A stretch of 63,449 nt of DNA, filler included, from Salisapilia sapeloensis CBS 127946 (taxonomy: Eukaryota; Protista; Oomycota), in the NCBI GenBank assembly GCA_023334545.1. It is 8 parts of 8 records of this genome, joined end to end, with 100 filler letters (N's around TTAATTAATTAA, not from the genome) between each part and the next. Parts side by side here need not be neighbours in the genome. Positions count along the whole stretch, not along the records: positions 10,263 to 30,865 come from JAADVB010000296.1; 7 more parts are not named here. One strand, 5' to 3'. A model generated the notes under the pieces. It searched no databases. It saw only the letters and a program-made list of their open reading frames with translations, and had not been told where the DNA came from. Positions within the stretch are counted from its first letter, which is position 1. Every line of letters starts with the position of its first letter. Shown here in pieces: positions 1 to 63,449 of this stretch. A program made the position numbers and the translations under genes.

Positions 1-141
1 ACGTACACCAGGGCTTCCGCGACGTCGATGGCCATCTCCACTTTCTCCGGCGTCCACTGTCGAGGCACCTCGGGCGACCTCAAGTAGTTTCTCAGGTCTC
101 CATTGTCCATGTACTCAAACAGCGCCTGGACATTCGCTTCC
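1..141. repeat. 141-nt terminal inverted repeat of contig 1, left copy
   Basis: Exact reverse complement of 2813-2953; identity stops at position 142. Confidence 0.95.
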
Positions 142-1897
142 GTCGTCCAAGCTGCTCCAAAGAGGCGGACGATCTTGGGGTGGTCCAAATAGGAGGAAAT
201 CTTGATTTCCTCGACAAAGGCATGGAGCTTGCTCGTGTTCATGTGATCCTGGAGAAGCCTTTTGGAGGCGTAATAGTCCAAGTTTTTGTACTGCACGAGC
301 CACACCTCAGCAAAGGCACCTTTGCCGATACAACGGACGTCGTGGATATCTTCATACTGCAATTGCAAGTTTAGTTTCTCATCCTTTGTCCAGAGAGAGT
401 GATTTTCACTCGACTGTCGGTGGAGCTGATAGTGCAGTTGCGTATTGGAGGCAGTTTCAGTCGCCTTCTTCTCCGTATTCCGCTTCTTACGCATGACAAA
501 TGCGACGATAGCGAGGACAAGGACAGCCGCGACGGTCGGTAGAGCGATATACAAGGCACTGCTGGAAGTATTCTCATTTGCCTGCTCAGCAGCCGATAAA
601 TCATTCACTTGAGACTGTGCAAGACTTCCATCCATACTACCGTCTCCATCTTCTTTAGCTGCGACAGCATCTGGAATGATGCATAACTTTATCTTGGAAT
701 TCAATGGCTTCTCAGTGTAATTGCATGCCGGGGGCTGTATATCTGTGTCCATCTCAAACGTTTGCAGCTTGGAGAGGACGTCAAAGGTATCTTGCGAAAC
801 ATCGAGGTTCGTGATAGGATTGTCAGTTAAGTACCTACGTAGACAGTTACAAAAAGCTCACAAGTAGATTAGATCCTTGTACGTACAATTCCTGTAAGCT
901 GGACATCTTGGAAATGGACAGAGGGATGGAAGTCAAGTTGTTGTCGTTCAAATACCTACAAAGCATTAGTGACGGATACGACCGTAGTGATCGAGGAGGA
1001 CTTACAGAATTGTCAGACTTGGAAACGATGCTCGGAAGCTAGTCAAGTTGTTGGACGATAAACTGAGCAGGGTAATGCTCTTACTGGAAGATGACTCGGG
1101 AAAGCTTGTCAGGTAGTTGTTAGGCAGATACAGCTTCGAAAGCCCGTCGATATCTGTCATGTTGTCAGGAGCTTTGGACAAGAGGCAGTTCTGAACCGCA
1201 AGCTTTGTCATGGAAGGCGGTGCAATGGCAGCAAAATTCGGAACGTCTTTCGAGAAATCCAGGTTGGAAAACGTGAGGACTTCCACTTCATTGGAGCCCT
1301 TAAATAAGTCGTCCTTGATAGACACCTTTGATGCCTTCCCCATGACATACGTAGTGACATCAGAGCCACCATAGATGTACCTACATATTAATCGTAAGCT
1401 TCAAGTGGGAACGAATACAGATGCGAGACGTACAAAGCGGAGACAGCGCTAGACAACTTGAGTCCTTGAATGCCAGTCAGATAATCGTTGTTAACGTGCG
1501 GGTGGTACCCGTCGGTTGATGCAGGAAGTTCACTGACGGGGTTGCGCCACCAGTTTTCTGACGAGAGTTTCTCCTCTACATTCGTTTTGTACTCCCCGAA
1601 CGGAACGAAGAAGGTGAAATAATTGTAGTGACCAGGATTGACGCATTGGTACTGGCATCCATTGGACGTCACTTCAGTGCAGCTCGAGAGCGAGTCCTGG
1701 GTGATATTTGCTCCATTCATGTAGCAAGCATTATTCGATGCCTCTGGTTCGTACGCAACGCACAACCAGCCATCTTTACACTCGCCCTTGCAGTCGGATG
1801 TGAGCGTGTTCAATGGCTCATCGCATCCTGCCTTGGCTCCGGGTGCCATGAGAAGCGTGAATAAGAATAAGAAAAGGGCAGAGCGTCTCATCGGCAT
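1..1897 (-). CDS. LRR receptor-like kinase (TKL family), 3'-truncated at window start
   Basis: Signal peptide MPMRRSALFLFLFTLLMAPGAKA, Cys-rich N-terminus, LRRs (LYLPNNYLTSFP, LYLNDNNLTSIP, LYLTDNPITNL), TM ALYIALPTVAAVLVLAIVAFVMRKKR, kinase IGKGAFAEVW..YASKRL..EEIK..QALFEYMDNGDLR. Phase-2 GT-AG introns at 1381-1433, 956-1005 and 835-886 restore the frame. Confidence 0.9.
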
Positions 1898-2812
1898 ATT
1901 TCGGAGAGAACTGTGTTAATGCTGCAAATTGTGATGTTGAGACGCTTTTGCTTGTCATCTGGTCCGAGCAGGTTGGGTTGACAGCTTTTGAGATGGGTAC
2001 ACCCTCGTACCGACATCCGCGATTGGCGAGTTCTACTTTTACCTGCCAATGGTAATCTTGCACTCCTGTCGTGTTTAGTTACCATGCATCCTTTCCAGCC
2101 GAAAGAAGAGTGTTCAGACTTTTGTTTGACCTTGCACGAAGTTGTACACCTATGCGTTTTGCCAGAGGGAGTGAGATGTCTGCGAAACTTGTGTTCAATT
2201 GCAGAGACAAATCTACTGAAAGGCAATCACATCAAGGGCAGACATGTTGGACGGTCCATGAAGAATGGATCTTGAGACGGATGTAAAGCTCGATCGTCAA
2301 ATTCATCATTTTGGCTAAGTAGCTAATAATGCACCGGTAAGTCTAATATATGTCTTACTTTGACTAAGTTTCCAACCAGTATTGAATATCTCTGCTTTTA
2401 AAAGAATACGATGAAGATGCGAAGAATAGTCGGCGACTCCTCTATTTAATCTAGCTGGCAATGCCTAGCATGCACGTGACATCCCAGAATGGTGTGTTTA
2501 ATGCGCTGGCTCCTAATTGCGACAGCTATTGCAGCAATTCAGATTGTTACTCGGGGTCGTTAACGACGCTGGCGTAAATGATACGGACTTCTACGCAGAT
2601 CACAATGCTGCTGATTATTTATTGACAACTTCGTATCTGACGTAAGACTACTATTGCCAGCATCAATGCCTTTCAGATCTGGCAAGGAGTGCAAACAGTA
2701 TCATCTTCTAGCAAGCTGGATCCTCGAATGTTCTACGGAGCGTTATTAAAAGCGACTCTAAGCATACTATCACCAAAGCAACTCTTAGCCGCTCCACAGT
2801 ACTTCAATTGTA

Positions 2813-2953
2813 GGAAGCGAATGTCCAGGCGCTGTTTGAGTACATGGACAATGGAGACCTGAGAAACTACTTGAGGTCGCCCGAGGTGCCTCGACAGTGG
2901 ACGCCGGAGAAAGTGGAGATGGCCATCGACGTCGCGGAAGCCCTGGTGTACGT
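2813..2953. repeat. 141-nt terminal inverted repeat of contig 1, right copy (kinase fragment EANVQALFEYMD...ALVYV on + strand)
   Basis: Exact reverse complement of 1-141. Confidence 0.95.
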
Positions 2954-3053
2954 NNNNNNNNNNNNNNNNNNNNNNNNNNNNNNNNNNNNNNNNNNNNTTA
3001 ATTAATTAANNNNNNNNNNNNNNNNNNNNNNNNNNNNNNNNNNNNNNNNNNNN
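2954..3053. other. Artificial contig linker
   Basis: 44 N + TTAATTAATTAA (stop codons in all six frames) + 44 N. Confidence 0.97.
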
Positions 3054-3576
3054 GCTTCTTATAGCCCAAGGACTTGCAACTATCAATAATACCATTTAAA
3101 GTTGCACTAATAACAGCACAGGTACTACTTAGAGCAGTCTTCGCTTCCTTTGTTTGACGCAAGCCAGCTCGATGAACTGTTCTGTAACCTCCTGTAAACG
3201 TACCATCAGTATTTATATTAGCAGTACTATAGTGCTCAAGGGCTTCGATGAGTGGAACAGCTTCGAATGAACAGCCACGCGGCATGCATGTGATCAAGCG
3301 ATCCGTATACGGAACATCACTATCCCCCACAATGGGCATTGGACCGCTTTCAGTGTTTCCACCGACAACACCGTAATAACTGCTTTCGGTACTGCTCCAA
3401 ACTATAGTAAGCAATTCAGAGCACACGAGGAAAATGACTAGGCTCAACGCCAAAGAGTTTAATATGTCCGCACAGATGCTCCATTTTGAGCTTCGTGAGT
3501 GACGAGCTCTGTTCGAGTTCTGTTTATTGATATCAGGTCTGTTATAGTCCTTTGGGCCTTCATTCGCGACCTTCAT
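3054..3576 (-). CDS. Uncharacterised transmembrane protein, 3'-truncated
   Basis: ORF open into the linker; hydrophobic segment ILNSLALSLVIFLVCSELLTIVW followed by a Cys-containing region. Confidence 0.55.
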
Positions 3577-3978
3577 CCCAGCACCCTAGAAACTAGCTTA
3601 ATACAGTTAGCTGATAGCAACTACCGAATGAACGCTGAAAAGGTAGCCCAAGTGCACAATGCACCGACAGTTCTGCTACGAAACTGCCATTGATAAGGCA
3701 CCGAAATTGGATGCTAGAAAGTCACCAGGCGTAACCTTTTCGTCGACCAAAATAAAATGAAAGATGCACCCTTCAGTACAAGATAATAAGGAAATGCTAT
3801 TGCTTTTTGCTTTAGCCATATCGCTTTGAAAGCGTAAATTAACCTAGATTCATTCACCAGGAGAAACATACGATGCAAGATAGACTTTCAACTGCAAACA
3901 AGAGAACATATAGATGCGATAATCATGCCGACGGGACGTATTTGAATGCACATTTTATCCTTGCGAACGGTGGGATGG

Positions 3979-4443
3979 CTACATGGGTCGGCAAGGAGCA
4001 CAGCATGCCTCTTCGATCCTTTCCTCTCGTCTATCTACTTGTGGAGCTTGCTTAGCTGGACTTGGACGTGTGACTGGCGACACGGTCGTCTCTGCGTTCA
4101 GCATCGGATGGCTTCGTTTCTGTGTCACGTATTGAGCGTTAATCGCGTCTGCGTTCGGAACGATCGGATTGCTCTGAGAGTCTGTGTAATTCGTGTTCAC
4201 AGGCACATGTCCTTGCCTCGCAGTAGATCCGATGGACCCTGTGTCGGACGACGCGACACGAGACCGCCTGCCACCCAAGTCACTCCCAGTCGACACAGAC
4301 GGTCGACGACCACTGTCCGTGGCTTTGGTGTCGAACGTGATCGAGTAGCGAGTCGTACTGTAGTCCGTATAATGGGAGCTCGAGACGTCGCTGACGTTCT
4401 CCCACGCTTCACTAGGTCGAATGAACATTTCGGATGATCGCAC
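3979..4443 (-). CDS. Small Ser/Thr-rich protein with Cys-rich C-terminus (possible lipidation); start uncertain
   Basis: 154-aa low-complexity ORF ending EEACCAPCRPM-stop; track start is GTG, so an upstream exon or the internal ATG may be the true start. Confidence 0.5.
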   Translation of the reverse strand: MRSSEMFIRPSEAWENVSDVSSSHYTDYSTTRYSITFDTKATDSGRRPSVSTGSDLGGRRSRVASSDTGSIGSTARQGHVPVNTNYTDSQSNPIVPNADAINAQYVTQKRSHPMLNAETTVSPVTRPSPAKQAPQVDRREERIEEACCAPCRPM

Positions 4444-5309
4444 GCCCTCAGGTTGGTACTGACGTGTGTTTAGACCCTAGTGTAGGAAACAGGTTTAGTT
4501 TAGACAAGGGAAAACATGAATAAAGTGGATGTACCTCGAGCCATCGCTGGGCCTCTGAAGCATTCTCTGCCTATTCCAAGTACATTGTGTTCATACAAGC
4601 AACAGGTAGGGTAGTACGGATGGAAGATACCTTTAGTAAATAGGACTGTTCTCCGATAATGATATAAAACTCTCGACGGGCGGGGTCGTCGTCATTTGGA
4701 CGAATATCAGTCGTTCGCCACAGGTCGATACAAGCCAGCATTTTGTCACTGTCGTGTTTCTAGTCCATTCCAAACACATAAATTCATTAGTACCGATATC
4801 TCTGATCCATGCAGCTCTTTAAATGAGAATATACCTTGTAGTACGTGAGGTAGTGTGTCGTAGCTTCAAAATACCGACGCTGCCATCGGTCTTTCCTCGA
4901 TTTTTTCCGCAAGTATCCTACGAAAAGCATTGAAAATTGGTTGAGGTCGAGAAGACACCTATACAATGTATATGCGGTTACCTTTCAGCTCGGGGTGTTC
5001 CATATCGGCTTCTCCTCGTCACGTAAAGCGTGTAAATAACGTCTCTCAAGCCTCCAATTGGATTTGGTTCGAGTCGAGTTTCTGTACTTGGTGTTAGTAT
5101 GGAGTGCACCCATTGTCCTTGAAAACAGTAATGCAGCGGCATGTGGATTTTGTATGTAATTTCTCTCGGACGTGAGACACCTGTCCAATTACGATGGGAA
5201 TCGTATTGGAAGTCTAGCAGCGAATGTACACCTTGGTAAGAGCAAAATAAGCGATGCAAAAATCATTAGGGAGCGCAAAGGCTATAGGTCATCCTCGTGG
5301 ATACATTTT

Positions 5310-6558
5310 CTATAGTTTATTTCGGTTCTTGAATAGGAAACGAGCGGTCGCTTTCGCGGTCGTCAGACAGTTATCGAAACCAGATCCGAGGATGGCATCA
5401 TTGGCGATTAGGATCGGTGGATGGCGCGATACAGTTACCATCGGTTCCTTTTCCTTGACGTCGTGCGCATCGGAAAACCGTTGGTGCACCTGCGATATTT
5501 GCCATGGCTGAAGTAACTTGTCTTTTGGTGATGGAAGATCAGGTAGCACTTGTTTCACAGCGCGCTGGATCTCTTGCAAAACTTCTTCCTCCGACCTCTT
5601 CTCTTTTATCTGTTGCATACCGTATCCTACGCTCGTATGCACTAGCAACGAGTAAAACGTTTCCTCTCCTTTCTGTTTTTTGACGTTATCCCAACTGATG
5701 TACCGAACGATCGGGTTTCCATCGACGTACTTGCCGGTAAAACCCAAGCTGTCGACGATGGACGAGATGGATGCGTCGAATAGAAAGCCAGCAGCAAACC
5801 GTTGCGAATAGCTGACGTGCTCGAATCGAGACAAGTCGTTCTGATCTACCTCCAGAGGACTCTTGTCGAGGATTGACAATAGCTACATACACTTTCTTTA
5901 GCCACCAGATGTAGATTGTGGGGATAGTATCACGCGGTAAGTTACCGATGGAGTTGGGCATGTGAGTACGAGGTGGTCGATGGTGATCTCTTGCTCGTTG
6001 GCAGCAATTGCCCTAATTTTATCACCGGTAACCTTGAATTGAGAGAGCGTCGTGTTGTAGCTGACGCTTGCTCCTATCCATTATACGTCAATTTCCATTG
6101 CAATAATAAATGGCAAGCAGACAGTACCCTGCAACAGGTACTCGATCATGTGTTGAAAGCCAAACGCATGAGGACTCACTGCCGATTGTACAGCGACATT
6201 TTGAATCGTCTCGGAGCCGGATGTGTTGTGGATTGATGCTTCGTCAAATGGTACTAGCTCACCAGCTTGGAGAAGCATGCTACGGATATCTTCGTGTTCC
6301 GCAGACTTAGTACTCAGGTACTGCGCCCCAACATCAACTGCAATGTCAGGATGATTCGGAAACGGTCTATACGCTACATGAGACTTGTGCTTATTCATCC
6401 TATACAAAATGACTGTACTTGGCCACCATTCGACCGCCCGCACGCGCATCTTGTTCCCATACGATCACTTCTTCCTTTTGGTCGTCTCGCTTTGCTTGAA
6501 AGATCTGGTGGGCTACTGCAGCACCACTAAGCCCTGCTCCGATGATCAGCGTGACCAT
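5310..6558 (-). CDS. RNLS: Renalase-like FAD-dependent oxidoreductase (4 exons)
   Basis: Spliced model: MVTLIIGAGLSGAAVA (GxGxxG), VWEQDARAGGRM, DVGAQY, LVLTCPTP, YSQRFAAGFLF, IVRYISWDN, WQISQV, ILIANDAILGSGFDNCL. Confidence 0.85.
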
Positions 6559-7390
6559 TTCGAATCGATCTACGACCTAATAATCGGATGATCGATTGGA
6601 TTCTCGTGTCTCATTTACAAATCAGATTCATTTTGGTAAAGCATATAGTACAGCAGTTTTATTCGCATTATTTTATCGGAACACGATAAAAATTCTTTTC
6701 AATTTAAAGTGCTTTTTCAAAAAAATTGCTAGGTTTCCGTATTTTACTGTGCTGCGAGATCGCTACGACTTCGTACGCGATGCATGGTTGCTAACGAGCT
6801 GCTTTCCAGACTTCTATTCATAGTCATCGCCTATGTCTCTTGACTTTATCGCGTTTTGATCTTTTTTATCATACATTGCCTAATTTCAAGCTTAAATACT
6901 CTACAGAAGAGTTTTATTTTGCTCTCATCATCTCTTTAAAGGAGCTGTTTTGATTTAGCTCACTCATCTACTTGTCAAGCAAGTATGAACCGAAAGCCTA
7001 AGTTCAAGTCTTTGCTATGTGACTAACTCTCACTCAGCATGAGTGCCAAGCTATCGTCTCACCACGGCTAACCTATTCCAAGTTTCACATGTGACTTCGC
7101 CGCTATCACCCAATATCCTTGATGACCTAAAAAGCTAAAAAGCTTTCTTGACCGCAATCAGTCGAATCGTAGATCTGTCGTCAGCCCTTACAGATTGATG
7201 GAGGCTAGAAATGTGCAGTATCTGCATCTTCTAAACTTCAAGTAGAGAGAGCTTGCTGGACTCATGCCATGAAGAGCAGCTACAGTGCTTTACGACTATA
7301 GTTATATCGACAACGGATAGAAGCAGTAGCATTGCTTTCAAAATTGTAATAAGAAACTTGTATTTGCACAATCGCTACCCTCCCGTGTGA

Positions 7391-8240
7391 TCATACCAAT
7401 GCCTCCCTGTACTCACTTACTGGGACGTCGCTGTATGACTTTGTAAATGGATGGCGCTGCCTTGTACCTGATGCAGTGATCACCATCTGCCGAAGCAGCT
7501 CTGTCTGCTCTTGCAACGTATCGTGGATACTTCTCGTATCTGCTGGCTTTCCATTCGAGAGTACGGTAGGAACTTCCAACGTTGATTTGCTCGGAAACTC
7601 GGCATAAATCTCTCCCTCCATCGTATTCGATCGAGTAAGCTCGTCCTCCGTGAAAAAGTCAGAGCAGAATGTGTCTCGAGATAAAGAACCAACGCCATCC
7701 TTCTCGCCATTTCGAGGACGCATCAAATTCGAGTCGATGGACATCGTTTCGTCATCATCGATCGCAATGTTCCTTTGAGACCGAACGTTTTCATCGACTA
7801 GATCGTCCAGTGTCATCGCAAAGTCTTCTGTGCTGGATACCACACTAATGCTGTCGAATTCACCCTTGGTACTCGCCAAAGATCGCTGCATCGCAAATGC
7901 TTGATCTCCATCGTTCCCGAAACTCCAATGCTTTTTGCTTCTATCACAAGCAGAACCCTCGGCATCTGGGTAGGTGGCGCCTCGTCTAGGCCTGTAGTTC
8001 CCATTCCACACAAGTAGTTGAGCGCTCTTACCAGCGACGTTAGTCTCTGGTAAGAGGTTCTCTGGCCGAGAAACAACGTCGTTGCCATACTTGGGTGTGA
8101 ATCTCGAGTAGGACGAAGTTTCCGAATGCGTCTCCTTCTCGCGCAACTTGGTCATGCACAGCACGCAGCACTTGATTTTAGAGATAGTAAAGTTCTTTGC
8201 ATCCTCGTGCTTGTCCAATTGGGTCTGTGATCGGAACGCC
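7391..8240 (-). CDS. C-terminal part of an uncharacterised protein, 5'-truncated (CCxxC may be the end of a FYVE-like finger)
   Basis: Frame open from contig edge 8240 to stop at 7391; KCCVLCM followed by a long Ser/Asp-rich tail. Confidence 0.55.
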
Positions 8241-8340
8241 NNNNNNNNNNNNNNNNNNNNNNNNNNNNNNNNNNNNNNNNNNNNTTAATTAATTAANNNN
8301 NNNNNNNNNNNNNNNNNNNNNNNNNNNNNNNNNNNNNNNN
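8241..8340. other. Artificial contig linker
   Basis: 44 N + TTAATTAATTAA + 44 N. Confidence 0.97.
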
Positions 8341-10162
8341 AAAAGCAGGGTCGCTACGAGATGAACCTTGCTTGGTCATTTCGTGGAAGTAGTACTGGAT
8401 CTGCGCGGCAGTCGGACGATCTTCTGGACTATTTGAGAGACACTTGTCGGCTAATGACCGGATCGACTTCGGACACGACTCTGCTACCGACGGACGAATG
8501 CTGCCTGAGGATATCCTATTCGCGAGAGACAGCACGCTTCCCGCATGGCTGTCGTCTCGAACAAGATCATAGTACGGAAGCTCATGCGTCGACAGCTCTG
8601 TCAGTATGACGCCGAACGAGTACACATCACATGCCTCCGTGTAGTGTCCATCCCCTCTAAGAATCTCCGGAGCCAGCCAGCGCACTGTCCCCACGCCTTC
8701 GACTGTCATCGTTTTAATATCGTGCTCTCGAGCAGTCCCAAAGTCACTCAGCTTTGCCACCATCGACGCACTCAACAAAACGTTGAGAGACTTGAGGTCT
8801 CGATGCAGTAGTGGGGGGATGAACGAATGGACGTATACGAGTGCCTTGATGATGTCAAACCCAATATGAAACTTTTCATCACTCCATCCCGGACGAGAGG
8901 AAGCTCCCTGGAGGTAGCTTCGCAAATCTCCATTCTCCATGTACTCGAACAGCGCCTGGAAGTCGGAGCGTTTAGTCCATGCAGCTCCGACGAGTGTCAC
9001 GATATTCGGATGCTCGAGTGTGGCCACGAGTTTGATTTCCTCGATGAAGTTCTGGATCTCTTCCGCATTCCTCTTGCTTTCGCGCAGCCGTTTAGAAGCG
9101 TAGAAATCGTTACGATACTCGACCAAGTATACGATGCCGAATGCTCCTCCACCAAGCTTCCGGACGTCACGAATGTCGTCAACATTCAATTGGATATTAG
9201 CCAGTTGCTGGTCATTCCAAATCGAGTATTTTGCTTCCTCGTTGCCTCCTTTTCCGGCTTGGGATATTGGTGAGCTGACTTCTACGTAGCTCAGAGAACG
9301 TGTATTCGTCGGGCTGTCTCGCTTTCGTCGCTTTAGGTAAAAGCAGAGGAAGATGCCAGCGAAGACAACGACGACGATGATGGGGACGACTATATAGATG
9401 ACGGTGGCTGACGACATACCGCCCTCTTCTTCTGTGTCAGTGTCATTCAATTCTTCGGTAGCAGGGTCGGTGGTTGCGGGAGATGATGTTGTGTCATTTT
9501 TGTCATCTTGACTCAACGTAGCTTTGTCACTGACGCAAACTTCAAAATAGTACTGTCTAGCGTAGCGAAGCTCTCCATTTGGACAATCAAGTCTAGGATT
9601 TTCAATATCAATAGTTGGTCGTAAAGTGGTTGCGTTCAGCGCTTCGTAGAGCGCAGGAGACACAGTTGGATCCGCGACTTTGCTGTAGCTTATATCCCTA
9701 CGCACAGACTCATGTCAAAAATTTTGTACCATCCCCAACTAAGGAAGCTATTCGTACAACTCGACGAGATTGGGCATATCGGCTATGGCTTCAGGGATCC
9801 TCTCCAATGGATTACCAGCTAAAAATCTGCACGCATAGCGTTAGGATTTTGTCAAGCTATTTGGTATGAGGGTAACCCACAGATATTGGAGATTGGTAAA
9901 CTCGCCTTCGAGAGTTTCCAAATTATTACCACGTATATCACTACAGGTAGATCAGACTTGTCAGTTCACTAAATGACATGATCGAAGAGATAGATACTTA
10001 CAGTTGGCGAAGATTGTTTACCGCCATCTTTGCAGGATAATTTGTGATGTTGTTTCCATTTAGGTCACTATTCAACGCTTTCGTGAGATATGTAGTCATT
10101 TGAAGTATGGAGATGAACCCACAGTCTCTCTAGATAAGTTGCTTGCGATATATCCGGCACTT
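8341..10162 (-). CDS. LRR receptor-like kinase (TKL family), truncated at both contig ends
   Basis: LRR micro-exons 10002-10067 (DLNGNNITNYP), 9881-9940 (DIRGNNLETL), 9758-9826 (FLAGNPLERIP), then large exon from 9697 with TM VIYIVVPIIVVVVFAGIFLCFYLKRRK and full kinase (GGGAFG, ASK, HRDLKSLN, DFG, WLAPE, DVYSFG). Confidence 0.92.
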
Positions 10163-10262
10163 NNNNNNNNNNNNNNNNNNNNNNNNNNNNNNNNNNNNNN
10201 NNNNNNTTAATTAATTAANNNNNNNNNNNNNNNNNNNNNNNNNNNNNNNNNNNNNNNNNNNN
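10163..10262. other. Artificial contig linker
   Basis: 44 N + TTAATTAATTAA + 44 N. Confidence 0.97.
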
Positions 10263-10433
10263 CTCATTGTTGAGTGCAGCGTAATTGGCCGAGGCAGCCT
10301 TTGGAGCGTACATCATGTTACAGTTGCCGTCCATCGGAGCGCCCAGCGTGTAAGCCGTACCATCTCCAGAAAACGTTTCTGCATTGACTGCTGCCAAGGA
10401 TGCTGCAATGAGCAGCGAAGTTACCAACGCCAT
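10263..10433 (-). CDS. Secreted expansin-like (DPBB) protein, N-terminus only
   Basis: Signal peptide MALVTSLLIAASLAAVNA, then FSGDGTAY..GNC....YAALN, typical of the expansin/RlpA-like domain start; runs into the linker. Confidence 0.75.
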
Positions 10434-10627
10434 CCTGTTGAGTCTTTGGCGGAGAAAAGAGGAATGGAAGAGGGAACGAACGGGATGAGTACAATCCAAA
10501 GCGATATAGTGGGTCATTTCCCTTAAACCATCCGGATCGTTGGACAGGCACGATGTCTGCGTACACAGCCACCTGTTCTTTCGGACCAGCTCAAAGTTTC
10601 TCGATTACGCTCTTTACCTCTCGAAAT

Positions 10628-12752
10628 CTAATCGTCCATGAAGAAGTAGTTGCCAGTAGCCTTCTGCTCGACATCCTTGACACTCGCGTGCTTGTTGATT
10701 CGCGGTCGGAAGTTGGTCGGGTCGCGACGGAAGGTGATTTCAAGCTGCTTGAGGAATTTGTTCATACCCGACAGGAGGCTCTCTGGCGAGTGGGCCGTAC
10801 ACTCCTTACCGGGCTGGCCGTCGTACACGACGACACGGTCGGCCAAATACGTTGCCATGATGAAATCGTGCTCGACAATGAACGCCGTTTTCTTGGCGTG
10901 CAGGATGAATCGCTTAATGACCTTGGCGGCAAGAATACGCTGCTCCGAGTCCAAGTACGCCGACGGCTCATCGATCAGGTAGATATCAGCGGGTTTGCCA
11001 AGACACATGATGATAGCGACACGCTGGAGCTCACCACCAGACAAGTGCGGGACGGCCTGGTCAATAATATCGTCCAAGTTCAGGGGCTTGGTGACGTCCG
11101 TCGCGAACTGCGGGTGGATGATGGCTTCCCGAATACGACGGTGTAGAAGCTCTCGGACGGTGCCCTGGAACTTGGGCGCGATCTTCTGCGGCTTGTAACT
11201 GATGACGTTCGTGTCGTATCGCAAGGCAGCGTCGCTCATGGCGTCCTCGTCCTGCTCCTCCTCTGCCTTTTGCATCTCGTCGCTCTTGAGCAGACCGGCG
11301 AGCATGCGGATAAAGGTCGTTTTGCCCGTACCGTTCTCACCGAGCATACAGATGATCTCCGAGTTGGTAAAGTCTCCGTGCTCGACGTGAAGTTTGAAGA
11401 GCGCCTCCTTCTTCTTCGAGAGAAGCGTCTTGGTCATCGAAGGGTAGTTGTACGACTTGCCCTCGCCCTTGGTGCTCATCATCTCATCGGCCGTCTGCGC
11501 CACCTTGAACGTCAGCTCTTCCTGTCGGAATCGAAGGTTCTCCGTCGGGACAAAACCAGCAAGGAAGATGTTGATACCTTCACGAACACTGAAAGGCATG
11601 GTCACGACTCCGTACGCACTCGGCGTACCATATAGGACGCAGATAAAGTCGGAGAGATAGTCCAAGACACTCAAGTCGTGCTCGACGCAGATCACGTACG
11701 ATTGCTTGTCCTCTTCGACCATGGATCGGATCACCAGAGCGGCCTTCAGTCGCTGACGCACATCGAGGTACGAAGACGGCTCATCGAACATGTAAATGTC
11801 CGCCTTCTGGACGGCGACGACGCCGATGGCAAAGCGCTGGAGCTCTCCACCACTCAAGTGCTCAATGTCACGTTCCTGGACGTGGGCGAGGTCGAGTTCC
11901 TGGAGGAAGTGGTCCAGTTGGTCCGCTTTTTCACAACGCTGCTCGAGGATGCCGCGGACCGTGCCCTTAACGGCTTTGGGGATCTTATCAACGTACTGCG
12001 GCTTGGTGATGGCTTTCAAGTTGTCCTCCAGAATACGCGTGAAGTAGTTCTGGAGCTCCGAGCCACGGAAGTGCGCCAGAATCTCCTGCCACTCGGGCGG
12101 GTTGTCGAAGCGACCAAGGTTCGGCTTGAGTTTTCCAGCCAAGATGCGCAACGCGGTGGACTTGCCGATACCATTTGTACCGACGAGACCAAGCACCTGA
12201 CCAGGACGAGGCATGGGAAGACTATTGGAGGGATTTATTAGAGATTGAAATAGAGTGGAAGGGGAGATGGAAGTGTACCGGTGGAGTTTGAAGGTGTTGG
12301 CGCCGTATCGGTGCGTCGTGTTGTTTTCCAAGTCCTATAAGACAAGAGGTTAGACCTCTTGGTCTGTCGTGTAGATTGCAAAAAGGAAAGAGACTTGCCT
12401 TGGGAAGATTGATGATGTTGATGGCTTCGAATGGGCATTTCTTGACGCAGATACCACAACCGATGCAGAGCTATAGACGATTTTAGTAACCACGTCTGGA
12501 AAATAGTAAGGGATATAATGCGAACCTGTTCGGAGATGAAGGCGATCTTGCTCTTGGGAGTCACTTCAATACACAGCTTGCCTAGATACATGTATTCAGT
12601 CAGAATTCGCTCCTTGTCATCTCTTTGCATGCGAGATGCGTACCCATGCGAACAACAGGACAGGACTTGCGGCATTCCTGTCGGCACTTCTTGGGCTTGC
12701 ACTTGTCTGTGCTGACGATAGCGATACGGGTCAACTTTTCCTTATCCGACAT
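10628..12752 (-). CDS. ABCE1: ABCE1/RLI1 Fe-S ABC ATPase (ribosome recycling), 5 exons
   Basis: [57 protein letters not shown] x2, [22 protein letters not shown]. Introns 12582-12643, 12471-12525, 12335-12398 (GC-AG), 12222-12278. Confidence 0.97.
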
Positions 12753-13050
12753 GGCGAAGAACGGGAGACGGGATGCCGACGAGACTCCTTGCTGGCTTTT
12801 GGCCGACGATTTTTTAACGCTTGGCTGTACCGTCAAAACTCCTTCTCGCCTTCGGATTGGCCAAAAGCCCACAGCTTCGACACATTTGCAATGAAGCTCT
12901 TCATCGGATTGGGCAAAATACACTCTCGATACGTTTTCTAAAGTAGAGATTGCAAATATGTAGCATTTCGTGACAACCAACCAAAGCACCTTAGCGTAAG
13001 GAAGGCAGTGGCGTGTGCTTCAGTTCCGTTTTCTAGAGAACGAACCAGAT

Positions 13051-13569
13051 ATGCGCATCTACACGTGCTACTTTTGCTCCAGCCCAGTCTACCCAGGCCA
13101 CGGCATCTCGTTCGTCCGTAACGACAGCAAGGTCTTCCGGTTCTGCCGATCCAAATGCCACAAGGCCTTCAACAAGAAGCGCAACCCGCGCAAGGTCAAG
13201 TGGACCAAGGCCTTCCGAAAGTCTGCTGGCAAGGAAATGGCGCTCGACACGACGTTCGACTTTGAGAAGCAGCGCCATCGCGCTGTCAAGTACGACCGCG
13301 AGCTCATGGGCGCCACGGTGCACGCCATGGAGCGCGTGCAGCAGATTCGGGAGAAGCGCGAGATGCAATTCTTCAAGAACCGAATGAAGGAGGGCAGGGC
13401 AGGACAGAAGGACCGCGACCTGAGAGAGTTAGAGCAGAACATCGAGCTCATCGAGCCTGCAGCGGCTTCCGCGTTCAAGGACGCGGCGCTGCTCAACGCC
13501 GACGGGTCGAAGCAGAAGGACAAGAAGGCAAAAGAGGACGGGTCGTCGTCCATGGTCGTCGACCAGTAA
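13051..13569 (+). CDS. RLP24: Ribosome biogenesis protein RLP24 (L24e family)
   Basis: [45 protein letters not shown]; ATG at 13051. Confidence 0.95.
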
Positions 13570-14252
13570 ACTTTTGCCCCGGTGTACACTTCAGTTTAAA
13601 CAAATGCATAGTTTTAGTTGGATTTTGCCCTTTTGATCGTGCGTTTTGGTCGTAGCTACCTTCTGCAGGGGAAAGCGACGGTACTCTTGAAGACAAGGAG
13701 CGACGTGGTGTACATTGCTAAGCTTTGAACCTTATTGTGCTGGTTTTAGGGGTTGATTATTCAGGATATGCAAAGTACTTGGTGTCTACGAGAATGATGT
13801 ATTCTCTACGAGATAGGTACCAGCGACTGTGACTGGACATAGGCGTTTAAGATTGGTCGCTAAGCTCTTACGCTGTTGCTACACTCGTACTAAACACGGT
13901 GTATCAGAGAAGCAATACTTGGACTCTAGGCGAAGCTAAGCTAACTGTAGGTCTTAAATCACGTCCAAGTTACCAAGGATCCCGAGATGCAGTTGGGGTC
14001 CATCGTTTTCAAAAACGAGGACAGCATCATTGCAGTTCATAACTAGTGCTACTTACCTGCCTGGCAAGCACAATTGTAAGATGAATATGACGCTTCTTTC
14101 ATCTCAAAGCTGGCAAACTACTACATCCGACACACACCTCAAGCAAAAGTAATTGAAAGAACAATTGGAATATTGGAATGCAAGACATGTATTCCTTTCA
14201 AAAACCTTCATGTAAAGCCAAAGCTTCTAAGTTTATACCAAATGAAAAGCGC

Positions 14253-17200
14253 TTAGTACACTTCAAGCACGTAGCGTCCTTCCTCACGCATGCGTTCGAT
14301 CGTGGCGTTGGCCTGCTTGCGGTCCATGCCAGCCTCTTCCGTGAAGGACGACACCAGCGCCTCGCGCACGTCTGCCACAGGCCACGTGGGTCCGCATAGG
14401 TAGAAGTGGGCGTTGCGGTGGAGCATCCAGTCGGCAAGCAAGGTCTTGTCCTCGGCGATACGGTCCTGAATGTAGACCTTATTTTCCTGGTCACGAGAGA
14501 AGGCGCAGCGGAGGTGGGTCACCAGTCCCTGACGCACGTACTCCTCGAGCTCATCGCCGTACAAGAACTCCTTGGACTTGTATCGACTGCCAAAGTAGAG
14601 CGCAATGGGTCCGACCTTTACGCCCTGCGAGCGCAAGAAAGCGCGCTCTTGGATGAAGGCTCGGAAAGGAGCCATACCAGTTCCTAGACCAGCCATGACG
14701 ATCGGGTCCTCTGGGTTCACCGGGAGCTTCATGACGGACGACGTGACCGAGACAGAGAGCTTCTGGCCTGGCTGGATCGCCGACAAAAAGTTGGTGGCCT
14801 GACCGATGCGGTACTTGCCGCTGGGTGTAGTCCAGTCGTGGACGACGATGAGTAAGTGGACACTCTTCGGGTTCATGCGCATGCTGGAGGCGATCGAGTA
14901 GTGACGCGGCTTGATGCGCGGCACCAAGTGGACGAGGTCCTCCATAGTAGGACGAGCCGACGTGAACTCCTCCAAGAGCTCTGCGTAGGTGGTAGTTTCA
15001 TCCACACGACGCTTGTACTCTTCCTTTCCTTCAGCATCAAGCAAGAAGAGCAGCTTCTCCTTCTGCTTCGAGTCCGTCGCGCGGTCCGCAAGAGCCTGGT
15101 AGAACTTCTTGGACGGACGACCGAAGACGTCGAGGACGTGGGAGAAGAGCTGGAAGAAGGACAGCGTCTCTTCCTTGGCAGGCTTGGACTTGTCCTTGGA
15201 CGTAACAGGTAGAGACACGAGCTCATCCGGATCGACATTGTACGAGCGCAAGAACTCGAGCACTTCGGCTTCGTCGTTGTGGGCAAAGACAGCCAAGGCT
15301 TCTCCGATACGGTACGAGATAGCCGTGTTGGTCGTGTCCATCTCGACGTGGAAGACGTTACGATCGTAGTCGTCCGGCGTTAGACGCTCCCACTTGGTGA
15401 CCGTGACCAAGTCCGTCACGTGATCACGAACGGCCTGCGTGGTCTCGTACTCATCCGGGAAGAGCATTCGCCACGCCGTCTTGGTGTGGTTCGAGATGTT
15501 ACGACGAGAGCGCTTGCTGCCGTTTACACGAGCAGACGCGACGGAGTGAGCAACCTTGCTGCGTTGGAGCGCCGACAGCTTTTCAAGTTGCTTCTCCTCC
15601 ACCTCCAATTCTTCCGTGCCGTCGTCTGAAGAGTCCGAAGTCTCCGACAAGGACTTCCATTCGCTGGCGGGGTACGTGATGCTGTGCATTTCACTCCAGA
15701 CAGACGACACGAACTGACGAAGAGTAGCGTGCATCATGGGGGCAACTTGCTTTTGTAGAAGGGCCAGCACCACTTCTTCCGAGTACAGACCCGTCGCCTT
15801 GAGGAAGGCGATCTGGGCAGCAAAGCAGGCCACGTCGTCTTCTTCCACACGGCCTTGGACGTCGCTCAAGTCGATTACAAGAAGCTGGACGTCCTTCTGC
15901 GCAAGAGCAGACTTGAATGCATCGAGGTCAGGGAGATCGTCGATCGTGTTCCACTCGGCGTTCACAAGAAGCTTGCCTCCCTGCTTAACGCTCGAGACAA
16001 CGTCGAACTCTTCGATGATCTCGCTGCGGCTGACGAAGACAACGTCCGCTTCCTCGACCGTCTGGTGGAGAGCGCTGTCGTCAACAGAGCGAGGGGAAAG
16101 ACGGGCCTCGAGGCACGAGACTGGGCGCTGAACAGAGCCGTCAGCGCTGAATGGAGTGCTGTGGCTGACTAGGGCGTTCACTTGCGTCGACTGGTTACCG
16201 TTGAGCAACTGCAGAGTGGACTCAAAGGTAGACAAGAGCGACTTGCGCTGGTCGTTCTGAGCATCCGGGTCATCAAAACCGTAGAGGAGGAACTGCTTTC
16301 CATAAGCCTCACTGTTTGTGAGTTCTAGCTCATCGCCGTAGATGACCTCCATCGCGTTTACGTTCTTGGAGCCGTCAGTCAACGCCTGCAAAGTAGCGTC
16401 CAAGTGGCTCTCGGTTTGTGCCACGACGAACGGACGGCGAGACTGTTGGTCCTGCACGTAGCGGAGGACACGACGAGCCATGCCAGGCGTGAAAGAGCAC
16501 TGGCGGAAGACACCGCCGTAGACACCAGTGACGACAGTCGGAGAGCTCGTCTGTTCCCAGTGGTTGGAGTGGAAGAAGACCTGCACGTGCTGACTGAGCA
16601 GACCGTTCTGGAAAGCAAGAGCCCCAGGAGGAAGGTTCTCCAACACAGCCACACGCTTCGCAGTGGAAGGCATGGCATCCGCGAAGAGCGTGTGCGACCA
16701 CGGAAGGAGGAGACGAACCTGCACGACACCCACCTTGCCACCGAGCATCTGCTCGTAGTTGACGGCCTGACGCACAGCGCCAGTAGCTTCGCCCATGACA
16801 ACGATCACAGTTTCGGCGTCAGGAGCGCCAAAGTAGTCGTACACCTTGTATTGCTTGTGTAGCGCATGGAAGAGGTCGTCCATGACGCTCTGTACCTGTT
16901 CAGCGGTCACTGGGGCGGTGGTGTTCTTGATGGCAGTGTTCGACACGGCAGACGCAATGTCAAAGACAGACTTGGCACTCAGCGTCTGCATGGGTGAAAG
17001 CTCACGAGCGATGCGAGAGCTGTCGTAGAAGTGGACGGCCAAAGCCGAGAGCTTGCGAGCAGCCATTTGAGCGACGACAGCCATGTCATGCATCTCCTGA
17101 GGAGTAGCCGAGTTCAAGAGAATGGCACCAGAGTGCTGCAAGGCGTAGATAGACTCGTACGAGCCACCGACAGCCAGGTCGTTACGGATGGATTCACAGC

Positions 17201-17684
17201 CGATGTGGGCGACAGCAGGCTGACGCTTCTGTCCGATGTCAAAGAGCTGAGGAATGAACAGAGGGAGCGATTGCGCCGGCAAGAGGGCAGCGGCGTGGGC
17301 ACCGGTTGCGAGCACACCTCGAAGAGCTTCGGCAGCTCGCTGACGGATCTGCAGCGTCACAACGCGAGCAGTAAAGTCCTCCTTCTTGAGGTTCGCGTCG
17401 GACAAGTCACTCGACTGTTCGTCCAAAAGCGGGTAGAGGAAGACATCGTCTGTGGCGTGGGCAGCGACGTTCAAGAGAGCGTTAGTACCGGAGGAAAAGC
17501 TGTCTTGCCTCTGCGCTTCACGCAGCACCTTCCAAAGCTTGGTCGCGTCGTAGTTGGGCGTAGCCGAGCTCGCAATGCTGCCAGTCTCGAGCGTCATGAG
17601 CGTGGACGTGTCCAGCGCTGCTGGCTTGTTCAGACTGAGCGCATACCAAGGAAGGTATTGGTTAGATTCTTGCACCGACGACAT
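14253..17684 (-). CDS. MET10: Sulfite reductase [NADPH] flavoprotein (alpha) subunit, MET10-like
   Basis: PFOR-like N-terminal domains (GVVQVRLLLPW), then FAD/NADPH module: RLTPDDYDRNVFH, RHYSIASS, MAGLGTGMAPFRAF, LYFGSR, AFSRDQ..YIQD, FYLCGP, GRYVLEVY. Confidence 0.88.
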   Translation of the reverse strand: MSSVQESNQYLPWYALSLNKPAALDTSTLMTLETGSIASSATPNYDATKLWKVLREAQRQDSFSSGTNALLNVAAHATDDVFLYPLLDEQSSDLSDANLKKEDFTARVVTLQIRQRAAEALRGVLATGAHAAALLPAQSLPLFIPQLFDIGQKRQPAVAHIGCESIRNDLAVGGSYESIYALQHSGAILLNSATPQEMHDMAVVAQMAARKLSALAVHFYDSSRIARELSPMQTLSAKSVFDIASAVSNTAIKNTTAPVTAEQVQSVMDDLFHALHKQYKVYDYFGAPDAETVIVVMGEATGAVRQAVNYEQMLGGKVGVVQVRLLLPWSHTLFADAMPSTAKRVAVLENLPPGALAFQNGLLSQHVQVFFHSNHWEQTSSPTVVTGVYGGVFRQCSFTPGMARRVLRYVQDQQSRRPFVVAQTESHLDATLQALTDGSKNVNAMEVIYGDELELTNSEAYGKQFLLYGFDDPDAQNDQRKSLLSTFESTLQLLNGNQSTQVNALVSHSTPFSADGSVQRPVSCLEARLSPRSVDDSALHQTVEEADVVFVSRSEIIEEFDVVSSVKQGGKLLVNAEWNTIDDLPDLDAFKSALAQKDVQLLVIDLSDVQGRVEEDDVACFAAQIAFLKATGLYSEEVVLALLQKQVAPMMHATLRQFVSSVWSEMHSITYPASEWKSLSETSDSSDDGTEELEVEEKQLEKLSALQRSKVAHSVASARVNGSKRSRRNISNHTKTAWRMLFPDEYETTQAVRDHVTDLVTVTKWERLTPDDYDRNVFHVEMDTTNTAISYRIGEALAVFAHNDEAEVLEFLRSYNVDPDELVSLPVTSKDKSKPAKEETLSFFQLFSHVLDVFGRPSKKFYQALADRATDSKQKEKLLFLLDAEGKEEYKRRVDETTTYAELLEEFTSARPTMEDLVHLVPRIKPRHYSIASSMRMNPKSVHLLIVVHDWTTPSGKYRIGQATNFLSAIQPGQKLSVSVTSSVMKLPVNPEDPIVMAGLGTGMAPFRAFIQERAFLRSQGVKVGPIALYFGSRYKSKEFLYGDELEEYVRQGLVTHLRCAFSRDQENKVYIQDRIAEDKTLLADWMLHRNAHFYLCGPTWPVADVREALVSSFTEEAGMDRKQANATIERMREEGRYVLEVY

Positions 17685-18738
17685 GGTTCAGTTGGAGGAT
17701 GCGAGAAAACCAGCAAATGATGTTTGCGGCGATCCGGGCCATGCGTTCCCAGCAGACTCCGTGGGTTGCGCTGGATTGTAGCCATAAAGACATTGGTACG
17801 ACACGTGGGTTTGTCAACCAATCATATGAGACGAATATGGTGACGTTCATGAAGTTGGGTTGAAGGAAATTGGTGGTGCACCTGGATGCGTCCTTGACGT
17901 TCAAGACATGGTGTCAGGAGCATGGTATGGAGGCAGAAGGAGTTTAAGCTGCTGTAATATAATATTTTGGACGAGTCATGAAAATCATTTCGTACATGGA
18001 ATGCATCTGAGAGCAATCGAATATAGATGATTGAAAGCTAGTGAAGCATGTTGCTACAGAATATGCTTCAGTTTTAATCCGAAACAGCACTGCAGAGATA
18101 TGTACTGTCATCCACAATTCGTTGGACGTAAAATATCATTCGGAGGATACGGACAAGTGTCTGTAATGACTGCAAAGCCTACCATTGTTAAATGGTCCTT
18201 TAGCTGGTATCAATCAAAAGTGCAGAGATAGAAAACGGATATTGCTGTTAAGCCCTGTTGCACGATATTCATGGATTGTGCTAGTCGCTGGGCAGGGGCT
18301 GTGAATATCGGTACTTAAATTGCGATGAGATGTTAAACAATTGATCGACTTTTGCGAAAACTAGCACAAGGCTTTCGCCCTCATGGGATGTGCTTCAGAA
18401 GCGAAAAATGTACCCACTCGACCTTCAAATAATTTTGAAGCTTCAAGCTTAGCATATCTGTATTCGCTAGTCGCATTCCTTACATGGCTTGCGGCTGTGG
18501 GGCTACCAACGATATAGGAGTGAGGTTTGATAGAACAAAAAAGCAAGTGACAAGAAGCATGCTCTACCACGACTCAAAATGTATTGACAGGTTAGTACAT
18601 CTATGGCTATGAGCAGCTGAGGTGAATAACAGGATATTTACGAGAGATCTCTGTCGCCAACTTCGCCAAGAGTGTCGTGGCAACTGCCAGCGGCTTTATG
18701 CTGTTCGAACGATCCTTCCCATCGACGCATTAATACAT

Positions 18739-19311
18739 CTACGCTTCCGAAGTGTCAATATTCTTGATAAATTTGGCTGGAGCCCCTGCATAGACCGTAA
18801 ACGGCGGTACATCCTTCACGACAACCGATCCGGCACCAATTACAGCTCCGCGACCAATTGTCACGCCAGGACACACCTTGGAGCAGCCACCCAGCCACAC
18901 GTCGTCTTCAATGCGAATGGGCTTTGCAATCTCCATTGCCCCACGCCTCCCGTACGGGTTCAACGGGTGGCCCACGGTGTATATCTGACAGTTAGGTCCG
19001 AGTTTCACGTGTTTCCCAATGTATATCTTGTCCACGTCGAGCAAACCACAATTGAAACTGAGAGAAGAAAAATCGTCGATGAAGATGTTGTAGCCATAGT
19101 TGCACCGCATAGGAGTATCGACTCGAACATGTTGGCCAAGATGTCCCACAAGGTCACGCAGTACCTCCTCCGATTCTTCACTCCAGTCTTCGTACGCATT
19201 AAATGTGGTCTGAAGGATACGGCAGCGCTCGCGATCGGCGTTCAGCTCCGGATCGAGGACTGTATGCACCTCTCCATCCAAGATCTTTTGCTTCTCACTC
19301 TTCTCCGTCAT
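18739..19311 (-). CDS. maa: Maltose/galactoside O-acetyltransferase (Maa/LacA/NodL hexapeptide family)
   Basis: Intronless; EKQKILDGE..DPEL, CNYGYNIFI, IGKHVKLGPNCQIYTVGHP, IEDDVWLGG..VCPGVTIG..AVIGAGSVVVKDVP..YAGAPAKFIK. Confidence 0.9.
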   Translation of the reverse strand: MTEKSEKQKILDGEVHTVLDPELNADRERCRILQTTFNAYEDWSEESEEVLRDLVGHLGQHVRVDTPMRCNYGYNIFIDDFSSLSFNCGLLDVDKIYIGKHVKLGPNCQIYTVGHPLNPYGRRGAMEIAKPIRIEDDVWLGGCSKVCPGVTIGRGAVIGAGSVVVKDVPPFTVYAGAPAKFIKNIDTSEA

Positions 19312-19934
19312 CGTCGACTCAATGAATCACGTCGGACACGATGCTCATGAACTGATTCGAACTTGAACTGTGTTTATAAATCATCGACGTACCGCTGCTG
19401 TGCCACTTTTATAGCCTAGATTCCGAGGTTACCGGTCAGTTTCATCTGGGAGCAATGACTGTCAATTTAGTATGTGTGTTTCGGGTAGGACTAAAAGTGA
19501 TGCAATAGGTCGCGTACATTGATCCACTTGTAGCTTGTTTGAACTCTTGCGGGCGAATTAAACTGTGTACATGGTTCGACTGCATGGCGTAAGGTTAAGA
19601 TTTGCATTAGATAATTTAAGCGAAAACTTACACCATTTAGTCCTGCACTTGGATCCTTTGTTCATAGATAAATACAGGAGGATATCGGTATCGAGTAACT
19701 ACCTCTCAGCAAAGCTTTGATTTTCTGACATCCATATCTATCAAACAATCTCGACTTGTTAAATAAATTGTGCTGTTACGAACGGCTGTATTCACTTAAC
19801 ACCCTCCAACGAATATTCGTTTTTACGGCTACTTATATGATTTCTAACATTCCTATCTGCTAGCTAGCAAAACAGCCGTCGTAACTCTGTCTCGGCTTCA
19901 CGCTTTTTGACCACCAAGCACAGGTCGCATCGTC

Positions 19935-22455
19935 ATGGTGAATCGAAAGGAGAAGCGCAAACAAGAGCGTCTGGAGAAGAAGCAGCGTCGGTCTCAAAAG
20001 AACCAGAGCAAAAGACCAGCGCCAGTAGAGACAGAAGGCAACAAGAATGGCGGTAAAAAGCGCAAGGTCGAGCGACCGACGCAGACCAGTGACAAGCCTA
20101 GTCGCGGCAATGGACCGAGCAACAAGTTCCACGAGCTATTGCAGGAAACAGCTCGTTCTACAGGTGGATAACCAATTTTAATCGTTCATTGTCTATCCGT
20201 TAATTTAATTGATGATGGAAGTAGAAGGTGGAGAGGACTCGCCTTCAGCCGAAGACAAGGAGATTGCAGCGTTGGAGAAAAAGCTCGGCATCTCATCTAG
20301 CTCGGCCCAAGGAAAGAAGAAGCTGCAGAAGGAGTATATGCTCGATGGACTAGGTGACGACTTCACCGACTTCCTATCGAGCTTGGACAATATCTCCAAG
20401 GTCGTGAAAGAACGATCGAACGGCAAGGCGAAACCCAATGCTCCACCTGCTTCAGAAGATGAAAGTGGCCTAGACGAACCGGATAACATGAGCGACATGA
20501 GCGAGGACACTAGACAGGAGATGCTACAGCTGCAGGCAGAGGAAGCCAACTTCCTCCAAGGCATGGAAGACCTACCTACGGACGAATCGGACATTGAGGA
20601 GGAAGACGAAGAGATGCTGTCAGAGCCTGAAGATGACGAAGTAGCTGCCAATACAGCTCAGAATCAGCAGCTTTCTGGGTCTGAGTCGGAGGAGGACGAG
20701 GCTCCGTCTGATAATGTAGAGAAGGATGCGTCTGAAGAAGTAGAAGAAGAAGATTTGTCGGAGGAAGAAGCAGACAAGGTTGCTTATAATAAGGAAGAAA
20801 AGGACGAGTCGGAAGAAGAGGTGGAGGAAGATATTTATGGTCGACCGGTTCTAAAGAAGGACAATGGTGAAAAGAAGCCTTCCGCATATGTTCCTCCTCA
20901 CCTCCGAAAGCAAGCTGCATCTACGAAAGACAAGAAGACTGGGATGGATGAGCAAGAGCTACGTGAGCTCACTCGTCGGATCAACGGTCAGATCAATCGT
21001 ATCGCAGAGAGCAACATGGAGCCCATATGCCTCGAACTGGAGAAAATCTACCGGAGCTACCCGACGTCTGTCGTGAACGATGTGCTCCTATCCAAGATCC
21101 AGCAAACGACCATCCACCCTCGTCAGCTCCTTACGTCCTTGATCAAGACCTGTGGCGCACTCATGTCTGCACTGTTCCACAGTGTCGGCAGTCAACTCGG
21201 TGGCTTCTTCCTCGAGAAAATCGTGCTCAAGCTTCATGCGTCAGTAATTGAAAACCGAGAGAAGCCGACGGAGGAGGAAGAAAGCTCGAAAGAGCCTGTC
21301 AACCTCCTCTTGCTCGTGTGTGTCCTGTACATTTGTGGCGTGGCCCACTGTTCTCTCATCTACGACCTCTTCCGATCGTTCGTAGAGCACGGCACACCGC
21401 TGGACATTGAGCTCATCTACCACCTGCTCAAGCACTGTGGACCTCAGCTCCGATCCGATGACAATGACTCTTTGCGAGAGATGGTTGCCTCTGTCCAGGA
21501 GAATATCCAGAAGCAGGACAATGAAGAGCGTGCGAGGTATCTTTTGGATGTTATCGATGACCTGAAGAAGCCTGGTAAAGGTAAACACGTGTCTTCATCC
21601 ATGGACATGACGTCCCTGAAGAAATGGATTGGACGTGTCAAGACTCGTTGCGGCAACTCCAACTCGGCGCTACGTGTATCGCTAGACGAATTGCTGAATG
21701 CAGATGAGAAGGGAAGATGGTGGATCGTTGGAGGGACGTGGAAACCTGAGGCTCCTGTCCATGAAGAAACGAAAGAGCAGGAGAATGAGCTCCTGCAGCT
21801 CGCATCCAAGATGCGTATGAACACAGACGTGCGCAAGCGTATCTTCATTGCAATCATGGGCGCCACGGACTCCTTAGATGCGTATGAGCGGCTGCTCCAG
21901 CTCAAGCTTCGCGACAAGCAGGAGCGAGAGATCGTCCGTGTTTTGCTCCACTGCTGTGCTAGTGAGCGGCAGTTTAATCGGTACTACTTGCTCTTGGCAC
22001 AGAAGCTGTGCGAGCTGGACCCCCGGTACAAGTTCACGTTCCAACTGGCCTTGTGGGATCAGTTCAAGCAGTTCGAGTCCATGAGTCAGCGCAAGGTGTA
22101 CAACGTCGCGCAGTTCCTAGCTGGGATGGTCGCCAGTGCGAGTCTGTCGCTCTCGTGCCTCAAGGTTCTGGACTTTACCCAGCTAGAATCCAACGCCGTC
22201 TTGTTCCTGCGCGCCGTCATGGAGCAACTGCTAAAGCAGGAGAGAGAGGAAGACGTTTCGGCCGTGTTTGAGCGACTGCTGCAGACGAAGAAGGCACAGC
22301 TGACGCTAGACGGCCTCGCAGTCTTCGTCCATCAACACATGGACGGCACCTTGACCGACGTGGAGATGAAGCGACGGCTACAGAGCGTTCGGAGCCTACT
22401 CGACCAGCTCTCCAAGACAGCAGCACAAAAGGACAAGCGCAGTATGGAAATCTAA
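19935..22455 (+). CDS. NOM1: Nucleolar MIF4G/MA3-domain protein (NOM1/Sgd1)
   Basis: Basic N-terminus, intron 20164-20224, acidic tract, YVPPHLR, INGQINRIAESN, MNTDVRKRIFIAIMG..LKLRDKQEREIVRVLLHCC. Confidence 0.88.
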
Positions 22456-22469
22456 AAGACAAAGATGCT

Positions 22470-24836
22470 CTACTTGTTTTCCTTCTTCTCCCACTTTTCA
22501 TACTCTTGCGTCAAATCACTACTGAGTCCTTCCTTCCACCGCAGCGAGTTCAGCGCAGTGTACGCCATACTCTTCACCCGCATCTTGGCCTTACCCGTTC
22601 TCGTCTCCGGCAAGGCGCTCGTGTCGAGACAGATGACACCAGGAACGTCGAACATGTCGCTGTAGCCCATGCCAAAGACGATCGCGCCTGGACCCCACTC
22701 CTTGACGTAGTTCTCCAACTGCTTCGCGATCAGTTTCTTGCCGACCAAGTGCGCTCCGTAGTAGTTCTTGGCATCCACCCATCGGATTGGCGTTCCGTTC
22801 ACTTCGACCGGATCCAGCAGCAAGAGGTCGGGAGACAGCACTCTTCGTCCATGCGTTTCGATCTGTTCTAATCCAAGGTCCTCCTCTGTCTTCACTCGGA
22901 TGCCCTGGGAGCGGAAGTAGTGCTCGATCGTGACTTCGAGACTGTCCTTGTTGTACTCTGGTGGACCGAGGAACGGGTCGCTCCGATGCAAACTGTCGTA
23001 GTTGGAGGCTCGACGCAGCTGGTGCTGATCTCTTGACGTCAAGAGCTCACTCTGAGAGTTCAAAGCTCTCTTGATCTGAGTAGTAGAGAAGCCTCGATGC
23101 CTCAGAATGATCCGCAATAGACTTACAGGAGGGTAGTTGTGCGTCTTGGAGAGAGAGATGAGACTCGTTCCGCTCTCATACTGGTCGCTAATGGTCTGCA
23201 CTTCCCTCCGTACGCGATGCGTGTTCACAAGTAGGCTCATACGCTGCAGCTGCTTCCTCAAGTTCATCGTGACGTTCGTGGTGATCGGAAGCATCTGCAG
23301 GAGACTGTCGATCCTGTTCACTTGCTTTCGACTCATACGCTTGAATGTCATGCTTTCCTGTCGAAGGATGAGTCCCGCAGCCTGCGTCTCCAGTAGCTGA
23401 GGAATCGGTTGGGCGTCCCACTCCAGTCGACGTACGGGCAGCCCACTGTCTTTGAACTGCTCTGACGTTCGTTTCAAAAGGGCGTCCCATTGCCCAAAGT
23501 CACTCTTCTTCGGGAACAGAGCCGTGTTGATGTCGGCTAGGACTGCATGCATGGCAAAGCACGGGTCTAGTCCGACTGCACGGACGCCTTCCATGACCGT
23601 CAGCGCCTTATCTTTGCGTCCTGTCTCAAGAGACGTGAGAGACGAGATCTCCGGCTCGACTCCTGCTAAGCGCATTTCCATGAGCAGATCGAAGAAGGCT
23701 TCCGAGTCCCATATACGAGACGCTTGATGCAGCCAGAAGGTGTACGTCGTCCGGTGGACCTTTCGATGAAGACGGAGCTCTTGGAGGACAGCCACAGCGC
23801 CAGACAAGTACTTTTTCTTCTCGCAAATCGTCAATAGTCGATCGAGGTCCTGCAATGACAGCTTCAGACCAGCTCTCTCCATCGTCCGCCATAGATCGAC
23901 ACCTTCCACAGCAGCGTTCGTCTTCTCACATAGGTCCAACAGAGACATGAACGTCGTCGTTTCAATCTTTCGTCCTTGGGAGATCATGTCTTGGAGAATG
24001 TCGAGGGCGTCTCGAGCACGACCGGCTTCCAGACACGACTCGACGCCTCGCAACATGAACTTTTCATCCAGAGAAGCGTTGCCGTATTTTCGGAAGAGCT
24101 CAAAGAGTTCATGACCGCGCTCAAAAGATGACATCTCCTGTAGCTGATGTGCCATGTTTGCAATCGTCACTGCTGGCGGCAGAGCTTCTTGCATCTCTTT
24201 GATCTCTAGCAGCTTTTGAGTCACTTTTTCATGCTCCGATAGCTTTCCCTTCTTGCCTTTCGGCTTGTCTGCGTTGTCTCCAGTCTTTTGTTTAGCTCCT
24301 TTATCACTTGCAGAGCCCTCATCTATTGATGTTAGCACTGAACTCGACTGCTTTGTCTTTTTTGCATGGTTGGACGTGCCATTGTCTCCGTCTTCATTCT
24401 TGATGACGTTCATTACAACGTCTTCAACTTCTTCTAATTGATCATCATTGAAGGCTGATGCTGCCTTGTTACCTGGTCCCTTTACAGAGGATTGGTCATT
24501 GCTAGTGGCATCCCCAGCAGCCTTTGCCTCTCCTTTCTCATCGGTTTTGGGCGTGTCTGTTTCTTTGGAAGCACTCTCAGCAACTGCATTGGTGACATCC
24601 ACCTTCTGGCTGTTCGCTTCGTGCTGCATTGTTGGATGTATGGTCTTAGTTGCCTCAGCACGTGCATGCTTTTTCTTTAAATGCTTGGCCTTGCGCTTCT
24701 TTTTCCCACGAGGAGGCTTACTTGCAGTCGTTTCCACACTTGCATCTGCAACTGACTGTGTCGACAGAAAGCGTATGGGACCGGACGGTCTCGCCAGTCC
24801 TCGTATATGAGCAGCTCGGACGGCGGAACGAAGCAT
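22470..24836 (-). CDS. Putative mitochondrial PPR protein with C-terminal CDIN1/C15orf41(TPD)-like PD-(D/E)xK nuclease domain
   Basis: Presequence-like MLRSAVRAAHIRGLARPSGPIRFLST; four tandem 34-35 aa PPR-like repeats at 23649-24065; C-terminal LISLSKTHNYPPVSLLRIIL, TEEDL, SPDLLLLDPVEVNGTPIRWVDAKNYYG, QLENYVKEWGPGAIVF. Confidence 0.8.
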   Translation of the reverse strand: MLRSAVRAAHIRGLARPSGPIRFLSTQSVADASVETTASKPPRGKKKRKAKHLKKKHARAEATKTIHPTMQHEANSQKVDVTNAVAESASKETDTPKTDEKGEAKAAGDATSNDQSSVKGPGNKAASAFNDDQLEEVEDVVMNVIKNEDGDNGTSNHAKKTKQSSSVLTSIDEGSASDKGAKQKTGDNADKPKGKKGKLSEHEKVTQKLLEIKEMQEALPPAVTIANMAHQLQEMSSFERGHELFELFRKYGNASLDEKFMLRGVESCLEAGRARDALDILQDMISQGRKIETTTFMSLLDLCEKTNAAVEGVDLWRTMERAGLKLSLQDLDRLLTICEKKKYLSGAVAVLQELRLHRKVHRTTYTFWLHQASRIWDSEAFFDLLMEMRLAGVEPEISSLTSLETGRKDKALTVMEGVRAVGLDPCFAMHAVLADINTALFPKKSDFGQWDALLKRTSEQFKDSGLPVRRLEWDAQPIPQLLETQAAGLILRQESMTFKRMSRKQVNRIDSLLQMLPITTNVTMNLRKQLQRMSLLVNTHRVRREVQTISDQYESGTSLISLSKTHNYPPVSLLRIILRHRGFSTTQIKRALNSQSELLTSRDQHQLRRASNYDSLHRSDPFLGPPEYNKDSLEVTIEHYFRSQGIRVKTEEDLGLEQIETHGRRVLSPDLLLLDPVEVNGTPIRWVDAKNYYGAHLVGKKLIAKQLENYVKEWGPGAIVFGMGYSDMFDVPGVICLDTSALPETRTGKAKMRVKSMAYTALNSLRWKEGLSSDLTQEYEKWEKKENK

Positions 24837-24930
24837 TGCTCGCACTGATCTACACTGCGGTTTTGGTGGTCTCGGTGGTTTCTCTTACAAAAACAAAGAC
24901 AAAATAAAACCTCCAAATTAACTATTCCAT

Positions 24931-24991
24931 CCAATCACGCTACATAATAAGAATCTAATTAATGGCGCCAGATTTTAAAACTCGCGGGAAA
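24931..24991. promoter_or_regulatory. Bidirectional promoter with CCAAT, E2F-like and CHR-like sites
   Basis: CCAAT 24931-24935, TGGCGCCA 24963-24970, TTTAAA ~24974-24979, GCGGGAAA (=TTTCCCGC) 24984-24991; lies between divergent ATGs at 24836 and 25012. Confidence 0.5.
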
Positions 24992-25011
24992 AGCACTCTA
25001 CGACACTAAGC

Positions 25012-27265
25012 ATGAGCTCCGAGGCGCTCGCGTTGGAAACACAGCTACTGCTGCAGGAGGTCACCCATGCCAACCCATTGGACTCGTATGATGGTGCAGT
25101 CTCCGGATCGGCTTATGATGCAGAGGAAGGGCGTGAGGAACCTGCGTATACCGAGGTAGAGCTCGCCAAGCAGAGTCTCGTGGAAAAGCTGCGCAAGAAG
25201 AGAGAGATGAACATGGAAAAGCAGCGCAAGGTGCATGAAAAGCGCTTTGGTTTTACGCTTGATGAGTCAAAAGCACAGGATGCGAGTGGACAGAATGGCA
25301 ATGCAGAGCAAGCTGAAAATACGTATCGAACGCCCGCTCCCAAGGAACCACAGACACGGCCGATCAACCTCCCAGTTGCTACATCCAGTCGATTCAGTAC
25401 TTCCCAAAAGCAGCAAAAGATGCTTAGCAAATTCCGCGCTCAAGCCATTGAGCAAGGTACTATTTTATCATTTATAAGCTTTTCATCTAGATTCTGACTT
25501 GTCCTGTAGGTTCCCAAGAAATGGCCAAGCTCTTTGGTTACAACTCTTTCGAAGAGCAGTTGCAATATCTCACAAAGCTAGAAAAACGAAAGCTTTTGGC
25601 TGCTCAGAGAGGTGAAGTCCAGATGACTTCCCAGCCTCCTCAGGTCATGGACGAGGAGGAGGATGACTCGGACTACGTACCGGAAGAAGAGCAGCCAGAG
25701 CAGTCAGAAGTACCCAAACAGCCAGTACAGTCAGAGACAACGCCTGAACCATCCAACACTATTACAGAAACCAACCTTTCTACGACTGAAACTCCAACAA
25801 AGACAGTTTCTAGCCCCAAGAAGATCTCATCTCCCACCTCAAAACGATCTCCGAAGCCAAGTCCAAAGGCAGCTGAGGCAGAGGATGGGAATGAAGCTGA
25901 TGGTGAGCATGAGGAAGAAGCGCAGAGTACGAAGCCAGCCAAGGACAGGAACGCCACGTACCGTGCTTTGCTGGAAGAGGAGGCTCGGTCCTACCGTCGT
26001 CAGCGGAAGGACAAGAATCGAGGCGACTGGCTAGAAGATGAAGCCGAGGAAGACGAGGAAGAAGAGAATGCTCTGCACATCCAAGGTCTAGGCGACTACG
26101 GTTTTGGCGTGGCGAGACCGCAGACAGCAGCAGAGAAAGAGGCTGCAGAAGAACGGAACGCGTTGAATGTTCGGAAGGAAGACCTAGATGGCATTGTGGA
26201 CGAACTGTCGGACGATGAAGCCAAGGCGGCAGCGGACCTGGACGAGATCTTCCGACAGGAGAGTGAAAAGAGAGATCAGGAGCAGGTGCAGGCGGTCATG
26301 CGAAACGTCAAGGAAGGTTATGGACGTAATCGACGAGCGTTCGGTAGTCATGTTGGCGCAGACGGAGCTCGAGGTCGGTTCAATTTGAACGACCTGGTGG
26401 CTGCGGATGGAGATCGAGACGAAGCCAAGCGCCTGGGACTTTTAGAAAGTGATGAGGAAGAGGAAAAAGAAGAGAAGGAGAAAGAGGATGAGGAAGCAGA
26501 GCTAGAGAGGCGGTTGCGAGAACGATACGAGAACCAGCCGCAGATCTACATTACGTCTTCCGAGTCGGAAAATGAAGAGGAGGAAGAGGAGGAGAAGAAG
26601 GAGGAGCAGGAGGATTCGGATGAAGAACGAGAGAAGCGTCAGATGAAGAGCTTTTCGGAGAAGGCGAGGATTAACCGACGCATGCAGCGTATGCGACTGG
26701 CACAGGAACAGGGTGGGAAGAAGAACAAGAAGGAGGAGAAGAATTGGTTGCTGGACGATGAAGAGGAAGACCACGAGGTACAAAATGTTGGTAGATTTCT
26801 ATAAGAGGATGTTTATTAATGCTTCGTAGCTTTTAAAAGTGCTACAGCAGAAAAAGCAGCGTTCTGGTGAAGGAGAGACAGTCTCGACAGATCGGGTGCA
26901 GAGCTTTAGCTACACTAAGTCGGCGTCCTTCGCGACAGTCGCAGACAAGTGTCAGCTTTTTTCCAACTCGGTACGAGTTCTACTACTCTTCTACTCTTCT
27001 GTACCTAACGTGTTGTAAATAGGGAGTGCAAGGTCGATCGTTTGTCTTTACGTCGTCCACGGAGGACGCTTCTAGCCAGTTACCGGAAGGAGAGCAGGCG
27101 ACTCCGGCTGAATTACAGAAGAGCAAGAGCTGGAGTGCTGGCGTGAAACGGTCTCATCCACAGAAGACTTCCAGCAGGAAAAAGGCCAAGGCGAGTAACT
27201 TTTTCTCGGCCCTCCAAAGCTTTGACTGCGCTCCGCAGACGACCAGTAGTTGCCTGGAACAGTAA
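25012..27265 (+). CDS. Mrc1/claspin-like replication checkpoint mediator (4 exons)
   Basis: Introns 25457-25509, 26778-26829 and one near 26970-27022; very acidic; WLEDEAEEDEEE..GLGDYGFG..DLDGIVDELSDDE..EKRDQEQVQAVMRNVKEGYGRNRR resembles the MRC1-like domain. Confidence 0.7.
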
Positions 27266-27473
27266 TATACATGTCGATTACTTCAACCTGTTGCTAGAGG
27301 GTAGCAGACAGGCGGAAGCGAACGTCTCCTTAGGCTACTATCTAGCCAATCGGAGCCATATGCCATCTATTTCATACCTAAAAATCCACTTTTGCAGTAA
27401 ACGAGTCGGTTTTGTTACGTCACTCGTAGCTGTCGTCAGCGACTTGAGCTCCGAGCATTCTTCCGCTACCTGC

Positions 27474-28677
27474 ATGGCCACGCCCATCGACTTTCGGAAC
27501 TTGTCAGACATGAACGACGACAGTGCGTCCGCTTCACTCGCTCTAGACTCTTTGGATACTGTCTCCGGGTCTGCGAGTGCCTCCGGGAGCGCTGGGATAG
27601 AACCGATTCCAGTCGGGGAAGACGCGTCTGGAAGCGGCGACGCAGACACGTGCTCGTACTATCGACTGGGTGAAAACGACAAGTGTCGAAAGCCCCGAAG
27701 CTGTCGAGACTGTCTGAACGAACGACTATCAAAGCAGGTAAAGCGCTGCGTTTCAGTGGATAGCCATGGCACACGTCCTTCATGTATATTTTTAACGCCA
27801 GTGCATGCTCCTTTCATGTCTACTAATTGGATGCAGCACTACACCTACTAATATTCTTTAATGGCAGTCTCTCACTCTACCTGTATAGGGATGCGTATTG
27901 AGCCCGTCCGGCTTTTGCCAGACCATGGACAGGTACCCTTACTCAGCCGACTACCGACGCAACGTGACTGCGGCGGGGCTGAACGGAACCCAGCAGGGAG
28001 GCTGGTACAACTACTACCCTTCCAGTAACACAACCTACTGCAACGCGGATGATGAGGCTTGTATTGAATGCAGGTCCTTGGGCCAATCCGGATCCTTGGT
28101 CTATAAGAAGTCCAAGCCGTATAATGTCACTGAGCAGCAGTTCCGACATTTCTGTCTCGGCACCGACGGCTGTGTCTGTCTCGCAGTGTGCGAGTCGCCC
28201 GACTGGGGAAAGTCTTTGCCAGAGGACTGTCCGCTGACAGGAGGGTCGTCCTCGGATTCGTCCGACAGCAGCAATGGCGTCGGGTACTACGGTGCAATCT
28301 TCCCTCTCTTCATGTTCGCCCAGTTTCTCGTTCTGGGTGTCTTCGTATACCGTCGGATGCGTCAGAACCGACTGGAGCGAGCACGACGGGATAACCAGAC
28401 GGTCGGCCCGTACAACAACGCAGACGTCATCACATCTCCTTCCAACCGACTGCAGCTGACAGGCTGGAGGCAGCAACAGAAAGACCTTATCGACAAGGAA
28501 AAGCGGAAAGTTGCCTACGTCAATCTGAACACGCCGCACCACGCAACGCAGGACGTGAACCACCTGTCGGATGACGAGACACGCGAGCACAAAGACAGCG
28601 ACGGAGACAACTCGATCGCGATGCTTTCGCCAGGATCCGACCGACATCGATCCAACTCTCAATACGACACACTCTAA
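27474..28677 (+). CDS. Cys-rich single-pass membrane protein, paralog A
   Basis: Intron 27738-27888; CRKPRSCRDCLN..GC, YPSSNTTYC..DEACIEC, FCLGTDGCVCLAVCES, TM AIFPLFMFAQFLVLGVFVY, tail RLQLTGWRQQQ. Start could be upstream at 27360. Confidence 0.75.
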
Positions 28678-28906
28678 CGATACACTTGGAGTAGAAGACG
28701 AGCAAACATCGTAGTATTTCCACGAGAATATATAAGTTTTGGAGACGAGACCGAATGGGTACAGCACGTGCCACATGATTGGCAGAAAACGTACACGCAA
28801 TATGGTAATTGGCTGAAAGGATGTTGGATACATTGAAGTTGTGCTGCCAGACTTCGATTTTCGTCCAGGAGCAGATTTGCACGTGACCAGCTTACAGGAA
28901 GCCAGG

Positions 28907-29766
28907 ATGTCTGGCTCCGAGGAGAGTGTTAGGTTCCATACGGCTTGCGGACACTACCCGATGGAGGAGGGATCGAACTGTCGAAAACCTCGCACGTGCT
29001 ACGACTGCTTGAATGTTCCGGTTGATACAAAGCACACGGTAGCTGCGTTTATAGTTTGGAATATAGTCTTGATTTATCTGTAGTCGTAGGGCTGTGCGAT
29101 CGACCCTTATAATGCTACATGTGTGCGGATGGAGGAGTACAATTGGACCTTGGATTATGCGATCCAAAATACCTCTGAAGTATATAGAAGCCCATTCTTG
29201 CTTGGCAATTGGTACAATTCATTTGCGTCAGAGAACGCCACCTACTGTGAGCCAGAGGATAGTGCTTGTAAAGAATGCAGATCCATCGCAGAGGAGCTTG
29301 CTGAGAACCATACATTCTCCGAAAATTCGACCAAGTATTGCCTTGGTAAAGACGGATGTGTGTGCGTCCTTGCGTGTGAGTCCCCAAACTGGATCCATCG
29401 GACGCCTGTTGTCTGTGAACACGACAGTGGCTCTATCGACAGCGACGGCGCTTTCCAACTAAATTACCATCTCCTATGGTTTTTACTATTGATCCCTTTT
29501 GCCATGATAGCGATCTGCGTGCGAGTGTATAACATCGTGAGAAAAGGTGCGTATCCAATACACGAGCACCATTTTAATCCAATCCTTACTTTACACCGTT
29601 CTACGCAGTCGAGGAGAGACAGCGAGCTGACAATGAAGTCCGGGCTGCCCGTCGTAATCGTTTCCGCCTCGGCTTATCTCAATGGCGGGAGCTACAGCAA
29701 GAGGCGATCGCATATGAGACGCAGCGCAGTCCTTCCAGTAACTACATCAAGCACACATTGGAATGA
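28907..29766 (+). CDS. Cys-rich single-pass membrane protein, paralog B
   Basis: Intron 29039-29089 and a second intron after the TM; CRKPRTCYDCLN..GC, FASENATYC..DSACKEC, YCLGKDGCVCVLACES, TM LLWFLLLIPFAMIAICV; spliced tail RLGLSQWRELQQ matches paralog A. Confidence 0.75.
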
Positions 29767-30010
29767 CTGCTGCAAGATATTTGTATGCGTTGCATACTTT
29801 TGAATTTGTTGAAATGTAATGGAAACATTGTCTTGATGGAAAAAGACTTGTATGTATTTTTAGAGTCGATGGGACTCCTGTGGAAGACTTGGGCCGTGGA
29901 AGAAAGTTGGTGTACTAATACAGGAGTCGATAAAAGCCAGTTTGCATGCTACCGTGACCTTTGCATTGATTCGCAAAGTCTCTCTTTGCACACGAACTAT
30001 CTTTGCACGG

Positions 30011-30865
30011 ATGACCATGTTCGCAGCGTTTCTGCTTCCTAAAGTTGAAGCGATTTTACTCGCTAGCGCAATCTTAGCTTGGTTGATTGACCTTCCTGAT
30101 ATACCACGTACCGAAGCAGCAGATGTACCTTCATTGGAAATGCCTACTACGGTTCTGGTCAATATCAACTTGGACTCGGAGGTAGCTCCGACTGGGATCT
30201 ACAACGGAGAGTACGAGCTGGTGGATCGACAAAAGCAAATCTACACACTAGAATTGGAGACAGCACATCTGTACTTCTCCTTAGCTCTACGTAAGCAACA
30301 ACTGGTAGATGGTGTCGAGGTCATGTCGTGGTCACTTCGAGGAGAATTTTGTGCTCCTGGAAAGATAGATTGCAGCGAATTCATGACAGCGCAAGTAGAA
30401 AGTAACAATGATAATATCTATTCTGCGCAGGCGGAGGAGAGAGGGACTCTACTTATAAACACAGTAACGTCAGAGTCGATCGAAGTCCACTATAGTCGAG
30501 AACTGCAGTCGGACTCATTTGCACCAGCTCCTACTTTTCCTAGCACGTTTACTGTCTTCTACGACTGTGCATTCGCAGGAAGCGACTGGTGCTGCAAAGA
30601 ATCAAACCAAAATGGAGATCAATCACAATGTTGGAACACAAACTCGTGCGAGAAGAATACAGGTTTCAATGGGCTCAACTTTGTCTGCTGTACGAGCAAT
30701 TGGTCTGAATGCGTTACGACCTATGAGCAACCTCTTCCATCATCACCCAGTCCATCACCGGAGCCGACGGAAGAAGGCCCTGTCGGGGGTATGCTAGAAG
30801 ATGAACCTACACCGACACCAACACCGATACCGACTCCAACGCCTACGCCAACTTCGACTCCGACA
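30011..30865 (+). CDS. Secreted or surface protein with Cys-rich domain and Pro/Thr mucin-like repeats, 3'-truncated
   Basis: Hydrophobic N-terminus MTMFAAFLLPKVEAILLASAILAW, Cys cluster (DCAF..WCCKE..QCW..SCE..VCC..EC), PSPSPEPT and (PT)n running into the linker. Confidence 0.65.
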
Positions 30866-30965
30866 NNNNNNNNNNNNNNNNNNNNNNNNNNNNNNNNNNN
30901 NNNNNNNNNTTAATTAATTAANNNNNNNNNNNNNNNNNNNNNNNNNNNNNNNNNNNNNNNNNNNN
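30866..30965. other. Artificial contig linker
   Basis: 44 N + TTAATTAATTAA + 44 N. Confidence 0.97.
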
Positions 30966-31106
30966 GGACCCACTAGCTGCTCGCCGTGCTTCTTCGCCAC
31001 CTTGAAGCACTCTTCGGCAGACTTGCGCACGAGCTGCGGCTCGTACGATGAAAAGTCCGAGTTCTGGACAAAGTCCTCGTACGCCAGTGGCGACGGAAAG
31101 TGGACC
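30966..31106. repeat. 141-nt terminal inverted repeat of contig 5, left copy (inverted NAA35 coding fragment)
   Basis: Exact reverse complement of 43943-44083, then one mismatch and 14 further matching nt. Confidence 0.95.
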
Positions 31107-31454
31107 AGTCGGAACGCCCCAGAGTGATGCGCACCTTGGATGTGCCAGCGCTGACGGTATCTTTATGCTATGATTGTTGCGTCCACGATGTCGCAACAGT
31201 TGGGATAGTAAGACACAAGAAGGACAAAACGAAAGTCTGAACGACGACATGCGATTTCAACCGGAAGGAGCTGTACCAATGTAGACCAGACGCTCAGACC
31301 TGTTCAGTCAACAATCCGTCGAACCCCTCTCCATCCCGCCTCCTGTACCAACGAATCAGTAGCAATGTAGACAAGGAGAAGCATACTCGCGACCGAGATG
31401 CCGTCCAGAGAGTGTTTTAATTAGCTAGTTATACAACGTGTCCATCCGCCTGGG

Positions 31455-32048
31455 CTATAATTTCTTCTCGAGGGTCTTAGATCCCCGACGGCTGTGTTTC
31501 TTACTAGGTCGTGATCGAGATCGTGGTATCTGTGGTAGTTTGTCCAATCCGATCTCATCCTCGACGAACAGATCGCGGAATGTCTTCTTCGGTTTAGCAC
31601 TCCGAGTGTCTCTCGGATCTCCATCACTGTCGTAGTAGGTATCCAGTGTCTGTCGAATCACTTCTCGTCTCGGAGGTTCCTGCTGGATAACCTTGACTCG
31701 TTCTAGAGAAGAGGCTTCTTGACGACGCAGTCGGTCGTACTCTTCCGCTTCCTGTGTCTGTAGCTCCAGAGCAAAGATGTAGTCCGGATCATCTTCGCCT
31801 GACTCGGTGCGTAGTGGCAAAGGTACCTTTTGCTGGACGACGCTCATGGCGCCGCCTTCAGAGCAAGGGACTTCCACAAAGCACCAGGCGCCGTTGTCGC
31901 CAAAGCGCTGTGCTAGCTCTTCTTCCCACTGCTCCTCTTCTTCCTTCTGTAGCTTCGCAGCGAGCTCTTCACCCATCACATCGTTGAGACGAATGGAAGA
32001 TGAATGCGCGTGATGAGAGTCACTTGATCCCCAAACATTATCTGCCAT
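31455..32048 (-). CDS. Protein resembling the RIOK3 N-terminal region, no kinase domain seen
   Basis: WG..IRLNDVMGEELAAKLQKEEE and DPDYIFALELQTQEAEEYD recall RIOK3 SLADVMSEQLAKELQ and DLMLAQMLQMEYDREYD; stop at 31455. Confidence 0.5.
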   Translation of the reverse strand: MADNVWGSSDSHHAHSSSIRLNDVMGEELAAKLQKEEEEQWEEELAQRFGDNGAWCFVEVPCSEGGAMSVVQQKVPLPLRTESGEDDPDYIFALELQTQEAEEYDRLRRQEASSLERVKVIQQEPPRREVIRQTLDTYYDSDGDPRDTRSAKPKKTFRDLFVEDEIGLDKLPQIPRSRSRPSKKHSRRGSKTLEKKL

Positions 32049-32318
32049 GTTGCCTATTCTACACTGAATTCTTCGTAGCGTCCTCGCGCCCTCGATGCTG
32101 CGCTCTGCGTAGTAGCACGGTGGGTAGTTTTCTTGTTCGAGACGTATGGCCCCAGACCTTCACTCATGCCGTACTGATTTATTCCTTGTTTAGACCTCGA
32201 TTCATTCTCCTGCTTTACAATTGGCTGTCTCGTAATTTTAGACACTAGACGAATACTTCAAGCACAAAAAAGAAAAGAAAAGTGCGGGTGGATTTCAAAA
32301 AAGTATTTAAATGGAAAC

Positions 32319-34016
32319 TCAGTCCAGTCCAAAGATCTTCTTTAGCGAGTACACGAGCACGATGGACGCCGGGTAGACGGCAAGGATTAAACATGCGTCC
32401 AATAGTCTCTGTGTCTTCCGAATGGATATTAGTCCAACGGCAACTTCGGCGAACAAGATAGCAGTCACTTCAGCTGCAAAGCCCCAGACCAACGCACTCT
32501 TCTTAAAGTACATGAGTCCAGCAAACACTGCGACGTTTAGACTGTTGTTCATCACCACAGCACCAAGCAAGGCAGAAACTGCGATAGATGCTGTCTTAGA
32601 TGTCTTCTTGACAGCGTAGCTGTAGGACGCGATGATCTCACAGGCGTTCGATGCTAGCGGAGCGACGATGAACGAGATGTAAAAGTTTGGAATACCAGTC
32701 CGCTTGCCCACTTCCGACAGAACGTCGACCATAGGATCTGACACGAGAAGAACGAATGCAGTGCCGAGGAGTGTCATCCACGCCGCTCGGATCTTGATCC
32801 GTTTCTGCTGCTCGCTCACGGACATGCCGGACAGATCATCCGGGACATCGTCTTCCTCGTCATCGTCGTCGGCGTCATCGTCGAATGACATTGACTCCGG
32901 GGGCTCCTCCGAATGGATGCTCTTCATCTCAACGTACGACCCCTCTCCACGCTGCTCCTTCTCGTATTTCGTGATAAGGTATCGGAGTGTGGCATGTGCC
33001 AATTCGTCAAACTCGAGGTATCCCGAGTTGTCCTTGTCCGCTTCTTCTAACCACGACTCGACTTCCTTGTTCGACACACGCTCGCCCATGTCTTGGAAGA
33101 AGAGCCGCAACTCACGAGTGTCGATCTTGTTGTTCCGGTCTTGGTCGTAGACGTGGAAGAAGGGTCGGATGATGTTTTCAACGTGCTGTTGCTGGATTTT
33201 GGGGTTCAATGCCGTCTGTTCATCCGACGACTTGTTCTTCATCTTACTGAGTTCGGTGCTTAGTACACCAGAGAGACTCATCCTCCGCTCTCGAATAGCT
33301 TTCACTCTTGTTTCATCCACTTTATCCATGGACACTTGAGATGTCTTGTAGATGTTCCAGCCCAAGTAGAAGACGACTGCGAGTAGAGAGACGATCAAGG
33401 TTACAAGAGCGTATGGCTTTTGCTGGTCTGCAGCTTCGTCGTAATCCAAATCTTCATCCTTCGCCTCCGTCCCAGTGTACTTAAACGCAGGAGCCTGTAG
33501 AAGGAGGTAGATGACACTCGTACCGAGCATCATCTTGATGTTTGCTGGGATCTCCTCCGAAAACACGACACCCGTGTGCTTGAGGCTCTTGTTATCAGGC
33601 GGCTGGAGCTTGGACCAGTTCTTACCAGCGTCACTTGGACGACTGTAGTTGCCTCTGCCTTTGCTGTCCAAGTTGACCCGACCAGCGTAGATAGAAAGGA
33701 ACCAAGGGATGGTGAGTAGCATGATGGTAGACCCGGCGATGGAGCCGACACCGACAGAGATCTGCTCTTGGGCATTCGGACCGAGTCCGGAGAACAGGAC
33801 GATGGCACCGTCCGGTACTGCTCCAAGCACTGGCAGGATGACACTGCCAACCATACCAGACAAGGACGGCACAAGCAGCAAGAGTTCACTACCGTCCGAA
33901 ATCATTTTACTAGCGTAATACAGCACGACGCCGTAGACTGTTCCGAGGAAACATACTTGGAAGAATCCGGCACCGTCGTCCGGTAGGCTGCTCGGGTCAA
34001 TAAACAAGGAGCTCAT
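32319..34016 (-). CDS. EF-hand-containing Ca2+/cation antiporter (NCL/EF-CAX type)
   Basis: GSELLL..GSVILPVLGAVPDGAIVLFSG, GSIAGSTIMLLTIPW, two EF hands (DQDRNNKIDTRE, DKDNSGYLEFDE), SDPMVDVL, PLASNACE. Confidence 0.88.
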   Translation of the reverse strand: MSSLFIDPSSLPDDGAGFFQVCFLGTVYGVVLYYASKMISDGSELLLLVPSLSGMVGSVILPVLGAVPDGAIVLFSGLGPNAQEQISVGVGSIAGSTIMLLTIPWFLSIYAGRVNLDSKGRGNYSRPSDAGKNWSKLQPPDNKSLKHTGVVFSEEIPANIKMMLGTSVIYLLLQAPAFKYTGTEAKDEDLDYDEAADQQKPYALVTLIVSLLAVVFYLGWNIYKTSQVSMDKVDETRVKAIRERRMSLSGVLSTELSKMKNKSSDEQTALNPKIQQQHVENIIRPFFHVYDQDRNNKIDTRELRLFFQDMGERVSNKEVESWLEEADKDNSGYLEFDELAHATLRYLITKYEKEQRGEGSYVEMKSIHSEEPPESMSFDDDADDDDEEDDVPDDLSGMSVSEQQKRIKIRAAWMTLLGTAFVLLVSDPMVDVLSEVGKRTGIPNFYISFIVAPLASNACEIIASYSYAVKKTSKTASIAVSALLGAVVMNNSLNVAVFAGLMYFKKSALVWGFAAEVTAILFAEVAVGLISIRKTQRLLDACLILAVYPASIVLVYSLKKIFGLD

Positions 34017-34363
34017 ACCGCTTGGGGTCTATCTAGCAGATCGAGAAATGAGCAAGGGAGGCAGGCATGCCGCCGCCGATTGCTTACGAAGGTCGTACAA
34101 AATTTAGTTGATTGGCGTCGGATCGGATGTCCGAGTACTCCTACATGATTTATCTTCAAATTTTTATCCCGACATGGAACTTTAATTGATAGATTTCGAT
34201 GGATACAAGTCGAATGCGAGTAGATTTTTTAAGACAAGTAAAGCTATTAAATGTATTCGTTGTCAAAATGAAAGAAATAGCTTTCGGATAGTAAGGTGAA
34301 GTAGCGGTAAGCATGAAAGTGGTTGTATTAAAGCAAAGGCTCAAGTGGAAAAGAAAAGAATGC

Positions 34364-35385
34364 TCAGCAGCAGCCACTCTTTTGTTTGGCTGGATCGACT
34401 TGGGGCGGTCCGCCTCGGATCCGCAAGTTCGCCGTGCTGCCTTGACTACTGGCCAACTCATCTACATCGTCATCGCTCAATTGGATCAGATTCTTCTTTG
34501 CTGGTTTTGGTGCCGATTCGGCTTCCGAGGTCGAAGTTGCACGCGTACTTCCAGATGTTGGAGCACGACTGTTGCTAGATGGCATTGCACGAGCACCGCT
34601 AGACGCTGTTCTCCGGTGTCTTGACTGTGGCTTAGAAGCTGACGTCGGAGTCGAGGCCGAGGCTTTCCGGTGATCTGTTTGAAAATGTTAAACACATCAA
34701 TAGGAGAAATGAAAAGAAGCGCGTACCTGATGGAGGAGGTCTGGGTGGTGTTTCGTCCTCGTCGTCTGCAATGAGCGCACTTGTCTTTTTGCTCTTTTTC
34801 GTGCTCTTGGACGTCTTCTGATGGAGAAGTTGCTTGGTGATGTCCACGAACACTTCTTCCAGGTTTTTATTCATCTTGGCGCTCGTGAGGAAGTGCGAGG
34901 CACCTACGGACTCGGCATACTGCTTGGCTTCTTCTTCATCGACTTTGCGATTACGCGTCAAGTCGGACTTGTTGCCGGCGATGACCAATGCTAGGTCTTC
35001 ACCGACGATCCGTCGGAGCTCACGTACCCACGTCCGGATCTTCCGGAAGGACTCATCGTCCGTGACGTCGTACACAAGCAACGCACCATCTGCATCACGA
35101 TAATAGATGGGTCCGAGTGCATGGAAACGTTCCTGTCCGGCCGTGTCCCATAGCGACAGCTGCACCTTTTTGCCCTCCAATACCATTTTCTTGTCTAAGT
35201 AGCTTGCCTGCAGTGTGGACACTTGCTTGTCATCGTACTCGCCTTTGATGTATCGCAGCAGAATCGATGTTTTCCCGACTCGACCTAGACTGTAGATGAG
35301 TAATAGGTGGTAGATAGGTCATAGACGGTCGCGTACCTTCGCCGAGAAGAACGATTTTAAACTTGCGTGTACTGCGGTCTGTCAT
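34364..35385 (-). CDS. RAB21: Rab21 small GTPase with long hypervariable tail
   Basis: KIVLLGEGRVGKTS, STLQASYL, WDTAGQERFHALGPIYYRD, GNKSD, TSAK; introns 35285-35336 and 34675-34726; ends SGCC-stop. Confidence 0.9.
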
Positions 35386-35811
35386 TCTGGTTGGTAGAAT
35401 CGATTTCGAAGATGCTTCGTTGATCACGTGATTTGCTGTCCGACGGCAACGTTGGGTGCCAACGATTCGATACACGAGTAGCTGTGCTCGACTAGATGTA
35501 GTAGATAAAGAAGGATGGTCAAGCAGGTTGCTAGAGGCAAGGCAGCAAGGGGTCTAGTCGAATGTCGTCTTCCCTCCTGTTTCTCCTCCCGTTCTTTCAG
35601 CTCAGCAGCCGAGACACACCTTTTCAGTATGCTACCTACAATTTTGTATGTTGATGCAAAGATTACGATTTAGTGTAATGAGTGCGGTTTAGCGACATTT
35701 TTCGGCCTCGGAATCCATCTTTTTATTCCTAATTCGTAAGTAAAATGTATGTTTAACGTAATTCGTACCTTTCGAACGATCTTCCATTCCAAAGAGAAGA
35801 AAAGGAGGAAA

Positions 35812-36547
35812 ATGACGCTAGACGATCAAGTGGGTTTGCTCAAGCCTGGCGAGGTCGATGCCGGTACTTCCATCATGGCAGTCAAGTTCGATGGTGGTGT
35901 CGTGCTCGGTGCCGATTCTCGTACTTCCACTGGCGTCTACATTGCGAACCGTGTCTCGGATAAGCTCACGCCACTCCACGACCGCATCTTTTGCTGTCGA
36001 AGTGGAAGCGCTGCGGACACGCAGGCATTAGCAGACTATGTCAAGTACTTCTTGTCATCCCACTCGATGGATTTGGGACGCTTGCCGAAGGTGCACACGG
36101 CAGCGAATTTATTCCGGTCGCTCTGTTATGCGAATAAAGATCGACTTTTGGCTGGTATCATTGTCGCCGGGTGGGACCCCGTCCAGGGTGGACGCGTCTT
36201 CAGTGTACCCATCGGAGGTGCCATGGTCGAGCAGGACTTTGCCATCGGTGGGTCCGGTTCCACCTTCATCTATGGATACGTCGATGCTCACTACAAGTAC
36301 GTCTACATGCCTCGACCTTTATCTCTTACGACTGCATCGATAGCAACTTATATACAGAACGGAGACTGACATTGTGAATAGACCAGGCATGACGCGTGAA
36401 GAGTGCGAGACGTTCGTGAAGCAAGCGCTAAGCCACGCCATGGCTCGTGACGGCAGCTCTGGCGGTGTCATCCGTACGGTGACGATCACTGCCGACAGCG
36501 TCGACCGAGACTTTGTCCCGGGGGACCAGCTTCCCTTTGCGCTCTAA
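35812..36547 (+). CDS. PSMB6: 20S proteasome subunit beta-1
   Basis: Propeptide then G|[44 protein letters not shown]; intron 36297-36381; [10 protein letters not shown]. Confidence 0.95.
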
Positions 36548-36588
36548 CGTGGTTGGCATCTAGAAAAAGAAAAGAAATCTATTTTCTT

Positions 36589-39500
36589 TTAAACGAAGAG
36601 ACTATCCATGGCTCCGGCCGACCCTCTGCTTCTCTTCTTCTCCTCCTCTGCAGCTTGCATCAGATCCTGCATCTTAATCCACCGCTCCTCCTTTCTCAAC
36701 GCAGCCTTGGCCGCTGCACGATACACGGCATCACCGATGGCAGTGTAATTGAGCTCATACCTGTCTGCGAGTTTCTTGACATCCAGCTTGTCTTCCACTG
36801 GCGCCTTGGCCGGGAGACACGCCTTCCAAATCTCCTGTCGCAAGTCGCTCTTCGGAAGACTGAACTCGAGGAAGAACTTGACCTTTTTCCCCATATCTGA
36901 GTTGCGGAGACCAGAGCTCTGGACTTTGTCCAGTTCCGCCACGATGATCGTGACGCTCGGGAACGTGTCCATGCGTTTGACGATCTTCATCATCTCCTTT
37001 GCTCGCACTTCTTCATCCAGTTGACTCCCAAAGCTCTCCATTCCCTCTAGCACCAAGACAGCATCCATGAGTCTCGCGTCGTTGAACACACTTTCGAGCG
37101 CACTCCGGACGTCGTTCATACTGTCGCCCTGTAGCTGATTGACGTTGACGACCTTAAGCGGCCTTCCAACTTCAAAGCCGAGTGCCTTGGCAGCACGCAT
37201 CTTTCCGACGCCAGCAGGTCCGACGAACAGGACGCTCGTACCCTTTTGCTTCGAGCTGTCTCCATCGAGCGTGAAGCCCCATTGGTTATACACGACGCCT
37301 CGAGCTTTTTCAAAGTTGGCAATGTCCTGCAGCTGTGTCTTGACGTCTTTCGAGACAAGGAGTGCATCTAGACCAGACGTCGGGACGACACGATGGTCAA
37401 AGGTTTTCATGTGCAGACTGCCTCGCATCTGCAGCGCACAGCCGTGGACGATATCTTGCTGACTAATCTTCGGCGACGTCTTATCTCGTGAAATAGCCTT
37501 TAGTAGGGCAGAAGTGATGGCGTTCTGGATGAACCCGCCACTGAGTTCATACTTGAGACTGATCTCGTCCCAGTCAATGTCGTCGTCTGTCGGAAGGTTG
37601 TCATCCAACAAGACTTCCCAGATCTTTCGTCGCTGGAGATGATCTGGTGCTTTGAATTCAAAGACAGCAGTGATGCGTCGGTGCATGGCCTCATCCAGAT
37701 CAAACGGTCGGTTCGTTGCGAGGAAGACGAGGCCAGGGTACTTTTCAATCTCTGTCAATAGTGAGTTCAGGAGCCGATCGCCACCGACGTCTCTTTGCTT
37801 AAAGATCGTCTCGCACTCGTCAAAGAAGAGAACCGCGTTGTGCATGTCTGCTTCTCGGAAGAGTGCACGGAGGTCGGCATCTGCCTCGCCATCCCGCTGC
37901 TTTCCTTGGAGCGAAGGGAAGTCGACGAGTAGAACGCGCTTGTCCAAGTGATTCGCGACAGCATTTACAGTCATCGTCTTACCAGTTCCCGATGCGCCAC
38001 ATAGTAACAGAACGAGTCCTTTGCCACAACCGACAGTATCCTCTAGATCCTGCTTCTTCCGATACTCTCGGAAGGCTTCATACGACTCGACGGTCTCGAG
38101 AATCGTTTTCTTGTGTTCTTCCGGAAGCACGACTTGATCCATCTGGACTTTCGGATGGTACAAGTCACTTCCTTCCACGAGTTCATTCATCTCTGTATCA
38201 AGTCCAACGACCCAATCAAGTACTCTTCGATCTAAATCCACGCGTTGATCGACGAGATCTCCTCCTGCATGCCATCGACTGCGATGGACTTTCACGAGTC
38301 CTTTCGACAGGAGCTTGCCGCTCTTGTAGAAGAACTTGCGATGTGCCACTTGCTCCTGGAAGGTATCACAGAAGACCGACAAGATTTGATTGATGACGAT
38401 ACTGTCGTCCATGCGTTGGACGGGAGACGTATCGACACCATCCAGCAGGTTCTTGATCACAGGACTGATCGTCTTGCCGATTAACATGACGATCACGTTC
38501 TGCTCGAACGTTGATAGATCAAACTTTTCCGTCAGTTCTTCAAGACGAGGCAACGGCTTGTCCTCCTGTCTCGTCAGCGCCAGTCGTCGGCGCGTCTTCT
38601 TGTCATGCACGCGCTCTTTCGCCTTGAGCTCCCTCTTACCGGCAGTCGCAGTCGTCGTCTCCCATGGCTGCTTCGTGCCAGCCTCTTTCATCTGGTCCTT
38701 GACACGCGCACCGGACGCTCTGATGGCAAACGCGACGACGTGGAAGCGATCTTCCAGGTATTCGAGCTGATTGGCAGGGTCGTAGCTCTTGATCTCGTCC
38801 TTGTCTTTCTCCTTGTCCGTCGTCTCCGGTGCCTGCGCCTGCGCCTGCGCCTGCGCCGGTGCTTCGACGACAGGAACTGGAGTATGGCTCTGGAGAGTCT
38901 CGACCGTCATTTTCTTCCCATTCGCTTTCGCCACTGGCTTGGCTTCCTCTTCCACGTACACACCTTCGTCTCGTAAAAGGTCTTCTAGAGCTGTTTGGCT
39001 GAGCTTTAGCATCTGATGGCTCGTGAGAGACCGACCAAGGAGGACGCGGACGGCAATGTTGGACAGGGAGAGTTGAACGTTGTACTGTTCGTCGTCAAAG
39101 AGGAGGATGCCTTCTTTCACGATCTCACGCTGGTCGTCATAGAACTCTTCAAAGTCCACATCCGAGATGCCAGCGATGCGTTGGAAGGATGCGAGACGAC
39201 GACTGGCATCCTCTTCGATCATTTGGCAACGCACGGCGTTCGACTGGCAGCCTTGGTACACGACCAAGAGCTGTAGCAATTCCGTCTCTTGGTCCGTCAG
39301 ACGATAGTCTTCGGCTAGTCGAAAGACTCGAGGAAGAAGATTATTTACATCTTGACCATCCATATCGCACTGGTTCAGTCGGAAGTTTGCGAGCGACTGG
39401 AGATATACTTTCAAGTCCGACTAGTCGAGAATGGATTTAGTGGTCAACTGGTAGAATAGCAATTATAGAGGCGTACCAGAAATGTAAGACGTTCCTGTAG

Positions 39501-39884
39501 ATCCTTTCGGTGATAAAGCTGATGTGAATGCTCTTTCGAGTCTTTCATAACGACTTGATCCGGTCGCGTGGAAGTCGAGGAGAACTCATGGAAAGCAAGG
39601 TCGTAGAGAAAAGTGACGTAGAATCGAAGTTCGGTCGCCCAGAACCACTGTACATCATTCTCAATCTGGACGTGAGATGCTTCACGCGGATCTCGCTGTA
39701 ATTCGTCTGCAAATTCTTGTAAGAGCGTATGAATAAAGCTATAGCTGTCGTTTAACTTGGCCAGCAGCTCATCACGCTTTGCACCTAGACTATCCGCCAC
39801 AGCCGATTCCTTCTTGTCGACTCTGCGTTGCTTCACGTGAGAACTTGCACCATTCGCGGTCGCTGTCCGAGTCCTCTTCGCCAT
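36589..39884 (-). CDS. Large AAA+ ATPase with one canonical and one degenerate AAA domain
   Basis: Exon 39477-39884 spliced (intron 39421-39476) to 36589-39420; D1 GASGTGKT / LFFDE / ATN / DEAMHRR; D2 GPAGVGKM / LVLEGM. Confidence 0.88.
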
Positions 39885-40313
39885 CGAAAGTGTCTCGTTC
39901 GAGATTATGCAGTCGACTTGGCCTTCGTATGTTCGTGTTTCTTACCACATCAGTGTTCGTAACACATGTTCACAACAACTAAACAACGCAGAGACACTGG
40001 AGAGACAGGAAGAGCAATCTTTTTCTATCCACTTGTTCAATGAAATGAAAGATCGACTCGAAGGCAACGGCGTAGGACAGAAATTATATATCCGAGTGTC
40101 CATAGAAACAAAGAACAAACACCTACGTGCGACAGGATATCAGACGGAGTATCTACCGTACATGTTTTGTTATAGAAGTATGCCGGACTTTGTATACTGG
40201 TGTGATTGGAGGGAATACAAGTCAAAAACGGCGAGAAACAAAGAAGCGGAGGACGCTCTCACTTTTATAAACGCCAGTTGCGCTCCGTCAGAGGACATTC
40301 GCAGTATCGTAGC

Positions 40314-41324
40314 ATGTCCGACTACGAGGAGGATGACGAGAAATGGGTCCAGTGGTTCTGCAGCCTCGCTGGCAACGAGTACTTTTGCGAAGTGCCACAC
40401 AGCTACATTGAGGACAGCTTTAACCTCTATGGACTGAGGTCCCTCGTGCCCAACTACCAAGAGGCGATCAATATCATCCTCGACATGACAGGTACTTGAC
40501 GTGCAGTAAATGACTGCCTCGATACGATACTAATTTTAGATGGCAGATATCCCGTACGATGAAGACGTGCCAACGTACGCCGCCGAGCTCTATGGTCTCA
40601 TCCATGCTCGCTACATTATCACGTCCCACGGTCTTGACAACATGGTATGTATACTAGTTCTACAGCCACATGCACCTTGTCTTATGTATGCGAGTAGATG
40701 AGAAAATATCGTGAAGGCGACTTTGGCATGTGTCCGCGTGCGCTCTGTGAAGGCCAGCTCGTTGTCCCCGTATGATCTCGTTGAACTTTTTATGTGTATG
40801 CTTTTACTCATGACGTTTGTCTTCTAGGCTGGTCTGCATGATGACTGGAAAAAATCTGAAATGAAGGTTTTCTGCCCCAAATGCCGAGATCTGTACACAC
40901 CCAGTCGTGAATACCAGTCCCCAGCAAGTATGTATATTATAAACAAATGTCATAGTCTTATGTTGATATTTATTTTGTCGTACAATAGTCGATGGCGCCT
41001 ACTTTGGAACGACGTTCCCCCACTTATTCTTCATGACGTACCGTGATCTGGAGCCTCAAGCCTCGACGACGCTGTACGTTCCGCGTATCTTTGGCTACAA
41101 GATCCATCGTAAGGGAGAGAACCGTCGACGACTTACACTCACGGCCCGAGCAGAGGAAGAAGAGGAAGAAGAAAAAAGCAACACACAGGTTGACTTTCTT
41201 TTTCTTTTCTTTAGGCGATCTGATTCTGACTTGATTATGGTAGAAACGAGGCACTTCAGCCGCGAATGCGCGGAAGAAGGTCGAGGAGGAGGCTCGTGCT
41301 GGCAAGAAACGCAAGTATGAATGA
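40314..41324 (+). CDS. CSNK2B: Casein kinase II regulatory subunit beta (6 exons)
   Basis: [79 protein letters not shown]; assembled over 5 GT-AG introns. Confidence 0.95.
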
Positions 41325-41664
41325 GTTTGAAGGAAATGGGACGGGTGGAAGCAAAGAAAGCACGTGAGATACTGTATGTGGCAACGGGGGTGGCCGGCAG
41401 TAGGAGCGAGGAGCAGGTCGTACGTGGCTGTTCGGTGTCAGTCATACCAACGTAGCTGTCAGGAACAGCTAGTGGAGAGGATAAGAGTACCCCGTTCAGT
41501 TAGGTTTTTTTAATTGGAACAACGTTGTCGGACTTGGCAAATTCTTTTTCTTTTTCTTAGACCCAGTATCTCGAACGAACCAAACGCACGTCGGCGAAAG
41601 GTACTCGCGTCTGTCCATCTAGCTGCAGTTTAGAAGCATTCTCATGTGCATGTAGATACTAGCA

Positions 41665-44083
41665 ATGGTCGATACAATCAGCCACAAGGTCTCGACAGCT
41701 CTACAGCTTTCAGACGACTGGGACGACGTCACGGATGTACATCCTCGAGATCGAATAGGACGCCAACGAGTCGAATTGACATGTGAATAGGTACTTACCA
41801 AGGCTTCCAAGGAGCTCAAGGTCGGGCAATTGGTCCACGTCCCAGGCTTTAACCTTTTCGACAGTATGACTGCGATGGAGCTCATGGATCGAAAGATGGA
41901 TGCTGGTATGCTCGAGAATGGCCGTCCCCCTCTCTCGGCCTCGGAGCGATTACAACAAGGTACGCTCTTGCATTGTATCTAGATGACTGCAGGTCTAACG
42001 TTTTGGAGTTAGGACTTGTGCCACTTCAATTTGAGAACCCAAAGGACCTCTTAGCGACCGTCGACCAGCTCCTGCGGTGTCAAACGGCATGGATGGATGG
42101 CCAGCCATTGGCTCAGACGCTTCTCACGAGTGTCTACCTCCATCCGACATGTCTAACTGCTTTATTCAATAAGCTACCAGGTGCCTCCGATAATCTATTC
42201 ATCGGAAAGGAAAATGAATTCCTAGATACTGTCGAGCAAAAGCTTGGTAGTGACGTTGACGATACGCTAACGACAGTGTTTGCTGCCACCGTCTTGTCTG
42301 TTCTCAAGATCAGTAACCTCATTCGACACTGTGTCTTACGAGCAGACATTTACGAAGAAGAGGACTTTTCACCAGGGAATGGGCTCAACCTCGGTGCGTT
42401 AGAAAAAGTCTCGTACGACACGACTTTAAAGCTCTTGCAAGTTGCCAAGAAGGTAGTTACGTGGATACTCTTTATCGTTTCTAATACTCACAAGCTATGT
42501 AGAGGTTGTCTTCTATCCAGGCCCAATTTCCTGTCGGGAAGAAGGGAAAGAAGAAGCCAAAGGCCTCGACAGATGCAAAGCTATCGGCACTTCACTCCCA
42601 GCCGAAACGCAATGCTGTCTTCGTGGAAGCCTTTAGCCGTCGTCTCACACTTCTCTACTCTCTCCTAGAAGCCTTTGCGTCTCTCGGGACGGTCGAGACA
42701 AACGTGGACTTTGCATCGTCCAACCAGCTCTTTAGTCAGACGCAGCAAGTGCTTGATCGGACGCTAGTGGAGAGTGTAGAGGAGGAGAAGGAGATTGGGA
42801 ATGGCAAGGCCATTGGCTTCGATACGGGTCTCAGTCGTCTCCTTCTGTCCGGAGCACCGCCGAGACAAGTGTCGATGCCAACGAACGCGACGATGTGGAC
42901 GATGCTCAAGACAGTCGTGAAGGAGATGGAGACAGCATGTGCTACTCGTCAATGGCGCAACATGGAAGAGCTACGGATCTTTCTCTCTGACTTTTCAAGA
43001 AGGAAACCTGGTATCATCTCGAGGTCCTACGTCCTCTTGTTCCTATACGTCGACAAAAAGATCTATGGGAAGTTTAACTTTATGGAGTGGCTGTCGGAAG
43101 ACATGGTACTCAATGGTGTTCCGGCAGTGCTCTTGTCGACACAAGAAGGCATGGCACTAACAACACGAGCGATCGAACTCGTCTACGAGAGCATGCGTGT
43201 GCCACTACATAATCGATCGAGGCAACGCGATCGGATGGAGTACCTCCTACAAGAGTGGGGAGCGCTCCAGCTAGACGCAGCTGCCGTCGATGCGAGTTTT
43301 ACGCAGGAGATGGACATTCCGGTAGGAAGTGTGTTGAACATGGAGAGGTAGAAAGCTAATGACTGATGGTAGAAAGAGAATCACCCGAGGTACTTTACAG
43401 CTTGGACATTGGAGCAATGTCTACAGCTGATGATTCCGTACGTTGCGTTGGGTATTGAACTTGACCTGTATGCTCCGACGGAATTGACGTCGGTCTTCTG
43501 GTACGTAACTTGTCTACTTGATCAGAAGAATGTCTTTCCTCATGCCTGCATGTAGGTACTTGGACTTTCTGTACGGATCACGCGTCCAGAGTCTTCAGTT
43601 CACATGGAATTTCTTGGATAAGATGAAAGAGATGATGCCGGAGAAGGAACAAGCGACCGAGGTGAAGCAGACGAGTGCGAAGGGATCTAAGAAGGGAAAA
43701 GGGAAGAAGAAGAGTAAGGGAGATAAGAAGAAGGATGCTCATAACGGCAAAGCGGAAGCATTGGACGAGAATGCGACCAGATTCACGCGCGAGATTGAGT
43801 ACTGCGAGATGCAGAGAGGTGTGATGCGCGCGCTCTTCCAGTTGTTCTCGGTCTTGGAGCGCGAAGGAGCGATTCAACGAAAGCAGGCACCGTATAGTTC
43901 CAGTGCCATCCGCTTCGCCCACCGCTTTGGGGCGTTCCGACCGGTCCACTTTCCGTCGCCACTGGCGTACGAGGACTTTGTCCAGAACTCGGACTTTTCA
44001 TCGTACGAGCCGCAGCTCGTGCGCAAGTCTGCCGAAGAGTGCTTCAAGGTGGCGAAGAAGCACGGCGAGCAGCTAGTGGGTCC
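41665..44083 (+). CDS. NAA35: NatC auxiliary subunit NAA35/Mak10, 3'-truncated
   Basis: WDDVT..LKVGQLVH..FNLFDSMTAMELMDRKMDAGM, WMDGQPLAQTLLTSVYLH, EEEDF, HNRSRQRDRME..LQEWGALQ, ELDLYAP, RFAHRFGAF; multiple introns. Confidence 0.92.
43943..44083. repeat. 141-nt terminal inverted repeat of contig 5, right copy
   Basis: Exact reverse complement of 30966-31106. Confidence 0.95.
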
Positions 44084-44183
44084 NNNNNNNNNNNNNNNNN
44101 NNNNNNNNNNNNNNNNNNNNNNNNNNNTTAATTAATTAANNNNNNNNNNNNNNNNNNNNNNNNNNNNNNNNNNNNNNNNNNNN
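44084..44183. other. Artificial contig linker
   Basis: 44 N + TTAATTAATTAA + 44 N. Confidence 0.97.
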
Positions 44184-44321
44184 TATCACCAGGCAGCGAG
44201 GCAGCATCATCCGGACAAGCACGGCGAGGCATCGGATGCACCGAGCCACTTCCACGATATCCAGGAAGCTTATGAGACGCTGCGAGACGAAGATAGCCGA
44301 GCAGCTTACGATGCGCAATTG
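44184..44321 (+). CDS. J-domain (DnaJ) protein fragment, 5'-truncated; not in ORF track
   Basis: YHQAARQHHPDKHGEASDAPSHFHDIQEAYETLRDEDSRAAYDAQL (HPD motif); frame stays open to ~44495 but the downstream structure is unclear. Confidence 0.8.
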
Positions 44322-47172
44322 GTTGGAGTAGTTTTATCAGAAATGTGTCGAACTTCAACACCGCGTCGGAAGTATGCTGTGAAAAGCTCATCGTATGCAC
44401 TTGAGCAATTAGTCGGTCGCAATGAATGGAATAGTGTTAAAACTTGTAAGCAATCCGGACTGGAAGTGCATATTTCTAGAGGGTATCGCCGTTAAAAGTA
44501 GCTTGTGGAAACCACCAAATAAATTATTAACGATAACGAGTAGAAACTCGCTCGACTTATGATATAAGATAGCTTACTACTCGACTGCAAAGATGCCGAA
44601 ACTGCAGGTGTACAGCCTTACATTCTGCTCGTTGCTACTATCATGCTGTGAATTTATCGCATTAATTTCGATCCGTTGTTGACATACTTCTAGAATAAAT
44701 ACATATCAAAGTTTCGCACTACGTTCCTTAACGCTGCATATTCCACTATTCGGTCTTGCATGCCCTTGAATGGGTTGGTGTTAAGAGTGCACGAATGCGA
44801 CAATGGCTAGAATTGATGTTTGTGATGTCAAGTATCGACACGATTTGTGAACTACGCAAAGATGCCAGTTATATCTGAAGGAGCATCGCTATATTTCCTA
44901 GAGTGTCATACGAATACAACGCTACCACCATCTACCAATTCCACTTGTTCTCGATGCAATATATGCACTTCTAGTAATGAGGCGGTAGTTTGAATACTCA
45001 TTGTGTTAGCTTTGTCATTATGAACATTGAGGGTACCGATATGCTTATGCTCTTCTTCCATAAAAAATCTCAGTGCAAAGTGCTAGATTCAAATATCTTT
45101 TTTCGTGCTCTTGATATGCTTTCTGCATGGTGCACATAATGCCAAAGCAATAAGTCTTTTTTCCAGGAAGATCAGCACCGACGTAGTTTTAGCATTTAGG
45201 TTGGTCACATCTTTAGTAGAAATGACAAAAGAGCCGATGCTTTAGGCGATCAGCAGTCTGAGTAGGCTGTAGTGAGCTCCGACACTTTGGAGATACGAGA
45301 TTGACACTTAGCTGAAATGTCGAGATGAAACCAAAAATATATTCCCTTGGCGGCACGCAGCCAAATGAATCAGTTACTCGATACCTCCGCAACGCTGCGC
45401 TCATCGTAAGGCTTTACTTAATGCAAGTAGTTTTACTTGAGCACTTCAACTCTACATGGAATAAGATCTTCATTTCAGCCACAAGCACGAGCACTTCATT
45501 GATCGCAGCCATAAATAGGCCAGTACTATTTATGCTTTATACAACAGACATTGCGTAGATCTTACCTCCGGTTGAACCAAAGAGTGATTTGGTGGCAGTG
45601 TAGAATGTCGAGTAGTCCTGTCACTGCTTCACTGTGGCCAGTTCATGCCAGTCCGTCCCATCGGTTGGCACATCTTGCGTTTAACACTATTCAAGTGTGG
45701 ACTGTCGACGTGAACAGCTTCGGCTGAAGCTTTGTTTAGCGCACCACCAGATTTTGCACGGAAGTTTGCCTCTGTAGAAGTACACGCGAGCCATCCAGCC
45801 GATCCTTGCCACAAATATATCACGACAAACTTGTAGATCTGGCACTTGGCTCTCGCATAAATTATGCTGGGTGTCCATAGAAGATAGGTGTGTTCATGAG
45901 CTTCGAATGCTAACGAGAATGTGGTGCGACAAGAATATAAAAGAGACTAAGCTGTAGTTTACGTTTTCCATTCCATGAATCCCTCCGACACAGCACGATC
46001 AAACACATGAAGATATTGCGTTTATCAAAATCACAGATATATGCTGGGCAGCAAAGGCTGCGTGTGCGTGTCGCTTCTGTGCGAGGACCGTGCGAATGGA
46101 TAAGATTCTATTTTTTGTTTCCCGTACGAGATTGACTGCTCCCACTGATGTCTATGCTCTTCGCGTAGAAGTGTGCCTTCTGTCATCAAATCATTAGGCA
46201 GGATGAAAGTGGAAAACTTTCGCATCACGTCAAACATTCGCAGGTGATGTTGTGGAGCTGTGTCTGTTGCTATCGCGACGTCGGCAATTGGAGTATCCGG
46301 TCGTAACAATGGAATCAAGCTTTGACAGGGCACATAGAGCATGATAAAATTTGGGTTTTCTAATGCAATGGGAACCTTGAAAGGCATTCAACGCGAAGAA
46401 CGAGCGCGACGAATTAGCTACGAAGTGTACCCATTCTACTGGGTACTTCAAGGACATCTGGGTGATCTGTCGGTAGTGGCTTCAGCACCACTGGGGCCAG
46501 AAATATGAGATGATGAGCGTTCTGGTGCTTTCCGCTCAGCGTTGAGAGCATAATTCTGGTGCATGATTTATCGCAAAGACTTTCATGGCATGCAGTTATT
46601 TCCATGATAAGCACTACAAATTCTACAAGAAATTTGCTATTTTCCATGTTCGAGCCCCGAGATACTTGGGTCGGAACGGGCTGCTCGGTCCTCGACTTTC
46701 CCATCACCCTAATAGTCATATCTGAAGTACAAGTTTCCTATCTCAAGAAGTATCTTATATTCAGGAAACCTTTGCAAGGTTACAAAGAATAGCATACTCG
46801 CAAAAGCAGAACTCCTGATGTAAAGTCTTGTTAAAGTTCATAATGTGGCCATGCTCACGGCGATTGCAGGACAAGACATACCTTTATATCCTTGGCTCAT
46901 GTCTACAAGAATTATAAGCATGATGCAGTGCACCGAGCCTACTATAGCTTTTATAAACTATTTAATCAAGAATCTCGTACGCATGCTGATGGAGAGGCCA
47001 TGACACGCTTGATACAGTGTCCAGAAAAGCAGAGCAAAATCGAAGGAACCTGTCATCGAATGCAACGTGACAAAGCCCCCGCTAGTTCAATGACTCAGTA
47101 CTACGTGACAGGACGAGGTTGCCACTCGCACAAAAACAGGATTCCAATAGAGCAAGCGCTGCTCCGAAGACT

Positions 47173-47186
47173 TCATTCCCAAATTT
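47173..47186 (+). promoter_or_regulatory. Oomycete INR/FPR core promoter
   Basis: TCATTCCCAAATTT fits YCATTYBNNNWTTY, 40 nt upstream of ATG 47226. Confidence 0.6.
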
Positions 47187-47225
47187 GCTCCGGACACCAT
47201 AAGCAGTCTCTAGAATCATATCGGG

Positions 47226-48686
47226 ATGACGACTGGAGGCGATGCCAACCTCGGCCCAGGCCTTGAAGAGGGTCTCATCTCACCTGGCACCAAACTTCCG
47301 CAGGATAGCTTCACTCCGAACGAGCAGGAGCCTGAGAAGGAGGACAAGGTCAGTGCACCCTTCTGGACACTCGTAGCCATCTCGCTTCCTCGGCTTCCCA
47401 CTCAGATGGCGTGGGCCGCTCAGTGGGCTGCTCTCGGACCGTACTTGAGTACCATGCTTCCAAAATCGGCCGTCCAAGCCACACAGCTCATTGGACCGCT
47501 TTCGGGTATATTGGTCGCTCCGATCACTGGTGTCTTCAGTGATAAGAGCACAAACCCATACGGCCGTCGTCGCCCACTTCTTGTCGGTGGTGCAATTACG
47601 AGTGCTATTTGCTGGACTTTGATGGGATTTACGCGTGAGATGGGCGAGGCCTGTGGTGACTACGGTGATGGTACGGGCCCAACCAGTCGTACGTTCACTG
47701 CCATGTTCACGATCATCTTCTACATTTGGATGGATATCACGGTCAATGTGGTCATGACGCCTGGATTCCTGATTATTGCCGACTTTGCAGGAAATCGACA
47801 GACACTTGGAGCTTCCATGGGTCAGAGCTGGTCGACACTCGGTTCGATTCTGATTGCTGTCTACATTGAAGCGTTCGGTTCTGCCTATCTGACGATCCAC
47901 TGGTTCCTCGGCATGCTCTCCGTCTTGATGATTGTCTGCGTTGGCATTTGCTGCGTTTTTGCCAAAGAGAAGCCACTCGAGAAGCCTGAGCACTCGGAGT
48001 CTGCTATTAGACAGATCGCGGACGCCTTCTACCAGATATACTATGGTATCAAGACTCTCACTGGACCGCTCATCGTCTATTGGATCGTCTTCTTGCTTAC
48101 CCAATACGGATACACTGCGTACAATGGTAACAAGGGACAGTTCTTCGGGCTTGAGGTGTACGACGGTCAGGCCGAAGGTGCTGACGCTTGTGGCGACAAT
48201 TGCTCGGAGGCGCAGCAGAATTACAACGATGGCGTCCAGATCGCTGGTGGCCGCGCCGACCTTCTTTTCAACATCGTCGGGTACTTGGTCTCCTGGGTCA
48301 TTCCATTCTCCGTCGCCAAGTTTGGCGCCAAGTGGACGCTCGCGGTCGCGCTAGTCTTTATGTGCTCGCTCGTCGGCCTCGCCTTCACGCGAAACACCAG
48401 CCTTGCCGTCTTCTTCGTCGCGATCACTGGTATCTCCCAGTCTGTCGTCTTCGCCCTAATGGTCCCGCTCATCGTCCACGTCTTCGGAGATGATAACATT
48501 GGAGTCTACGTCGGCGCACTGAACTCTGCCAACGCCGCAGGACAACTGATAAATTTCCTCGTAGGCACGGGAATTGTGAACACGTCCATGGGGTACCAGC
48601 TTCCGGTGCTGCTCGGTGGTATTCTGTGCACGATCGCGTTCTTCGTGACCGTATTCTTTCTCAAATTGGAGATGTACTCCATGTAA
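47226..48686 (+). CDS. GPH-family (SUT/SUC/SLC45-like) sugar:H+ symporter, copy 1
   Basis: Intronless, about 12 TM; QMAWAAQWAALGPYL, GVFSD..YGRRRP, WMDITVN, IIADFAG, GVYVGALNSAN. Confidence 0.88.
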   Translation: MTTGGDANLGPGLEEGLISPGTKLPQDSFTPNEQEPEKEDKVSAPFWTLVAISLPRLPTQMAWAAQWAALGPYLSTMLPKSAVQATQLIGPLSGILVAPITGVFSDKSTNPYGRRRPLLVGGAITSAICWTLMGFTREMGEACGDYGDGTGPTSRTFTAMFTIIFYIWMDITVNVVMTPGFLIIADFAGNRQTLGASMGQSWSTLGSILIAVYIEAFGSAYLTIHWFLGMLSVLMIVCVGICCVFAKEKPLEKPEHSESAIRQIADAFYQIYYGIKTLTGPLIVYWIVFLLTQYGYTAYNGNKGQFFGLEVYDGQAEGADACGDNCSEAQQNYNDGVQIAGGRADLLFNIVGYLVSWVIPFSVAKFGAKWTLAVALVFMCSLVGLAFTRNTSLAVFFVAITGISQSVVFALMVPLIVHVFGDDNIGVYVGALNSANAAGQLINFLVGTGIVNTSMGYQLPVLLGGILCTIAFFVTVFFLKLEMYSM

Positions 48687-49493
48687 GAGGAGTTGGTGGG
48701 ATATCTCGAAAGCCATGGAGCAATTTCCCGGTCTTGATGGCGTAGTCGATATCTACGCAGATACCGTCAGCCTTGGCTTTCAATCAAAAATGAATGAATT
48801 TGTGCATGCTCTTGATTCTTTATGTTTGTTTCAAGTGTAAATGCATACAATCGTGATCGCTTGACTGGGAAGTTATGGTAGAGCTTGCACACTCATCTGA
48901 AGGATGTAGCCTATTCCCGTTGCGCCAAGGTCTTTTCTGGCTTCCATGAAATTGCTTCAGTGGTAACTTGGTAATCTAGGCCTACCGACTATTGGGTACG
49001 GCTATTGCAAATTAAACTTCGTAAAAGTCATCAGTCGTAGTATTTTTCATCTTTGTGGCTATCGGGTACCACAACTACTCGAACGGCAGGATGCTAGAGC
49101 CTCGTTCCACGCTTCTATCCTTTCGATGCATATTTATCTCGAAGGTTATTCGATATCAGGACGGACTAAGTAATCGTTGTTGCAACTAAAACCAACAATA
49201 ACATATTCTTTGAGCTTGCTCCATTGTCTCACATAAGTAGAAGCTACGGGTGAGATCGTAGTTGCCCTTCGTACCGAATCTATTCTTGTCCGCAATGCCA
49301 TCGTGATAGAAAGAATCTTCCAGGAAAGTTCAAGGCAGATCTGTAAACTGAAACACTCGCATATCACAAACTAACAAAACGGAAGGATGCGAGTTAAATC
49401 GTCAAACAACATGTATTTGTGCTAGCACTTTCAGCTTTATCGTCTGTCATGACAGGCGATGGCTTATCCACACACATCCACCATTTGGATCGC

Positions 49494-50930
49494 CTACATG
49501 GAGAACATCTTGACCTTGAAGAAGAAGATGCCAAAGACCACGCCGACGAAACTGAAGACGCCACCAATGAACACCGGCAGCTTGTAGCCCATGGACGTTT
49601 CCACGATACCCGTGCCAATGATGAAGTTGATCAGCTGTCCTAGGCAGTTGGCCGAGTTCAAGGCACCGACATAGATACCAATGTCTCCGTCACCTCCAAA
49701 GACGTGGACGATGAACGGTACCATCAAGGCGAAGATGACACATTGGGAGATACCCGTGACGACGACCCAGAAGACGGCGAGGCTGACGTTGGTCGTGAAG
49801 GCAAGAGCCATCAAGCACGACTGCGGGACGAGCGCAATGACGAGGGTCCACTTGCCGCCGACCTTGCTAACAATGAACGGCAAGATCCACGAGATGATGT
49901 AGCCGACGATGTTGAAAAGAAGGTCGGCGCGGCCACCAGCGATCTGGACACCATCGTTGTAATTCTGCTGCGCTTCCGAGCACCTGTCGCCACAGGCGTC
50001 AGCACCTTCCGGTTCACCATCGTACACTTCCATACCAAAGAACTGTCCCTTGTTTCCGTTGTACGCCGTGTAACCGTACTGGACACAGAAGAAGATGAAG
50101 CAGAAGACGAGTAGCTGCCTCGGGAGGATCTTAAAGCCGTGGTAGATGGCGTAGAACGCTTCCTTGACGCGAGTGCAGGCCGACTCTTCGTCGTCCACAC
50201 GCTCCAACGGCTTCTCCTTGGCAACGATGCAGCAAACGGCAACGGTCACGAGCATCAAGATCGCAAGCATCGACAAGAAGTAGAGCAGCGAGTTATGGGC
50301 AGGGCCGAAGATCTCGATGTACGCAGCAATAAGGATGGATCCGAGCGTTGACCAGCCTTGACCGAGCGACTGAGCCAACGTCGGGCGGTCTCCGGCAAAG
50401 TCAGCAATGATGAGGAAGGACGGAGTCTGGACGACATTTACTGTGATGTCCATCCAGGCGTAGAAAATGACGGTCAGGACGGCCGTAACCGGACGATGGG
50501 TCTTCGTTCCTTCGCTTCCATCACCATAGTCACCAGCGGCTTCACCAAAGTCACGGGTGAAGCCCATGAGGATGTAGCAGATCGCCGAGAGGACAGCAGC
50601 GATCGCCAAGAACGGACGACGGCGACCCCACTTGCTTGTGGAACGGTCACTGAAGACACCGATGACTGGAGCGACGAGGATACCGGTGACAGGACCGATG
50701 ATCTGGGTCAGCTGGACGGCAAACTTGGGCAGCATCGTACCAAGGTACGGTCCGAGCGCAGCCCACTGGGCAGCCCAGGCCATTTGAATGGCTAGACGAG
50801 GAAGGGAGATAGCGAGCAGGGCGATGAAGGAAGCTCCTTGGTTGGGCTTGGTCGTGGCACCGTCAGCAATGTCGGGCGAGTTCATCCCCTCATAGGTGGG
50901 CGTCTGCGCCTCAGGATCCTTGTGCGACAT
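49494..50930 (-). CDS. GPH-family sugar symporter, copy 2
   Basis: Same motifs (QMAWAAQWAALGPYL, SDRSTSKWGRRRPF, WMDITVN, GIYVGALNSAN). Confidence 0.88.
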   Translation of the reverse strand: MSHKDPEAQTPTYEGMNSPDIADGATTKPNQGASFIALLAISLPRLAIQMAWAAQWAALGPYLGTMLPKFAVQLTQIIGPVTGILVAPVIGVFSDRSTSKWGRRRPFLAIAAVLSAICYILMGFTRDFGEAAGDYGDGSEGTKTHRPVTAVLTVIFYAWMDITVNVVQTPSFLIIADFAGDRPTLAQSLGQGWSTLGSILIAAYIEIFGPAHNSLLYFLSMLAILMLVTVAVCCIVAKEKPLERVDDEESACTRVKEAFYAIYHGFKILPRQLLVFCFIFFCVQYGYTAYNGNKGQFFGMEVYDGEPEGADACGDRCSEAQQNYNDGVQIAGGRADLLFNIVGYIISWILPFIVSKVGGKWTLVIALVPQSCLMALAFTTNVSLAVFWVVVTGISQCVIFALMVPFIVHVFGGDGDIGIYVGALNSANCLGQLINFIIGTGIVETSMGYKLPVFIGGVFSFVGVVFGIFFFKVKMFSM

Positions 50931-50967
50931 CTTGTTAGGGTTGGAAGCTGCTTGAGATGTCGGCGGA

Positions 50968-50981
50968 GAATTGGAGAATGA
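50968..50981 (-). promoter_or_regulatory. Oomycete INR/FPR core promoter
   Basis: Minus strand TCATTCTCCAATTC, 38 nt upstream of ATG 50930. Confidence 0.6.
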
Positions 50982-52173
50982 GGACTAGACAGCGAGCGAC
51001 CAAACCGTGGGGATGGCGTCGTGCCTGGAGTGGGATTACCACGATACAGCTGGACATGCTGATTTATTCTTCATTTGTATGGTGCGAAAAGGAAGCGAGG
51101 GTACGCCATTGAAGTTTGGTTTCTTGCTGGGTTCAGTCCCTTGGTTATGAAGATAGATGGAGCGGATGCATAGATCATCGATTGTAACTTTTCTTTTCTA
51201 ATAGAAGTCGACTTCCTTCCCACCGGAAAGCTCATGTATTAATGTCGGATTAAGATGACGAGTATGTGGTAAGTCCGACTACGAGACAGGCGCGGCTTCT
51301 TACTGGTAATCATAGCATGCACCGGAAGAGCGCGACCAGGCTTGGGAACCACGACGCAATTGTATACCAGAAATGTGTCCTTCTTTTTTGAGAGAGGCAG
51401 GATCCAATCCAGCGACATTGCTCACACAGCGACGAGCATAGGTGCTCAAGGACCCATTTTAGTAAGTAGATGTGTCCTGTCGCACCGTTATGAACGCACC
51501 AAGGCACGAAAATGATACACAGCGCCTTCTATGTGCGTGACGGGGAGGCGATGTGGAGCCAGTAACGTCACCCAAGTTCAACCATTTGGCCGATAAAGGG
51601 TCGATTGTACCCAGCTAAAGATATCCACCTAGCACTCGTATTGGCCTCGCGTACCCTCTAACAGCGAAGCTAATGACCCGCCGAGTCCTGTCGACACCAT
51701 CCGCGTGGTTGACAGCATCTCATGAACGGCAGAGACTCCACTCGCAGTCTTTCTCGTCGCAAATCTGGTGATTTGCAATGCAACTTCGCACCTCCACGTC
51801 ACGAGACACCAGACAAACTCTGCATTATCGCTTCCGCGCGAAATTGTGGAAGGATCGACTAGCTCAAGTCGCTTTGGATCTCAGCAAATGTCAGGTATCG
51901 GCATAAAACAGATAAATGGAAACCTGCATCCAGGTGGACAAGCTGTGCCAAGAACGCTAGAGCTTCGTACGCCGAGAACGTCTTAAGCTTGAAGAAGAGC
52001 GCAGTATCAAGCTTCGTTCGACAGGCTGCAGTCTCGACGTTACCATCACTTCGTGAAAGCATGATAGCATTGATTAGCTCACATCGCTACCGGTTAGAAC
52101 AAACAAGTCTCGACATAAAACATATACACAGAAATTGTATTGAGATGAGCAAATGGCATCAAGCCAGAGCATC

Positions 52174-53628
52174 TTACATCGAGTACATCTTAAGCTTGAG
52201 GAAGATCGCGGTGACGAGCGTTGCACAGGCGCTGAAAATGCCTCCGAGCATCACAGGGAGCTTGTAGCCCATGGAAGTGTTGACGATTCCCGTCCCGATA
52301 AGGAAGTTCACAAGTTGACCTCCAGAGTTGGCCGAGTTCAAAGCTCCGACGTAGACACCGATGTTCTCGGTTCCGAAGACGTGGACGATCAATGGGACCA
52401 TAAGTGCGAAGATGACACACTGCGAGATACCGCAAATGGCAACCCAGAAGATTGCCAATGAAACATTCGTCGTGTAGGCGAGGACGATGAGCGAAGCCTG
52501 GGGGATAAGTGCGACCGCGAGAGTCCACTTGGCGCCAAACCATTTGACGAAGAATGGGAGGATCCACGAAATGGCGTACCCGGCAATGTTAAAGATGAGG
52601 TCGGCACGACCGCCAGCAGTCTGGACACCCTCGTTGTAATCGATCTGGGCCTGATTACAGTGGTCGTTACAGTTGTCAGCACCTTCTGACTGGCCGCCAT
52701 ATACCTCAAGCCCGAAGAACTGTCCCTTGTTACCGTTGTATGCCGTGTATCCAAACTGAATGAGGAAGAAGACGATCCAGTAGACGATGAGCGGTCCAGT
52801 GAGCGTCTTGATACCGTAGTAAATCTGGTAGAAGGCACCCCCGATCTGCTTTAAAATTGGTTCCGTCGTCTCGGGCTTCTCAAGCGGTACTTCTTTTGCG
52901 CAGTAGCAGCAGATGCCGACGGTTATGATCATCACAACGGAGAGCATACCGAGGAACCAGTGGATCGTCAGATAGGCAGAGCCAAAGGCTTCAATATAAA
53001 CCGAGACGAGAATCTGACCGAGCGTCGACCATCCTTGGCCGAGAGAAGCGCCAAGCGTTTGACGTTCGCCAGCAAAGTCAGCGATGATAAGAAATCCAGG
53101 CGTCATGACGATATTGACTGTAATGTCCATCCAGATGTAGAAGATGATGGTGAAGACAGCGGTGTATGTTCGGTCGGTGGGTCCCGTGCCGTCACCGTAA
53201 TCACCACAGGCCTCGCCCATCTCACGCGTGTACCCCATCAAGGTCCAACAAATGGCACTTGTAATGGCTCCGAAGACAAGGTACGGACGACGACGACCCC
53301 ATTTGCTCGTGCAGCTATCACTGAAGACACCAATGATGGGACAGACGATGATACCTGAAAGCGGTCCGATGAGCTGCGTGGCCTGGACGGCTGCGTTTGG
53401 AAGCATGGTACTCAAGTAGGGCCCAATGGCAGCCCACTGGGCGGCCCAAGCCATGTTGGCTGCGAGTCGAGGAACGGCGATAGCTAGAAGCATCAAGAAG
53501 GACACACCGGTGTCTTCCTTCTTTACATCATCGACTGGCGTATCGACTTGGCTGGGCAGCTTGGTGCCAGGTGAGATAAGTCCTTGTTCGAGGCCAGAGC
53601 CGAGATTAGCGTCGCCTCCGGTTGTCAT
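52174..53628 (-). CDS. GPH-family sugar symporter, copy 3 (closest to copy 1)
   Basis: MTTGGDANLGSGLEQGLISPGTKLP versus copy 1 MTTGGDANLGPGLEEGLISPGTKLP; same family motifs. Confidence 0.88.
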   Translation of the reverse strand: MTTGGDANLGSGLEQGLISPGTKLPSQVDTPVDDVKKEDTGVSFLMLLAIAVPRLAANMAWAAQWAAIGPYLSTMLPNAAVQATQLIGPLSGIIVCPIIGVFSDSCTSKWGRRRPYLVFGAITSAICWTLMGYTREMGEACGDYGDGTGPTDRTYTAVFTIIFYIWMDITVNIVMTPGFLIIADFAGERQTLGASLGQGWSTLGQILVSVYIEAFGSAYLTIHWFLGMLSVVMIITVGICCYCAKEVPLEKPETTEPILKQIGGAFYQIYYGIKTLTGPLIVYWIVFFLIQFGYTAYNGNKGQFFGLEVYGGQSEGADNCNDHCNQAQIDYNEGVQTAGGRADLIFNIAGYAISWILPFFVKWFGAKWTLAVALIPQASLIVLAYTTNVSLAIFWVAICGISQCVIFALMVPLIVHVFGTENIGVYVGALNSANSGGQLVNFLIGTGIVNTSMGYKLPVMLGGIFSACATLVTAIFLKLKMYSM

Positions 53629-53677
53629 CCTTTCCAGACCTTAAGTGTTGCTGATGCTGACGTCTGGAATAGGAAGG

Positions 53678-53691
53678 AAAATGGAGAATGG
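53678..53691 (-). promoter_or_regulatory. Oomycete INR/FPR core promoter
   Basis: Minus strand CCATTCTCCATTTT, 50 nt upstream of ATG 53628. Confidence 0.55.
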
Positions 53692-55326
53692 AATTATCGA
53701 TCCTTAGCTGGTATGTCACCACTCCTCGCAGCTTGTGCATGTATTCAATGAATCGTTATTACGGTTCCAGCTTCAAGGATAGGAAACAGAAGGAGCTGGA
53801 TTCCAATTGCTCGATATCATTCCGGTCGTACCGACGTCTGCTTCCCAAGAGTTTATGCGAGTGCATTTACCACGGACTCGGAACTGGCCAAAGGTTCCCT
53901 CCAAACATACAGTATAGTTGCTGTTGATGAAGGTCGCAGGATATCGCCAAGGTGGTCTGATGGGAGGAAGAGCCGGTGATACGCGATGTAAAGTCGCATC
54001 TGTTTGCGTATACCACAGTACGAGAAACCACGAAGTGTTTGGTGACAGCAGCGTCTCGACACATGGGCGTCAAGATAGGAGTATCAGTTACTGCTTTTAC
54101 GGATTGCCATGAAGGATGACTGCATTGATATGCTAAAGAGAGGATACATAAAAAGCAAATCTATACTTGGAACTATCGGAGACGAAGCAAATATCGCTGA
54201 AGACTGAAGATTGACGGAAGTTCAGAAACAGGTTTCGGTGTGGGTTGGCTAGTATTGATAGTCCCGTCGAGTTACGGTTGCACAAAGTCGATACATCTGA
54301 CAAGCATCCTGTCGAAGATGTCAGTATCCGATAACGTATCATCGCATAGCTAGTTGGTTCCATTATTTTAATCAGCATAATGTATCGATCGAAAGAGTGC
54401 TAGATAATTCAATCAGCTCTTTTGCTATAGCCATGGTACGCATGGTGACAGTATGGTTTACATAGCGCACAATGCCAATCGCAAATAGCTAGGGTTTGAT
54501 GACCGCAGAGCGGCACATCTATTTGAAGCTAGTGAAAGGATGCACTTCAAGCAGATGGCTTTCACTGAGTCAAGGAACTACGATACATCAGTCTTACGGA
54601 ATGAGAAGGCGCCACAAGTGACACGCCGCTATAATAGACCAAGAACGACGTGTCGGCCTCGGTGAAAAATCTGGTACATACGGCATCAAGGAAGACGTTT
54701 GTCGCGGTCGAACTGCTTCATGACGCTCAATTATGCTTATCAGTAGCTGAAATGCACCAGCACATTTTTTATAATAACAGGATAATCTGCTTAAGCCCTC
54801 CACATCAGATTGTATGGTCTTTGAAACTGATATGCAAGCTTAAATTCCCCGTCGGAACCTAGCACGCCTTGAAGGACGTGGCATGTGCTAACTCTACAGG
54901 CGTGAGCACGTACGATTTGATAACATTGATGTTATCAGAAATTACTTTTTACCATTTCGTCTCCGATTTTAGAGTGGATATATTTCACCATTTAAAATAT
55001 ATTAGTCTACTTTGATATTTTAAAGCGGAGGAAGGCACAAATGAACATTACTGTCTTGCTTGGCCATCAATGCATTCGCCATTTCATACTTGCATGCAAA
55101 CGAAACGTTTGTAAAGCTATAGCCGTTTCCAAGGATACAGAGAAAACATCACAACCTCGATAAAGTAGAGACTTTAGCTTTCAGGATGAACTGATCGAAA
55201 ACAGGCGCTTTGAGAGGTGGTGAACAGGATGTTGGTGGTGAAGGTTAGTCGATAGCAGGTTGTGGACGAGGGTATTCAGGCTAGTTCCAAAGCGATGGAT
55301 TTCTTCATGGCATAAGCCATTCTTGA

Positions 55327-55426
55327 NNNNNNNNNNNNNNNNNNNNNNNNNNNNNNNNNNNNNNNNNNNNTTAATTAATTAANNNNNNNNNNNNNNNNNN
55401 NNNNNNNNNNNNNNNNNNNNNNNNNN
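55327..55426. other. Artificial contig linker
   Basis: 44 N + TTAATTAATTAA + 44 N. Confidence 0.97.
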
Positions 55427-55450
55427 AGCTCCTTCCTGTCTAAGCACAAC

Positions 55451-56110
55451 CTAGCTTGAAATCGACTGATGCAGAGAACCTTGGACGGTTCTTCGATTGT
55501 TCCAGTACGTAGCTCTCGTGAGATTTTGAATGGTTTTCTCAGAATCGAAACTTGTCCAAGACATAACATCATCCGTTGCAGTTTGACCATACTTACCTAT
55601 CACGTTCGGACTCGCTCCCCAATCGGCTAACAGTTTCACGATATTTGACCTTCCTGCTGCTGCGGTGCGATATAGTGGCGTATTACCATCTTCATCCTGT
55701 CTATCTATGTCTGCACCATTTTGTAGTAACAGGTTAATAACCTTCGCACGTCCGCTCCCTGCAGCAAGATGAAGAGGACAGCGACGATTTAAAGTGTGCC
55801 CATCAATGTTCGCTCGATTCTCTAGCAGCAGACGTGCCACCTCCACAAGCCCATTCTCGGCAGCCATGTGAAGCGGAGTGGAACCGTAAGCATCCTGAGT
55901 ATGGACGCCTGATTCATGTTGTAACAACAACTCTACCACTTTGACACGACCCCCTGACGCTGCCTTTATTAATGGTGACCCCGAAATGCCCTTCTCTTCA
56001 TCCTTATAATCCTCGTTGCCACCTTCTTAAAGTGTCTTGCGAACGCCTTCTACATCCCCAGCTTTTGCATACTCCCATAGCTTTCCATTCATGCTTTTAA
56101 GCATAGCCAT
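55451..56110 (-). pseudogene. Ankyrin-repeat gene with one in-frame TAA
   Basis: MAMLKSMNGKLWEYAKAGDVEGVRKTL*EGGNEDYKDEEKGISGSPLIKAASGGRVKVVELLL..GSTPLHMAA..CPLHLAA..GNTPLYRTAA; single stop at 56027-56029 in an otherwise continuous frame. Confidence 0.8.
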
Positions 56111-56205
56111 AACCAGTTTTTTGGTAACAAGAAGATATATAGGCAATGGAAGCTTGGGCTTAGAAGATCGAAATAGGAAATGCATCTTGTGCTGGAGCAA
56201 GGGAT

Positions 56206-56345
56206 TTCTTGAAGCCTCTTGGGACACTCCAAGATGACAGCAGATACAGATCCGGCTCATCAGAGAAACCAGAATGACTCAATAACTTGGGCACTCGATA
56301 CCACTGTTGAAGCAGTTATCATAAGGACTGGCTACATATTCTATA
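56206..56345 (+). repeat. Diverged direct repeat, copy 1
   Basis: 56241-56345 aligns ungapped to 61246-61350 (84/105 identical by hand count); similarity extends about 35 nt upstream. Confidence 0.8.
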
Positions 56346-56781
56346 TTAGGATGTTTCAGACATTCGATTTTTTGTCATTTTCTCGAGCCATCTTTTGGCA
56401 AAAATCACTCCAAGAAATGCGCTTCTGGAGATGCATCTTTCGAGCGGTCTCTTTCCAAGAGTAGTTTTATGTTTACTTGTCAAAATCGATATACTAATTT
56501 TAAGAAAGAAGTATATTTTAAGAGGTGGGCTTTGGAAAGGTCGCGCAGGCTGACAGACACTTCAAACCACGCGGGAACGGGGTGTATGGAAACCTGGACT
56601 GTGCCGTGCGATTCGACAAGTCTAGTGCATCGTCATGGAGCATAAAGACACACTGATGCTTCGACTTTAAGCAACGCACATGTCTGGACGATTAGAATAG
56701 CACGAGGAGTCAATGCGGGCATAGAAAATGAGCTCGCTGTCTGGTAAAATTGAAAATAAAGAAGCGATTTCGCTGCCATTA

Positions 56782-57085
56782 GGGGGTCAAAGATACAATT
56801 TTTGCGATTGATATTACGCAGCCTATCGCTCTAACTCTTAGCCGCTTTTGGCGCCAAGTCCCAGTCCGTTCAAAGCTACAAATATGCAGATCCATTTGCT
56901 TACTTTCGTGCATTAAGTTGAAGTAATGAGCAAGTTGCCATTTGGAGAGTAGATTTTCTGCTTAAAATTATTTAAACTATCCCAGAGGTGGCTTCAGTTT
57001 ATATGAGGCATAAGCAATGTCCATGCGTGGAAGTAAACATAAACAAAGCGTCGATTAAAGCAGAAGTTTAATTACTTTGACCCCC
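56782..57085. mobile_element. MITE with TA target-site duplication, copy 1
   Basis: Perfect 11-nt TIR GGGGGTCAAAG...CTTTGACCCCC, TA on both sides, 304 nt, non-coding; related inverted copy at 60570-60847. Confidence 0.75.
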
Positions 57086-58185
57086 TAATTGATTCATCTA
57101 TTGTCCGTTTTGAAACATGTTACGAAATTTTGGGTTAAACGAAGCTAGCAAGAAACTATAGATCATCGGACGCGACCAAGGCTACATATACGATCAAGAT
57201 TCAGGATGCGCTGGATCACGGAAGCATGCATGCTGTCAGAGTTGCTGTGATATACTTCTTTGGTAACTTGGAGGCGCTGGAGGTAAGTGAGCTATATCGA
57301 GACTTATAGTTGACAACTCAAGCTATTTCTCCAAATTTGTATGAGAAAGATTTTGACATTTGAAACGGAGCAACAATAATGCGGCATCTAGCCGTAAGGA
57401 CCGTATTCTAGAGCCCGATCTTTAAGCATTTCTTCAGGCATGGACTATGGACTACTGATAAAGCCAGAAGTTCTGAAATGCCTGGCTTTCTATACGAGAT
57501 GCTACATTCCGGCGTAGCTGAAGTTTCCATATCTCGCAAGATACGGCCGATGGCGACTTCATGCAACAAGAACCTTTCAAGATTCCGCCACCAAGCTACA
57601 GTCAGTTATTAACGCACTCAGTTCAGTTTGTGGACTAGTTTCTAGATCTCAAGATTGATTTCAGGCTCGAATAAGAAATTGGGTCATCGCCGATGATGGG
57701 CTACCGCTCGTTTATGAACCAGTTGTACTGTGAGCGGATACAATCTGAAGAACGTTACGTCATGCTCATCCTGTCTATGGCCTCTGATTGACGATATGGT
57801 CGGTAGCTGTCATTCAAGGTATGGAATGAGAGGATAGACACGAAATCATGCGCTCGTGCGTTTGTTCTGCCAGAAACTTGTAAGAAATCCGATGATAAAG
57901 AACCTTTATAGTCGGTCGTACTTGTTGGGAATGTGGTCGTGGAAGCATCATCCGCGTCATATGCGGTCATGGATCTATTGATCATAGGCTCTGTAATTCC
58001 TATACCGCCCATGCTTCGAGAAGAAATACCGTGGATTTGATTTTAATCGAATATTACCAGGATGCTATTGTATCCTACCCTTCGTACTGGAGATATCCCT
58101 TGGATGCCTCGCTCAACATCGACTGATGCTTTCAGCCTCCATTTTCCGATTCTCTTGCCAAATTCCACTGTCGCTCTTCATCACG

Positions 58186-59994
58186 ATGAACTTTACAACT
58201 CGAAAGTTCATCTGCAGCCTTCTCTTTTTTTGGCCATTGGCGATCACTTACGCCAAAACTTTTCCTGGCCACTTGCCGTATTTCAGAAATCAAAGCATCA
58301 CTTATGAGGAGCTGGCAGCCTTGTCCTTTCCACCCGAGGTATCGACGGTGTAAGTGAATCGATGAGAGTATCTTCAAGTCAGACCTTTACTGTTTCTTAC
58401 ATTGTAGTAAACTATTCAATACCCGCATCACTAAGATCGATGCAGCTCAGTTCCAACACGTCAAAATGCTGTAAAGCAACCTGAAATATGTTTCAAGTAT
58501 AAGAACGTAGACTAACATTCTCTTCGTAGTTCTATCTACGACAACCCTATCGAAGAATTGATCGGAGTATTTGAAAACTTGCAACGACTGTGTGTTATAT
58601 GTTTGTAGATGGTCCCACGCACACCACTTGCTGATCTTCAATTCAATAGAAATATGACCAAAACCTCTATCAAGAATTTGGATGGAAGAAACTTCCCCAA
58701 CCTTCAGTATCTGTAAATACTCAAGTCAAAACCTCCCTAGTCGATCTTCTAACGCCTTTGAGCTAGAGTTAGCCTTGAAGGAAAGCTAGAGACGCTGACT
58801 GGCGAATGGAAGGAGCTTGAATTTATGTAAGCGTCTCACTACGATCATCTCACTATTTGATCTTATCTCTTTTGTTTGTGCAGTAATTTGTCTAAAAACA
58901 AGCTCTCTCAAATCAATGCGACCATGCCGAAAATTACGCAAGCGTACGCTATAGACTTTGTCTGTCTTATCCGTGACTGATCCTTGACATATGTAATAGA
59001 TATTTTACAGCCAACAAGCTCAAGAACTTTGATTGTGTCTACGGGGAACTACAGAACTTGTAAGGCATATGTGATAGCGCTGTTAGGTTGAAGTGAGAGC
59101 TGAGTCCATGCTGTAGAAATCTTAGCGAGAACAACCTGACGGACGGGACTTTACATGTATCCGGGTGTAGAAAGCTCGAAAGGCTGTACGGTTCCTTCTG
59201 TCTCTATACGAAAACATACGACTGAGCTATTTGAATAGCTACATAGGTTATAACAATATCGATGTTCTTGGTGACGAAGTTGCCGATAAATTACCCTTCC
59301 TACATGTACTGTACGTGACGATATAAGGGTGGGGAATGCCAGATACTTACATGATACTTGCATGCTAGGGAAGCGCAGATGTGTGGATTGAAAGAATGGT
59401 ATGGCAATTGGCCCAACTTGGATCGCGCGTGCGTATTTCTCGACTAGTAGCACATTTATGAACGCTAATGCTTACTTAATGTATGCAGAATGTTGAATGA
59501 TAATAGCCTGTCCAAGGTGAACGCCAGTATTCCGAAGATCATTGACTTGTACGCCCAATACCATGGACAAAAGATAAAGTTTACGCGATACTACTTACTG
59601 ACGATTGTATCGTGCAGAAATGTTAATAACAACAAGCTGGACAAGTTCTTCCCAAGACCCTTTTTCGACAGAGTGACGGACTTTTCGTTTGCAAATATTC
59701 TTGGTGAAATGTTTCGAGAGGGTGTTATGGTGTAAGTGATCACAAGTGTATTTGCTGATGAGATGGCGATTAATCTTTGCTTTTCTTGTAGGAATTTCAA
59801 AGGGAATACTTTACGCTACAAATCTCAACGTGAAAAGCAGAACGCGGCGTAAGTGGACATAAGCACATTCTCCCGTGTGGAACTCACGTCAGTTTGTATT
59901 CATGTATAGCGATTCGACTCCCAAACCCATAAAGCGTGCAACCAAGAAACCAGAGCGAACGTTTCTTTCACAAAAAAGGGCTCCGTTTAAGTGA
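58186..59994 (+). CDS. Secreted LRR-only protein encoded by one-repeat-per-exon phase-2 cassettes (13-14 exons)
   Basis: Signal peptide MNFTTRKFICSLLFFWPLAITYA; exons 58186-58349, 58408-58470, 58530-58589, 58650-58712, 58767-58826, 58884-58943, 59000-59059, 59117-59185, 59239-59310, 59369-59428, 59489-59548, 59618-59731, 59792-59848, 59910-59994 (alternative stop at 59852); repeats such as NLSKNKLSQI, NLSENNLTDG, MLNDNSLSKV. Confidence 0.8.
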
Positions 59995-60569
59995 GCCGAA
60001 AGCGTTCCAGAGAGCAGAGACGTGCAAGGCATTGCATACCACTCCACAAACACGACGACTTCTGTTTTTCAAAGTTTTTAATTAGCCTTCTTGCTAAAGT
60101 GATAAAGAGGAGTGAAGTTGACAACAATTATAGCAGCTCTCTCGGCACATTACTAGCGATAGCTTTAGCTACTGAAACTCAGGTCATCCATTTATAAACT
60201 CTTGCTGGAGTCATAGGTTCTAGCTTTATCCTACGTGTCGACAAACGGACATGATGCTGCGTAGTTACATGCAGCTGCCGTTTGTACTACATTCACTGGC
60301 TGCATACTTACCAAGAAACATTTCGTTGGTCAGTGTCGATTTTGTCTCCTCAAAACTTACAAATGATAGGACATACGAGATTGACACAGAAGATTATACG
60401 ACTTGGTTTGCATTGCTTTTGAAGGTCTGAGTTTCGACACAGCTTTTCGTACATGCAACTGGATGCTGTAAAGTATGATCGAACTGTCATAGCGCTTCTA
60501 GGCGGAAACCTGGAAGAAGGGTGTCCAGAATCATCACGATCACTATTAAATAGTACTTCTGCTAAAATA

Positions 60570-60847
60570 GAGGGTCAAAATTACTAACATTCTGCTTAGT
60601 TGAAGGCTCTGCTTATGCTCAGTAAGAGTTCAATCCACCTCTGGAGACGATTTGAAGTAATTTTAAGCAAAGAAGCGACCTTTTAAACGGCAGCTTGCTC
60701 ACTATTTCAGCATCAAACACACAAAATATGCAGCTCAGTCTGTTCATTTCGTTACTTTGAATGGACTGATAAGTAGCATTTAATCCTGTTTAAGGTTAAA
60801 GTAATTGCCTGCTTCATACCAAACGTCGATTTGTTAACAGTGATCCC
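60570..60847. mobile_element. MITE, diverged inverted copy 2
   Basis: TA|GAGGGTCAAAA ... GTGATCCC|TA; internal blocks (TTCTGCTT, CCACCTCTGG, TAATTTTAAGCA, CTTGCTCA, CTTTGAAYGGACTG) are collinear with the reverse complement of 56782-57085. Confidence 0.65.
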
Positions 60848-61209
60848 TAAAAGATATAATCATGTGACGATACCACATGCATAATATTTTACAACCTGTA
60901 GCTCAACTGGATATCGAGCGTCGGTGTGATCTGCTCACCCATGTGTATTGACATCAAACTACAAAAACTAGAACCAAATCCGTAGTGGTGATCGAAGGCA
61001 AAAAAACGGCTCGTATCTGCGCCTAATCCTGGCCGTGCAGGGACTCCAATTAGGCTGCAAGAAACGACTTTGGTAAGCTGTCAACTAGCCAGACGTATGT
61101 ACTTTAATGGACTAGTATATAAGCCTCAATTATTGTCACTGTAGCATGCATAGTATGGCTTGCAGATGAATTGCATGAGCTTGCACATGCTTAATGTTGG
61201 ATTAAGCGG

Positions 61210-61350
61210 TTCCTTGGAGCCCCTCGTGTCACCCCGAGATAACAACAGATACAGATCTGGCCCATCAGAGTAGCCAGGATGACTAAGCAGTCTGGACACC
61301 CAACAGTACTGTTGAAGCAGTCATCGTAAGGACTGAGTACATATTCTATA
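61210..61350 (+). repeat. Diverged direct repeat, copy 2
   Basis: Homologous to 56206-56345. Confidence 0.8.
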
Positions 61351-61922
61351 CTTGCATATTAAAAGATAAATAAATCACTCTCCGATTTTCCTTCCGAAGC
61401 TGACTGGTTATTCCAACACTTAATACGGCAGGCCCCCTACTGATCACCTGACAGATCACGACAGAAACAATTTACAGTAAAACGGCCAACGATTGGTTGC
61501 TGGTGTAATTTTACAACAGCAAACATTAAAAGTCAATTCTGTTGGAGTTCTGCAAAGACAGAGTATAAAGCTTAAGTCTGCAGCAATAAATTTTAGTCAC
61601 TAAATTCAGCAGACGGACGCCGATTGTTCACGATCCACCACAACATGTGGCCAAAGCATGATAGAGAACGCCTGCTCGAGTAGCGTGACATGCAACTAAC
61701 GCGTGCAGGCACAGCTACTTGATATTGCTAGCAATTCCAAGTAAATACCCTCTCTTTTCAAGTATCACTAATTCAGCCAAAGCTGTTGGCCGTGGTCTTT
61801 ATCGACGGAATTCGGACACATTAGCACACGAACATCTCTTCGAACCGATGATATATACGCTCCGGTTTGGTCTCAACGGCCAAAACTATAAAAGATAACG
61901 ACTGTGATGCATGCACACTGGA

Positions 61923-62022
61923 NNNNNNNNNNNNNNNNNNNNNNNNNNNNNNNNNNNNNNNNNNNNTTAATTAATTAANNNNNNNNNNNNNNNNNNNNNN
62001 NNNNNNNNNNNNNNNNNNNNNN
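61923..62022. other. Artificial contig linker
   Basis: 44 N + TTAATTAATTAA + 44 N. Confidence 0.97.
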
Positions 62023-62163
62023 CCTAGTCTTACGCTACCAAAGATCACGGTCGTGGTTAGATGCAGGATACACGACGAAATGAAGACTCCATGCATTCCG
62101 GTCGAAACTTTATGAAGTGCGGAACTTGGCAGCTGAGGCATACAATCCCTACGTGGTTGATGA
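62023..62163. repeat. 141-nt terminal inverted repeat of contig 8, left copy
   Basis: Exact reverse complement of 63309-63449. Confidence 0.95.
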
Positions 62164-63308
62164 GTACAATTGTTTGAGAGTGACTAATAGTACGTGCATG
62201 ACACGCAGACAAAAGGCTAATAGCATTGTATTTATTAAATAAAGTGAGGATCTGTCGGCGTGATAGCTACTCGGTGATATCGATGATGCATGCTCGAAGA
62301 CTCTTTCAAGATTAAAATCGGCGAAGCCCTAGTTGCTCAAGAACTTTGGATTTGGCTTCGTCACATGTCATTGAAGTGCTTTAATGATACGTTACAATGG
62401 CCTAGCTCGTTGCTACGGCACGAGCTGTCGCTAAAGTTTCGGATCCAGTCGCCAATTTCATCTTGCATTGATTGGTAACACCTAAAAATGTTTGGGATGC
62501 CGTGCGCATCTGGAATAAGCATATCTAATGGCTGAGAAGCAAGAGGAAACACCGAATCGGCAATGGGAACCCTGAATATCTTAATTGGCATTTTGTTGTT
62601 ACTCATTAAATGCTTTATTCTGATCAGGAGCCCGCATTCATAACAACTCATGGCCAAAAGGGATTGAAGGACGCAGTTATGGACACGAATGAAAGGTACA
62701 GGTGAAGTCAAGCATGAATTAGCGGAAGCATGAGTCAGACACACCTTAAGTGTTATACTTCGATCGTCGCTTCAAGAGATGATATCCCAAGTATCCATGA
62801 GATTATTCCAACGACGGTTCGGTCACTTAGTGGACTACCAACAATGTAGAATAGGCGCTTTCTAGATCAAACAACTCGGTAAGCTTTCACACAACAGAAG
62901 CGTTGGACCGTAAGTGCCCTCCCTTCCATTTAAATGAACGAATAGTTTGTGTTATTACGTGCTACGTCTACTCTAGTCCAAAGGGCGAACTCTATAATCC
63001 ATGACGTGCACTGAGGCGAACCATATAGATACGACACAGTGGTGAGCTACACAGTGCTTCTCATACGCAGCTGCCACATATTCTAGAGGACCCAACCCAA
63101 AGATTTGGTAGCTGAAATGAGACTTAAATGTGTTTTGTGCGGGGTACCAATCCACCGCGTGTGATATGTCAAACAAAGATACAAAGTTAATCAGACCCTC
63201 CCTAATATTTGACATATATGCAGCTCAATAGGGCAATACCCGGATACAATACCGGTTGCCATTCTTAGCATTATCACATTTACAATGAGCACTACACATT
63301 CAACATCA

Positions 63309-63449
63309 TCATCAACCACGTAGGGATTGTATGCCTCAGCTGCCAAGTTCCGCACTTCATAAAGTTTCGACCGGAATGCATGGAGTCTTCATTTCGTCGT
63401 GTATCCTGCATCTAACCACGACCGTGATCTTTGGTAGCGTAAGACTAGG
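63309..63449. repeat. 141-nt terminal inverted repeat of contig 8, right copy
   Basis: Exact reverse complement of 62023-62163. Confidence 0.95.

What the first reader, a model, noticed from the sequence alone, without database searches (positions are those of the whole stretch)
22470..24836. Mitochondria-targeted PPR + CDIN1-type nuclease fusion: candidate sequence-guided organellar nuclease
Seen: an Arg-rich, acid-free presequence-like N-terminus (..IRFLST), four consecutive 35/35/34/35-aa helical repeats (EKFMLRG..GRKIE, TTTFMSLL..GLKLS, LQDLDRLL..RKVH, RTTYTFWL..GVEPE; 23649-24065), and a C-terminal domain with an HTH-like segment plus SPD..WVDAK..QLENYVKEWGPG. Known: PPRs read RNA one base per repeat. 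Human CDIN1/C15orf41 (TPD domain) carries TPD..WIESK..FGPG, belongs to the restriction-endonuclease-like PD-(D/E)xK fold, and has no PPRs. PPR-nuclease fusions that I know use NYN (PRORP) or SMR domains. Inference: a PPR-guided PD-(D/E)xK nuclease for mitochondrial RNA processing or mtDNA transactions; I do not recall this architecture being characterised.
Basis: partly seen in the sequence, partly recalled or inferred. Interest (0 to 1): 0.8.

Follow-up and report, generated by a model that had tools for sequence, protein, structure and literature searches.

The report
PPR repeats fused to CDIN1 nuclease
An oomycete gene encodes one 788-residue protein joining a mitochondrial-type leader, a short block of PPR RNA-binding repeats and a complete, catalytically intact copy of the CDIN1 nuclease (the human anaemia gene); the fusion is real, transcribed and conserved across oomycetes but has not been studied.

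Summary
Positions 22470-24836 (minus strand) are one intron-less ORF of 788 aa, and spliced RNA assemblies cover it end to end.

It contains, in order:
- an Arg-rich, acid-free N-terminus;
- a Lys-rich low-complexity linker with a KKKRK cluster;
- four 35/35/34/35-aa PPR repeats with degenerate flanking repeats;
- a highly conserved connector;
- a whole CDIN1 module: a helical N-domain plus a PD-(D/E)xK domain (Pfam TPD, E 8e-23).

E634, D670, D688 and K690 are invariant and sit where the catalytic E/D/(D/E)/K residues of the CDIN1 family sit.

The same architecture occurs in Peronosporales, Saprolegniales and three divergent environmental relatives. These proteins group together in a tree of the module.

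My best reading is a mitochondrial, Mg-dependent RNA nuclease whose PPR block positions the substrate (about 0.5). "Sequence-guided" is not supported: the PPR code positions are non-canonical and not conserved. Localisation was not tested.

The main rival is a nuclear or cytosolic partner of the oomycete Codanin-1 homologue. I found no short CDIN1 paralogue in oomycetes.

Helical repeats joined to a PD-(D/E)xK domain are already known (FASTK/RAP proteins), so this is a new variant of a known kind.

The parts
22470..24836 (-). Complete coding sequence, 788 aa plus TAG stop, with no intron
   Evidence: ORF list. First ATG at 24836. RNA contigs of runs X1-X3 cover 22000-24865 without joints and end 8-29 nt upstream of the ATG. 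34 of the 39 differences I tabulated from the read laying list (15 more were not shown) against a 97%-identical relative fall on third codon positions, with only 4 amino-acid changes.
24747..24836 (-). Presequence-like N-terminus (residues 1-30): 5 Arg, no acidic residue, ending in an R-F-L-S-T motif that fits an R-3 type processing site
   Evidence: Composition. Of the 13 oomycete sequences (window included), 12 have no Asp or Glu in the first 30 residues, and all have 3-6 Arg/Lys there. An R-x-[LFV..]-S motif recurs. The same pattern is seen in the environmental relatives P0046 and P0047. No targeting predictor was available.
24237..24746 (-). Low-complexity Lys/Ala/Ser/Asp-rich linker (residues 31-200), probably disordered. 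It contains a conserved basic cluster (residues 43-57, 24666-24710) with a KKKRK core.
   Evidence: Composition. Only 11% mean identity to orthologues, except for the basic cluster, which appears in the consensus as KRKK..K.KKK.
24066..24236 (-). N-terminal cap helices and one degenerate helical hairpin before the PPR block (residues 201-257)
   Evidence: The AF2 model has helices at model residues 7-23, 28-41 and 44-57 (add 194 for protein numbering) with pLDDT around 90. The invariant residues L209, I212, Q216, L219 and P220 lie here.
23649..24065 (-). Four tandem PPR repeats of 35/35/34/35 aa (residues 258-396)
   Evidence: Pfam PPR_long, PPR_2, PPR_3 and PPR. dPPR10 at E 7.6e-21. Eight helices in four hairpins in the AF2 model. 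Foldseek matches PPR proteins.
23427..23648 (-). Connector (residues 397-470): a distorted fifth repeat holding the longest run of invariant residues in the protein (S399-M429, almost unbroken), then a variable loop
   Evidence: Invariant columns 397-429. The model shows a beta-hairpin plus helices here. The alignment to dPPR10 extends to residue 435. The same block is kept in P0046, P0047 and, more weakly, P0220.
22977..23426 (-). CDIN1 N-domain (residues 471-620): all-helical, with HTH-like elements
   Evidence: Canonical 270-300-aa CDIN1 homologues align from about residue 470. Human CDIN1 residues 5-265 superpose on protein residues 483-736. Weak VIA match to the StbA HTH domain, Z 4.0. 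65% mean identity among oomycetes.
22602..22976 (-). PD-(D/E)xK nuclease domain (residues 621-745). Putative catalytic residues: E634 (22935-22937), D670 (22827-22829), D688 (22773-22775) and K690 (22767-22769).
   Evidence: Pfam TPD, E 8.4e-23. E, PD and K are invariant, and D688 nearly so, across 59 and 84 family members. In the model the topology is helix(E)-strand-helix-strand(D)-strand(DxK)-helix-strand. Most of the top-50 VIA matches, all 11 single-domain alignments among those at Z 5.0-6.8 included, are PD-(D/E)xK nucleases.
22473..22601 (-). C-terminal helix and short Lys/Glu-rich tail (residues 746-788)
   Evidence: The model has a helix at module residues 277-296, then low pLDDT. K755, S756, N763, L771, S773 and L775 are invariant.

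Best explanation
This is a nuclear gene for an organelle-type RNA nuclease built from three units.
1. An N-terminal presequence imports the protein into mitochondria and is cleaved near R-F-L|S-T (inferred).
2. A short PPR solenoid of four canonical and two degenerate repeats is held rigidly against the nuclease through an almost invariant connector. It binds mitochondrial RNA, or an RNA structure, in the manner of PRORP rather than reading a long sequence base by base (inferred).
3. A complete CDIN1 module hydrolyses RNA with a metal ion held by E634, D670 and D688 and with K690. It probably trims from a free 3' end, as shown for human CDIN1 (inferred by homology).

In humans the helical-repeat bundle of Codanin-1 binds the CDIN1 N-domain in trans and stimulates and positions the substrate. 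Here a helical-repeat domain is supplied in cis.

Shown: the architecture, one transcript, conservation, purifying selection, and an intact catalytic tetrad in a confident PD-(D/E)xK model.
Not shown: localisation, substrate and activity.
For: - One ORF and one transcript.
- PPR repeats.
- Whole CDIN1 module with the tetrad kept.
- Human CDIN1 is an Mg-dependent, RNA-specific nuclease that needs a free RNA 3' end. It is inactivated by D196A/E214A and stimulated by Codanin-1 (PMC13463051).
- High-confidence two-module model, pTM 0.78.
- Acid-free, Arg-rich N-termini recur in the PPR forms despite low sequence identity (12 of the 13 oomycete sequences have no acidic residue in the first 30), but not in the diatom long forms, which have acidic, Cys-rich N-termini.
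- From established knowledge: PPR proteins outside plants are almost all mitochondrial.
- Purifying selection.
- The fusion is old and groups together in the module tree.
Against: - No targeting predictor or experiment was available.
- A conserved KKKRK cluster after the presequence fits a classical nuclear localisation signal.
- Oomycetes are reported to have Codanin-1 homologues (PMC7092493), and I found no separate short CDIN1 in oomycetes. This protein may therefore be the only CDIN1 available to pair with Codanin-1.
- PPR code positions are non-canonical and variable, so RNA binding by the repeats is itself unproven.
- The Pfam PPR score is only just above the cut-off.
Confidence: 0.5

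Rival explanations
1. It is the oomycete orthologue of canonical CDIN1. It works in the nucleus or cytoplasm with the oomycete Codanin-1 homologue. The PPR-like solenoid is an added RNA- or protein-binding platform, and the KKKRK cluster is a nuclear localisation signal. Dual targeting is also possible.
For: - Codanin-1 and C15orf41 homologues are both reported in oomycetes and diatoms (PMC7092493).
- Every named oomycete hit in a profile search sized for short proteins was the long PPR form or a fragment of it. No short paralogue was seen.
- The basic cluster is conserved.
- Diatom CDIN1 homologues also carry N-terminal extensions, with Stc1-like zinc fingers, that look non-organellar.
Against: - The presequence-like N-terminus is conserved in kind across all PPR forms.
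- From established knowledge, PPR proteins are overwhelmingly organellar.
- The search depends on shared 5-residue words and could miss a divergent short paralogue.
- Residues equivalent to the human Codanin-1 contacts could not be mapped.
Confidence: 0.25
2. It is a mitochondrial DNA nuclease for recombination, repair or nucleoid maintenance, as the reader offered as an alternative.
For: - Many PD-(D/E)xK enzymes act on DNA.
- The structural neighbours are restriction enzymes, Hjc, NucS and Vsr.
- The CDIN1 N-domain has HTH-like elements, and human CDIN1-Codanin-1 binds DNA in gel shifts.
Against: - Human CDIN1-Codanin-1 cut no DNA substrate, even at 10-fold higher concentration, and cut only the RNA strand of hybrids (PMC13463051).
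- PPR domains typically bind RNA.
Confidence: 0.08
3. It is a non-catalytic RNA-binding or ribosome-assembly factor. The PD-(D/E)xK domain would serve only as a binding module, as proposed for several RAP/FASTK proteins and for the PD-(D/E)xK-like domains built into protist mitoribosomes.
For: VIA matches include mitoribosomal proteins of Toxoplasma (Z 5.8) and Tetrahymena (Z 4.0) and the FASTKD4 RAP module (Z 3.9).
Against: All four catalytic residues and the surrounding motifs are invariant across oomycetes, and E, PD and K are invariant across 84 family members. This is not expected of a degenerate binding module.
Confidence: 0.07

Closest known systems
Human CDIN1 (C15orf41), the Codanin-1-interacting nuclease mutated in CDA-I
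   Same: Residues ~470-745 form a complete CDIN1 module. Pfam TPD is hit at E 8e-23. The predicted fold superposes on human CDIN1 residues 5-265 (TM 0.68 by hit). It has the same two-domain build and the same catalytic E / PD / (D/E)xK set, with the same 18-residue spacing between the D and the (D/E)xK.
   Different: Human CDIN1 is 281 aa with no extension. It is nuclear or cytoplasmic and depends on Codanin-1 in trans. Here about 470 extra N-terminal residues add a presequence-like leader, a basic linker and PPR repeats. E214 of the human enzyme is Asp here. Only about 15% identity to vertebrate CDIN1 in the structural alignment.
FASTK / RAP-domain proteins (FASTKD1-5; OPR-RAP and HPR-RAP proteins)
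   Same: They follow the same design principle: a helical-repeat RNA-binding region followed by a C-terminal PD-(D/E)xK-fold domain, acting on organellar RNA (PMC9181182, PMC12687428). The FASTKD4 RAP module appears among the structural neighbours at Z 3.9.
   Different: The nuclease domain belongs to a different family. There is no RAP or FAST Pfam hit even at E 10. RAP is Vsr-like, whereas this is the CDIN1/TPD family with its own helical N-domain. The repeats are PPR, not FAST, OPR or HPR.
PRORP (protein-only RNase P)
   Same: A short PPR block of about 5 repeats sits N-terminal to a metallonuclease, joined by a structured connector. The best Pfam PPR hit is the PRORP-type PPR_long model. 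PRORP is mitochondrial in many lineages, stramenopiles included (PMC9181182).
   Different: The catalytic domain of PRORP is NYN, not PD-(D/E)xK. No zinc-binding central domain was detected here.
Diatom and other protist CDIN1 homologues with N-terminal extensions (for example P0071 of Chaetoceros, P0063 of Cylindrotheca)
   Same: They have the same C-terminal CDIN1 module, and they are also stramenopile proteins in which CDIN1 has gained an N-terminal domain.
   Different: Their extensions are Cys-rich Stc1-like zinc fingers with acidic N-termini, not PPR repeats with a presequence. They form a separate clade in the module tree.

Membership tests
PPR (pentatricopeptide repeat) proteins | Tandem ~35-aa helix-turn-helix repeats recognised by PPR profiles | tested here: met
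   Repeats of 35/35/34/35 aa at residues 258-396. PPR_long scores 27.7 bits against a cut-off of 27. Designer PPR hit at E 7.6e-21. Paired helices in the AF2 model. Foldseek matches PPR proteins at probability 1.0.
PPR (pentatricopeptide repeat) proteins | Canonical base-specifying residues at positions 5 and 35 (N/D, T/D, T/N, N/S), which allow a sequence to be read | tested here: not met
   The window protein has L/E, M/S, D/H and T/E. Peronosporales have T/D, R/x, N/S and M/E. Saprolegniales differ again. No target can be derived from these.
CDIN1 / TPD family (PF14811) | Profile match above the curated threshold | tested here: met
   81.2 bits against a cut-off of 27, E 8.4e-23. 951 family hits by phmmer with the module.
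CDIN1 / TPD family (PF14811) | Two-domain build: helical N-domain plus alpha/beta/alpha nuclease C-domain | tested here: met
   Human, mouse, bovine and frog CDIN1 AlphaFold models are the top Swiss-Prot matches, covering nearly their full length (TM by hit 0.66-0.68). Archaeal TPD proteins match at TM 0.83.
CDIN1 / TPD family (PF14811) | Catalytic residues equivalent to human E166, D196, E214 and K216 | tested here: met
   E634, D670 and K690 are invariant, and D688 nearly so (D or E), in alignments of 59 and 84 homologues and in 13 oomycetes. The human residues are taken from PMC13463051. Equivalence rests on motif and spacing, not on a direct alignment with the human sequence.
CDIN1 / TPD family (PF14811) | Binding to the Codanin-1 C-terminal helical bundle | not testable with these tools
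   No Codanin-1 sequence or complex prediction was available. No vertebrate CDIN1 was among the fetched proteins, so contact residues could not be mapped.
CDIN1 / TPD family (PF14811) | Metal-dependent RNA nuclease activity | not testable with these tools
   Biochemistry is needed.
PD-(D/E)xK phosphodiesterase superfamily | Core alpha-beta-beta-beta-alpha-beta fold with the D at the start of strand 2 and (D/E)xK in strand 3 | tested here: met
   Model secondary structure. Most of the top-50 VIA matches are PD-(D/E)xK nucleases (AF1548, VC1899, Can2, LlaBIII, FokI, NucS, Vsr, Hjc) over module residues ~157-286, and the 11 single-domain alignments among the Z 5.0-6.8 matches all belong to the superfamily. 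Each Z taken alone is only middling, and Foldseek against the PDB was not significant.
RAP / FASTK family | RAP (PF08373) or FAST profile match | tested here: not met
   No such hit even at E 10. There is only a distant structural resemblance, Z 3.9.
PRORP | NYN metallonuclease domain | tested here: not met
   No NYN hit. The C-terminal domain is PD-(D/E)xK.
Mitochondrial matrix-targeted proteins | Cleavable, amphipathic, Arg-rich, acid-free presequence | tested here: inconclusive
   Composition and an R-3-like motif fit and recur in orthologues. No validated predictor could be run, and the simple helical hydrophobic moment is modest.

The most novel reading that the evidence does not exclude
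In oomycetes the PPR solenoid, fused in cis, takes over the role that the helical-repeat bundle of Codanin-1 plays in trans for human CDIN1. The result would be a self-contained, RNA-targeted CDIN1 nuclease that has been moved into mitochondria to trim or degrade mitochondrial transcripts. The fusion would then be a natural "Rosetta stone": independent evolutionary evidence that RNA is the native substrate of the CDIN1 family.
Probability: 0.35. Interest if true: 0.7.

Novelty: new variant of a known kind. Interest (0 to 1): 0.55.

Why it matters
The cellular role of CDIN1 has been an open question since it was linked to congenital dyserythropoietic anaemia type I. Only in 2026 was it shown in vitro to be an RNA nuclease (PMC13463051).

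A conserved natural fusion of the whole CDIN1 module to an RNA-binding PPR domain is independent support for RNA as the family's substrate. It also offers a Codanin-1-independent, single-chain form that may be easier to study.

For oomycetes, which include major crop and fish pathogens, it would be a candidate mitochondrial RNA-processing nuclease. Mitochondrial RNA maturation in this group is, as far as I know, little studied.

It adds a third nuclease family, after NYN and SMR, to the domains found fused to PPR repeats. It is also a second PD-(D/E)xK lineage, after RAP, coupled to helical repeats.

Tried and rejected
- Sequence search of the PDB found no solved CDIN1 chain.
- Foldseek of the module against the PDB gave nothing significant (best E 0.06), although the weak hits were mostly PD-(D/E)xK enzymes.
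- The protein-atlas feature search gave only weak PPR leads, with scores below 0.8.
- I looked for a vertebrate CDIN1 among the fetched proteins to map the Codanin-1 contact residues R22, Q142, N146, A147 and E164. None was present.
- Predicting an RNA target from the PPR code was rejected because the code positions are non-canonical and unconserved.
- Membership in the RAP/FASTK, NYN/PRORP and SMR families was rejected for lack of any profile hit.
- A two-gene or mis-assembly artefact was rejected. There is one ORF, RNA contigs have no joints, and collinear orthologues exist in more than 25 species.
- The upstream GTG at 24845 listed by the ORF tool is irrelevant in a eukaryote. The transcript 5' ends lie at about 24844-24865 and the first ATG is at 24836.
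- Literature searches combining CDIN1 or C15orf41 with pentatricopeptide returned no paper.
Full report
**Observation**

The finding's coordinates hold one open reading frame on the minus strand, listed as 22470..24845 from a GTG. The first ATG is at 24836 and the stop (TAG) at 22470-22472, giving 788 aa.

RNA-library assemblies of the same organism (runs X1-X3) lay contigs over 22000-24865 with no joint, insertion or deletion. They stop 8-29 nt upstream of the ATG. The divergent neighbour's contigs begin at 24977-24997 and carry a 53-nt GT..AG splice at 25455-25507. The libraries are therefore RNA, the intergenic gap is silent, the gene has no intron, and the PPR and nuclease parts sit on one transcript.

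A 97%-identical relative (run X5) differs at 39 positions that I tabulated from the listing (15 more were not shown). Of these, 34 are third codon positions (binomial p = 5e-12), and only four conservative amino-acid changes result. The gene is under purifying selection.

**Anatomy**

- **Residues 1-30** carry 5 Arg and no acidic residue and end in R-F-L-S-T.
- **Residues 31-200** are Lys/Ala/Ser/Asp-rich and poorly conserved (11% identity), apart from a basic cluster with a KKKRK core.
- **Residues 201-257** form cap helices.
Pfam gives PPR_long at 27.7 bits (cut-off 27), plus sub-threshold PPR_2, PPR_3 and PPR hits. phmmer against PDB sequences gives designer PPR proteins at E down to 7.6e-21.
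- **Residues 397-470** are a connector. Its first part (S399-M429) is the longest nearly unbroken run of invariant residues in the protein.
- **Residues ~470-745** are a complete CDIN1 module. Free-standing 270-300-aa CDIN1 homologues align across this whole stretch, and Pfam TPD is hit at E 8.4e-23.

**Structure**

An AlphaFold2 model of residues 195-788, built from 59 homologues, has mean pLDDT 91.7 and pTM 0.78. It shows eleven helices in the repeat region, then the CDIN1 module.
- Against Swiss-Prot AlphaFold models, the seven best matches are vertebrate CDIN1. Human Q9Y2V0 residues 5-265 match with TM 0.68 by hit. Arabidopsis PPR proteins follow, matching the N-terminal half.
- AFDB clusters and the ESM Atlas give TPD/CDIN1 proteins, archaeal ones included.

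A second model of the module alone reached pLDDT 91.6 and pTM 0.86.
- Foldseek found no significant match in the PDB.
- The Foldseek-independent aligner returned Z 5-6.8 matches over module residues ~157-286. Most of the top 50, and all 11 single-domain alignments among those at Z 5.0-6.8, are PD-(D/E)xK nucleases: AF1548, VC1899, Can2, LlaBIII, Card1, FokI, NucS, Vsr, Hjc and VRR-NUC. The FASTKD4 RAP module and two mitoribosomal proteins also appear.
- Each Z alone is middling. The predominance of one fold family is the argument.

The model places E634 in the first core helix, D670 at the start of a strand, D688-x-K690 in the next strand, and Q706/Y710 in the following helix. This is the classical PD-(D/E)xK layout.

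**Catalytic residues**

E634, P669-D670, W686, K690, Q706, Y710, G715 and G717 are invariant, and D688 nearly so, in alignments of 59 and 84 family members. All are invariant among 13 oomycetes.

A 2026 study showed that human CDIN1 is an Mg-dependent nuclease that cuts RNA but no DNA substrate tested. It needs a free RNA 3' end, loses activity in D196A/E214A, uses E166, D196, E214 and K216, and is stimulated by Codanin-1. The C-terminal helical-repeat bundle of Codanin-1 binds the CDIN1 N-domain (PMC13463051).

The D-to-(D/E)xK spacing is 18 residues both in human CDIN1, by those numbers, and here. I could not align the human sequence directly, because none was among the fetched proteins.

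**Distribution**

- Collinear orthologues of similar length (633-932 aa; three longer gene models carry extra unrelated domains), 50-62% identical, occur in Globisporangium, Pythium, Lagenidium, Phytophthora, Peronospora, Plasmopara, Saprolegnia, Achlya and Aphanomyces. Sources name them automatically as "CDAN1-interacting nuclease 1" or "TPD sequence-motif-containing protein".
- Three divergent environmental proteins share the repeat region, the connector and the module: P0046 and P0047 (39% identity) and P0220 (34% and 24% in the two parts). They lie on compact eukaryotic contigs.
- Among the best 150 family representatives, roughly a sixth are N-terminally extended. The non-oomycete ones, including the diatoms Chaetoceros and Cylindrotheca, carry Cys-rich Stc1-like zinc fingers or unrecognised regions, not PPR repeats.
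- In a maximum-likelihood tree of the module, the ten PPR forms are one group (SH-aLRT 91; 99 for the nine closest). The diatom-type long forms are a separate clade (98). This is consistent with one origin of the fusion. That tree used a quick search, has several long branches and is unrooted.

**Targeting**

- 12 of the 13 oomycete sequences (the window's included) have no Asp or Glu in the first 30 residues. All have 3-6 Arg/Lys there, and an R-x-[LFV..]-S motif recurs, although the segment is only 31% identical.
- P0046 and P0047 show the same pattern. The diatom long forms have acidic N-termini.
- A presequence-like leader thus travels with the PPR form. This fits mitochondrial import, as does the general rule (established knowledge) that non-plant PPR proteins are mitochondrial.
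- It was not tested, because no predictor was available.

Three points count against an exclusively mitochondrial role:
- The KKKRK cluster fits a classical nuclear localisation signal and is conserved.
- Swickley et al. report both Codanin-1 and C15orf41 homologues in oomycetes and diatoms (PMC7092493).
- A profile search sized for short proteins found no separate short CDIN1 in any named oomycete, only the long form or fragments of it. This protein may therefore be the only CDIN1 in the lineage.

**Is it "sequence-guided"?**

The specificity positions (5 and last) of the four repeats are L/E, M/S, D/H and T/E. They differ in Peronosporales (T/D, R/x, N/S, M/E) and again in Saprolegniales. 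With four to six repeats and no conserved code, base-by-base reading of a defined sequence is unlikely. The best Pfam model is the PRORP-type PPR region. In PRORP, that region recognises the tRNA elbow rather than a linear sequence (PMC9181182).

**Verdict on mechanism**

- Most likely (about 0.5): a mitochondrial RNA nuclease in which a rigidly attached PPR block positions RNA for the CDIN1 active site, probably for 3'-end trimming or decay.
- Main rival (about 0.25): the canonical nuclear or cytosolic CDIN1 function with oomycete Codanin-1, or dual targeting.
- Minor rivals: an mtDNA nuclease (0.08), disfavoured by the RNA specificity of human CDIN1; and a non-catalytic RNA-binding or ribosome factor (0.07), disfavoured by the invariant catalytic set.

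**Comparison and novelty**

The nuclease is a true CDIN1-family member. The repeats are true PPR repeats but not code-type readers. The protein is not a RAP/FASTK, PRORP or PPR-SMR protein, since there are no such profile hits.

The design is that of FASTK/RAP proteins: helical repeats plus a PD-(D/E)xK-fold domain acting on organellar RNA (PMC9181182, PMC12687428). It also resembles PRORP.

No paper in the searched library holds CDIN1 or C15orf41 together with pentatricopeptide. The 2020 phylogenetic-profile paper noted oomycete homologues without mentioning the fusion.

I rate this a new variant of a known kind, of moderate interest. The architecture is solid and conserved, but function and localisation remain inferred.

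Noticed in passing
window 20209-22455 (+): The convergent neighbour encodes a MIF4G + MA3 protein, a domain pair that I recall from NOM1/Sgd1-type nucleolar proteins. Its stop codon lies only 14 nt from the stop of the PPR-CDIN1 gene. RNA contigs run across both genes, so the 3' ends of the two transcripts overlap.
   Followed up: partly
window 25012-26804 (+): The two ORFs 25012-25497 and 25521-26804 are one gene, joined by a 53-nt GT..AG intron (25455-25507) seen in three RNA assemblies. The product is a very acidic, Lys/Glu-rich protein with no Pfam hit. It shares a ~175-nt divergent intergenic region with the PPR-CDIN1 gene.
   Followed up: partly
window 14253-17684 (-): A 1143-aa ORF has POR_N and PFOR_II domains followed by FAD_binding_1 and NAD_binding_1. 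From memory this is the domain order of the sulfite reductase flavoprotein subunit (yeast Met10 type). It is too short to be a full pyruvate:NADP oxidoreductase.
   Followed up: no
window 10628-12331 (-): A 567-aa ORF with two ABC_tran ATPase stretches and no transmembrane-domain family among its Pfam hits. It looks like a soluble ABC-F/ABC-E type protein.
   Followed up: no
proteins P0071, P0063, P0073, P0081, P0085, P0062 (diatoms and metagenomes): Diatom CDIN1 homologues carry an N-terminal Cys-rich Stc1-like zinc-finger region in place of PPR repeats. This is a second, independent N-terminal extension of CDIN1 in stramenopiles. I found no description of it in the searches I ran.
   Followed up: partly
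proteins P0045 + P0233 (Peronospora belbahrii) and pairs such as P0041 + P0271, P0027 + P0273, P0035 + P0274: In several relatives the gene is called as two products with matching longest-contig lengths, so probably on one contig: a PPR part and a TPD fragment. The cause could be an intron, a frameshift or an annotation split. I did not examine which.
   Followed up: no
window 24666-24710 (-), residues 43-57: A conserved KKKRK-type basic cluster sits directly after the presequence-like leader in all oomycete orthologues. It could be a nuclear localisation signal, giving dual targeting, or a nucleic-acid-binding patch.
   Followed up: partly
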